Shown: positions 1 to 64,000 of the stretch, one piece after another
Layout of the letters: the number at the start of each line of letters is the position of its first letter
How positions within the stretch are numbered: the stretch's first letter is position 1
DNA from: Podarcis gaigeae
Taxonomy: Eukaryota
DNA length: 64,000 bases
NCBI GenBank assembly: GCA_964106915.2
Contig: OZ066922.1
Reading direction: 5' to 3' (one strand)
Translations under genes and position numbers: made by a program
The notes under the pieces: model-generated
Told to the model about the DNA's origin: nothing
What the model saw: only the letters and a program-made list of their open reading frames with translations
Database searches by the model: none

Positions 1-818
1 GAAGGTGTGAAAGTCTTCCCACTCTCTCTCTCTCTCTGCAAACATCAAAGTCTTTCCCCAGCGATTTCTTCTTGCGATCTCAGAGAACCGACGGAGCAGC
101 ACGTCCATCCTTTTTTCCTAGCAGCAGGAAATGGCTTGGAGATTTCTTCTTTGATCCAGACCAGAGGCAAACGCTTGCTCCGAAGAGAAAGGAGGCTGGG
201 TGGAGGAAAAACACACACACAGCACCGATCTCATTCTGGTTTTTTCCCCTATGGTTTCCAGCTAGCAGCTGAAGATTGGCACATAGACACTTTTTTTAGA
301 AACAGAGGCTTCTAGTGCCTTATCTGAGGAGCCACACATACAGGAGGCTGTCATTGCTCAAGTAGGTAGGTGGGAAGTGGTAACTATTCAGTGACACAGG
401 GCATGCAAGCTTCACTTTCCCACCCAGTCCCTTGACTCCCAGGGACTACATAGGTAGAATTAGGTCCACAAGCACCCCCTTCCTCCTCCACGTGTTCCTT
501 CTTTATCTTGCAACTGCAAAACACTCCTGGGGCAATGTGTGTGCACATGTAAAAAAACCCTAGTCAATGGCATCAGCAAAACTAGTCGTTCACTTATGCG
601 AATGTTTCCACTGTTTTATACTCTGCAATGGGAAGAAACCAGGCAGGCACTCCAAACAGTGTTAGCAGCTGAGGGAGGAGAGAGGGGGTCTTATGCCAGG
701 TTGTTCCTACTTAGCCTGGTCAAATCTGTTCTGCAACTCTCACTCGTCTGAGAGATCAGACGTGATGCAATAGTGGTTTTTTTTTTTGTTGTTTTTTGGT
801 ATATCTAGTAAGGAAGGC

Positions 819-964
819 CAGTGGTGTAGTGTGGGGGGTGCAGGGGGGCCGGCCGCACCGGGCACAACATCTGGGGGTTAGGGTTAGGGGGCGCAAATCC
901 ACGGGTTAGGGGGCACAAATTACTTGCCTTGCCCCGGGTGCTGACAACCCACGCTACGCCACTG
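819..964. mobile_element. Non-autonomous hAT-type MITE
   Basis: TIRs cagtggYgtagYgtggg; 8-bp TSD aggaaggc at 811-818 and 965-972. Confidence 0.9.
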
Positions 965-1332
965 AGGAAGGCTAACCTTTTTGGTCCCAAGGGCCACGTT
1001 CACCCTTGGCCAACCCTGCAGGGGCAACCTGACACCACAGGGTGTGATCACAGATGCTTGCACCCACACACAACCCTGCTTCCCAGCTGATCCTTGCAGG
1101 TCAGCCAAGGAGGGAGGTTTATCAATTGGGCCCTGCTCTTCAAATGATTGATCTGATGACCAGTGTGGGGTTGAGTTGCATACCCATTGGGCTGGTGGGC
1201 TGGTCAAAGGTGTACACCTTTCCACTCACATCAGCACCATGTCTAATTTATTTTTTGCTTTTCAGCACTACTCCCAAAATCTGGGGTATTGGGGTGGGGT
1301 GGGGTGGGGTGGAAAAAAATGCTGGAATCAGG

Positions 1333-1827
1333 TGTGACGTTAACATATGAGAGTGCTGGAGGTGAAATGGTTAAACAAGTTACCCAATCAGAACCCAGGG
1401 GGTGGAGTCAGAGGGACTATAAAACCAGCTATGGGAGGGGCAAAGGGAGAAGTTCGTTGGGAGTTGGGTGGTTGCTTGGTGTGGGAGTGAATTGGGATAG
1501 AGTGTGGGTAGGTTGAGTTAGTGTAGCGAAATAAGCTGAGTCAGGAACAGTAGGGGCTAGGAAGACAAGTAAATATCTGAGAGATGATTTAGTGAGAGAG
1601 CAGGTAGCAGAAGTTATAGGTCTGGATAGGCACCCCATGATTGCAATTGATCGATACCGTTTATGAAACCACACGCTTGTTAAACTGTAATAAATAAACA
1701 GAAGTTTAACCTTGACTGGACTCAGTATTGTACCAGGTAGGGCCTGGGTGGTGGCAGCGAGAAATAAAGTGGTGGCACAGGGATCAATAGACGGTGAAAC
1801 GTCTGGGGACCCTGTGTGATCGCCACA
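1333..1827 (+). mobile_element. Solo LTR
   Basis: TGTG...CACA termini, 5-bp TSD tcagg/ttagg (one mismatch), internal TATAAAA (about 1418) and AATAAA (about 1689). Confidence 0.75.
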
Positions 1828-4800
1828 TTAGGTATCCTGGGTTAGCGCCACCACTTGGTCTAATAAAAGGTAGAACCTAATGTCACTGTGCATCTGTCCA
1901 TGGGGCTAACATGGTATGGCTGCAACAGTCTATACTGCATCTCAATAAGTGGGCCAAGGAACATTGTATCATTGCTCCTCTCTGAACAGTTATGAGACAG
2001 CATGGGTGTGAGATGGGCCCATAACAGTTCCCACTGAAGTTACTGGAGGAGTGAGATTAGAAGCAACTACTGCAGAAGAGCCAGGGCCAACCTAAGACAG
2101 CTGGATCACACATTTCAATACTGTCTAAAAATTATTTGCCAGGTGTGGCCCTAACATTCCTCAAAATGAATCTCCCCCCCCCCCCTGTGCTCCTGGAGTC
2201 CATTGGTGTTCATCCCACTGTCTGAACCAAACAATGATAGAACACAGAAATTAAAATGATTTTGAAGTCTTATTAGAGACAACCATTAACAAGTGGCAAC
2301 AGGCACTGATGCTGGGCAGTGGGTTAACTTAAGGGGTGCAAGACAAGGCACTCCATGGTGTATTCAGCTCTGTCCTATAGTACTTTGCCACTGTGCACCA
2401 CCCCTCAGCTTCTGCTCCTGAGACACGCTAATGGCAGGGCCAGCCTTGAGCAGAGCAGGGACAATTTTGTTCAGTCAAATGCAGTTGGTGCCATAGTTAT
2501 TTTGATGACACAACGATCATTCCAAAGAGTGTCTGGGAGTCTCAGGCACAGTCTGCAGAGAATTAGAGAGATCGTGATCTCCATTTTTCTTTTGGCACCA
2601 TATTTTGACAGGGCAGATACAAGGAATGTTTTTTCTGCCGGGATAAACAATGGGAAGAGCATGTAAGTGAAGCTCCAAATCTTTCTCTTCCCAGAGACCC
2701 TAAAGACTCCCTCCACTGAGGGGACAAAAGAACAGAGAGGAAAGAGACCAGATCTCAACCATCATCTGCACTAAGCCTGACAAGGTTAGGCAGCTCTTTT
2801 GCTGACATGCTCACATGGATGGTTTCTTTGGCTTCTTGTTTTTCTTCTACAGCACCAGCCTACTCATTCTGTTTGCTCAACAGAATTTGGCTCTGAATAG
2901 CACAGCTCCAGTGAGGGGCGGGAAGGAAGAGAGAACTAAGCTAGAGACAAAAGAAGTTAAAGACTAGTTGTTCCCACCCCTTCACTCCCCCTACCTTTGT
3001 TTTACTCAAACATGGCTGTTTAACTTAAGATAATTGATTGTGTTCTTTGCTTGTTTCACTGTGGTTGCTGTTGCAGTCTCAGTATATTTTCTTTGCTGTT
3101 GTTATTGTTGTCGTTGCTTTCTTTGGCTTTTAATGTAAAATGCTGGTTTCTTCCTCCCTTTCCCCCAGCAATCCTCCAAAGAAGTTAAATATGGCATACA
3201 TATTTTTCCTGGAAACAAGTTTCATTTTCTTCTATAGTCCTGGGGTTTGACTCTTCTGGCAGTGAGGCTGCCTTTGGCCCTTAGGCAGACTTAGCATCTC
3301 TACTTTGGAATGAGGTCATGGAGCCAAAAGCTTTATGTTATTGCCGTGGCTTTCAGTGTGCACACATGTGTGCATGTGTGGAGTTTGTGCAAGTGGAAGT
3401 TTGGGGATCGTGCTTAAAAAGGGGGGCCCTCATTTACTTCCCATAACCATTTTGCCTTATGTAACTGGCAAGCTGTAAAAATATATTGGTAAAATACAAT
3501 GATACTTTGTACTTTTATTATATTGTTTGGCACTCCCTGTTCCCTGCGTGATAGGAAGTTCCAAGAACCTGTGAAGAGTCAATTACCTTTAAAGCAGCAA
3601 GAGAGTTAAATTTACTGGAGGCTTGTTGTGTTTTTGTAAGTGTTTGTTTATCTAGCAATATGCTGGTTGAGCAGATGGGAAGCAAACAGGCATACAGGCA
3701 AAAGTTTTGCAGATTGCAAAGCACAATCAGTTCCTATGATCCTAAAAAGCCAGCCTGGTCTAAGCTTGTGTTTTTTTATTCCTACTCTGGCCACACTAAA
3801 TACTGGAGTAGAGTCATCTGTGGCTTCAGGTGCCTTCTACAATGGGTTTTAAGATAACCTCCGGTCATCTTCGATCAAAATCGGCCTAATAGACCATTAA
3901 AGATATGTTTAACATCCACCATCCACTAGCAAACTTGGTATGCAAGAAGAAGCATCAGGTTGTTCAACTTTCTCACAAATCTGAGTGTTTACTTCTGTGT
4001 GTTTTAACACTTACTAACACTTAGAGCTTTATTGAGTGCCTTGACATTTTGAGTCACCTGTTCTGTATAATTGTAAAAGAAGGTTATTTAACCAGTTAAT
4101 TAAGAGGCAAGAAGAAAGATAGACAAGGCCCTTGGGTACAAGTAATGTGTTTGGAGCAGGGATTCTTAATATTGTTTCACTGTAAGAAAAACACAGTTTG
4201 GGCCTCTGAACATGTCACAGAATGAAGATGGACCACTTGATTGATAATGTCCCCAGCCCAGGGCCATGAAGATCAAAGGAGAAAAGGGGGAGATCTAGTG
4301 GAGGCCACTGCTAACTTCACTTAAAATACCCCAAGGAAGGAATCACAAAAAGCAAGAAGTCCATGACAAATAAGATATTGTCAGTGTTTGGCACTTGGCA
4401 CTGTCAATAATTTCATTGTGTATGCAGGTCCCGAAAATATATATTAAAATATGAGTTGAGAAGGATGACCAGGGCAGAGCTTGTGCTGCTTCTCTGAATC
4501 TAAATACTGTTCTTGTGTTTAATTTTGTATAAACATCTTCGTTTGGGACATCTGGAGGGCTTATATGAACTTACAAGTTTAATGTAAGATTCATGTGTTG
4601 ATGATCACTATATCTGCAATGTGAACTGATGGTGACCTACCATCAATAGTATTATTTATCATTTTTTCCCCCTTCTCTCTTTTTGTTCATTAATTTCATT
4701 TCATCTTTTTTCTTTTGCTTCCTGTTAAATTTGCAAATAAAAATTAATTTGTAAAAATTCAAAGTTTTGTTTTGCCCTTATGGCCAAACAAATAAAAAAT

Positions 4801-6468
4801 AGTACTTAAGGTAACTATGACTGAAATATTCAGCTTTTGAGAACTTCAAGTTTTGAAGACCAGATCTAAAGCCAGTTCTCCATACATCATCATAGTCACA
4901 TGCACATCAATAATAATAATAAAAGAAATAGAAATAAAAGGAATAAAATAATTACTTGACCTCAGTATGGGCATGTTTTAAGTTGGGAGAGGATTTAAAG
5001 TGCAATCCTAGCCATGTTTTCTCTAAGTCCCACAGAGCTTCTTGGGGCTTGCTCCTAAGTGATTGGGCATAGGACTATCATCTTAGAGTATAATTGTTGG
5101 AGGCAGAGAAATATGAAGTTAGTTCTACCACTTGATTCAAAGTTCTGAAAGGCTGAAACTGGTAAGGGAGAAGTGCAAGTGGATGAACGCTCTTGTGTTC
5201 CTTCATCCATTTCCCATTTAGTATTTTACTATCTCATCGGACAATAATAAAAGTGTGTCTACCTTTCCCACAGTTTGGGGCACATTGGGGAACCAAAATG
5301 GCTTTGGATCTAAACTGCTTCCTGGCTCAACCCTGGCATGTCCCCAGCATGCCCACTGCTTAAAGCACTGGAGGAGTCCTTGGCAATGGAAAGGGAGGCT
5401 CTGACATTGGCTCTCTCTATCCAGTGTCATTGGGGCAAATATAGTCCTATGGTCCTGGAATGCCCTCCCACACACCATAGGATTGCACCTTAAGTCATAA
5501 TCATAGCAAGGAAGCCATGAAGCACAGTTTTTCATCCGCAGAGTTGAATGGAAGTTACCAGCCATGTTCAGTGGTCTACCTGGTGCTCATAACTTTTGTT
5601 TCTTGCAGTCTGAAAGCTGGCAATAATAAAGATTTGTACTCACAAAAACTTGGCCACCCAGTGATCTTCATAACCTCAGGAGGGATTTGAATCTAGGTTT
5701 CCCCAGTCCTAGTCAAACACCCTTGGCTTGACTTATACAGACCTTGTTTGAGCATTGTATCACAATGAATGAGGAGTCAATTTTCCAGGCCTCATTGTAG
5801 TAGATTTCAGAAGCTCTGAGTCCGGCTTTATTTGGGAGGCTGTGCAGAGCGCTCAGAAAGCTCTTCCACCATTTGCATGCTCAATCCACTCTGACAATTT
5901 GGTTGTGCATATCAGCCCAACCTATGGCCACTAAGAGGGAAGTTCTAAGCTGCTTTTCTTCTGGCAGCAAAAAGGAACCACCACATTTCCCTGATTTCTG
6001 ACATGGAGAAAATTTCTAAACCGGCCTTGGCAGGCAGAGTTCAGCAGTTTGTACTATTTGAGTAGGGCTTACAAGTTGAATAGACATATCTCTTGAATGA
6101 CACCAAGAACACAACTGACAGAATGGCTTCTACCATAGGTGCCAATTCCCTGGGGCCCTGAGCACCCACAAAATTCCCCATGAAGGGGCCAGGCACCCAC
6201 AAATTTCAGTACCAGGACCATGCATGCTGCATAGCATCCACAATCCAGGGCACCCATGGCCGCCAGGCCAAGTTGGCACTCCTGGCTTCTATAAAGGGGA
6301 AACTGAATTACCCTGACAAGCAGCAGGGCTCAGCTGATCATTCATGTGTTGGGGAGGAGAGAGAGAAATGATGTGCATCTGTGTGCCTGTTCATTACTAC
6401 TGAACGATGTGCTGCTGAGTGGCCTGTTGGGGAGAGAACATTTTGACTAGTTTCTGATAGTCCCTATA

Positions 6469-8930
6469 AAGTAAAGGTAAAGGGACCCCTGACCATTAGG
6501 TACAGTCATAGCCAACTCTGGGGTTGCGGCGCTCATCTCGCTTTACTGGCCGAGGGAGCCGGCGTACACCTTTGGGGTCATGTGGCCAGCATGACTAAGC
6601 CGCTTCTGGCGAACCAGAGCAGTGCTCAGAAATGCCGTTTACCTTCCCGCCAGAGCGGTACCTACTTATCTACTTGCACTTTGATGTGCTTTCGAACTGC
6701 TAGGTTGGCAGGAGCTGGGACAGAGCAACAGGAGCTCACTCCGTCGCAAGGATTCAAACCGCTGACCTTCTGATCGGCAACTCCTAGGCTCTGTGGTTTA
6801 TTTTTTTTTTAATAAAATTTTTATTAGGGTTTTTTACAGAATAAAGTACAAAGACAATAAACAACCTTACTTTTATCTCAACAAAGTTTCATAACTTCTT
6901 TGGACTTCCTCGCATCTCCCACTGCCATTTTCATCATCATAAATTTTTCCAAGCAATTTATCATCTAGTTTGCAAATTTTATAACTGCTTATTTAAATAT
7001 AGTCCTCTGAAAATTTGTTTCTCTTAGCCTCGCTTTACATCCCATTCCAATCCGTTTTTGTGATGGCCAATTATTTATGATCAAACATCCTACTTAACTT
7101 TCCACCAAATCACAATATTTTTGTAAATAAGTCTTAAATTTCCTCCAATCTTCTTCAACCCTCTCTTCTCCCAGGTCTCGAATTCTGCCAGTCATCTCTG
7201 CCAGTTGCATATAGTCCATCAGCTGCATCTGCCATTCTTCCAGCGTGGGTAGATCTTGAGTTTTCCACTTCTTAGCGATAAGTATCCTTGCTGCTGCTGT
7301 TGCGTACAAAAAGAATGTTCGATCCTTCTTTGGCACCATCTGGCCGACAATGCCCAAGAGGAAGGCCTCTGGTTTCTTAAGGAAGGTATACTTAAATACC
7401 TTTTTCAGCTCATTATATATCATTTCCCAGAAGGCCTTCACCCTGGGACAAGTCCACCAGAGGTGAAAGAATGTTCCTTCATTTTCCTTACATTTCCAAC
7501 ATTTATTGTCTGGCACATGGCATATTTTGGCAAGGGACACGACAAGGCTGCCCGATTTCCCCCTTGCTGTTTATTTCTGTCCTGGAGGTGCTCTTGAACT
7601 TGATTAGAGGGGACCGGTTGGTGCAAGGGATTCAGATCGGAGCGAAACAATATAAGCTTAAAGCTTTCGCAGATGACCTTGTCTTGACATTGCAAGAGCC
7701 AGAATCTAGCACAAAAAGAGTGTTACAATTGATTCAGGACTTTGGTCGGGTGGCGGGTTTCAAACTAAATAAACAGAAAACTAAGGTGTTGGGAAAAAAC
7801 TTGACAGATACAGAGTTGGAACGGTTTCAGAGAGAAACAGAATTAAATTTGGTAAAAAGGGTGAAGTACCTAGGGGTAAATATAACAGCAAAAAATTTAT
7901 GTCTCTTTAAGGATAACTATGATAAATGTTGGTCTGAAATTAAGAGAGACTTGGACAGCTGGACAAATTTGAAGCTCTCTTTGTTAGGCCGAATTGCTGC
8001 TATCAAGATGAATGTATTGCCAAAGATGTTGTTTTTGTTTCAAACATTGCAGATTGTAGACAAAACGGAGTGTTTCCGGAAGTGGCAGAGAGATATTTCT
8101 AAATTTGTCTGGCAGGGCAAAAAGCCCAGAATTAAGTTCAAGATACTAACTGACGCGAAAGAAAGAGGGGGCTTTGCCCTGCCAGACTTAAGGTTGTACT
8201 ATGAAGCCGCAGCTTTCTGCTGGCTAAAAGACTGGCTACTTCTAGAAGACACTGATGTCTTAGATTTAGAAGGTTTTAACAATGCATTTGGTTGGCATGC
8301 ATATTTATGGTATGATAAAGTTAAGATCAATAAGGCCTTTAAGAATCATATTGTCAGGAAAGCAGTGTTTAATGTCTGGACAAAATACAAAGACCTATTG
8401 GAAAATAAAACTCCAAGATGGCTATCACCTCTGGAGGCCAAGGCCCGAAAAAGACCCAATATGGAGGCCAAATGGCCGAAATATTGGGAAATAATAGAGA
8501 AAGAGGGCAATAATTGGAAATTGCAGAGTTTGGAAAAAATGAAAGATAAAGTGCGAGACTGGTTACACTACGCTCAGATCCAAGAAATTTTTAGAAATGA
8601 TAAAAAGTTAGGATTCCAGGTGGAGAAATCGAAGTTGGAAACAGAATTGTTAGAACCTAAGACTAAAGTACTCTCAAAAATGTATAACTTGCTGTTGAAA
8701 TGGAATACACAAGATGAAATGGTTAAGTCGGCCATGATAAAGTGGGCACAGGATATTGGGCATAATATTATGTTCGAGGATTGGGAAAGGTTGTGGACCA
8801 CGGGGATGAACTTCACGGCATGTAATGCTCTGAAGGAAAATGTAATGAAAATGATATATAGGTGGTACATGACCCCAGTTAATCTTGCTAGGCTCTGTGG
8901 TTTAACCCACAGCGCCACCCGCGTCCCCCA
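6469..8930 (-). mobile_element. Sauria SINE split by the L1 insertion
   Basis: Tail gtaaaggtaaagggacccctgacc at 6470, head ccacccgcgtccc at about 8915-8927, own TSD atagtccctata at 6457-6468 and 8931-8942. Confidence 0.9.
6801..8887 (-). mobile_element. L1-clade LINE, 5'-truncated and 5'-inverted
   Basis: Minus part 6801-7534: poly-A, 3'UTR and ORF2 C-terminus with a CCHC knuckle (CWKC...HLWWTC), stop at 7094. Plus part 7530-8887: uninterrupted RT region (GTRQGCPISP, FADD, YLGVNI). TSD ctaggctctgtggttta at 6784-6800 and 8888-8904. Confidence 0.95.
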
Positions 8931-9851
8931 ATAGTCCCTATAGACTGCTACAAAAGTAAGCAAAAGCAATAATATGTGTTTGCTAGGTTTATTTCTATGT
9001 TTGCCCAGTTTTAGAATGCCCTACGTCACATTCCCCAAGTGTAACTAATTCTTGTTGCCAACACAAATGAACTCCTCCTGTCAAATTTGTGGAGCTGAGC
9101 AAGGGAACGTGAGAATGGCAACTTTCTCCCCAAATACTAATTAATTCCAGATCCTGTTGTTTTGTGGAATCACCATCTCTAGCCTAGAAAGGGCCATGCT
9201 TTCAGTGTTAACTTGTTAATTATGCTTAAGTCAGGGCCCGGCAGGAAATCTGTGGCAGAGGTGAAGTTTAGGCCAGAGAGTTAAATGTTCTGCAAATGCA
9301 TCAGATGGAAAGATGTGGGCCAGCACACAGCACATGTCTAGCAATAACAGCCAAATAATGTCCCCCAAGGTAAACAGAGAGGTATTGGATACGAAAGCCC
9401 TCCAGGTGGTTTTGCGCATGGGGCATTAAATCCTAATGACCTGAGATGGATTGTTAGTCAACTACAGGATTATTAATATCCTTTGTGCTGCAAGGATTTC
9501 CAAATGTCACTGCGCAAACATCTGTTAGACGATGGAGGGCAGGGGGAGGGAGGAGAGACTTCCTCTGCAGACTGCGCTGCTGGCTATATAATATTGCACA
9601 ATGTGGGCTGGGTTTAGCTGTTGTTGAAATAGTTTGGTTTGCTATGGCGCTGGTTTCCAGCAACGTCAAAAAGGCTTGTCTGCAATTTCATTAAACACAC
9701 ACGCACACACACACACACACACATGCAGCAGTACTTCCATCCCCACCACAGCAGCATCCCATTGCCTTAGTAGCGTGCAAGAGTTAATAATAAGAAAAAT
9801 GATGCAGAGTGTAAGTCACAGAGCAGTACAGTTCCCCAGTGGCCTTTAGCA

Positions 9852-9870
9852 GAGCCACTAGGGGGCACTC
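9852..9870 (+). promoter_or_regulatory. CTCF motif
   Basis: gagCCACTAGGGGGCACtc is a near-perfect match to the CTCF core consensus. Confidence 0.7.
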
Positions 9871-12800
9871 GAGTCCAGGAGAGCACAACAAAATTAGTTC
9901 AAGACAGCTTGGCAGGAGTCCAAGGAAAATCAGTTGAATTGTGGATGAGGTATTCAGATTTCACCTCTGGACGAAACTACACGCCCCACTCGGGGTAAAT
10001 GGAGTATTTGTGTGTGCACCACTTCTGTTAACTTTATACAATGAACAAGATTTGACTCTTTCTTATTAAAAAAAATCACTCAAACATCCCTACAATGGAA
10101 AACTTCTCTCATCTCCAGCCAATTCCATTTTATGAACATGTTCTATTTACTGTCCCAAAGAACACTGTTGGTTTTAGCTAACCTCTGTTATGAAAGTATT
10201 GTGAATAGGACAATGTCTCTGGGGAGAACTAGAAACAATTACTTCCAAATGTGGCCTTGTCTTTCCCAGTCTGACCTAGCAGACCATTATAGAGCTTATT
10301 GTGCTTTTTTATTTTTTAAAAATGCCCTGTAAAGTCGAATAACAAGGAGTTGCTTGCACATATATAACTAAAGAACAAGCCTGCGTAGCATATGATGTGT
10401 CAACCCAAATGCATCCCAGCAGAGGTTTGATAAACTTCATTGTTTTGATGCTATGGACTGCAAACACTGGAGAGGGCAAAGAGACAAAAAGGATAATCAA
10501 GCAACCAAAATACATTGTGGATGTGCTCTATCTGCCTTGATGCATCATAGGTTGTTCAGTGTCCTACATAAGACTATGGGAACTTGCATCGTATTGCTGC
10601 TGGATTAAAAGGAAAATATCTGGTTCATAAACTCTAATTAATACAAATAAATGCAACAGTGACCTTATTTTAAACCATTTCCATGTAGAATGGCAGAAAC
10701 GGTGCTGTTGTTATGAATGTAACTGTCATATAACACCAGACATGTCACAGGAATAGAATTGTGCTTGTGCAAAATATAAGTGGACAAATCCAATAGATAC
10801 AAGCTATTGTAAATATGAGGTCCTACAACCCATTTACACCTGTTGGTGTCTTTTAATTGCTCTTTGCCCTGTATGGTCACTGTTTCTAAAAAGCCTCTTA
10901 AGTTCTTTTCCATGTGTTACTCTTTTTTTTCTTTTTCTTTTCTTTTTTTTGGTTTTCATTTCAGTCTACCCAATATTGACATAGAAAGAAGAAAGTTTAA
11001 AAGAACTTGCTCTGTTATGTCCTGTACTCTGGCAGACCCACTGCCTAGCCTAGCTTTGAGAATAGTAACATCAGTTTAAGCAATTTTTGATTGCTCCAAC
11101 AGAAATAAATGCTTTAGGGCAGGAAATGTTAAGGGTTTGCGCCAGCTGCAAGTTTTGCCTTGTATATGTGTCTGTTGTGTTGGGAAGGAACCTGTTATTT
11201 GGGTACCGATCGATTCTGTTAAAACTGAAACCATGGGGAATCTAAAAATGGTTACATGCATTTTCTTTCCACAGAAGTGGATGGAATTTGCAGGCAAAGG
11301 AGTCCCAGCATCCCAGCGTCACAAGGAGGCTCAGGGCTGGCAGGACAGCATGAGAAGGACACAAGAGCCATGAAACTTTCAATCCCAGTCTCACCTTTGC
11401 TTTGCAGGGCTGGGACCAAAAGTGCATGGCTGTTGTGTCCTCCTCATGCCACCCTGTCAGCCCCAAACCACTTTGCAAGGCTGGGATGATGCAAGGCCTG
11501 TATCAGCTGGCCGGGCTCCCCCCTGTGCTATTTCACTTTCTGAAAAAAGAAGGCTGTAGTTAATAGATCCTGAGATGTGTTGGGATTCAAGGAGCACCGG
11601 GAAACAGCTAGCATATAGGAAGGAATAATTCCTTTTGAAATGAACATGATGGTTCTGTAAGAACACGAGTGCGTGTGAGTTTCGCAGCTGGAATCGCTCA
11701 GAAAAGACTTTTAATCACCAAATATACTAAATCTGGAATTGTCAACAGACACACCCACGAAAGGACCAAACTGTGTCAATTAGAAAAGAGCTGTGTGACA
11801 ACAATCAAACATAAGTAAGGCACATCTTAAGTTATGCGCACAAATGTGTTAAAACGTTCTGCATTTATTTTTATTTTTGCATTAATAAAGTAAAATCTAA
11901 GAAGAGACCCGCTGGATCAGGCCAAAGACCCACCTAGTTCAGCATCCTAGTCTCACGATGGCTAACAATATGCCTATAAGAAGCCCATAAGCAAGACGTG
12001 AGTGCAATAGCACCCTTCTCTCTTGTGATTCACAACAACGGATATTCAGAAACCTCTGGTTACTGGAGGTCGTACATTGCCATTGCATTCAGAAAGTAAT
12101 TATGGGAAAGCCCAAAACTTTGCTGTCTCATTACACCCTGATTCTAAACATATTTGCTTAGAAGCAAGTCCTATTGATTTGGGGGGTGAATGTACTTCCT
12201 CGTAGGGAGCTCAGGATTACTGTTAGTCACACTGACCTTTTCAGTAAAATAGATGATTCAGTTCAGCATCATTTGTACCCCTTGTACAACCTGAATGGTC
12301 TTGATTAACGCAATCAAGAAGAGAACACTGTAAGCATCCTGTTTCTAGCTGGCTGACGATATCAGCTGTGGCAAGGTCTGACACTGGGAGAAAATGCCTC
12401 TCATTTATGAAGTTCAGCCTCCCCTAATCGGGGGGGGGGGGGGTTGGGTGTAAAAAAGTAAGGAAATTGCAGAGATGCTTAAATGATTTCTGTCTTTGCT
12501 GCCCTTGTCAAACCATTGTTTTAGGGCAATGCTTGTTAAGAACTGTATCAGACAGAGGTGTCCCAGGATGAAGTTTTAGTTGGTAGAATAAATATTTCAA
12601 AATGTTGAAAGTAGCATGTTGTTGGTGCCAGACAAGACCAGCCCACCCATGTGGCAAGGTGAAGCAGGCGGCAGGATCCACAGGGGCAGCAGATTCCGGT
12701 GTAGGATCTTTATCCCCCTCCCCTTGTTCCTGACTTAGATCTTTACTCATCCCTTCTTCCCTGGTGGGGGGGGGCATTTTGTCATTTGCCTCAGGTGCCA

Positions 12801-13529
12801 AAATGTCTCAGGCCCCCTTGTGTCATATAGCATTCCCTCGAAAGTTCAGAAACAATACATAGCTGAAATGGTTACATATTAAAATATGTGACATATCCCT
12901 AAAATCAGCCTCCTTGCCAGAGGATTAGAAGGTAATCAACATAAATGAAATTTAACAAATGCAAAAATAAATCAAGGGAGCTAAGACAAATGTCCAAAAT
13001 AATCATTTGGAATTATTATTCAATTTGTATACAGAGTGGTTATGCAGAATGGGTTTGTTTTGTTGCATTTTGGAATGACATAGATGTTATATGTCCATCT
13101 GTATGCTGCTCTTTTCTTTATTAAGAAATGTGGTGGCCTTTTAAAATTAATAATTTTAACCTGAAGAAGTTATGAGCTTTTTATATTTTATAGCTGGGTG
13201 GGTGTTTAAACATTTGTAGTGTCCCCTGTTTTGGGAAGGGGAGAGTTTCTATGTCCTGCCCTTTTTTTGCCATTTTTTAGGTTTCTGGGTTCACTAGACT
13301 GCTGTAGCACTGTAGTTTTGTAGAATAGATTTTCTAAGCTGTTTTGATGAAGCCTGTCACTTAAGACTTCTGAGAATAGCTAGTTTGCTCACTCTAGGCA
13401 CACATACACATTTCGAGGAGAAAACAGTTCGGGAAGAACTGTAGCCAGAATTTTTTTAAGATGTTGTGGTATGTATTCAGTACAAAATATCAAATGGTCG
13501 AAGTGGGTATGTGTATATGCCATATAATA

Positions 13530-14062
13530 TACCGTATTTTTAACTCTATAAGACACACTTTTTCCCTCCTAAAAAGTAAGGGAAAATGTGTGTGCGTCTT
13601 ATAGAGCGAATGCAGGCTGAGCATCTAAGCCAGAACAGCGAGAGGGATCGCTGCACAGCACTCCCTCTTGCTGTCCTAGCTTCTGGCTTAGCCGCGCGAA
13701 GCCTTTTCAGGGCACGGGGAGCCTTCAGGGCACAGGGCTGCCCTCTGTCCTTTCCCCCACCTCCTGCAAAAGCCAGCAAGAGCCGCATGGAGCATGTGTG
13801 GGCTCTTGGGGGCTTTCCCCCGAGGATGGAGAAGGGCAGCCCATCAGTGAGGGCTGCCCTTCTCCCTCCTTGGGGAAAAGCCTGCAAGCGCCGCACACAT
13901 GCTTCTCGCGGCTCATGAAAGGGAGTGTTGAGCAGAGCCTGGGATGCATACAGGCTCTGCTCAGCGCTCCCTTTAAATAATTTTTTCCCCTCTTGCATTC
14001 GCCCTCTAAAAACTAGGTGCGTCTTATGGTCAGGTGCATCTTATGGAGCGAAAAATGCAGTA
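13530..14062. mobile_element. Tc1/mariner (pogo/Tigger-like) non-autonomous element
   Basis: TA-flanked TIRs ccgtatttt...aaaaatgcag with repeated gcgtcttat subterminal motifs. Confidence 0.75.
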
Positions 14063-15327
14063 GTTGGTTGTAGGCCTTCCTTTTCTGTACTAATGAAACA
14101 AGGGAACAACCATGTTGGAAGTCTCAGCAGTTACAACACTACCACAAGCTACTACTGTAGAATAGAGGAGAATAGGGATCCAGTATGTGAATCCTTGTTT
14201 TTGCTATCCAGTTACCTCAGATTGTTCAGTTTTAAATCCAGTTATTCAAAATTGTGAGTGAAAATTCCGAAGACATTTTTAGCATAACAAACAGACATTC
14301 ACAATATCCTTGGAGCGGTTTCAGACTAAGTTAGTGGTTTCAGAGTTGATAGTGTTTCCAAAAGTCATGTTTACAGAATTGCGAGTCATGGAACTATCAG
14401 GCTCATGTGTTAATATTACTGAAAAACAGATGGCTTTGTCTGGGAAAGCTACGAGCAAATGATTTAATCTTGCCCTGTTTCAAGTGCCTTCCACAACAAG
14501 AATGTGCAAAATATAAAACTACACAGTCCCAAATTCCAGGAAGTGAAACATATCATTCCTGTCAGGCTCTGATGATAATTTTTTGTTTTCACAAGATTGT
14601 GTCTCTTCTGTTGTGATCTCAAAGACAACTGACTGCATAGTCAAGCAATGTATATCCAGTATTCTGGGTTTGGGTTGGGGGGGTGGAACTTGCACCATAT
14701 AGTTAAACCAAATGGCAGTTTCAACCATGAAGAAGCATTATGTGATCAGGGCTAAATGTGAGTTCATTGGTATGCTTATACATTTTCAATGTCTGGACAT
14801 TGCAGGTTTGGAGGGTCAGTCTGCTCTGAATCTCTTCCAATTCTTGGGGTCTTATACCCAGTGAGGGTAAAAAACTGTGGGAGGATTCTATTGTCTGTCT
14901 AGTCAGTCAAGATTCTTCGCAAGATAAGGACCTAGCTGGCCACTTAGGTGTTATCAGCATCCCAAAAGAATGAGTTGGGTGGCAACAGTGATGGTGCCCT
15001 CTGGACAAATGGGTAGGCCTTCTCCCCTCCTCATCAGGATGGTAGATAGAGCACAATAAGATTGTAGTGTGTGAGAGCTCAGCTGGAGGCAGACTGCAGA
15101 CTGAGAAGCTGAGGGACAGAGGCATGCTTGCTTTGGGGCTGAATCCAAGCTATGACTATAGGAGAATCAGCATCTGCTGAGGTGTTAACGCTGTGAGCCA
15201 CTCCATCTTAGGCTTGGGCTGTATATGTGTGCACATAAACCATATATCCTAAAGACACCACAGTGTCTGCTGTCCCTCGTTCCAAGGAAACTAAACTATT
15301 GGTAAGTGCCTGGAAACCCTGGAATCA

Positions 15328-16164
15328 GTGCAAAGCAATGCATATAGTGGCAACAAATCTTAATTTCACACATAAGCTCATGGGGTCTGAACTGGTGGCA
15401 ACTGACCAGGAGAAAGACCTTGGAGTCATGGCAGATAGCTCAGCGTAGGTGTTGACCAAGTATGTGACCGCTGTGAAAAAAGCAAATTGCATACTAGGGA
15501 TTATTAGGAAAGGAGTTGAAAACAAAACTGCCAACACCATAATGCCATCATACAAAACTACTTTGTCACCACATTTGAAATCCTCTGTACAATTCTGGTC
15601 ACCTCGCCTCAAAAAGGATATTGTAGAGTTGGGAAAGGTTTCGAAAAGGGCAACCAAAATGATAAAGGGTATGGAGAAACTCCACTAAGAGGAAAGGTTA
15701 CAGCATTTGGGACATTGACATGATAGAAGCTCATATACATTTGCATGGTGTGGAGAAGGTTTTTTCCTTTGCTCATAACACTAAGACCTGAGGACATCCA
15801 GTGAAGCTGAATGTTGGGAGATCCCAGGACAGACAGAAAAAAGTACTTCTTCAAACAATGCATATTTAAACTTTGGGATTTGCTCCTACAACAGGCAGTG
15901 ATGGCCACCAACTTGGATGGCTTTAAAAGAGAAGAGCATTAGACAAATTCATGGAAGATAAGACTTCCAGTGAGGCTGACTCCTTTGTGGCTACTAGCCA
16001 TGATGGCTATCCTCTGCTTCTGCAGTAAGAGGCAGTATACATCTGAATACCAGTTGCTGGAAACCGCAGGAGGGTAGAGTGCTCTTGTGCTTCAACCTTC
16101 CTGTAGGCATCTGGCTGGCTTCTGTGAGAACCAGATGCTGGACTGGACTGCCTGATCGAACAAG
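15328..16164 (+). mobile_element. CR1 LINE 3' fragment
   Basis: Degenerate RT C-terminus (AVKKANCILGIIRKG...VQFWSPRLKKDIVELGKV.KRATKMIKG) followed by a CR1 3'UTR; the tail resumes at about 16741. Confidence 0.9.
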
Positions 16165-16730
16165 TTACAGGTAGGTAGCCGTGTTGGTCTGCCGTAGTCG
16201 AAACAAAATTTAAAAAATTCCTTCCAGTAGCACCTTAGAGACCAACTAAGTTAGTTATTGGTATGTGCTTTCATGTGCATGCACACTTCTTCAGATATGA
16301 AGATACGAACTTAGTTGGTCTCTAAGGTGCTACTAAGGGACACGGGTGGCGCTGTGGGTTAAACCACAGAGCCTAGGACTTGCCGATCAGAAGGTCGGCA
16401 GTTCGAATCCCCGCAACGGGGTGAGCAACCGTTGCTCGGTCCCTGCTCCTGCCAACCTAGCAGTTCGAAAGCACGTCAAAGTGCAAGTAGATAAATAGGT
16501 ACCCCTCCGGCGGGAAGGTAAACGGTGTTTCCGTGCGCTACTCCGGTTCGCCAGAAGTGGCTTAGTCATGCTGGCCACATGACCAAGAAGCTGTACGCCA
16601 GCTCCCTCAGGCAATAAAGCGAGATGAGCACCGCAACCCCAGAGTCGGCCACGACTGGACCTAATGGTCAGGGGTCCCTTTACCTTTACCTTTACCTTAA
16701 GGTGCTACTGGAAGGATTTTATTTTTTTTA
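16165..16730. mobile_element. Penelope-like terminal fragment with inverted arm, interrupted by a Sauria SINE
   Basis: ggtagccgtgttggtctg...gcaccttagagaccaactaag, then its reverse complement cttagttggtctctaaggtgctac. Mutated hammerhead core. Flanking duplication atc(g/c)aacaag. Confidence 0.75.
16337..16697 (+). mobile_element. Sauria SINE, full length
   Basis: gggacacgggtggcgctgtgggttaaacc head, (ACCTTT)n tail, TSD taaggtgctact at 16323-16334 and 16698-16709. Confidence 0.92.
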
Positions 16731-18034
16731 ATCCAACAAGGCTATTGTTATGCTATTGTGTTCTTAAGGCAACAGGGCACAGCCAAAATCAGTCTATCAT
16801 TCTCTTTCTTATAACTGGAGCAATCATCTGCTACAGTTGCATGCAATGCTTGAGCTTGGCTTGTAGTCCAAAGCATGCCCAATATAGCTCCACCCACTTA
16901 TTGGAATTTATCTGAAGTTCTTCCATGTGATTTACCACTCCCCCCACCCAAAGTATAAACATTTACCACATTGACCTAATACCAGTGACCTAGCCCATGC
17001 TAATTCCATTTAGAATTGCCATAATAAAATGTCGAAATCTAGTCAAAGTTAAAGCCCATCAGTTGCTTATCTCTGTTCCATTGAAGATGAAGAAGACTTA
17101 ATTCTGGATTGCACTCAAAGGTTTTTGGTTTTGCATTAAGCTCAGCTAGGTATTTACGCTATTTTAGAAAACAGATCCAGAAGCTTTTTGAAACTGCCTA
17201 TCTTACACTGGGGGGAGGGGGGAATACTAGCCAGCCAACTATTAATGATAACACTTCCTTTGTGCAATACATCTTGTAAAGTTATCTCCATGAAAGAAAG
17301 AGTGCTGTGTAATGGTTCTCTGTTCTGTAATGAATGACTGGCTCATTTTTTAACAAAACTACAGTGAATAAATGATGGGGGAAACCAGAGGATGAGTTGC
17401 ACAATATGGCACAGAACATTGAAAAAACTGTATTCCTCCACCAGACGTTTAAAGGAGAGTCAGCAATCCTTTTGAAATGCATACTTACATTTGGAAAGAA
17501 ACCATGCATTTTTTATCGTGCCAAGTAAATTTAATTGTCTGTTATCACATCCTAAAGCTGAAAACCCAAGTAACACATAACAATGCAGTCAAGAGCTTTT
17601 GACTAGCAGCTATTTGAAATCTGGAGTATATCTGTTTTTGTAATAAGCCTGAGCACTAAATACTACTTGGCATTTTTGCCACACTTTAGAATGTTCAAAA
17701 CACTTCACGTCTTTTATCTCACTAATTACAACAACAGTGTAAGGTTGCAGATTTAGGGCTGCTTCAAGCTACCAATTGAGTTGGTGGCAATTATGAGACC
17801 GGAACTGGAGTATACTGACTCTAGGCTCAATACCTTATTATGATTACCACCTCTCTCTTCCATAAGAATGAAGATGTGATGCTGATAAGAACCACTTAGA
17901 ACAAAACTGCTTATGACTAGCAATTGCATAAACCAAACTAATGATTATTTGGCACTGCAGCAGATACTTCCTTAACTGCTGGTATTTGGCTGTTCACTCT
18001 GAATCTACAGTTGGCTAACAACCTGCCTAATATT

Positions 18035-18181
18035 CAGTGGCATAGCGTGGGTTGTCAGCACCTGGGGCAAGGCAAGTAATTTGCGCCCTCTAACCCATGG
18101 ATTTGCGCCAACTAACCCTAACCCCCAGATGTTGCGCCCGGTGCGGCTGGCCCCCACTGCACCCGCCACGCTACGCCACTG
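18035..18181. mobile_element. hAT-type MITE, same family as 819-964, opposite orientation
   Basis: Same TIRs and internal ctaacc repeats; 8-bp TSD ctaatatt at 18027-18034 and 18182-18189. Confidence 0.9.
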
Positions 18182-19840
18182 CTAATATTATTAATACCAG
18201 TGAAACCACTATTAAGTTTTGGAGAGAGGGGGCGCAAAAAGAGTGGAAGAGAAGATGAAGATAGAAGGAAGAGGAGAGGATGGAATACAAATGGTACACA
18301 CACACACACTCATATATAGTTGCAGACTGGAATTAAACGTAGTCCCTGGGTTTGCAAATAAGTATTTCCTACAGCACCAAGCTTGCAAGTATATGATTTA
18401 AAACATTTGTTCAGTAACAGTGAACTGATAAATGAAGATGCGTATTCAATTAAATTTTACTCAGAGTAAACCTGTTGAAATTAGTGGAGCTAAATTAGTC
18501 ATGTTCATCAATTGCAATGAGTCTACTCTGGGTAAAACCTAGTTGAATGCCGCCCAAAGAAAACTACTTTTAGGGGTGAAATCCTCAAAGTTATATTTTT
18601 AACAGTGCCGAAAGACATGTGCTTTTGTATGTTCTAACATCTTCCTTTTCTGAGATCTGTTGAAACTTTGAGTCTTGCCTGTACAGAATATTGTAATAAT
18701 TGTGTGTTTATCTCTTTCTTCTTTCTCAGCCCAAGTTGGGCTTTCGCCTAAAAAATTATGCTTTTTTATTGCATCCTTACTCATTAAATATCTTTCCATT
18801 TTAAGCTATATCCACTATTAAAAAATCCATTTTCTAAACCTGCAGCCCATTGTGGTTTATTTTTCCTCAAAAAGCAAAGCCTTCTTTTCATTTGAATTAA
18901 TTGCATGCCATGAGCTGTATTCGTAGATTTGCAAATAAGCAAACGTTAGTGCACAGACACAAGTCCCACTAAAGCATTATGTCTCTTCACGGCTGCATTA
19001 GGGTTTGCTTCTGTAATCAATGGAGCTTGCACATGACCAAACCAGACACAGAGCAATGAGGCATTTTCTCTCTCCGGACAAATAGTCTACATTTTGCAGA
19101 GTCCTAAGTACCTAGAAATAGGTCTGCAATGATGAGTGCCTCCTTAGTAACTCTGATATCACTTTCATGATGCTGTAATAATACGGCTGCAAGAAGTTTA
19201 CTGGTCAACATCCATTTGATTAAAGTGGGAGCTGATAGCCTTTAAGGATGAATAAGGCTTCGCGAAAGTGCAGTTCCATGGCTATGTAGCATGCAGTTAT
19301 TCTGCAAAAGAAACTTGAAGGTTGCACAAAATAAAGAGCACAAGGGTGTTAGGCCATCCAAGGAAGACCACACAAGATTACTTTATTGAGACTGTAATGG
19401 GTTACCTTTGTGCCATTCCCATTCTCATTACAATCAGTGCCACTAGAATGGATTCACGTTGTGCCATTTTCTGCTCTAGTTGCACTAAGAATGAAGCATT
19501 TAAATCCACATACAATCTTTGATTGGTTGATCACTCCTCCTGTACTCCCTTTCATGAAGCCCTGGCAACATGAAATAGTGAAATTGTCAGAGGGTCAAAA
19601 TGCACTTTTGGAAAGGAAAGTTTTGTCCTTTGATTTCTGTTCTTTCCCTTCTCCTACTTTTTTTCCTTTTTTACCTTTCCCATTCACAGTATCTCTAATG
19701 GCTCTGAGAAATAAGCGAACAAAAAACAACAACCCCCCAATTGTATTAACTTTAGTACTTCTTACAGTTTCAAAAAAAACAACAACCCAAAAAAAATCTG
19801 TTTACACATTGCATGGTATGTACTGTATAATCATTTTTTC

Positions 19841-19859
19841 AGGCCACTAGATGGCTCCA
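19841..19859 (+). promoter_or_regulatory. CTCF motif
   Basis: aggCCACTAGATGGCtcca; same orientation as the 9852 site. Confidence 0.55.
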
Positions 19860-21510
19860 GATCCAGAAAGGAACTTAGCAGCTTGTTCCTGGTGCCCATC
19901 CAGCCACAGTACCCTGCTTTGTTTCTGGTAGATATGAACCCAAAGGAGAAACTTTCCATGAAGCATTTGGATAGCTTAAAAAAATATCTCCCCACCATGC
20001 GCACACACATTTCAACAGTTTTTAAGGAACTGGTTTGAGATAGGTTGAAAGTGTTCATCCATTAAGAGTGAGGGAAAGCTTCCTCAAGCTCAGTGACGTC
20101 AGTGTGTCTCCTGCTCTGATTGGCTAAGTATTCATTGACACCCCCTTGTTCCCTTTGTGGTTCCCAAATATCTGGGATCTCCCATGTGATTACATCAAGA
20201 AGAGGTTGCAGTAACTTGGGAAATAAAAAATGGGTGTTAAAGCTGGTAGCTAGCAGGCTCCAAAAAGATTATATTTAAGGGGAAATGTTTCAAAAAATAA
20301 AAAACCCTTTAACCTGTAAAAAACCTGGAAATGGGTGAATATTTGGTGAAGCCCTAAATGTATCTTTGCTGGTATTTTATTAGCTTCATCGAGGTAAAGC
20401 TCAACCAGACTGCAACAGGGTTGTTTGGTCAAAGGTCCCAGAACATGTCAGTCACTGCACAGTTCTCGAAGGCCTTTGTGTCAATCACTATCATTGAGTG
20501 AGACCCCACATCATTCATGGGCCCAGATGTGTTTTTCCTGAATGCTACTGATTGCATCATAGCAACTATAGCCTGGCAGGTTTGCGCTATTCTTAATGTG
20601 TTATTTCTTTTGCTTTCTTCTCGCTTTGTGCACGAGACCTCTATACACTGAATCAGACTCAGTTTCATCTATATTGAGGTGGACGTTATGGAGCCCTCCA
20701 GATGTTGTTTACTACAGCCCCTATAATTTCTGTTAGCTGGGGCTGAAGGGTGTTGGAGTCCAACAATGTCTGAAGAGCACTACACTGAGTGTCAGTGTTT
20801 CTCCAGACTTCAGATAAGTCTTTCTCAGCCTTATATAAAAGTATCAGAGATTGAACCCAGAAGTTTCTGGGTGCAGAACATATGCCCAGTTACTAAGCCA
20901 TGACCCTTCCCCACAGACTTAGAGAGTATTTGCTCCTTCATGAACAAGATGCTATGCACTGTCTCAGTGATCTTTGTTGCATTAAACAAAGCTGATATGC
21001 CAAATATATTAATCCAACATGATCTATCATCCCTTCCAGTGCAAGTTTGCTTGCTTTGCTTGCTTGCTTACTTTTTCTTCACAGTCTGAGCCACTTTTGT
21101 AAATACATGACTAGGATAATAATGTGTTCAGGGATTCAGATTTTTATTCAGACAGTCTGCTGAATACCAAGGTGAAAATCAATATCTGAATCCCTCTTTC
21201 CCTTTCTTATAGTTCAGTCAAAAGCCAACCAATTTAAATTTTAAAAAAGAGAAGGGTCGTTGAGGGTGTTGCTTCACTTCTCGAACTTCCATAAATATGT
21301 AAAATTGTACCCTGATTTTTATATAATATAAACACAGCTCTTTTATTCGATCTAATTTGGTGCAAAGTAATGGAATTGATTGCAGTAGGCTCGGTTGATA
21401 AAAGCAAATGAAAGCACTTTCCCCCACAATGCATTATTAACTTACTAAGCTAAGGACTGAAAGATGTGACAGAAAGATGGCCACAAGCTTAGATGACTTT
21501 ATAAAAGGAT

Positions 21511-21693
21511 CACCATATTTACTCGAATCTAATGCTCACCTTTTTTGGCCAAATTACATTGAGAAAATTAAGGTGTGCATTAGATTTGATGGCACATTTA
21601 CATTCACACATACTTTTTTTGTTTGTTTCAAGGTTCTGAAAACTGAGGTGTGCATTAGATTCAATGGCACATTAGACTCAAGTAAATACGGTA
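21511..21693. mobile_element. Tc1/mariner-type MITE
   Basis: TIRs ccatatttactcgaatctaatg / cattagactcaagtaaatacgg; a related copy lies at about 25077-25265. Confidence 0.7.
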
Positions 21694-22081
21694 AATGAAT
21701 TCATTATTCTTAGCCGTAACAGCTAATGAACCCTTCATGTTCAGAGGCAGCCTATTTCTGATTGCCAACTGTTAGGGGAAAGCAAAAATGAATGACCATC
21801 ATCTTCATGCCCTGAGTGGACATGTTTGGAAGTACAATGCTGGAGGGGATGAACTTCAATATAATCAAACACAACATCTGTGCACTTCATAGACAGGTTC
21901 AAGTTTGGTTCCCAGTGGGTCCTACTGAGTTCACCAGGATGACTGTGGCCAGCAAGGCAGATGGGAAGGGAACAAATTTTGTTCCCTCTAAGAAACTGAG
22001 ATAATCAGAGACAGGCTTTGACCCCCACATGTGTGAAAACTCCACTCTAATGGTGTTACTTTGTCTGTATAAAAGAACAGT

Positions 22082-22250
22082 TACCGTATTTTTCTGTGTG
22101 TAAGACTAGGTTTTTCCCCCTAAAAAATAATGTCAAAAATTAGGGGGCGTCATACATGGGGCTATCTCCCTCCATTTTCTTAAATCTGAGTCCCCCAAAA
22201 TAGGGGGCGTCTTATACATGGGGGCATCTTATAGACGGAAAAATGCGGTA
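22082..22250. mobile_element. Tc1/mariner-type MITE
   Basis: taccgtatttttc...gaaaaatgcggta termini with TA flanks. Confidence 0.75.
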
Positions 22251-24002
22251 TTATTCCATCTTATGGGGAAAGCCAATGTAAGTTACTTGGGGTTGCTACT
22301 GGGACAAACCATGACTCCTGCCACTGGGTGGCCCAGCTTCCATGCAACAGACCCCATGGTTGCAATACAGCTCCACAAAGAGCATCCCTTGTACCCCCTC
22401 AGGGTCCCTGCAACATATAGGCTCTCCCCCCCACCAAAAAATATTGATCTATTGCTAGTAGCACTGTCACTATTTTTATAATTGTTTCTCTACCACCTTT
22501 CAGCCTGTTGCTCGCAACAGTCATAAGTGATATGAAAACAACAACAACTATGGCAGAACAAGCAAAAACAGAGTCGAGTGATAAAAACCAGCTAGTATTC
22601 TGGAAAGGCCAGGTAAACGAAAAGATCTTCTCCCAGCTCCTGAACCACATCAAACTGCTGCCAGAAAACGAAGCCTCCCTAGGGAGGGCATTCTACATGT
22701 GGGTTGGTAAAAAAAGAGCCACATTCCAGTTACCACTTGACTCAGTTCAGCGAAAGAAGATTGAGTAATCCACTGGTTATAAAGATTTATAGCCCTTCCT
22801 TCCAATACACATGCATTGCTTAAGATGCTTTACAATAAATAGTAAGATAAAGGAACAACAGAAAAATGCAGCAGCAAGAAAAACACAAGCAAACACAGCT
22901 GACAGTTTAAAACACAGCCTTCAAAACACACACCAATGATTAACTTATTATTTGGACAGGTCCATAAGCTGCCACCAAGCAGTTTAGATCTCTAAATGTT
23001 TGCACGGCACTTTAAATTGGTGCTACCAGAAACGGACTGGTAGCCAGTATAGGAGTCTAAGAACTGGTGAGAAGTGTACCCTATCACTGATCCCAGTTAT
23101 TAACTTACATTCCATATAAATGAAGTTTCTTTGAAGGCAACAAAGGCAGTCCCAGGTATGCAGCAGTCTAATCTTAATGAGAGCCTAGAAAACCATGACG
23201 AGGCTGTCACTGCCCAGAGCCTCCATCAATTCACAAGAATCTGATCTGACACAATGCGGAGGGTCACAGGATTTGTTCATCTAGTCTAGAACTGGCAACT
23301 ATAACAGGCAGTAGCTCTGTCTACTAGTCTAGTCTATCATATCACCCACTCCTTGATCTTTTTAAAAACGAGATATCCCAGAGTTTGCCATTGTAGTTAA
23401 TTATGCAATTACATTTGTATATACATTTGCATACATTGATTTAAACTGTGTGTAACATCAGGCATCATCTAACAAGATTCTGTGTGAGATGGTGAAATGG
23501 GAAATGGCTCTTTTTAAGAAAGTATTAGCATTAATAATTTTTATTTTTCAAAAATATGTTGCCAACTTAGTCAAACACCTTTTTAGTTCATTAAAAGTTT
23601 GTTAACTGATTGATCTAACTTATCAATCTGCTAAAATGTGCCTCCTTAATTATTATTAATGTTTAAAGCATATCATTGTCACATAGATTAACACATTTCT
23701 TGCAGAATCCACAAAGGAGGGAATAAAGTTGTTAGACATTATCTTATTGGGATGAGTTGCCTTTTACTATAAGGCTAGTATCTTTCTAAAGCTGAAATCA
23801 TATATGCACACTTAGCTTAAGAGCTAGTCCCACTCAAATCAGTGGGATATACGTCCACACATAGACCTTACATTCAACAGCATCAAGCTATAAGGCCTTA
23901 TTCCACTGCTAACCATCTTAATTCAAAGTAAATCTAGTTCATTTTAATGAGGGTTTTTTCCTCACAATGAAAATGTGTCACCACTGATCTTATTCTTGTA
24001 TT

Positions 24003-24335
24003 CATGAAGGAGTGTCTCCACCCCCATCAGTCAGCCCAGACACTGAGGACCAGCTCTGAGGGCCTTCTGGTGGTTCCCTCACTGCAAGATGTGAGGTTAC
24101 AGGGAACCAGGCAGAAGGCCTTCTCGGTGGTGGCACACACCCCTGTGGAACTCTCTTCCATCAGATATCAAGGAAATAAACTATCTGACTTTTAGACAAC
24201 ATCTGAAGGCAGCCCTGTTTAGGGAAGTTTTTAATGTTTGATGTTGTATTCTGTTTTTAATCTGTTGGGAGCAACCCAGAGTGGCTGGGGAAACCCAGCC
24301 AGATGGGTGGGGTATAAATAATAAATAAATAATAA
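24003..24335 (+). mobile_element. L2-type LINE 3' fragment
   Basis: Encodes LRTSSEGLLVVP...AFSVVA and ends in gggtataaat(aat)n; a reverse copy of the same tail lies at about 45920-46110. Confidence 0.75.
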
Positions 24336-27094
24336 TTATTATCATTGATTTATTAATTGCCTTCTAAACAACAGTCTGAAGGCAATTAAAGACAGTTAAA
24401 AACTGTTAAAAGCTGTGTGGTTCAGACAAAGGCAGTGAAAGTTCCTCCCAAACTGTTGGAAAGGATGTGGGGGAAAGGGAACTTATACACATCTTTGATG
24501 GCAATGTCTACAGGTAGATATTATCTGGAATAGAGTGCTGTCTAGAATTATAGGACAAATGATTGTGAATGTCCTAGTTCTTGCCACAAAACACACAAGA
24601 AGAGGCTCTTACTTGTAAGTAAGAAAGAGATATTTATTCAGCCATATAACTGTACAAGCTCAGCAGCAGACACAAGGAATGTTGGGATTGCAAACTCATA
24701 TTTCCTTGGGGTGGGTAAGTCTGCTCCCATCTGCAAAAGCAGTGTCTGGTTTTAGGTGCCAAGACTGCACCCTTCTGTTCTTACTCCTGTTCAGTCACTG
24801 CAGCCTCCAGCCCCCTTCCTCTAACCTAGTCCCCCTGCAGCCCCCTTCCTCTAACCTAGGTTCCCATCATTCAGGACCACCCCCCAATTTCTTCCTCATG
24901 CATCAGCAACTTCAAACCCAACCCAGATACTGATAGCACTGCAGGGCTCATGACAGTGAAAACTCCAAAACTAATATCACTTTCTGCATTTGAAGAAGTC
25001 AGCACACATTTGAAACCAAAAGTGTTTGTACATTTTATATTGGTTGTGACTAGACTTGCTATTACACAAAACTGGAAAGGTTATGCACAGCTGTATTTAC
25101 CATATTTACTCAATTATAACACACACCCTTTTTGGCCAAATTACATCATGAAAATTAGGGTGTGCATTAGATTTGATGGCAGCAGAAAATACTTTTTTGG
25201 TTTCAAGGTTTTGAAAATTGAGGTGCTCAGTAGATTCGAAAGCACATTAGATTTGCATAAATTTTTGGAAGTTAGCAGATCGTAGTGTGATGACAGGGAA
25301 AGTGAAACCAGAATACTATTTCACTGTGTGGAATGACTTTATTATACAAAAATATAACACAATGATAGCTCCCTCTGCGAAAATGTGTGTTTCAGTTTAG
25401 AAAAATAATAATCAGAATGATGACAGATAGAAATTATGAAAATTTGGGGCTTGCATGTAGGTAGGTACTTGTGAGATTAGCACTACCATTTCTAGTTATT
25501 GATGTCCACAATAAATGACCAGAAAGGGGTCTCCAATTATATTTCTACAGAGAAGAGTAAATACGAAGTTACTTGCTATTGAACTATTTGCTCTTTATAG
25601 TAAACCAACTGTTTTACAGTTTTATATTGTAAAATTTCTTAATTTTATTATGTTGTTTAGTTAGAAGGGCTGTTAACTAGTGATTCACCCACTTCTTCAG
25701 TAGTACTAATAGCACAGGGTTAGATTCAGCAGCAAACAGGCACAGAGGCCTTCACTGCATAATTATCTACTTTTTGTGTTTTTAAGTAAGTATAAGGCTC
25801 TTCTCAGCTTTCAAACCCATTTCCACCAATACCTTGGATTGCTGTGAAGTCCCTTCCACAGCCTTTATGGTACCAGACGGATTACCGAACATTTATCATG
25901 AGGTCTAGAACCGTGATGCTGTTCATCATGGTATCTAGGAAAGTTGATTGTTGTTGTTTTTCAACCGTTTGAAAAAGAAGCGAGAAGAAAGGGAAACTGT
26001 GAAAAGCGCCTTTGCCTATTTTGATTATTCCAAGGCCTGAAAGGAGCTAGGTGACAACACAGGAAACCTCCCTCTCCCTGATCAGAACAAGATTCATTCC
26101 AACGCAGTCGCAGACTTTGGTTGTTGTTTTTTTCAAGGCTACAGCAATCTGCAGATCATAAATCACCTGCCCAGCTGCAGCCCTCCCCTTGCCCCGTGTT
26201 TCCAGGGCTCTTTGCAGCACCGACCCTGTGTGCAAAGCTGCGCTTCTTCGCCTTCTGTCTAATGGCTCACATCCCTGGCTTTTCAGCTGGAGTGCAGCTG
26301 AATATTTTTTACAAGCAGGCGTCGAGTGATCTGTCGCTTCTTGGGGCATAATTGTGTGCGTGCGCGCACGCGCGCTCACCTACCTGGATCTTTTTACGCA
26401 CCCAACCTCTGAATCTGCAACTGATGCTACACGTGTGCCCTTTTCTGCCCCACCCCCCGGAGGGATCTACCTCCTGCGTTTAACCTTTGTAGCAGAAGAA
26501 GGTCGCAGGGTTCACTCCGAAAGGTCCTTGATCCGTGACAAGCGTGCCTTTTAACGTGGGAAGAGGCGACATTGTTCAGGGGGCAGGGCTCCAAAGAGTC
26601 GGAGCGTTTTCTCCCCCCCCTCCTCCTCCAAAAACAAAAAAGAGAAACTTTTTGCACACAACAATTAATATATTCGCGTTTCCTCCCACTTTCCCAATGG
26701 GCTACCAGCTGCAAAAACTCCTGAATAGCAAGCTTAATTGTGTTTTGTCATGCAGAATACCTCCCTTTTCTATAGGGGGGAAACGCTGCGAAGGGGAAGG
26801 GGGAGGAAAGAGAAACAGCTTTTGGAAGATTTGGAGTGTATTTCTTCCTCGGCTAGCACGAGCTCATTTGCATGGGTCACCTCTTCGCCTGCCAGACCCA
26901 GGTAGCGCCCCACCCCCACCCCTAGATGTCACACGCTTTCTGGTTCCTTACAATACTTGTGTTTTTTTTAATAAAAAAACCCATCAACGACTCCATTCCG
27001 CTTCCATTATATTAAACCCCATTTTATTAAGGCTCCCTCGTTGTTGTTGTTTAAAACGACAACGACAACAATAACCACCACCACCGACTTGGTT

Positions 27095-27420
27095 TTGAGT
27101 GCTGGTTTAGGACCTGGGACACTAAGTCATGAAGCTCAGTGGGTGACCTTGGGCCAGTCACAAATCTCTCAGCCCTAACCTACCACGCAGGGTTGTCCTG
27201 CGGATTAAACGAGGAGAGGGAGAAGGATGTACCGTATATGCCACCTCTGGAGAAAAGGTGGCATATAAATGCAATGAATGAATGAATAAGTCTGTCCAGC
27301 ATGAGACTCATGATCTCAGCGTCGTGGGTTCGAGTCCCACTTTGAGTGAAGGATTCCTGCATTGCAGGGGGTCGGACTAGATGTCCCTTCCAACTCTTAC
27401 AATTCTATGCCTTTTATGCC
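27095..27420 (+). mobile_element. CORE/MIR-like SINE followed by a tRNA-Lys-derived SINE with CR1-like tail
   Basis: gggtgaccttgggccagtcac core; then gcatgagactcatgatctcagcgtcgtgggttcgagtcccac (tRNA-like B box) and cccttccaactct...ttctatg tail. Confidence 0.65.
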
Positions 27421-28549
27421 TTGGATCCCTTGTGGCCAGGAGGGTTTTCAAAAATGATGATGATCACAGAATCACAGAACTGCAGATTCTATGGAAGGGG
27501 CCCCATGAGTCATCTAGTCCAACCCCCTGCAATGCATGAATGATGATGATGATGATTCAAGGAAGCCTCTACTTCAGTGCTTTAATAAAATCGAAACCCT
27601 GTATTAGGGCAACGACTGGCTCCAAGCGAGATGCTCCTTGCCTCGCAGCCCAGTCATAGTAGACACGTTTACTCGGGAGTAAGTCCTCCGGTTTTGCTTG
27701 ATAATTGCTGTTAATTATCATGTTTATCTAATTATTAATTAGCGATCTCCTTTCTGGGGCTTCTGTCTCCAGGGGTGGGTGGGGAATCTAATAATCTCCC
27801 TTTTCCTCATTTTTTTGGGTGCTTTGAATCCACCCTCCTGGCATGGTTCATCTGATTTCATTTCGATACAGCCTGGATGTAACTCCACTAAGAATATGAG
27901 TATTTGGTGTGTTTGGGTGGGGGGTGGAGAAAGAGAGAGATTCAAACCAACATATTCATGGCCTGCCTTTCCCCCCCCGGTGACATATTGTGTGAGTGGA
28001 CGTGGGAGTTGAAAAAAGAGCCATTCATTCCTGGCCGTGAATGAGCCCGCATGAGGGCTCCGCTTTCACCTGCCTCGGAAGGTGGCGAAAATGCGAGCAG
28101 AAGAAAAACAACAACAACCACCCCGCGTTAAATTAAGCGAGGGTTAATCTCCTCGCCGGCCCCCCTCGGCCGCCATGCCAAACCCTCCCTCTCGTCCCTC
28201 GGGTTCGTTTGGCCCTCTGGACTGACCACGCGTCGGTGGCGAGGTGGCCAGGAAAAGGGCGGGAAAAGAGCTTGGGCAGAAAACTCCAAAAGGCTGCGCC
28301 TGCCTAGCACCTCATTTACTTGAGCAACCCCGTCCCTCTCGCCCCAGTGCTTTCTTGTTGGCTCCCCTTTTTCCTCACACACCCTAATGCAGATTTTCTG
28401 TCACACAACTCTCTCGCGCGCGCGCAGAGGACCATTCATTTCCACGCGCATTCCCCCCCCCCCCTGTTTTCCTCTGCCACAGATACCTATTTACTCGCAC
28501 CATTCTGACTGACTCTCGCCTACGTCCCCTTGCCCCATTCTCACATTAA

Positions 28550-28876
28550 CCTTCCTTCCTTCCTTCCTTCCTTCCTTCCTTCCTTCCTTCCTTCCTTCCT
28601 TCCTTCCTTCTTTCTTTCTTTCTTTCTTCACAAGCGTCTCCCCCACACTCCCAAGCACAGGCTTCCTGTCACACAGCTGTCCCTCACTCTCCCACTTCCC
28701 ACGCATCCATTCACACGGGTTCGAAGGCACGACTGTGCTTCCCTCACATTCACACGTGCTCTCTCAGCTACACTCAGCCTGGCATCCGTCCATTCGTCCC
28801 TAAGCCCATTCTTCTTCTTCTTCTTCTTCTTCTTCTTCTTCTTCTTCTTCTTCTTCTTCTTCTTCTTCTTCTTCTT
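28550..28876. repeat. (CCTT)n/(TTTC)n and (TTC)n microsatellites
   Basis: (CCTT)n at about 28550-28610 and (TTC)n at about 28809-28876. Confidence 0.95.
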
Positions 28877-31282
28877 CTCTCGCACGCAGTCATTTCTGAC
28901 GCACATTCTCTTTCTTTTTCCTTGAAAGCCCACCTTCTTCCACTTCTTTTGCCCTCCCTCAAGCACTCGAGAAAACCTTCCTTTTCCTCAGCAGCCTCCT
29001 CGCCTCACCTAAGCAGCCCCCTGGATTTGGACTCCGCTTTTCTCTCATGGAAAAAGGGTCTCCATTCGGGGCTCATGAGGTGGTTAATGTAGCTTTTCCA
29101 CACACACACCAACACAACCCTCCCAAAGGCCACTTCGCTTCACATGGTGGGAATCCAAATTCGGCCCAGGCATGTGGGAATGGGGAAAGCCGTGTACAGA
29201 AGTGGGTCCAAAGTAGTCGTGTACAGAGTGGAATGTGGTTTGGGAACATGGCCTCGTGTAGAAAGGAAAGACAACAGGGCTTTTGTGTGTGGGAATACCC
29301 CCACCAGTTTAGCTTTGTCAAGATTTTTCAAGTGTTTTGACTTAAAACGCAACACCCTGACCCATATATGCATATGGGGTTATTTATAATGCTGCCAATG
29401 TTTCTGAGGGGTTGGGTCTAGTTTGGTCTATATCTAAGAGGTACGAAGAGTGAGAAACCAAAGAGAATTTGGGGGAATCCAAGCACCAACAGTAGCCCCA
29501 AACCTTCATTAAGACCCCTTTAAAACATATCCTCCACTCAGCCAAATGATTCTCCTCAAATGAGGAATTAAGGATTCCTTCCTAACTGATCCCAGACAGC
29601 TTTGCTCCCTTTTCTCCAGAGCAGTCCCTACAGTTATTTGCGGCTTAAGAGTCTGCACCCCACTTTTCTGCAACTCTGAATCCCTACATTTTGTTTGACT
29701 TTGGCAAGCAAAACAAAACAGCACACGCACACCCCAGGCCAAGTTGTCCATGCAGTATCTTTCTTTTCCCTTAAGCGGATTTTCGCCCTGGAGTGCCCTG
29801 GCTAAAGTAGCTTCACTTGAAGTGTCATCCCCTTAAATTTCCTTTCAGCCTCCAGTCTCAAGGGAGTCGGGAGTCACTTATTGGAAACGGTGATGCTCAA
29901 TACAAAGTCATCAAAGCCCTCTGGTTCTTGTCTTGAAGTGACAGGCCTCCTTTATTGGGCTGCTTGAAATACGCCTCCTGTTTTTCAGGGTCCCTCTATC
30001 CATCTTTGTCTGTTCTTCAGAGAAGAAGGCGGACAATAAAAAGCAAAGCCTGGCAAACTCCCCACTCTCAGCCTTGGGCAGTGCCAACTGTGGCCTCACA
30101 GCAGATTGAAATTGTCACTCCTTAATTAATCTGGAACTAGTTATGTTCCACATGGGGAAGTGTGTGGTGGGGGATGGGGTGCCTGTTTAGATATTTATTT
30201 GCTGCTCCTCTTTGGATATATTCTTGCAGTCAGGTTAAGTAACACAGAGATAACCTTAAGGGATGCCTTAATGCATCCTCGAACCTCTTTCATATTATGT
30301 ATATCCAATCTTTTGGCAGCTGGATGCCCAAGGAGCTTGTTTTTAGTATGAGGACAAACTCATAAAATCGCCATGGCAAATGGTTAAGCACTTTTTATTG
30401 CTGCATTCCTAAACACATGGCTTAGGGAGTCATTTCCAAGTAACTGTGCTTAGGACATCCCTGCACCCTCAGTTATTTCAGTGGTGATTGTAGGATTTAA
30501 GGATGCGATCCTGTGTGTATCTTTACTTCAAGGTAACACAACTTTAACTCAAAGAGGCTTGTTTCTGAGAAATGTACATAAAACCCTGGCAGTAAATATT
30601 ACCCATTGAAATCATGTTTGGCTCTGTCCTGGCAATTTTTGAAGATCTACAAATAAAATAGCCTATATTTGTTTAGTCGAGCAAGCTCCTCTTTAAAACA
30701 ACAATAATAATCCAAAATCTATGGACAAACTCTAGCCAATGTAAAAATGTTTCATTTCAGGTCGATCCCAAACCAGTTAACATACTTGGATTTAAACCCA
30801 TTTATTCCCAGTGAAGTCAGAAAATTGCTAGAATCTGTGGAATGAAGGTATTGAGGCACCATCTTTGGAGTTTTAGTGGATTGGGCTTTTCCAGCCCTGT
30901 CTTCCTAACCATATTTACTCTGGAGTCAAGCCCACTGAGTTGAATGAGACCTACTTCCTCCTCAGCCTGCTTAGAAATGCTCGCAGCAAAGTTTACCATT
31001 TGCGGATCTTCATTCCTATCTTTTGACCAGGCATTTTGCAACTCGTAATTACATTCAGCTTCAACTTCAAAACTGTCTTCTATTACCGGCTTGTTTTCAT
31101 GTGCAGTTCATAATATAAACTGCCTGTGGAAAACCTATGAGCAAGATGCTCATGAGCAAGCCAAAGGGATACTTCCAAGTCCTACTGATGCCAAAGTGGG
31201 AGTTAATTACCGGTAAGTTCTTAAATGGCTTCCATTAAAACAATGTGGGGGCAGAAAAGTGTTTGGTTGTGTTTACATTTAA

Positions 31283-31633
31283 AAAGGTAAAGGGACCCCT
31301 GACCATTAAGTCCAGTCGCGGACGACTCTGAGATTGCGGCGCTCATCTCGCTTTACTGGCCGAGGGAGCCAGCGTACAGCTTCCTGGTCATGAGGCCAGC
31401 ATGACTAAGCCGCTTCTGGCAAACCAGAGCAGAGCACGGAAACACCATTTACCTTCCCGCTGGAGCGGTACCTATTTATCTACTTGTACTTTGACGTGCT
31501 TTTGAATTGCTAGGTTGGCAGGAGCAGGGACCAAGCAATGGGAGCTCACCCCGTCGCGGGGATTCGAACTGCTGATCTTCCGATCTGCAAGCCCTAAGCT
31601 CTGTGGTTTAGACCACAGCGCCACCCACATCCC
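31283..31633 (-). mobile_element. Sauria SINE
   Basis: Full-length reverse copy highly similar to 16337-16697. Confidence 0.92.
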
Positions 31634-31844
31634 TTAATCTCATTTACTTCCAAGCAAATTCTATTGTCTTTAAACTTGAGAGTATTCAAGTGCAGAAGGG
31701 GTGAGGTACAAAGATTTTGTACCAGAATAAATCACAAGAGAGGTGTTTGCATCAAAGTTAGCCTCAAAGAACGAGCTCTTTAGTTGTATTTTTGTTTCCA
31801 GGAGAAAACTTCATAAAGTTTGTCCTTATACATGATAGTCTTTG

Positions 31845-32770
31845 GTGTCAACACACACACACAAGTTGAACTGAATACTGCTGGAGGAGCACACTTTACC
31901 CTGGGTATAATCACACCAAGACTCTGAGAATGGAAAATAAGAAAGCTAAGTTTATTTAAGGGTATGCATACTTGCTAGGAAAGACCTATCTACCTAAGGT
32001 GGAGATACAAAGAGCCATGCTTGCTCTTTGTTCTCAGCAGGAGAAGCACACAAATATGTGTTTTCTCCCATGGTACAGATGAAAGAAGAAGGAACAACTC
32101 AAAGAGTATCAGTCTAACACTTGAGGGAAGGTCACAAAATTAAATCAGTGTTTTCCAACCTTTTGTGGGGTGTAAAACACAGAGCAATCAAATACAACAT
32201 TCCTAGAGTGGACATTAAAAGGGGATGTCTGGACCAGCCAGTCGGAACTTCCTGTTTCCTCCTGGGCTGGGAGAAACATCCTCTACATGTGACCAGAGGT
32301 GAGTGTGCCCTCACCTGCGCAGGTAACAAAACAGCACAGGGGAGGCTGCCATATCTCTGTCTGACTCCATTCCTCGAAGAAGCAACATCTGCTTAGCCTG
32401 AGATGCTCTCTTGGCTTCCAAGAGAGGACTAAGGAACTATCTCCTTATGGGATAGATTCCAAGTGTATATATTTTGTAATTCAAGTCTGCCTTCTGGGAT
32501 CCATCTGTGAACAGAATGTGTGTGAGTAAACTATTTTATACTTTTATATAAGACTGTGTGGTGTCTATTCTTTTTAAGAGGGAATAAAGGAGATTTATGA
32601 GGAAATTTATTTTAGAGGCTTATGCAAGCCTAGCAAAGACATTATCCTCTGTGAAAGTTTAAAAAGGGGGGATGTTACTCTGCTAAATTTTAGAACTTGT
32701 TAACACAAGTTGGGAAGGATATAACTAAACAATATACCATCTCCTGCCTCCCTGAACATTCCCACACCTT
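31845..32770. mobile_element. Probable LTR remnants, possibly one nested in another
   Basis: TG...CA-bounded segments with U3/R-like composition in both orientations; TSDs not clean. Confidence 0.4.
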
Positions 32771-35284
32771 TTTCTGACCATAGCCCTCTTTCAACCATGT
32801 TCCCTTCCTGTGGCCCCACCATGGATGTAGCTGGGGGGCAGGGGGACAGTTCCCCCATAAGTAAAAATGAATAAAAATCAATACAAATCTGAGGTTCTGA
32901 CCCCCTAACAAAAGCCTGGCTTTCTGTGGAATTCCAAGTGGCTTTTGGATTGGCAGCCCAAAGGCAAAATATAGGCAGAGCTGGGAGAAGAATGATGTCT
33001 GTGCTACTCAAACTGGCAATTTACAAAAACTAGTTGGCTAGTATCCTATCCCAATCTTTGACTAAAGCTCCAGAAGCAGGTCTGGTGAGACACTGAGGAC
33101 TTCTCAATTAGTGTCCCTGGTGATAGATATAATGTAGGGAATGAGATGTTGGGAGAAGGTGAGGCCTATTTCCTTGACTTGGGCCAGCTGTGAGCCTGGT
33201 TGGAAGCAAATGTGTGGCAATCACATGCAATATAAAGGCTAAAAGCAAGGAACCTAATGTCTCAGCAGTGCGAGCCAGTACAGTTTCGGGCAGAAACAGT
33301 TTTCAACCCAAACCCATGGGCATTGATGAAACCCTGTAGCGTCATTGTGCATGAAGCACTTTAGTTCTCCTTCTTCTCAACCCATTCCATTTGGTCAGAA
33401 TTTGTAAAAGAGTACAAAAGAAAAAGAAAATTAGATAGATTGTATAGCTTTAATAATGCAACATGACCTCATGCTATTCACAAAGTATGTTCTACTGGAA
33501 CCAAGCAATTGATTTTGATTGGGGGTTGGGTTGTCAACCTGAGGAGGAATTTAAGCAACTTGATTTTTGTGGAAACCCCAGGAGCACCTTGCACAGGTGA
33601 TTTCCAGATGGAAACCCAAACCAGCCTTAGGCCACAATACGCAATATACACACTGGGCACTGCAGAGCTACCATGACACCTCTCATTTACAACGCATTTG
33701 AAAATGCTTATAATTCTACACAATGCTTAGAGAGTCAGCTGGAAAGGTGGTGGGGTGAGGCAGAATTGGTCTACTTAAGCTCCCAACAGCCTAGAATGAA
33801 GGTGGAGATTAGGGTTGGGGCAGGGAATGCAACCTGTGTCCTGTATTGCTATATGACAAAGTCTCACAAGGGTGGTGGAAAGGAAATGAATGACCTTTCT
33901 TCTCTCCCTTACATATGAGGCTTTCCTTCTTCTCCGTGAGTTCCAAACACCATTGGCTTCAAAGCTTATGTTCCAGGCTGGTTGGAGTCCTGAACAGGAA
34001 CATTATTGTTAAGGACAGGGGATCTGCTGCAATGTATTGTTGCAGGTCCCCACCCCAATACCAAACCTGAGTGGTTCCATCCCTATCAATCTGGGAGCAA
34101 AACCCTAAATAAAGCCATGGTTTTCTCTATAGCTGGTGGATTCTGTAAGTGGCCAGAAGATGTTAGATAGTATTCAGTGCTAGTCCCTACTCGGAGTAAA
34201 CCCAGATGACTAACGTACAGTTGTTAATTTCAATGAGTCTACTCTGAGTAACACTTGGTTGAATACCACCCAGTAGTTTGTAATTCGAAAAGGAAAGGAA
34301 ATTGAAACAAACGTACACAATGTTCTAGCCAGGAACTGTGAGCTTCCAGGACCTTCAAAATGCGGAAGAGCAAGTGAGCAATGCAATGATGAGAAAAGGG
34401 AAACAGAGTTCAGGAGAGGGAATTGACCTGCTTATCCTGGAAGTAGGAGTGAAGGTGGGGGAAGTAGAAAAGGGATGAAGTTCAACTCTCTTCAAATACC
34501 AAGATAACTTGGATGAGTAGAAAGCTTGACTTCTAAGTAGAATACTGCAAAATGTATAATGGGGGCAATAATAGTTTCCCTAGATGGTACTGCCTGTGTC
34601 TGCTGCACAACTATAGACTTCAAGTACAGAGAAATAGGGAAATTCTTATGTAGGTTGTCTCTTTCCGATGCATCCCTTAGCCATGTGTGATCAGGCTATA
34701 GAAAAGCAGCTCCCATATGGCTCTGACTGCTCACCTTAATGGACACAGGGAGAAAGGCAAGAGGAGACAGCTTGTTTGGTTGGCTGTCATTCCTCAAGCT
34801 GCTTCATGCAAACTGAAGAAAAACTTTGGTGAGGCTACTTGCTTCATTCTCCATCAAGAGCAAAGGGAAACAGCAGTTCTTTAAAGCAACAACACAACCC
34901 TGCAGTGGTAATTGGTACCCCAACCTCCCACAGATCTGTGTATTCTGAGCTTCCACACAGCACATAAAATCAAGTGTGTGAGAATGTAGTAATCATCTCA
35001 GAACTAAAGGAGTAAAATTGCACTTTTTTGAATTTTTTTAAAATAAAAAAATCCTTCCCACATTATACAGAAAGGAATTGAGTGAGAGGAAAGTGAAAAG
35101 GATACATTTTCCTCTTCAGAAACACATACACTGTCCACCCCCAATCCTGGATAGGGACTCTGATTAGAAAGGCATGTACCATGAGTTTAGAAATACTATA
35201 TGGCATTTTCCTGGCATTTTGCACAACCCTCACAAACATACACAACATTTTGCATGTAGTTTCCTCACTTGGGCCAAAGCTTTG

Positions 35285-35512
35285 CACATCTGATGAAGTA
35301 ACCCACAGGAGCTTATGCCATTATGCAATGGATACTCTTTAAGGTGGCACAAGACTCTTCCTTGCTTTTGCTGCGACAGACTAAGGTGGCTTGAATGGTC
35401 CCTTTCTCACTCTCCAGAAACAATTCCCCCTCGGCCTGTAGAGCGAGATGAGCGCTGCAACCCCAGAGTCGTCCGTGACTGGACCTAACAGTCAGGGGTC
35501 CCTTTACCTTTC
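35285..35512 (+). mobile_element. Degenerate Penelope-like fragment plus the 3' end of a Sauria SINE
   Basis: catctgatgaag...gcttatgcc...taaggtggcacaagactc (decayed hammerhead-bearing terminus); SINE tail ggggtccctttaccttt at about 35495-35511. Confidence 0.55.
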
Positions 35513-35616
35513 TATAGAAACAAAGAGCTTCAGGTTCAATGCTGGCAAGAGAGAGGGTGGGGAGGGGAATAAATCCTTTAAAAAGTGAAAGCCACCACAC
35601 TTCTTGTCTGAACTCC

Positions 35617-35622
35617 TTTATT
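35617..35622 (-). terminator. GSX2: GSX2 polyadenylation signal
   Basis: AATAAA on the minus strand about 510 nt after the stop codon, at the end of an AU-rich 3'UTR and followed by GT-rich sequence. Confidence 0.6.
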
Positions 35623-36132
35623 TAAATAAATATAAATATAAATTTAATATAAAACTATTCACATACAAAGGAGAGCACCGAACAACTCTAATTCGGATTA
35701 TTATTATTATTATTATTATTATTATTTTCCATTTCATATAAAGATCTGTACCAAAAAAAGAGAGTCTCAGACAGTATTTTTTCCCCAATTCCAGTTTCTA
35801 AACTTTTCCCCACAAACCCTGGAAGGAAGAAGGAACTGATATTTTTGGGGAGGAAGAAAGAGAAAAGGAGTTTCTCCTCTCCCACCCCCTTCAGAGGGGA
35901 AGGCAGAACTGTGTGTTAACTGGGAGTGGAGGGCGGGGAACAGCCTTGCAGCTGTTTGTGTTACATTATAAATACCGTTTCAACTGAACGTTCATTTACA
36001 TTCAACAAAATCTAGCACTAGGCCCGTGGACAGAGCCCTTAGGAGTCTGTTCTTCTTTGCAGAAGGCCCCGCCGGCTCAACTTGGCTGCCTCTGCCTGCG
36101 ATCGCCCGTCAAGAAGTCCAAGGGGAGCCTTT

Positions 36133-36470
36133 TCATAAAGGGGAGACCTTGTCTTCGCTAGCCGAGGCCGGCGAGAGCGACTCTTCGTCCTCGGACCTGG
36201 AGTAACGTCCCGGGTTGCCGGTGCAGCTGCAGCCGCCGTGCGGATTCCTCTGGGTGCCTTTGCCTTCCTTCTTGTGCTTCACCCTCCGGTTCTGGAACCA
36301 GATCTTCACCTGCTTCTCGGACAGGTTGAGGTACGTGGCGATCTCGATCCTACGCAGCCGGGACAAGTACATGTTGGACGAGAACTCCCTCTCCAGCTCC
36401 AACAGCTGCGTGCTGGTGAAGGCCGTGCGCATCCGCTTGCCGTTTTGCAACTGGCTGGCATCCGAGCCTC
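36133..36470 (-). CDS. GSX2: GSX2 coding exon 2 (homeodomain)
   Basis: Acceptor (C)nGCAG|GA. Encodes [72 protein letters not shown]...[11 protein letters not shown]...SPL*. 535+338=873 nt, i.e. 290 aa plus stop, in frame. The C-terminus matches GSX2 rather than GSX1. Confidence 0.98.
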
Positions 36471-39064
36471 CTGCGGGGGGGGGGGGGGGGAGGTGGAGAA
36501 CACACACACACACAAAAAGACCCAGTTAGCAACCGACAGAAAGGAAATGCTAAAATGCTGGGCCTGAGCCCTGGAATATGTTTCCAAAACCCGGGCTGAG
36601 TCCTGGAATAAAGAACCAAGTGCCACACAGAGGGAGCCTTTCGCTTGGCCTGGAATAGCTACAAGTAGGGTGGCTCCCCCAGCAATCCGCTGAGAATTTG
36701 GAGTCACTTGTTTTAGGAAAATGAAACACGAGGTCTTTAACTAGAAGCGCTGGAGCACCGAACAGTGACTAGTTTGATCCCAAAAAAACAGGAGACATCA
36801 GAACATAATACTGTAAGAGCCCCTCTGGATCATACCAAAAGACCATCAAGACCAGCACAGTTGACTATGGGAAGCCTGCAAACTGCGGCAGTGCATGAGG
36901 AAAATACCCCCACCCCCTTTTTTGTTCCATAGAGACTGCTGTTCACAGACATGGAGCCTCTGTTCCTTGAAGTGGCATTGGCAGCCATGATGTCCAGTAG
37001 CCACCGACAGAGCTGTCTTCCGTGACTCAGTCTCATCCCCCTTTTCAAGCCATCTTCACCAAAGGTCATCACCACGTGGCAGCAAATTCCACAAATTTAT
37101 CAGGCACCTGTGCAGAATGACCCTGTGATGGAACGACAGTCCATCCACTCTGCTGGAAGGCTCAGAATTCTAGCACTGTGTGTGGCAATTTATTTCTGCC
37201 CAAGCAGCTAAACCAGGTGGAAGCCAATGTAGCCTTTCCTCTTCACCTTTGCCAGGTGAAACTGAAACTCTAGAAGCTTGCACACTCCGCGGTTGACTGA
37301 TATCACGTTATTATTTTACTCTAAGGAGGTGTCAGGAAGGCTGCCTGCAAGCCACGCCTCTGGACTGGAAATCCTCTTATCCTAATTTCTTCTTCTGAAA
37401 GTAGTAATTACTCAATGGTAAGTAGTAACTATCTGCTCCAACTGTTCTTAAATGAAAATCAAATTGCTGCATTGCCCATAGCTGAGCCCTGCTTTCAACT
37501 GTTAGACTTCCTCAGGCTCGCTCGAAGCTTTCAGAGAGAACAGCCTACTTCTTTTCAAGTCCCGCTAGTTGGAAATGAGAGGTTACAGTTCTACACCTCG
37601 TCAATCCTTATCCGAGAGGGAAGAACTTTTTTATGCCCTTCTTGGCAGCAGACCTTTACAGTATTATTTTTTTTACACCTTTGACAAGCACACGAGAAGC
37701 AAAGTCAAAGTGTCTGCTCGAAGGAAAGGCGCGCGCAGAAGGATACCTTTCAAACTCTTTATTCTAACTTCGGTATTATTAACTCCAGTTAGAAAGAACC
37801 GTTCAGAGGTTCCAGTTTATGCCTGCATTGATCCGGATCATCTATGCGGATTGCAGAAGCCAGTCCCAATGAGCTGCATGCACCTAAAATCTACTCAAAG
37901 TAACCCTGTGTCCTGATCCTGGATTGCAAGTGTAGACTGAGAATCTCAGAGCAGTCTTGTTGGACTCTGGTGCGCAGCTAAGATCAGAATAGGATCTTCC
38001 TCGAGCTATTGCCTCTTTTCATTGACTGGATGCAAGCCTTGATTGGCTGAGGTTGCTAAGGATCGCAACGTGGGTCAGATCCATCCTTCACATCCGTGTC
38101 TCTGAGAAAACGGTCCATTCTAAGACTGAATGTGCAACTCGTATCCGTCAAGCCTATTGCTCCGAAAAAAGCACATTTCACAGAACTTATCGTTGATCCG
38201 GTCTGAAGGTGTAGGCTCAGACTGGGATTCTCAAGCCAATGGGACTACTCGCGAGAGAATGGCTTGGGGTTTGCCGCTATTCTCATAAGAAGAGGCGCAC
38301 CCCGTAGCTTGATTCTGGTTCAGCCTGTGACATACACGCGCTCTGCTCCATTCAGAATCAAAGACACGCATCTGGCTCTCTTCGGGTTGCTCTGAGCCGG
38401 AGCCAGCCCGGCCTCTGCACCTGTTCTCTGGGAGCCATGCAGCTCCATCCTCGCATCTTTCTGACCACTTATCCTCAGTTAAGTGGGATACCAATCCCCA
38501 AATTGCTTTCTGCGAGATAATCACACTCACGTCAAATCTAGCCAGGAGGAAACGGAGGACTGCAGTCTATAGGGTGCGGAAATACTTTAGTGCCCACCCG
38601 CACCGCCGCCTCACAACATTACCTACAGTATCCAGATCTCACTTTAACAACTTCTCACCTTCGTGTCTAGGGAAGATGAAAAAAGAAGCCCGCTAAACTA
38701 ACGCGCCAGTCCTCGCACTTCTTAGCTTCTGAATTTCCCCACTGAAGGCCCCCCGGAGGAGAAGAGGTTGAGTGAGTTTAAGAGCCTTGGGCTCTTGATG
38801 ATGGGCTGATCCTCACGAAGTCAGAGGGGCGTTTAAGGAGGTCCTTGGTCTCCTTGGGAGTCGGAGGGGGCGAGGGTTGCCGTGGAAGGATTTGAGGATG
38901 CTTTGGGAAGTCAGTGGGGCTCACTCTTGGAAACGCGTGAGCTGCCAACACCGGCGGGGAGCGGAATCAAATGTCCCTTGTCGGAGTAGGCAAGTGACAG
39001 GACGACGGACGGTGGTGGAGCTGGCTTATGGCACAACCCCGTCGGAGCAAACGGAAAGACTCCA

Positions 39065-39210
39065 GAGGATCATAGAATTGTAGAGTTGGAAGAGACCCCG
39101 AGGGTCATCTAGCCGAACCCCCTGCAATGCAGAAATCTTTTGCCCAACGTGGGGCTGGAACCTACGACCTTGAGAGCAAAGATCTCATGCTATGCAGGCT
39201 GAACTGATTA
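39065..39210 (-). mobile_element. tRNA-Lys-derived SINE in the GSX2 intron
   Basis: Reverse copy of the 27290-27420 family (catagaattgtagagttggaag...gcccaacgtggggct...ctcatgct). Confidence 0.7.
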
Positions 39211-39487
39211 CAGCTCCTTCAGGTTGGGGGCTCACACAGGTGCAACCCACAGAGGGGTCTCCTCTCCCCGCTTAACTCTTTCGGCACCAACCGGTGCGAA
39301 CACGATCCGGAGCCACTCCGGAAACGAAGGGCTGCAGAAGGATCGCCTTTGGACTCCGCCTTACCTGGAGAGCCGACCTCTTAGTGGACCTGTCCCAGCT
39401 TTCCTTTCAACCACCCCGCTGCCCCCTGGACCCCCAACCCCACCTCCCTGTCCCCCAAAGGCGGGGCGAGGCGGAGGAAGCTCCTAC

Positions 39488-40022
39488 CCATGCCGAGGCA
39501 GTGGAATCGCCGGGGGTCGCTCATGCTGTAGGCGGCCGCTGCGCAGACAGGTGGGTGGCCCAGGGCGTGCGCTGCCGCCACTGCCGCCGCCGCCGCGGAG
39601 GCCACCGAGCCGGCTTGCTGCTGCTGCTGCTGCTGCGGGGCTGGCTGCTGCTGGGCATGGCTCAGGCGGGGGCAATACTGGCCCTCGCCGGCCGCAGCGG
39701 GAGGGAAGTGGCCCTTGAGGAGCGGGATGGCGGCAGCGGCGCCCGCTCCTCCTCCTCCTCCTCCTCCGGCTCCTCCTGCCGCGCCCGCCCGGGAAGAGGC
39801 GTGCAGGTGCGAGCTGACACACAGTGGGCACACGCAGAAAGCGCCGCTCTTGCGCGACGGGCACGCCGGCCCGCCCGCCACCGACATGACCAGCGGCGAC
39901 GGCACGCCCAGCGGGATGAGGAAGTCCTGCCCGGGGGGCGGGTGGTGGTGATCCGGCAACGAGGGAGCCGGCCGAGCCGGGTCCTTGATGATGAGCGAAT
40001 CCACATAGAACGAGCGAGACAT
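39488..40022 (-). CDS. GSX2: GSX2 (GS homeobox 2) coding exon 1
   Basis: ATG at 40022 gives MSRSFYVDSLIIKD (Gsx N-terminal repressor motif), then SRKSGAFCVCPLCV and DPRRFHCLGM. The exon ends at a phase-1 donor ATG G|GTAGGA (intron starts 39487); 535 nt. Confidence 0.97.
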
Positions 40023-40289
40023 GGTTGAGGATCGGAGGCGCGCAGGCTGGCTGGCTGGCAGTGCCTCCCGGTGGCGCTCTCTGGCTCTGTGCGCTCTCAC
40101 CGTGCGCTCTGCGGAGCCGGTCCTCCTGGGGCCGAGTCGCCTCTGCAAAAGCCCCTGGGCGAGCCCGGAAGGTGCTTAAGTCTGAGAGCTGAACAAAGGG
40201 GGGCTCTGGAGAGGGCTGGTCTTATAAAAAAAAAACCACACCATCAACCAACCCCCCTTTCCTTCTCTCTAGACCTCCCCTGGATCTCT

Positions 40290-40345
40290 CCCCCGCCCCC
40301 TCTACTGCGGGTGTGGGGATTTATAGCAACTATTTAACACGTGAT
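40290..40345 (-). promoter_or_regulatory. GSX2: GSX2 core promoter (TATA box and E-box)
   Basis: Minus-strand TATAAA at 40320-40325 and palindromic CACGTG at 40338-40343, about 300 bp upstream of the ATG, at the edge of a CpG island. Confidence 0.6.
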
Positions 40346-43300
40346 GCCTGGAAATCGACGCGCATCTGAGGCTCCTTGGGCTTCCTATTTGGGACCCTTT
40401 TCAGGGGAGACGCTCTCCCCCCCACCACCACCGCCTGGGGAAAAAAAGAAGGCAGAGAAAGGAGGGGAGCTTGCTTGGCAAGAAGCGCGTGTGCGTTTCC
40501 TTCATTTCATAGGGACTTCAGGGCTGTCGGCTATTCTTCTTCTTGTTCCTCCTCCATCACCAGATTCAGTCGGCAGGCAAAAACAGCAAGTGCTTGGGCG
40601 CAAGTTACAAGTTTCCAGTTCGCAGCCCTAAAAAAAAAAAAGTCCGATTACCTCTGCGTCTTGGTGGGCCAACTTTGTTTCAACACAACAACCGTTATCT
40701 CCCTTATAGGACCCAGCGTTACATCTATTTGGTTCCCATTTTCACTCGTCCTTCATCTTCCATTCGCGTTTTGCTCTCTTTGAGCCCCTGTAAGCCCTCG
40801 CAGGTGTCCAAGGCAAGAGCTCCTGTCACTGCGACTGTCAGGTGCAACGGGACTGTTTCTCCAGAAGAGTCTCTTTTTCCAGGGGAGCAGTTAGGAAATG
40901 TTAGACGCTAGACTTAGTGGTCCAGCCTACCAGCATGACCACCCTGCCTTGAGATTTATGTTTTATTAGTTCAAAAGATGTTAGCCAGGAGCCCTGCTTT
41001 TGTTTGGGGCCCGTTCTGCTCCTTCTGCTGAGTGGGGCTCTGGGCTTCTGCCCCGGCTGGGCTACTGGAGGGGGCAGAATGGGAGGCAACGAGCTCGCCT
41101 TTTCTAGGGTTTTAACATAGAGCCCAGCTCCTGCGCAGCTCTCCTCTCCTGCGCTCTGCTCTGAGCATTGGCTCCCATGGACCCTAATGGAAGGCGCTTC
41201 TAACTGTTGCTTCATGTTCTTCGCTTCATAGTTTTGAGAACCGTGCCTTAACGATCCATACATACGTAGAAAGCTCTGGTATTACGATCCATACTTAACG
41301 TGGAAGAAAGCTCGTCTGAGCTCCGAGGGATTTGCTTCTCTATTAAACCGCATAGGATCGGGTTTGCTTGCTCAGTTAGCCGCTCTCGCGTTTCCACTGA
41401 ACACAGAATACTGTGTAAATGTAGCGATAACTTTTTGCTGCCATAACCCCAACTATGTAACTTCAAAATGCCGCCTTGCAGCAGCTCTTCCCTGCATAAT
41501 ATGAAGCTGGTTTTAGTATTTTAAACCCTTGCTTTCTAATTTTTAAACAAGGTCACTTTCGCACTTGCGCTCTCTGTGTGTGTGTGCTTGTTTGTATATT
41601 TATCCCCTCCTACTATGAGTCTGAATTGAATTTACTTCTCGGTCGTCCAAAATGCCAGTACTCCACCTGCCATTCTGTGCTATTTATGCCTGAGTACCTC
41701 TGACTGCAGTCCTATACACATTGTCCCATAAAATTCAGTGCGATTTACTTTCGAGTAAACGTGTATAGCAATATCCTTCTCTGCAACCATAAACCCTTTT
41801 ACTGCGGAATAAGTCTCACTGAGCAACCCTACGACTCCGAATAAGCTTGCATAGCATGGTCGTATAATGTATTAATAGTAGTTTGAGAAGCGAATTTGTA
41901 GCGTGAATGGGAGGAAGAAGATTACAGTGGAATAGAGAGCTTTCTTTTTAAAAGGAGCGCAACTCTTGCTGCAGACACCACCTGCTCTTCTTACGACTTA
42001 CACCCCAGCCACTTACGTCTCTTTCCTATTTTAGGTGCATTTAAAAAAGGGAGGGGGAGCTGATTCTATACATTTGGTGACATTCCACATGAAGACTACC
42101 CCCACATTGCTTTGCTTTAAATCCTCTGTAAAGTGATACTGGGAACCCGAGAGCCAAGTCATGCAATCCAACGCACACTTAACTCAGTGCGCGCAAGTGT
42201 CATTGAACTCAGTAGGAATTGGTGAACATTGTGCAGAAGTGATTTTGGTTGTAAGAGCGAGGCAGACTTGCGGCACGATCCTGTGAAATTCAGTTCCGGT
42301 CAAATGCGCCTACGATTGCAAACCAAGCCTACTTGTCTGGAGGAGAGTCCTATTGAAACTGAAGCTTCCTGCAGCGCATTCCTAACTGTCCAATCCTATG
42401 CGAGTTTCCTTTGGTAGTAATTCCCAGGGAGGTGTGCCTAAGACTGTAGCCTAAGGATCCTCAGTGAATTCAGTGGGACGCCTTATTCCCCCAGTCATTT
42501 AGGATTTCAGCCTTCCTTCAAAGTAAACCGCAAAGTTGGTTCTAGGAGGTTTTCTTTTAAAAGCAAGCAAGCAGTGGATTTTGTCAAATTGGCAATTAGT
42601 TCAAGGCACAAAGGCTTAAAACTCCTCTGGATGCTTCTGGGCCAAAACGGAAGACTTTCAAGTCAAACTTTGGCGATGGTTGCGGGGCTTCACTCCGAAG
42701 CCTTAATGCAAAGAGAAAACGCCGGCCGGAAGGATGCTTTGATCTCCACCAAGTTCGCCGAGGCGATCAGGCCGAGGGAAATTGGCTAAATGGCGAAAAG
42801 GCGCGCTCGCTGATTCCTGAGCATTTCAGATTTCATTAGAGGACAGCCAGAGACACTTCGCAGCATATTACGCGATTTCCCAATGACCTGTTTTATGGGA
42901 GTTTAAGAAGCGGCTTATAGAGTTAATGGAGGGGAGATTGCTGCAGCCTTCTTGAGGCGAGAGCTCCCCATCCATTTCCATTCAACCTGGGGTCGGCAGA
43001 AGTCGACAAATTGCTATTGAAAGCACTTATAAAACCATGAATATGTAACCCCCCACAACCCGAAGTGGAGTGGAGGAGAAACTATCGGACTGCAATCCTG
43101 TGCACACTTACTCAGGAGTCACTTCCACTGAATTCGGTCGCCATTTATCCGAGTACATAGAGGAAAGGATATCACGAGAGAGAAAGACGAAATCAGCTGT
43201 GTGTGTTTTGGAGACAACCGGAATCTTTAAAATGTGAATCACAAGACACTTAAACTAACACGGGTTGAAAAGACAGGTATAATCTCAACCTGTCTCCTAG

Positions 43301-44250
43301 TTTAAGCAGACGTGATTCCTTTCTCCCACCCCATCGCTTAAAAATTGGTATGGATTTCACTCAGTAGCGCAATCCTATACAGTACATACCTATATACAAT
43401 GGGACTTACCTCCCACGTAAGTACTATAAGGACTACAGCCTCAGGGACTCAAAGAGCTTTTCAGAGGGGTTGACAAAAACGTAATTAACCTAACTTAGGG
43501 TCCGTCTTTTTTCCATCTGGGTCGTTGTTCTGGACTGGTGGTGGATCCATTAAGTTCGATGGCAGCTCAGCATCCATACCAGCCGATTCCTCCTCCCTTG
43601 CGAGGTGGGTCCACGGATCTTCCATGCTCAACCTTTCCTCCCACTCCAGACAATAACGGATTCTTCGGTTGTATTCAAGCCTAAGGAAGAGAAGAGAACT
43701 CGCAGCCACCGGTACAACATGCAATGGGCAGTGCAATCCTATGCAACAGGCTTTGCATCCAAGGCGTGGGATAGCAACCCAAGCAGCGAAAACCCTCAGC
43801 AAAGATTCTTGTGGCACTCACATATTCATATTGAGTTTTCGTGAACTAGAGTCCGCATCTTCAGGTACATGGAATTGTATCCTCTCTTGGAAGGTATAGT
43901 AGGGGACAGGAAGGTAAGAGGTAAACCTATGAGGTCCGTCGATGACATTGACGTGTACAATGAAGGGACCAGTTGCTTTGACAGAAAGACTTAAAGAGAA
44001 GACACGATGCGCTTACTGGGTGAGGAAAAAGCTGGCATTTCTGCAGGTCGATTTCTTCAGCTCTTCTCAAATTTCTCTTTATACCCATCTCTTAAATTTG
44101 CAGCAAAATCAGCGAAGAATCTTGTGGCAGTTTAGGAACGAACCAATGTATTATGGTGTAGGATTTCGTGGATTATAGACTATACAGTAGTCCACTTTTA
44201 TCAGTAGCATGCAAATGTTATTCTCTCCCTCCAGTCCCGTTATGTGTGTG

Positions 44251-44254
<4 letters not shown>

Positions 44255-44322
<68 letters not shown>
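44255..44322. repeat. Compound (CA)n(GA)n microsatellite
   Basis: Read directly from the sequence. Confidence 0.95.
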
Positions 44323-44326
<4 letters not shown>

Positions 44327-46473
44327 TGTAGCTCAGAATAACAGTCCATACATCTGATAAATTGACTGCAGTTGACTACAGTTTATGCCACCATAACGCT
44401 GTGGTTCATCTTTCAGGTGCGCCATTTTTGTTGAAACCACGTTACTGTCTGGCTACTGTGAATGGGATCAAATGATATATGGGCTATCTGGATTTTAACA
44501 CCACCCCAACCTTAAGTAATATCCCCGCACAACACAGGGCTAACAAAAGGCCGCTCCGGTTACCCCCTTCCCCAACGTGGCGCCCGCCAGATCTTTTTGG
44601 AGCCCCAGCCCCAGCCAGCCTGGCCGATGGATCAGGGATTATGGGAGTTGTATTCCGAAAGATCCCGAGGGCGCCACGTTGGGGGCGGCAACTCTATGGA
44701 TTAGGCTCGTCCCTGTCTGGAAGCTGCGATGGCCACCTCTGCGGCCGTCGGCGTGCCTTGCTTGCTTGCCGTCGCGTCGTCTCAAGGGAAGGATCGCCGG
44801 GTCGTCGGGAGTCTACTTCCTCGTCTGAGGAGGATTTATGGGTGGCAATTAAAGTTTTATGAATTGCAGCTGAGACCCGCGATGCCGCTATTCGAATGCG
44901 ATTAGGATTCAATTAGAAAGTGTTTACTGGACGGTGGGGTCTCTGGAGGGTAAACAGGCAGCTATTCCAGAAATGTGCTAATCCAAGGTCTTGTGACAAC
45001 AATTAGGCAACCAAGGGAGAGGCAGGTCAGCGCTACCGAGGCCTTGCTGCTGCTGCTGCTGCTGCTGCTGGCGGCGGCGGCGGCGGTGGTGGTGGAAAGA
45101 GCAAAAGAAAACAGGAGTTTACTGGACAAGAACGTGGCATTTCCAAAGAGGGCAAGAGAGACAAGCCTCAGACAAAGTTTCTTTCGAGCTGTCGTCCGAT
45201 CCTTGGGAGGAAAGTCCATTGGGTAAAAGGGGACTCTGTTCCCAGCAGCGCACAGCGGATTGCCACCTGATTTTAGTCCTTGGTCAAGGTTCCTGGTCCT
45301 CCTTTAAGGACCCTTTGCAGTGGATTGTTCCGGGAGGGATGCTTGCGGCTCTCCGGATGCTGCTGGACTCTTTGGAGTCATTTATGCGTGTTTGCTTTTC
45401 TAGCCAGCCTTTCTACTAAGGATGTGCCTGCAGGCGACTCCCCCTTCTCAAGAATGCCCCCACAACAACCCTGGGAGGGGGGGAGTTGGTGGCTGGCCCA
45501 AGGTCACCCGGTGAGCTTCGAGGTCAAGTTGGGATTCGAACTCGGGTCCACAGGGTCCTAGTCCAACACGCTAACTAACCTCGACAACTCGAGGTTGCTC
45601 ACCACCCTCTGTCCAGACCTCTGCATAAGCACATTTGTGCTTGGAAATCGCTAAAATTACGTCTAATCTCAGACACATTTTCTGTAGGGAGGAAGGCTGC
45701 AATGCAATCCTAAGTATCCTTCCTAGTAGTGAGCAAGCCCCATTGAACACAGTAAACGTCAGAGTAAACATGCAAAGAATGGTGCCCTTTCACAAATGTA
45801 GGTCTGGACTGCGAAGTGCATTCCGTGGAACCAACTCATTTGAGGGGAGTGGGGTTTACCTTTCAGAAAACATGACAAGGATAGCCTTGGTTGGTTGGTT
45901 GGTTGGTTGGTTGGTTGGTTATTGTGGTTGTTGTTGTTACCCCACCCATCTGGCTGGGCCTCCCCAGCCACTCTGAGGACCTCCAGCAAAATACAAAAAC
46001 ATAATAAAACTTAAAACATTAAAAAACTTCCGAATACAGGGCTGCCTTCAGATGTCTTTTAAAAGTTGTGTAGTTCTTTATCTCCTTGACATCTGATGGG
46101 AGGGCGTTCCAACCAGAAGCTGAAATCCAACCAGTTGAATGGGTGTTAGGCTGCAGACACGCCTTACATTTAATACACATGACTTCACCACCCCAAATCC
46201 TGGGAACTGTAGTTCACAAACCCCACACAGAACTACATTTTCCAGCACCCTTCATCTCAGAATTCTTTGTGAGTAATGATGTACTTTAAATGTGCTGTGC
46301 CCCCAGTCTTATGTCACACCCATACGGTACATGTAAAGCACTATTATAACTCTCAGACAGTTGTGGAAAATCCCGGGGAACTGTAGCTGAGGGTGCTGGG
46401 AATTGCAGCTCTGTGAGGTCAGCACCCTGAACAAACTACAATTCCCAGAATTCTCCATGAACATGGCATGAGA

Positions 46474-46569
46474 AAAAACAAAAAAAATCCTTCCAGTAGC
46501 ACCTTAAAGACCAACTAAGTTAGTTCTTGGTATGAGCTTTCGTGTGCATGCACACTTCTTCAGATACAC
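46474..46569 (-). mobile_element. Minimal Penelope-like insert carrying an intact hammerhead motif
   Basis: 96-bp insert between 13-bp duplications acatggcatgaga (46461-46473 and 46570-46582). Confidence 0.8.
46530..46567 (-). ncRNA. Minimal type I hammerhead ribozyme motif (PLE-type)
   Basis: GUAU-CUGAAGA-A-GUGUGCAUGCACAC-GAAA-GCUC-AUAC: conserved core boxes, palindromic stem II, palindromic AGCU helix III, stem I GUAU/AUAC. Confidence 0.7.
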
Positions 46570-47709
46570 ACATGGCATGAGAGTGCTTTAAAAGTATGTT
46601 GTGGATTAGTCTCGACTAATTATATTTAGGGAACTTGGGCGGTCTGATATATAAGCCGAGAAGAGGTGAAGTCTCTCCAATGTTTTGCTCATTAATAGGG
46701 GAAGCGGAGGATGTGATTTGCCACTTCACTGTCTTCCAATGTGGTAAAGAAGGCAGCGGTGTTTCAATGGGGCTTGTGTGAAAGAATTTATTGTTGGACC
46801 GTGAAACTAGCACAGGCGCACTCAAGTTCCCTTGAAACCAGTGGGGATTAAGAGTAGGTATAGGGGGGCTGGATAGTACAAGACAGGTAAACTTGTTTTT
46901 AGTAGGCACACACACCTGCATTTAGGAGGCTTTTTAGGAAATTCCAGTTCTTTCAGGTAAACTTCTCAAAACTGTATCCAATTAGGGCATGCCTGCGTGA
47001 ATGAACGACTGCAAGCCATTTTTGCACAACCTCCTTCATTGGCCAGAAAACTAGAGCTTGTGAACTCCTGGATGGAAATACTGCTTGCGCGTTTCAGCGT
47101 ACGACCCGATTCAGTGACTCCATTAGCCACGACTAAGAGTTGACTAGAAACTTAGTATTATTGAGAACATTATTTGAAAGTATGCACGTGGGGACCAGGT
47201 TTCCTGCAGCTCTGGTTTTAGATGAAAGCAGGTCCCATGGATTCCAGATACAGCAGCCAACTTTGCCGCTCTCCTAGCTGAGCTCCTGCGCTTTCGACGC
47301 CCTCAGTCTCAAAAACTCGACGTAGAGAGACGGGTTCGACTGTTCCGTTTCTGCACAAGAGCAGCTCCAGCTAAGGAGCTGACAACCCTACTTCTACCCT
47401 GGGCCTCACTTCGAAACAGACGCCTTGGGTGCAGCCTTTAGAGAGGAACTTGGATATGGGAACTACGTCCGTGTAAGAAGCGAATTCGAGGGTGTGTGAT
47501 CAGGCTGCTGGCCTTGGGCTGCCTGGAAATGCCCTCCTGCTCGAAGGCAGCAAGAATCCCGATCAGCATTTGAACCTGTAATTGTTCTAACAAACCGAGT
47601 GCAGTGAGAAGGGGAGACGAGAGAGCAAATAAAAACACAGCGATTTGAAAAGCAAAGATATCCCAACCCAGGCGGAATGAATGCAAGGCGTGCGCCCGCA
47701 TCACATCGA

Positions 47710-47945
47710 CCTCGTTACAATTTTATTTTTCAATAATTCTGTCCGATAAAATTTCATTGTCCATTAAGTAATCCCCGAAATGAGAGCTCTTATGAGCCTA
47801 TAATGAGCTCTAATTGCCACGACTAGTCGAGCCACGTGGAAGGATTTAGAAGGTATTAAGCGGTTGGGTACAGAGCGCGGGCTGTTACCTTGCCATTACT
47901 TTCATAATTCAAGGAGAAAATTAGTCCTTTTAAGGGAAAATCCTT
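47710..47945. promoter_or_regulatory. Candidate conserved GSX2 upstream enhancer
   Basis: Repeat-free AT-rich block within CpG-rich DNA; dense TAAT/ATTA sites, TAATCC at 47769 and CACGTG at 47833. Confidence 0.55.
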
Positions 47946-49652
47946 TGATTCCCTTCATTCTGCTCGGGGTGACAGAGTATAGCTTTGTCTGCTTTTAGTT
48001 CAAGACAGTGTAACAAATGGGAATGTAACAAAATTGCCCCCTTTTAAAAAACTTTTTTTTTAAGCCAGTGCTGTTCAAAAAGAACATCAGAGACGACAAC
48101 GCGCACACGCACACGCACACGCACACACCCCTCTGCCTTTCTTCCCTGCAACTTTTAGGATTGGAAACGTGTGTATTCCTAGTCGTGTTTTGCTATCAAA
48201 CAATGGAAGCTTGGTTTGGGTTTGCGTTTTATTTTATTTTATTTTTAAGTGTCCAAAATACACCGCCTCTAATGCATAAAGAAAGAAATCTGAAACCCAG
48301 TTTACAAGTGTATCTGCTTATCACGGCGCTTCTCAAAGCGATCGGAGCAACAACATAACTCTGGGCTAGTAGCTCACTTGAATGAAACAAGGCTTTTCTC
48401 GAAGCAAGTATACAGTCCTAAACGCACGTAGTGGACAGGATTAAGGACCATTGAACTCAATGGTGCTTACTTCTGAATGAATAAACATACGTAGGAGATT
48501 CCTGTCCATGGGCTGACGAGTGGCAAGCAACATGATCCTGGATTTAGTCTTCCAGAAGAATTCCCGAAGCCCATGGGATTAAGCTGGAGCAACCGTGTCT
48601 CCCTTCCCCACGACGCTGGAGGTCCGAATCATGCCTGTTCAGAAGTAAAATACTCTGAGATCCAACAGGCCTTTCCCTGGTGAATTTGTAGAGGATGGCA
48701 GTATTGTGCATAAATATTCAATGGGGTTTCGAGCGAGCATAGATTAATAGCTCCCCCCTTGATCGCGGTTGCAATTTACTTCCGAGTAAGAGGGCTATTC
48801 TTTCTTTGTAAGGTTTGGATACCCCAACCCGCTGCCAATCTTTTCAAATCATTGATACTCAAAATACCAAATACCCTTCTTCCTCTGTTTAGTTTCCAAG
48901 TCCTACTTGTGGGATCGATCCTCGCTATAGAAGTTCCCTTGTGGTCCCGTTGAACCCAACCTGTTAGGCTCTCCATCGCCTTAGAGGCGCATCTAACTCT
49001 GCATTTGAGAAAACCACAGAATGCAGAATAGGACTTAACTTCCCACTATGCGCACTTAAGACTCTCTGGGTGGGTGTCTCCCTTTTAGAGTTGGCGAGGA
49101 GTTTTTGAAAGTCCAGGGAACTACCTCGGATCCTTTTCTGGTTTGAGGGCGAGGGAGATTTCTAACGTCACCCGAAGGATTTCAGTCAGTGACTTCGCGA
49201 AACTCTTCAGTTTCCAAATGCAAAGTGTGCGCTCATCTCAGTCCCGGAAACCCAAGCTGCTCTCTAGGCAAAACCTGATGCGCCCTACCCACCATGGCTC
49301 GCTGGTTTGGAACGGCAAAGAGGACCATCGCGTGAGCGCCAAAAGAATCTAAGCTTTCCTTTTCACGTTATCTTTCGTTTTCCTCGAAAAGTTCCCAAAG
49401 CAAGCGCTGGGGTGTGTGTGTGTGTGTGTGTGTGTAAGCAAAGGCAAACAGAAGCCGGGGCTTGCCCCAGCTCCCCTTAATGAGGCCATTCTAAAAGCGT
49501 GAACAAGCCTATGAATGTTTTATTGAAAGCGCATCGTTAACTTGTATCCATCCTTTTTCTCCCGAGCGTGGCATTGTGATATTCCTGCCTGTGGCACATC
49601 TTACCCAATATAGCCCCAGATCTCTCCATTCTCCGTAACCAAGCAACACTTT

Positions 49653-49826
49653 NNNNNNNNNNNNNNNNNNNNNNNNNNNNNNNNNNNNNNNNNNNNNNNN
49701 NNNNNNNNNNNNNNNNNNNNNNNNNNNNNNNNNNNNNNNNNNNNNNNNNNNNNNNNNNNNNNNNNNNNNNNNNNNNNNNNNNNNNNNNNNNNNNNNNNNN
49801 NNNNNNNNNNNNNNNNNNNNNNNNNN
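49653..49826. other. Assembly gap (N run)
   Basis: 174 consecutive N. Confidence 1.
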
Positions 49827-50510
49827 CTCTCTTTTCAAAGTCTTCTCTCTCCCCCCCCACCTGCCCCCACCTCCCAACATTTGAATAATCATAAATTTTG
49901 ACTTCATAGAGAAGCAACATTTTTAGAGGCTGAGAGGTACAAGACCGTCATCCCAGAGGAAAGAGTTGGTTAGTTTAATGTTGCCAAGGATTTGGGCTGG
50001 GAGCGGGGGCGGGGGGGAAGAATTCTAATCTCTGCCCCCTTTTATTTTCCTTTGCACCCCAGTTTCCCCCCTCCATTTCTCCTGGTTCACTTCTGGAAAC
50101 TCTAAACTCTGTCTCTCTCTCTCTCTCACGGAAATTGTAGCGAATTGTCCCAGTGGGTTCAAGCAAGCGTGGGAGTTTCAACAGCTCCGCTGTCCATTTC
50201 ATTCGCAGCCCTTGATGCAGAAGCCGAGCGTTTTGTCGATCAGACCGAAGAGACAATCTTGGGGCGTAACGCGCTTTGTAGCACATCAAAAGGCCCACTG
50301 CATTAGAGGAACTAAGAAGTTCATTCAGCAGAAAGCGGAGCAAGAGGTCCTCCTCCCCCATCTTTCCCCCCTTATTATTATTTTCAAAAAAAAAAGACTT
50401 TGTAAAGATCCTGATTGTTAGTAAGGATGGGTTGCTGGAGGTGGGTGGAAAAACAAGTTTTCTGCCCACCGCACCATAAAGAGACAACATGCATCAACAC
50501 TTCTCTCTCT

Positions 50511-50554
<44 letters not shown>

Positions 50555-50921
50555 AGGGCTTTCCAAACTTAATCTACATGAATGCAAACGTACGGCCTTC
50601 CAGAGCTAATCGGACTCCATTTCCCATCATCCCCTGCCAGCATGGCCAACGATCAGGGATGATGGGAGGTGTAGTCCAAAATCATTGAGCAGGCCACAGG
50701 TTCCCCTTGCTAAGATGTATAAGACTGAATCAGATAAGTGCTGGAGATGCAATGAGACTTGAGGGTACATTCTATCATATGTTGTGGAGCTGTAAAAGGG
50801 TAAAAGAGAATTGGGAAATAATTCATAATAAATTGAAAAAAGTACTTTCCCCAAAAAAACCAGAGAGGCGTTTTTGTTGGGGATAATTCAGACAGAAATT
50901 CCCAGGTGTCAAAAACGGTTC

Positions 50922-51163
50922 AAGTGGTACCTTGGGTTAAGTACTTAATTTGTTCCGGAGGTCAGTTCTGAACCTGTAACTGTTCTTTACCTGAGGTACC
51001 ACTTTAGCTAATGGGGCCTCCTGCTGCCGCCGCACTGCCGCTGCACAATTTCTGTTCTTATCCTGAAGCAAAGTTCTTAACCTGAGGTACTATTTCTGGG
51101 TTAGTGGAGTCTGTAACTTGAAGTGTTTGTAACCTGAAGCATCTGTAACCCGAGGTACCACTG
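50922..51163. mobile_element. Tc1/mariner-type MITE (cagtggtacct family)
   Basis: TIRs agtggtacct...aggtaccactg; the same family occurs at 52378-53846 and 59580-59796. Confidence 0.8.
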
Positions 51164-51294
51164 TATTTATGTATGCCACTACTGCAGCCCATGTTTCATT
51201 AGCCCAAAATGGAAAACAAGCGAGGTCCCAACCAAAGAAGAGTGGCAGCTTAAGTTGACAGAATATGCACAGTTTACAGATTTAACATATAGAA

Positions 51295-51580
51295 TAAGAG
51301 AACAAGAAGAACATACATTTAAAGAAGATTGAAAAATGTTTATTGAATATATGGGAGGAAATTGTGTGCACTTGAAAACGTGGGCAGCATAAAGATAAAT
51401 TCAACAGTGTAAATAAGTTTTGATGGATGTAATAATGGAATACTGAATGGTTTAGTTTATATAAAATATGCATATGTTATGCAAAATGAACCATGGAAAG
51501 AGAAGAAGGGAAGTCAATGATATTTTAAGTTTGTTTAAATGAATATTCTAAAATGTAAAGCAGAAAATTAAATAAAAGTT
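51295..51580 (+). mobile_element. Old L1 3' fragment
   Basis: Decayed ORF2 end (F.ED*KMFIEY) plus AT-rich 3'UTR ending in AATAAA; similar relics at about 4340-4760 and 55870-56390. Confidence 0.55.
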
Positions 51581-52426
51581 ATGGAGGAAGAAGGGGGGCA
51601 CAGGTTCCCCACCCCCATCCACTTATCCCCTGGGGAAAATAGCTACAAAAATGGAACTGGAGAACTGTGCCCAAACTAACAAATTGAATAGGGACAAATG
51701 TAAGGTTCTGCAGAACCAGCTGCACAAATATAAGACGGTGGGGCACCTGGCTTACTAGTAGTACATGTGGAAAGGATCTAGGGGTCTGTGTGGATCACAA
51801 ACTTAATGAGTTAACTGTGTGATACAGCAGCAAAAACAAAAAAAAGGAAATGCCAGTCTAGGTAGTGCAAGAATGCCATTTTGCGCAAGCGCACAGGGAG
51901 GGGAGAGGGAAGACAAGCCAGTGGTGTTCTGCTGTGTGCATGCCTACTCAATTTATTTATTTGCAGTTTAGAATGCACCAGCAGCCATGGGCATAGCCAA
52001 GGGGGACCAGCAGTGGCGTAGCTAGCCAGGGGGCAGGGCAAGCTGTCCATGGGGCACGGCGAACCAGGCAGGGCACGCTGAGCGGAGCCAAAGCCTGCTT
52101 GGCATCTGCTCTGCCTGCATCAGCTGCTGGGCAGCTGAGGGGGAGGCGGTGGGTGGACGCAAGCCCCAGGCCTCCTTTTCGGGTGGTGCGGTCCCTGCAG
52201 GCACCTGAGCTACTGTGTCACTCCGAGGAGAGATCCGTGGCTCGGGAGCACTACAGGCCCCCCAGGGTAAGTGCCACCCATATTGTGAGTGGCCTCCCAG
52301 TGCCCCCCCCTGCAGCCCCCTAGCTATGCTAGTGAGGGGCAGGGGGTGGCTACTTCCCAAATCAATAAAAATCAATACAGAGGTACCTCAGGTTAAGAAC
52401 TTAATTCGTTCTGGAGGTCCATTCTT

Positions 52427-53284
52427 TTCCCCCCTGGGTTTTTTTTTATTTTAGACAGCCTACATGACAAGTTTTTAAAAACCAATGCCTCCACTCCAAT
52501 TAATTCAGGGTCAAAATAAATCAAATTATGCTCAAGATGGCATCAGTCCAGTTTTCAAACAATGCTGAGTCATGATGTTTTGTTGATGAATAAAGAACAG
52601 CAGCCAATTATGATGATAGATGATCCAGAAGGGTTGGTCTCTTGTTAACATTTCTCCATTTCTAATCCATCCTTAAAGAAAATCATATAAGGATTGATAC
52701 CATCCTCATGGAAATCCAGCAACGCCACCATTCCATCTGGATTCATGTTCTCGCCTACAAAAAACTGGCAATTTTTTAAGTTTGCAAGGATATGTTTGAC
52801 TTGTTCAGCTGCTCCGGTCATAAATGGTTTTACTCTCTCTGGCTTTGTTTCCTCAAGTCTTGCTTCGATTGCTTTCATGTAGTCCTTGATGTACTTCTTG
52901 TAGGACTCTTTAGTGAAGCTTGTTTCCTGAAGGTGGTGGTTCATTACAATGTCAACACCAGTGACAACAGTAGCCTCTGCCCCTTCACCATCTGGACCTT
53001 CAGCCAACGCATTTCCACCAATTAAAGCATCATCTATTTCACCTTCTTTCCTGCTCACCATCTTCCCTTCCACTTCCAGGCAGAGTCCGCTGGCCACTTC
53101 TTTGACCTTGTAGATGTCCGAGAACATCTCGTCTTGGCTGATGCAGTCCCGGTAGATGATCATGGCTGAGGCATCGTCGGGTGGTGGTGGGTCTAGCGGG
53201 CGGGCGGGCAGGCAGGAGGCCTCAGGGAGCGGAGCGGCTGGGCAGCGACTCCTGGCGAGAGCAAGGAACGAGGCGGAGAAAAAG
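52427..53284 (-). pseudogene. TPT1: TPT1 (TCTP) processed retrocopy; full-length ORF 52645-53163 (172 aa) with 5'UTR and 3'UTR
   Basis: Intronless [19 protein letters not shown]...[11 protein letters not shown]. The 5' end is a pyrimidine tract (CTTTTTCTCC, TOP-like); AATAAA/A-run at about 52439-52452; 16-bp TSD ctggaggtccattctt at 52411-52426 and 53285-53300. Substitutions at conserved sites (GNASAEG>GNALAEG, NYQF>NCQF, FREDG>FHEDG). Confidence 0.93.
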
Positions 53285-53469
53285 CTGGAGGTCCATTCTT
53301 AACCTGAAACTGTTCTTAACATGAGGTACCACTTTAGCTAATGGGGCCTCCCGCTGCTGCTGCACCGCTGCCGCACGATTTCTGTTCTCATCCTGAAGCA
53401 AAGTTCTTAACCCGAGGTACTATTTCTGGGTTAGCGGAGTCTGTAAGCTGAAGCATCTGTAACCCAAGG

Positions 53470-53833
53470 TAAGGTAAAGGTAAAGGTACCCTTGCCCGTA
53501 CGGGCCAGTCTTGCCAGACTCTGGGGTTGTGCGCCCATCTCACTCAAGAGGCCAGGGGCCAGCGCTGTCCGGAGACACTTCCGGGTCACGTGGCCAGCGT
53601 GACATCGCTGCTCTGGCGAGCCAGAGCTGCACACGGAAACGCCGTTTACCTTCCCGCTAGAAAGCGGTCCCTATTTATCTACTTGCACCCGAGGGTGCTT
53701 TCGAACTGCTAGGTTGGCAGGCGCTGGGACCGAGCAACGGGAGCGCACCCCGCCGCGGGGATTCGAACCGCCGACCTTTCGATCGGCAAGCCCTAGGCGC
53801 TGAGGCATTTACCCACAGCGCCACCCGCGTCCC
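53470..53833 (-). mobile_element. Sauria SINE (CpG-rich, young subfamily)
   Basis: (aaggta)n tail and ccacccgcgtccc head, inserted in the right arm of the mariner MITE. Confidence 0.92.
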
Positions 53834-54970
53834 CGAGGTACCACTGTACAAATCTGAGGTTCTGCCCCCTCTGACAAAAGCCTGCCCTCCTTAACAAAAA
53901 TCCTGGCTACTCCCAAGTCAGCAGCTGCATCCACCCACCCATGGGGACAGAGCTTGCTCTTCCATGAGGCAATGGGAGCCAGAGAGATAAGGTGTGCTGT
54001 TTGGTGAGACATTTTGTGGCAGCAGATTGCCTTTCCTGCAAGGGAAGTAAGCTAGGACCCTGATCCAGATCTGCTGCCCCTCCCATTCTGCCACTGATGC
54101 ACCCTCCTCCTCTTGGCTCATTATAGCGCTGGCCCTGTTGACTTGGTAGCTCCAGGAATTAATGCCCCATTAAGAAAGGGAGTGGTTCCAATTACCTTCC
54201 GAAGCTAGTAGTGGTGCAGTTGCTCCTTAAAATGGCTGCCATGGACCCACACCATCTCATATATACTTAAGGGAGTGGTGGCTGTCCAATTCTGGACTCA
54301 CTTGGATGAGACAGATGATGTAAAAACAAATCATTGTGGTTATGGCAGAGATACAACCTCATGGGTGACCTACATTGGAGGAGGGCAGGGGAGTGTGACC
54401 CGGTCAATTCCCATTGGCTGTGGTATCTTTCTGGGCTCACTCTGTCAGCTGGGAGAACAGTCATATTGTGGTTTCCCTCACAGGGCTCTTTTCAGAAGGT
54501 GGTGCTAGGGGGCTTCTATTTGCCCCCTTGCTGAGGTATTGAAAAGTTCCATCTTGTCCCTTACATGCAAACACATCCTGTCAAGCGCCACCTCCTTGTG
54601 TGGATGGGAAACACTGAGACAGGGTTCAGCTGAAAGCACTTGTGTGAATGCACATGGAAAAATGAGATCTGCACAACTCATGTACACGTTAGCGTGTGCA
54701 CAGCTGTTTGAATGTGCACCTCCCATGTTCCTATTTAAAGGGGAACATTCCCGCCAAATTGCAATGTCTTCACAATGGGTGGGTGTGGTTTTATTGAGTG
54801 ATTGTAATTTTGATTTAGATAAGCTACCTTGAACGATACAAAAGCATAAAAGGTAGGGTGATTCCACCCCACCCCCTGAAAATAAGTAAGGATGGAGAAA
54901 TTGTTTGTGTCCAATTGTGCCAGACTTCAGCTTGAGCAATAATTTAAAATGCCTTTGGGTATGTGTAGAA

Positions 54971-55230
54971 CAGGGGTCAGCAACCTTTTTCAGCCGTGGG
55001 CCAGTCCACCGTCCCTCAGACCATGTGATGGGCCAGACTATACTTTTTTTTTGGGGGGGGGGGGAAATGAATGAATTCCTATGCCCTACAAATAACCCAG
55101 AGATGCATTTTAAATATAAGCACACATTCTACTCATGTAAAAACACGCTGATTCCTGGACCGTCCATGGGCCGGATTGAGAAGGCGATTGGGCCGCATCC
55201 AATCCCCAAGCCTTAGGTTGCCTACCCCTG
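54971..55230. mobile_element. hAT-type MITE
   Basis: TIRs caggggtcagcaacct / aggttgcctacccctg; perfect 8-bp TSD gtgtagaa at 54963-54970 and 55231-55238. Confidence 0.88.
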
Positions 55231-58187
55231 GTGTAGAACGTCCATCTGAATAGCCACACAGTGGACCGCCATTTCAAAATGAGGATTGAAAAAGCTTATC
55301 TTCTCCCACCCTCCACTTTATGGAAATTAAGGCCCATTATGGTAGCTATAAGGATAAATCCCAAGTCCTACATTATCACAGGATGCGGCTAGGTGATAAT
55401 AGGGAGAAATGGTTGTCCTCCTTTAGGTGGAAATGTGTATTACTTTGCTTACTTCAAAAGGTGGTTGTTCTTCAACAGTCTTGCTGCATCTGGGGGGGCA
55501 CCTCTTCATCATTCTGTTAGCAGTGGAGGGTGAATGTAGCTCTGCACACATACTTAAACTCAGTCCAAGGGATTGAGGGGCTGCTTAGTTTCCGTGTTGC
55601 CCTTCCTCCTGCTTAGTTTCCGTGTTGCCCTTGTAGACCTCAGCAAAGGAGAGGATGACTCCACTTACTGTTGGTCTCCCAATGAGCACCAGCTAACACT
55701 GCTGTTGTGTAGGACCTTGGACTCTACCCCCAAGTCTGATAGCACCAGTGGGTTTCATAACCTATTCAGTCTAGAGGGCTGAATGCAGAGGGCAAGTCTA
55801 ATTTTTAAAATGAGTCACACACACTGCTGAAAAGGTTATGAAGCAGTTGGGATTTACTTTCTCTTATAGTGGGAGTGCCATATTTAATAAATGCCAAAAA
55901 ACTACTATTCAGAAGTACCCAAAACCAGCACTGTTATCAATTTCTGAAGGAGATAATGAAGACCTTGCACAAAGAAGATGCTGATTTACTTGTTGGTAGT
56001 AATTAAAGAAAGATTCTCATTCCATTCCACTTTTTTGTATCTCAAATTATGGAGACTAGTATGAAATATAGGCATTTATGAGAACCTGGTATTGAAAATT
56101 TCAAGAGGCTAAATGACAATAAAATGCAGTAGAGTTTGAAGGAAATTTATTGTTTTGTGAACAGGACAGGAAAAGGAACAACTGGACACATCTGGATTTA
56201 TATGGATCGCTATGGCAAAATGCAAGACTATATGCAGGTGGTATATTGCTTACTAGCTGAAAAGAAAAAAGAAAGACCCAATTAATTTATATCACATTTG
56301 TTTGGGCTTTGTGCATGTTATTTGGATGTACTGTATGTTGTAGTTAAACTATAGAACATTGGCTTGAAAATTAATAAAGTATATTTTAAAACAAATCTAT
56401 AAGAAAAAGCTAGATTTCCATATGTGTAGAATAATTTTATTTGCTGCCTCTGGAAAGAAGGTGTTCATTAGTGAACCGAAATGGCTTAGATTAAAAGACT
56501 GCAGGTATGTTTGTATTTCCAAACATTAACAGACAATTAAGAAAGCCCATCAAAAAATAATAGATGGGAATGTTTTGACAGTTTTGAAACTAGCTGTCTT
56601 TTGTTATTTTCTCTTGATCAAAATTTGCCACAATCATTAATGGAAAAGATGTTAGGATATTATAACTTATCATAGTGATTTGACAGGCAAATTAATTGGG
56701 GGAATGCATAGTTCTGGGCTTTTCCAGCTGACAGGAGCTATGTATGCTAAAATGAACATACTTTTTATTTTCTTTTTTTAAGAAAAGGCATTCAGTACAT
56801 TGACATGTGCTACATCAATACCGTTTCCTTTGAACTATTTAGGCAGCCTTTGTTACTTAGAGGCAAATATTTTTTGTTACATGCAGGAAAAACAGGACAT
56901 CTGGGGGCACCTAGCAGCTGCTGAGGTGAAAGAAAGATGCCCCCACAGTCCTATTCCATGCACAGAATCCAACCACGCTGGTGATGGGATAGCTTTCTCC
57001 AATACACTTGGGGGCAGCAGTCTAGTTTGGCAAGGAAAGGGAAGGTTGTATACTATACACAATGTTATTGTCCAATACCAGTGCCGGTAGAAAAATAGGT
57101 GCCAGTATTTACCATGAAGTTGTTACAGTAAGTGTCTCTGTTTTTAACAAAAAAGGTGTGCTGGTACTGTGTACCCCTGAGTACCCCCTGAAAAAAGCAC
57201 CTTGCTGCCTCTCCTTACCCCCAGTCATTTACCACCTGAAGTAGCTGCCTGTTTACCTCAACTTTGACCATCCAAACGTTGCCAAGCTAAAAATCCCATC
57301 ACCCACTGACCACGCTTGCTAGTTTCGATCAGATGAGTTCAGCAACATCTGGAGGGCCAAAGGTTCCCCACACCTGCTCTCCCTAATGGTAGGGCTAGCC
57401 TTGCAGGTGAGGTAGAAAATCAGCGCAGAGAAGGGAAAGGGAACGCACACATTCCTCCCCAGTCTTGATCTACATTTGGGGGAGTGTGTGTGGGCTCCTG
57501 CAGCTGCTTTTGCTTAATAAACAACAACAGTGGCCAGCTGTAAGCAGGCACATCAAAGCATGCACTTAACATAATATGTAGTAAATGAATTATAATTATA
57601 ATCATTTCAGGCAAAACTTACTGTCAGGGAAACCAGTTCCCTCAGCCTCACTTGCATAAACACAAGTTTAGGTATCTGTGCTTCTTTAATTTTCTGCTAC
57701 CACCAGTTTACTCAGAATCCTTTCAAAACCTCCTCATAGCTGGTACAGTAGGCTATGGTGTGAGATGGACACCAGGAAGAATTTACCACATATTTCGCCC
57801 CATAGGACGCACCTAGTTTTTTGGGGGGGAAATGATTTCCCTCCCAGGCATGGGGCTGGGGCGGGGGATGTCCGAGTTTCCCCTGACCCCAGCCCACAGA
57901 ACAGGCTGCCATCTGCAAGCCTAGGGAGCCTGGTGGGAAGTTGCACCGGTCTCCCCAGGCTTGCGGATATCTGTCCCCCGAGCTTGTGGGGCTGGCAGTG
58001 GGGAGAAGCGTGCTTCTCCCCAGCGCCAGCCTCCAAACCAGGTCGGGGAACAGCGGGAAGGCGGAGTGTAAATAAGGTAAATCAGATTGTCGGTTTATTA
58101 AAGGGATACTATTTATACAAGGAAATGCTGCTCTGTATATTGGGGTCTTAAAGGTGCTACAATTCCCATGTTAGAGATGGAATTTTA

Positions 58188-58309
58188 TTTTTTATTCTTA
58201 AAAGATTTTTAAATTGAATTTTACAATTTAATCAGCATAATCCATTAACATAAGTCATGTAGGAAAATAAGCATACATCCCTTTCGCCCCCACCCATAGA
58301 CTTCCCTCA
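58188..58309 (-). mobile_element. Very short 5'-truncated L1-type 3' end
   Basis: T-rich tail and 20-bp TSD atgttagagatggaatttta at 58168-58187 and 58310-58329. Confidence 0.7.
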
Positions 58310-59579
58310 ATGTTAGAGATGGAATTTTAGACAGGCACCCTATACAGGTGTTCTCTATTTAACCAACTGTAAATGCCTACTATTTAAGGAGTGATGATCA
58401 CAAACAAAGAAGGCAAGATTACAGTTGTTTTATATTAGGAGGAAAGTATAAAACAAATGACCACACACATTCCTTGTTTTAATGAAGGATTGAGAGAAGG
58501 AGAAAAGTCTATGAAATGCTCAAAAGCATCCAAGAGTTTTTCTTGGCAGAGTAGAATGTGGAACACAAGAAGTTCCTTAAGTCCGGCATGTTACAAATTC
58601 TTTCTGGATTAAGGGATTCTACCCTCAATAATGAGTTGTATCATGTGGTCCTTCAGAGTAGCATCCAGCTGCACCCATCCATGGTTTTAGCAGTCATTAA
58701 GCTAGAAGGCCTGATTCTTTATAATGCTTTTATAATTATGGTTTGAAGAAGGGGCTATTTATCCCTTGCTTTCTCACTCTGTCCCTCCCCAATTCATTGT
58801 AAATAACGCATTTCCTATTGGTGTTAATCATATGATACTTGCAGACAAAAGGCCATAGAGGAAAAACTGATCATGAAATCCAAACCACTGAAATGAAAAG
58901 GATAACAACATTATCAAACATCACTGAAGAACTGGCCCCTTCCACCAGAGAGAGGGCAGTTAGGCTGTGGATATTGTGTGACCATTGGTAACATCACAGA
59001 TACGGTTTGATGCAGTAGCCAAAGGCATTGGTGGGAAAGCTACCCATGGCATACTTTTGACAGTCAAGCGGCTAAGGAAAGCACAGGCATGTCTTTGATT
59101 GGGAGTGAAAACACCACTTTATGTTTTCATTCTGATTCTATATATGTTCACTCAAAAGTAAGTTCTACTGCATTCAGCTGGTCTTACTCCCAGGAAGTAA
59201 GCACCCACCTTGGCAGTCCCATTTTTACTCTGTAGTATGCTGTTGTGAGACTTGCTCTCCAACGAGTGTGCATAGCATTGTAGCTATGCAACCTGATTCT
59301 ATGCACGTTTGCTTAGAAGTGAGCCGCAGTGTCAAATGTGGTTTTCTCTCCACCAAGTATGGTTTAGATAGCAGCCTTAAATGCTGTTTGACATTTAGTC
59401 CCATCCAGCTCAATGTTACTTGCTTCTGGACAAACCTGGTTAGGGAACTGGGATTACAGTGTATGGTTGCAAACCTAAACTAGCTAGCTACTCAGAAGTA
59501 AATCTTATCGACAGCAACTACATCTATAGCCATACTACCCTTAACATGCCCGATCTTAAGTTGACTATTTTTCTGTATG

Positions 59580-59796
59580 CAGTGGTACCTCGAGTTACAT
59601 ATGCTTCAGGTTATATACGCTTCAGGTTACAGACTCTGCTAACCCAGAAATACTACCTTGGGTTAAGAACTTTGCTTGAGGATGAGAAAAGAAATTGTGC
59701 AGCGGTGGCGCAGCGGCAGCAGGAGGCCCCATTAGCTAAAGTGGTGCTTCAGGTTAAGAACAGACCTCCGGAACGAATTAATCCGAGGTACCACTG
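59580..59796. mobile_element. Tc1/mariner-type MITE (cagtggtacct family), reverse orientation
   Basis: cagtggtacctcg...cgaggtaccactg TIRs. Confidence 0.8.
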
Positions 59797-60279
59797 TATA
59801 AGATGAGCCCATGTATAAGACAACCCCTATTTTTGGGAACTCAGAATTAAGATATCAATATTTCTAGAATTGTTGAGCTTTTTTCTCGGGGGTGGGGAGG
59901 GTTAGCCAAAGTTGTTGAGCTTTTTTCTCTCTTTCTTTCTCTGTATGCCAAGTCAGGGATCCTCTCCAAATGTATGTGTACCATAGGGCGCGTGGAAGGT
60001 CATGTATTTAAGCTCTGGGTGACCAAGCACAGAGAGTTCTACAAATTCATGTGTACATGTGGGGCCGTCCTGTTAGGCTGCAACAGATTGTCATTGATTG
60101 CTCTGAAGTCACTTCAACAAGAGTTTTTTTTTTTGGGGGGGGGGAATCGCCGCCCCCCAAACCTCTTATTTTGCCCAAACAAAAGCAGCTACCCTAGAGA
60201 CCCACCTCATGAAAGGGCTTCCAGCTGCAAGGCTAAGACTTTAACTTGCCAGCCAACTCAGGGATATGTTTTATTTGTT

Positions 60280-61230
60280 GACCAATGAGAAGTTCCAACG
60301 AGTCCCCTGGGCCTCCTTTCCCCCTAGCACCCAAGGCTTCGCAGCCGACGCCGACCACACAAAGAAGCCGACCGATCCGGCTTCAGGCGACGCCTCTTCC
60401 CCTCCCAAGATGGCACCCGGGAGGCCGACTTCCTCCTTCCAGCCAGCAGCTACCAGCCGCGCGGCCGCCGTTGGCCGCACCTCTATTCAAACAGCAGCGC
60501 GAGCGCGGCGCGTGCGCTTCGGGGGCCTCCGCGGCGGCCTCGTTTTCTCAGGCCGGCGTGCGTGCGCCCGCTCCCTCGCTCTCGCGCGTGCGTGCGTGCG
60601 CCGCGCGGCGAGGAAAGGGGCGGGGCTTGGCGCCCTCGGCTTCCCAGTCAGTGGCTGCCGCGGCGCCGGAGAGCGGATGTTGTTATTGTTGTTGTTCCTG
60701 TCCGTCTCTCTCTTCCCCCTCCCCGGGACCATGACGGGCGCTTCCTCCCGGCGGCCCTGAGAGGGAAAAGCTTCGGTGGCCGCTTCGCTCGGAGCTTCGG
60801 AGGAGGCGGCGGCGGCCCAAGAAGCGGCGGCTGCTGCTGCTGCTCTTGTCTCTCTCTCTCTCCTCTCGTTCCCGGCTTCTTCTTCTTCTGCTTCTTCCTC
60901 TTCCTCGCGGCCCGGCCTGGCCCGGCCATGGCGGACTTCGACGAGATCTACGAAGAAGAGGAGGACGAGGAGCGGGCCTTGGAGGAGCAGCTGCTCAAGC
61001 ACTCGCCGGACCCGGTGGTGGTGCGCGGCTCCGGCCATGTCACTGTGTAAGGAAGGGAGGAAGCAGGGAGACGTGGGAGCGAGGTGGGCCAAGAGGGATG
61101 GAGGGCGGCGAAAAGAGGAAACGAGGAGCTGCTTCTGCAGGGCCTTACTGGCACCTTCCTGTCGAGGCACCTCTGACCTTCCGCGGGGGATTTCTGCAGT
61201 CCAGTTTCGTTGCAACCCTTCCGCCTCCAA
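60280..61230 (+). promoter_or_regulatory. CHIC2: CHIC2 CpG-island promoter/5'UTR
   Basis: CpG-dense; CCAAT at about 60281, YY1-like AAGATGGC at about 60407, GCGCGTGCG NRF1-like runs, GC box GGGGCGGGGC at about 60617. Confidence 0.8.
60928..61046 (+). CDS. CHIC2: CHIC2 (cysteine-rich hydrophobic domain 2) coding exon 1; the gene continues beyond the window
   Basis: GCCATGG Kozak; MADFDEIYEEEEDEERALEEQLLKHSPDPVVVRGSGHVTV matches the vertebrate CHIC2 N-terminus. 119-nt coding exon ending at donor GT|GTAAGG. Divergent to GSX2 as in human 4q12. Exon 2 (FGLSNKF...) was not seen before 64000. Confidence 0.96.
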
Positions 61231-61283
61231 AGCCTGCTGAAAGTACACATCCCGCTTAGGGTTGCAGCAACTCTGTGTGTGTG

Positions 61284-61412
61284 TTACAGATAGGTAGCCG
61301 TGTTGGTCTGCCATAGTCAAAACAAAAAAAATTCCTTCCAGTAGCACCTTAAAGACCAACTAAGTTAGTTCTTGGTATGAGCTTTCGTGTGCATGCACAC
61401 TTCTTCAGATAC
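61284..61412 (-). mobile_element. Penelope-like terminal fragment with intact hammerhead motif (61375-61412), antisense in CHIC2 intron 1
   Basis: Nearly identical to the 46474-46569 and 16165-16300 copies. Confidence 0.8.

Positions 61413-61463
<51 letters not shown>
61413..61463. repeat. (GT)n(AT)n microsatellite
   Basis: Read directly; the tract resumes at 61735-61756 after the Penelope-like insert. Confidence 0.95.
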
Positions 61464-61464
<1 letters not shown>

Positions 61465-61467
<3 letters not shown>

Positions 61468-61735
61468 CTTTCGTAGATTTTCACGGGTAATTAAGGAACA
61501 AAAGAAGAAAAGGCACACTAGCCTGGGAACTTCCTCTCTGCCCAGAACATTGGAGGCTAGACACCACACCCCCTCTACAGTATTTATAGGAACTCAAACA
61601 TTGAGATCCCGCTCTGTTCCAGTAACAAGAAGCCGAAAGCACCAGCCTGAAGATGACGAGTGAGACCTCGTCGAAACGTCGCCTAGACACCCCAACTTTT
61701 ACACGGGAAGACACCCGAGGACACCAAAACCTGCA
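61465..61735 (+). mobile_element. Second Penelope-like family fragment inserted in a (TA)n tract, with hammerhead core at 61645-61682
   Basis: CTGAAGA-T-GACGAG-tgagac-CTCGTC-GAAA-CGTC; flanked on both sides by (TA)n. Confidence 0.7.
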
Positions 61736-62286
61736 TATATATATATATATATATATCTCAAGCTGCTATGCCGTCTCTGCAAGCTTTTGCAGCAGGCCTG
61801 TGAGATAGGCCTGTTTTCTCCGTGTTGCAAATGGGCAGGGGTCTGAAGCTGTTTTTTTAGGGCCCTTAGATAAGCCGAGGTAAGATTCGAATTCAGGCCT
61901 GTCTGTCTCAGATTTCCTTAGCTGCTGTGCTACCACAGTGTAGTGGCGCACATATACATATATATATTACTTGTTTTGTTATTGTTTTAGCTTTGTGAGG
62001 TAGGCCATCAGGAAGGAAGGAAGGATGAACCGAGAGGTAAAGGAATTGTGCTTCTGCAATCCACTCAGTGGATCCAGATGTGAAGCAGGACTGATTTTGC
62101 TCCTCATCAGAATAGTTTTGGTGTATTGTCCAAGGTCATGATAAAGTAATGTAAAGTGTTATAGTACTTCTGAACAATATCCTTAGAATAAGGGTTTTCA
62201 GCTGTCTTGCTCTTTCCTCTACTCACCTTTCAGAGGTTTGTGTTTATTATCCAGGCTCTTTTCTCTTCACATTGTTAAAAACCCAA

Positions 62287-62410
62287 ATAGCTCAGTTGGT
62301 TAGAGTGTGGTGCTGATAATGCCAAGTTTGCAGGTTTGGTCCCACAGCTGCATAGTCCTGCATTACAGGGGGTTGGATCCTCAGGGTCCCAACTGCATGA
62401 TTCTATGATC
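62287..62410 (+). mobile_element. tRNA-derived SINE in CHIC2 intron 1
   Basis: tagctcagttggttagagtgtggtgctgataa head and CR1-like ...gattctatgat tail. Confidence 0.65.
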
Positions 62411-64000
62411 CAGTGTGCTCCATCTAGGATTTGCTAGGAGCTCCAGCTCTTCCTGTGCCCCTCCCCCATGTATTTAGATGCATAGAGTAGATAAATGAGA
62501 TTGATTCAACCCATCATTTAAAATTTGGTCCATATTCTTATATTCATTTGTTTATATACTTTCAGCCCTGTTCATCAAGCTGTGTGAATGTCAGGCAGCT
62601 TTAAGCTTTCCAACCTATTCATGCTTTTTGATCTTCTGTCTCTCTGGACCTAGAAGTACAGCTGGCAGGTCAGGTGCTCTGTTGTGGAATAGTCTGTTAT
62701 GAAGAATTATGTATGTCTAGGGAAGTTTAATGTCATTTTGTGCTTGTCACAAGTTTGGACATAGACTTCCCTATTTTGGGAGATCCCAAAACGTCTCTGC
62801 ATACTCACAGATGTAATTGTATCCCCTAGTGCTAAGGGATGTGATCTCAGGTCCATTATTGCTATGCTTGTATGTAGAGCATACTCCACTTTTTACTAGC
62901 ATTCCATACAAACACAATTCGTCATTGGGTCAATAGGGAAACTAAGCTAATGAGATTCATTATGACTAATAGCAGAATGTAAAGTACTAAACCAAATAAT
63001 TATGACATGTCAGGAAGTAGAACACTTGGGATTTGGATAAGTGTGTGTTTTTATACATGACCAGCTGTGCTATAGATGAATGTAAGTTGTTAATGCTTCT
63101 GTTAGTCATAGTCTCAACCTACACGTATAATAACATGTTTCAGCTTTCTGCCAAGTAGTTATGATGTGAAAAACTCCCCTTAAAATACAGCAGTTAACAA
63201 AAATGACAGGCATGTCTAGAGCACTATGAGCGCATTTATAGTACAGTATATGATCTGGGTCACTTACTTTGCTGTTTTCTAAACTAGATCTCATTTCATA
63301 TTATAAGGGTTGCAAATTCTATAGCTATCTGTGAATGAGCCCCATTGAGCTCAGTGAAGTTTACATCTGACGAAACAAGTTTAGGATTACACTGAGTATG
63401 CAGTCCTGTGTTCCTGACATGGAGTATTTCCAGGATGTTGAGGGATATAGCCAGTAGTACAAACAAGTAATGCTACTTGAAATGGATTGATTTAAATCAC
63501 CTTGAGAATGATCAATTTAAATTAATTATTTAAATGAAATTTCCCATGCTGTCATTCCTGAATGTGTGTGTATACTAGTTGGTTGGTTAATGATGATCAA
63601 AATACTTTGATCATGCAGCCCACATACATTTATACTACAGATTTTTCTTTTCAGCTATGGTTGGTGGTGGGTAGAATTGCAAAACTTAATGGCTTTCTGT
63701 TTGCCTCTCTGTATGTATTCAGGGACATTAATGTATGTATTGATATCTCTCTGAGAGTTTATATCCTAACGATTAAATGGAAAACAACTAAAAATCAAAT
63801 TGAAAAGCAAAATGAAGACAGAACAGTGAAAAGGAAACAATAAAAACAAGTAGGAATCTTTAGTAAGTCAGGTAGAATACCTGCTGAAATAAAAATGTAT
63901 TAAGGTCAAGAAGGCACCAGAGCCAACGTGAAGGCTCACTCATGCATCTCTGTCAAACAAGTGTATCATAGATGGAGGCAGGCTGTGCAAAAGGGGCCTC

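Follow-up and report, generated by a model that had tools for sequence, protein, structure and literature searches.

One young L1 insertion, its front inverted by the twin priming of a single RNA, best explains a 2,087-bp element (6801-8887, minus strand) found inside a Sauria-type SINE in the window, a 64,000-nt stretch of Podarcis gaigeae DNA (C19:26412001-26476000 of the searched assembly); we put the probability of this reading at roughly 90%. The element is bounded by perfect 17-bp target site duplications (TSDs). The mechanism is deduced from end products, while the anatomy of the copy, the single source lineage of its two pieces, the recurrence of the arrangement in the family and an excess of microhomology at the priming junctions were observed directly. 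Chance does not explain the combination of exact 17-bp repeats at the outer ends of the pieces, breakpoints that are contiguous and another six cases in the family.

Anatomy of the window copy

The positions of the parts of the insertion and of its host SINE are collected in Table 1. As the first-pass annotation had claimed, a single ORF2 is broken into two pieces of opposite orientation (7535-8887 on the plus strand, 7534-7094 on the minus strand), and the two 17-bp TSDs are identical. In the sense piece, ORF2 ends at a stop codon at 7096-7094 (minus strand) and is followed by the 3′-UTR and the poly(A) tail. The minus strand ORF contains a CX2CX8HX4C motif, the form given for the C-terminal motif of non-mammalian L1s (PMC5381506). 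The inverted piece corresponds to the C-terminal part of the reverse transcriptase (RT) domain plus downstream ORF2 sequence. It had been described as about 1.35 kb of stop-free RT sequence: no stop is present, but the RVT_1 match (E=4e-15) covers only its first 117 residues (1-117).

Table 1. Features of the L1 insertion and of its host SINE (window positions; L152 is the full-length reference copy)
Feature	Position	Strand	Remarks
Host SINE own TSD, left copy, 12 bp	6457-6468	.	
Host Sauria-type SINE, 3′ part	6469-6800	-	(ACCTTT)n-like tail at 6485-6469
L1 TSD copy at the element 3′ (poly-A) end, 17 bp	6784-6800	.	100% identical to 8888-8904
Poly(A) tail, 10 nt	6801-6810	-	T10 on the plus strand
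Non-inverted L1 3′ part, 734 bp	6801-7534	-	Reference 5351-6084; 100% to L152
Inner-junction microhomology AAG, 3 nt	7532-7534	.	Common to both pieces
Inverted L1 5′ part, 1,353 bp	7535-8887	+	Reference about 4002-5354; stop-free; 99.8% to L152
Substitution T	8883	+	All 29 nearest copies have A; priming junction 5 nt away
CTTG, 4 nt present in both pieces	8884-8887	+	Second site 7534-7531, minus strand
L1 TSD copy adjoining the inverted piece, 17 bp	8888-8904	.	100% identical to 6784-6800
Host SINE 5′ head	8905-8930	-	
Host SINE own TSD, right copy, 12 bp	8931-8942	.	Starts TA on the SINE strand

Aligned to L152, an intact copy of 6,084 bp, the insertion reads from 5355 to 3999 in inverted orientation (99.8%) and then 5351-6084 (100%). 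The pieces are contiguous on these coordinates, as initially proposed, with an overlap of 4 nt (CTTG); the longer duplication first put forward (cttgc) is reached only by including the C that also belongs to the TSD. The proposed gcaag microhomology at the inner junction (7530-7534) proved wrong, since the same five bases had been counted both as duplication and as microhomology. The 3 nt AAG are shared instead, and all 29 colinear copies among the nearest relatives read GAAAAAG directly upstream of the end of the inverted piece. At the outer (priming) junction the TSD end and the L1 RNA have 1 nt of microhomology, the C at 8888, which would represent the second primer end. The inverted piece does end in 'PVNLA' against the TSD, with the qualification that its N depends on the T at 8883 (29/29 nearest copies encode K) and that part of the final Ala codon belongs to the TSD. 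This T may reflect either an RT error close to the point of priming or mutation at a later time. No inverted repeat was found at the breakpoints of the window copy.

The two copies most similar to each piece were the same, L152 and L153 (99.7-100% identity; 118 copies compared), and the similarity ranks of the two pieces were correlated (Spearman 0.74 over the 118 copies). Because these two copies are the nearest for both pieces, a single source lineage is supported; an origin of the pieces in different L1 subfamilies, named at the outset as a finding that would speak against one insertion, was not seen. The window copy differs from its two nearest relatives at 3 and 4 positions over the 2,087 bp (∼0.15% from the nearest). 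With so few differences it is probably very young, in agreement with the earlier view of a recent insertion. Without promoter, ORF1 or endonuclease the window copy is dead. By itself it is an ordinary insertion; what gives the finding value is how often the family inverts, how long the inverted arms are and how its target register is shifted.

The L1 landed 26-43 nt from the start of the host SINE. The window and the fetched loci together yielded 46 near-full relatives of this SINE (median identity 82%, maximum 91%), and the commonest form across the insertion site (15 copies) contains the TSD sequence once only. We take the SINE to be a putative member of the Sauria family, a name based on its tail, its T-starting TSD and its resemblance to that family. 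An (ACCTTT)n-like 3′ tail and a TSD beginning with T and then A, as seen here, are given for Sauria SINEs (PMC13295347). Three further SINEs of the host family are present in the window (16337-16689, 31283-31633 and 53474-53834; 79-89% identical).

The L1 family

Exact matches to one 24-mer near the 3′ end indicated that the family has at least 535 copies. The full-length copy L152 (6,084 bp) encodes an ORF1 of 344 aa and an ORF2 of 1,246 aa. Its ORF2 contains Exo_endo_phos (E=4e-13) and RVT_1 (E=1e-36) domains and matched human ORF2p (8sxt) with E=4e-175 over residues 4-1213, compared with E=5e-21 for R2 proteins. ORF1 matched no Pfam family at the cut-off, showing weak coiled-coil matches and a weak match to human ORF1p (E=0.07 over 125-290); its named relatives are from Podarcis (42-53% identity), and one of them, at 47%, carries the UniRef name 'L1 transposable element RRM domain...'. 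The dispersed insertions and the ORF2p match favour an assignment to L1 over Tx1, as far as sequence comparison can tell. Non-mammalian vertebrate L1s (lizard, frog and zebrafish) likewise have two ORFs, an endonuclease plus RT, and an A tail (PMC5381506).

Nearly half of the assessed copies were full length (126/273, 46%), and 276 5′ anchors were found genome-wide. Both ORFs were open in 44 of the 52 copies checked. The family may thus include many potentially active copies for a non-mammalian L1; in fish and anole, full-length copies are reported to be few (PMC5381506), in contrast to the 126/273 seen here. Extra G's were noted at many 5′ ends of family copies. Two copies lying 13 kb apart on C31 (L008 and L009) have identical 3′ flanks and mismatch counts, and represent either a local duplication or an assembly duplicate.

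Inversions recur in the family at a low rate

Besides the window copy, six of the 273 assessed copies were inverted (L080, L087, L099, L183, L192 and L201), a rate of 2.2% (95% CI 0.8-4.7%) that applies to copies longer than about 200-300 bp, since the anchors used miss shorter ones. The remaining copies were full length (126), truncated (136) or 5′-complete with an internal deletion (5). Two samples were combined. The first comprised the first 100 listed places of the 24-mer (C1, C2 and the start of C3), all of which were fetched; three were inverted. The second comprised 184 further 3′ anchors paired with 5′ anchors, of which 73 had a same-strand partner at 5.50-5.62 kb and were called full length on that ground, 100 were fetched and 11 remained unfetched; three of these copies were inverted, one of them (L201) having been fetched on account of its opposite-strand partner. 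None of the 11 unfetched anchors had an opposite-strand partner, and five of the 11 were colinear over 2,087 bp; counting all 11 as negative gives 6/284 (2.1%). The window copy and nine loci chosen by similarity (L152-L160) were left out of the rate.

A search for short inversions through the 5′ junctions of every fetched copy (word size 7, 400 bp upstream) returned only chance matches of 13-14 nt; a 23-nt match 45 nt upstream of the full-length L136 was not counted as an inversion. Several young copies lie in or beside older L1 fragments (L002/L153, L030/L113, L169, L174 and L199; 80-89% identity). Such nests can mimic inversions and were left out; at L169, L174 and L199 the neighbouring older fragments (80-86%) were not counted.

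The six further inversions, which occupy six loci on five contigs, each have their own TSDs, and exact TSDs flank all seven (17, 14, 14, 19, 17, 17 and 17 bp; the window copy is given first here and in the series below). Breakpoints lie no more than about 25 nt apart in six of the seven. They overlap by 4 nt in the window copy, 7 nt in L080 and 16 nt in L087, and are separated by gaps of about 7 nt in L099, 10 nt in L183, 21 nt in L192 and 480 nt in L201. Within each of the other six, the two pieces follow a single lineage (rho 0.82-0.98). The inverted arms measure 1.35, 3.9, 3.7, 1.1, 3.8, 0.7 and 1.2 kb, three of the seven exceeding 3.6 kb, and in L080, L087, L099 and L201 the arm stops only a few bases short of the element's 5′ end, if at all.

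Microhomology at the priming junction amounted to 1, 0, 3, 2, 0, 2 and 2 nt. Its sum, 10, compares with 1.95 expected from random RNA positions (p=0.0014, with the small n of 7), and four of the seven cases show 2 nt or more (p=0.0003). In the two cases with no microhomology the terminal base is mismatched and the next two or three bases are matched. At the inner junction, microhomology was 3 nt (AAG) in the window copy and 1, 2 and 1 nt in L080, L087 and L201, respectively, these being the four of the seven whose inner junctions resolved cleanly. These observations, drawn from assembled sequence, support recurrent twin priming in a squamate L1, as the first-pass annotation had suggested from one copy. 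Its description of the window copy as a textbook case holds for the geometry but less so for the priming junction, where there is only 1 nt of microhomology.

Five of the 273 copies (L074, L088, L195, L211 and L231) keep the 5′ end and exact TSDs and lack 1.0-3.4 kb internally. They are about as frequent as the inversions, and their breakpoints are all different, with 0-3 nt of microhomology. Splicing was ruled out as their source, the junctions not being GT-AG, as were two-RNA chimeras, both parts tracking one lineage (least clearly in L211). They could have arisen by template skipping during insertion or by later deletion.

A probable shift of the target site in the family

An exact TSD of at least 10 bp was found in 181 of 200 fetched copies (median 17 bp). 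The family follows a pattern Y/NARA, the slash marking the start of the TSD: 114/181 TSDs (63%) begin with C, G or T, the following three bases are A (75%), a purine (84%) and A (85%), and the base before the TSD is C or T in 93% and G in 5% (A being excluded there by the method). The target site of the window copy, GT/TAAAC, fits this pattern. The mammalian L1 consensus is TT/AAAA, with a TSD starting with A (PMC13295347, Figure 1 legend), a preference that the lizard family does not follow. The nick had been placed at GTTT/AA, which would require a 16-bp TSD; the 17-bp TSD places it instead at 5′-GTTTA/AC-3′, and the family pattern favours 17 bp. The simplest reading is that the nick probably lies one base off the mammalian register, with the consequence that most first primers would end in a base unpaired with the poly(A). 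The endonuclease loop reads FFSEAQLTWTRID in the lizard L1, compared with FFSAPHHTYSKID in human. The literature search returned no prior description of such a shifted register, zebrafish L1 target papers lying outside its reach.

Twin priming and its alternatives

Under the twin-priming model (Ostertag and Kazazian 2001, as given in PMC2912911, PMC12016303 and bioRxiv 10.1101/2021.12.20.472354), ORF2p would have nicked 5′-GTTTA/AC-3′ inside the older SINE, and the nicked end would have primed cDNA on the poly(A) tail despite its mismatched last base. With the first cDNA at a length of about 730 nt, the second strand would have been cut at a distance of 17 nt. The freed 3′ end would then have formed a weak pairing (one matched terminal base) around position 5354 of the RNA, priming a second cDNA that copied 1.35 kb toward the 5′ end. 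The two cDNAs would have met at the 3-nt AAG/CTT microhomology, where microhomology-mediated end joining by the host probably linked them, and gap filling would have generated the 17-bp TSD. In the family at large, about 2% of the surviving insertions would have taken this route, the second cDNA often extending to the 5′ end of the RNA. Points against twin priming are the 1-nt priming microhomology of the window copy with its unexplained substitution 5 nt away, and the lack of a terminal match at the priming junction in two of the seven inversions.

An insertion that was originally colinear and that DNA repair or recombination inverted at a later time would leave inverted full-length copies, and four of the six other cases do keep the whole 5′ end; the five 5′-complete copies with 1.0-3.4 kb internal deletions further indicate that rearranged copies exist. 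However, one breakpoint lies at the TSD edge in all seven cases, with undamaged TSDs and no flank moved along, and the RNA sequence immediately beyond the breakpoint shows more microhomology to the TSD end than expected by chance. The window copy has no inverted repeat at its breakpoints and, at only ∼0.15% divergence from its nearest relative, would have had little time for such an event; a later inversion is very improbable. The same degree of doubt attaches to two RNAs of the family, or two separate insertions, having entered one site in opposite orientations. With hundreds of near-identical copies, pieces from sister sources would look alike, and two RNAs of one source would be indistinguishable from one; the 480-nt gap between the pieces of L201 would also fit. 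Against this, there is one TSD pair and one poly(A) tail, both pieces have the same nearest copies, and the breakpoints on the 6-kb RNA fall no more than 4 nt apart in the window copy and no more than about 25 nt apart in six of the seven cases.

That repeat fragments were joined in the wrong orientation during assembly deserves consideration, since the L1 and the SINE around it are both high-copy and the junction is known from the assembly alone. Nevertheless, there is no reason why an assembler should generate an exact TSD pair together with a 4-nt overlap and a 3-nt microhomology, the same anatomy appears with its own TSDs at six other loci on five contigs, and the N stretch of the window (49653-49826) is far away; an artefact is scarcely credible. 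Contigs from four of 24 public runs (at most three samples) were inspected over 6000-9600 and 7490-7580, and none of the pieces listed (5/5 for X1, 8/11 for X16, 8/43 for X15 and none for X2) bridged the inner junction. The unique-flank contigs break inside the SINE and come from other haplotypes, since each differs from the window at one or more sites. This result is neutral, speaking neither for nor against the inner junction. Twin priming of a single RNA remains the preferred reading.

Comparison with other LINEs

Inverted copies make up 639/2,068 (30.9%) of human and chimpanzee L1s (PMC2912911), 330/1,271 (26%) of human polymorphic L1s, with a median arm of 666 bp and 88% of arms below 1.5 kb (bioRxiv 10.1101/2021.12.20.472354), and 165/897 (18.4%) of human germline L1s (PMC12016303). 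The lizard rate, 6/273, is below 639/2,068 (Fisher p=8e-32), as is that of non-full-length copies (6/142 versus 639/1,733, p=3e-19), the sets having been ascertained differently in both comparisons. Inversion is thus 8-14 times rarer in the lizard than in the published human sets (18-31%), with the same difference in ascertainment; selection in the lizard may also filter copies.

In their anatomy the lizard inversions resemble the 5′-inverted L1s of human and chimpanzee, which also have a sense 3′ part with poly(A), an inverted part lying against the 5′ TSD, TSDs of 14-19 bp, short cDNA overlaps or gaps, and microhomologies of 0-3 nt at both junctions (bioRxiv 10.1101/2021.12.20.472354, PMC12016303). 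They differ in arm length, three of the seven exceeding 3.6 kb whereas 88% of the human arms are shorter than 1.5 kb (binomial p about 0.04, a modest value). Further, four of the seven arms reach the 5′ end, unlike the human set, and three of the seven junctions lie beyond position 4000, while 89% of human junctions fall at 4000-6000. The target also differs (Y/NARA versus TT/AAAA).

In a study of more than 200 inserts of three LINEs in two cell lines (chicken DT40 and HeLa), human L1 gave inversions in human cells and none in DT40, and one insert of zebrafish Nimb-2_DR was inverted (PMC4245944). The inversions came with TSDs of 10-20 bp, a range that includes the lizard family median of 17 bp; long 3′ overhangs were proposed to be required, and inversion was concluded to depend on both element and host. 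The present data indicate that inversions do arise in a sauropsid germline from the host's own L1, at a rate low enough to escape a set of that size. In the text available for each source, 'inversion' and 'inverted' do not occur in the main text of PMC5381506, twin priming appears in PMC5389967 only in the reference list, and PMC4476161 uses the term for mammalian chimeras. The literature search found no survey of inversions in reptile L1; papers on zebrafish or other non-mammalian L1s may report frequencies.

The mechanism is a known one, in a new host and now with a rate. As a squamate L1 inverts at about 2%, the process does not depend on factors restricted to mammals, and the point to be explained is why the mammalian rate is tenfold higher. 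We tentatively propose, at a little under even odds, that twin priming is ancestral and built into vertebrate L1 and that the 20-30% mammalian rate is derived, the lizard form being about ten times rarer, usually 5′-complete and coupled to a 5′-TYTN/R-3′ cut. Second-strand cutting and 5′-end joining are open questions in L1 biology; the principal genomic read-out of when these steps occur is the 5′ inversion. If the proposal is true, the many intact copies would offer a second system in which to separate element from host in the control of second-strand cleavage, truncation and inversion; because the family is young and many copies have both ORFs open, reciprocal element-and-host assays are possible.

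Other features of the window

Judging from their translations, the segment at 39381-40030 (minus strand) is presumably a GSX2-like first exon and that at about 60940-61050 (plus strand) a CHIC2-like first exon; the GSX2-like exon had no Pfam match. The L1 lies ∼30 kb from this exon, with no long ORF near it. An intronless retrocopy of TCTP (TPT1) occupies 52427-53284 (minus strand), with an open frame of 171 aa (PF00838, E=7e-71) and a short A tail. It is nested in another repeat and is flanked by perfect 16-bp TSDs (52411-52426 and 53285-53300). Its TSD start, T/AAGAA, fits the target pattern of the L1 family, and the retrocopy is likely an L1-made processed pseudogene.
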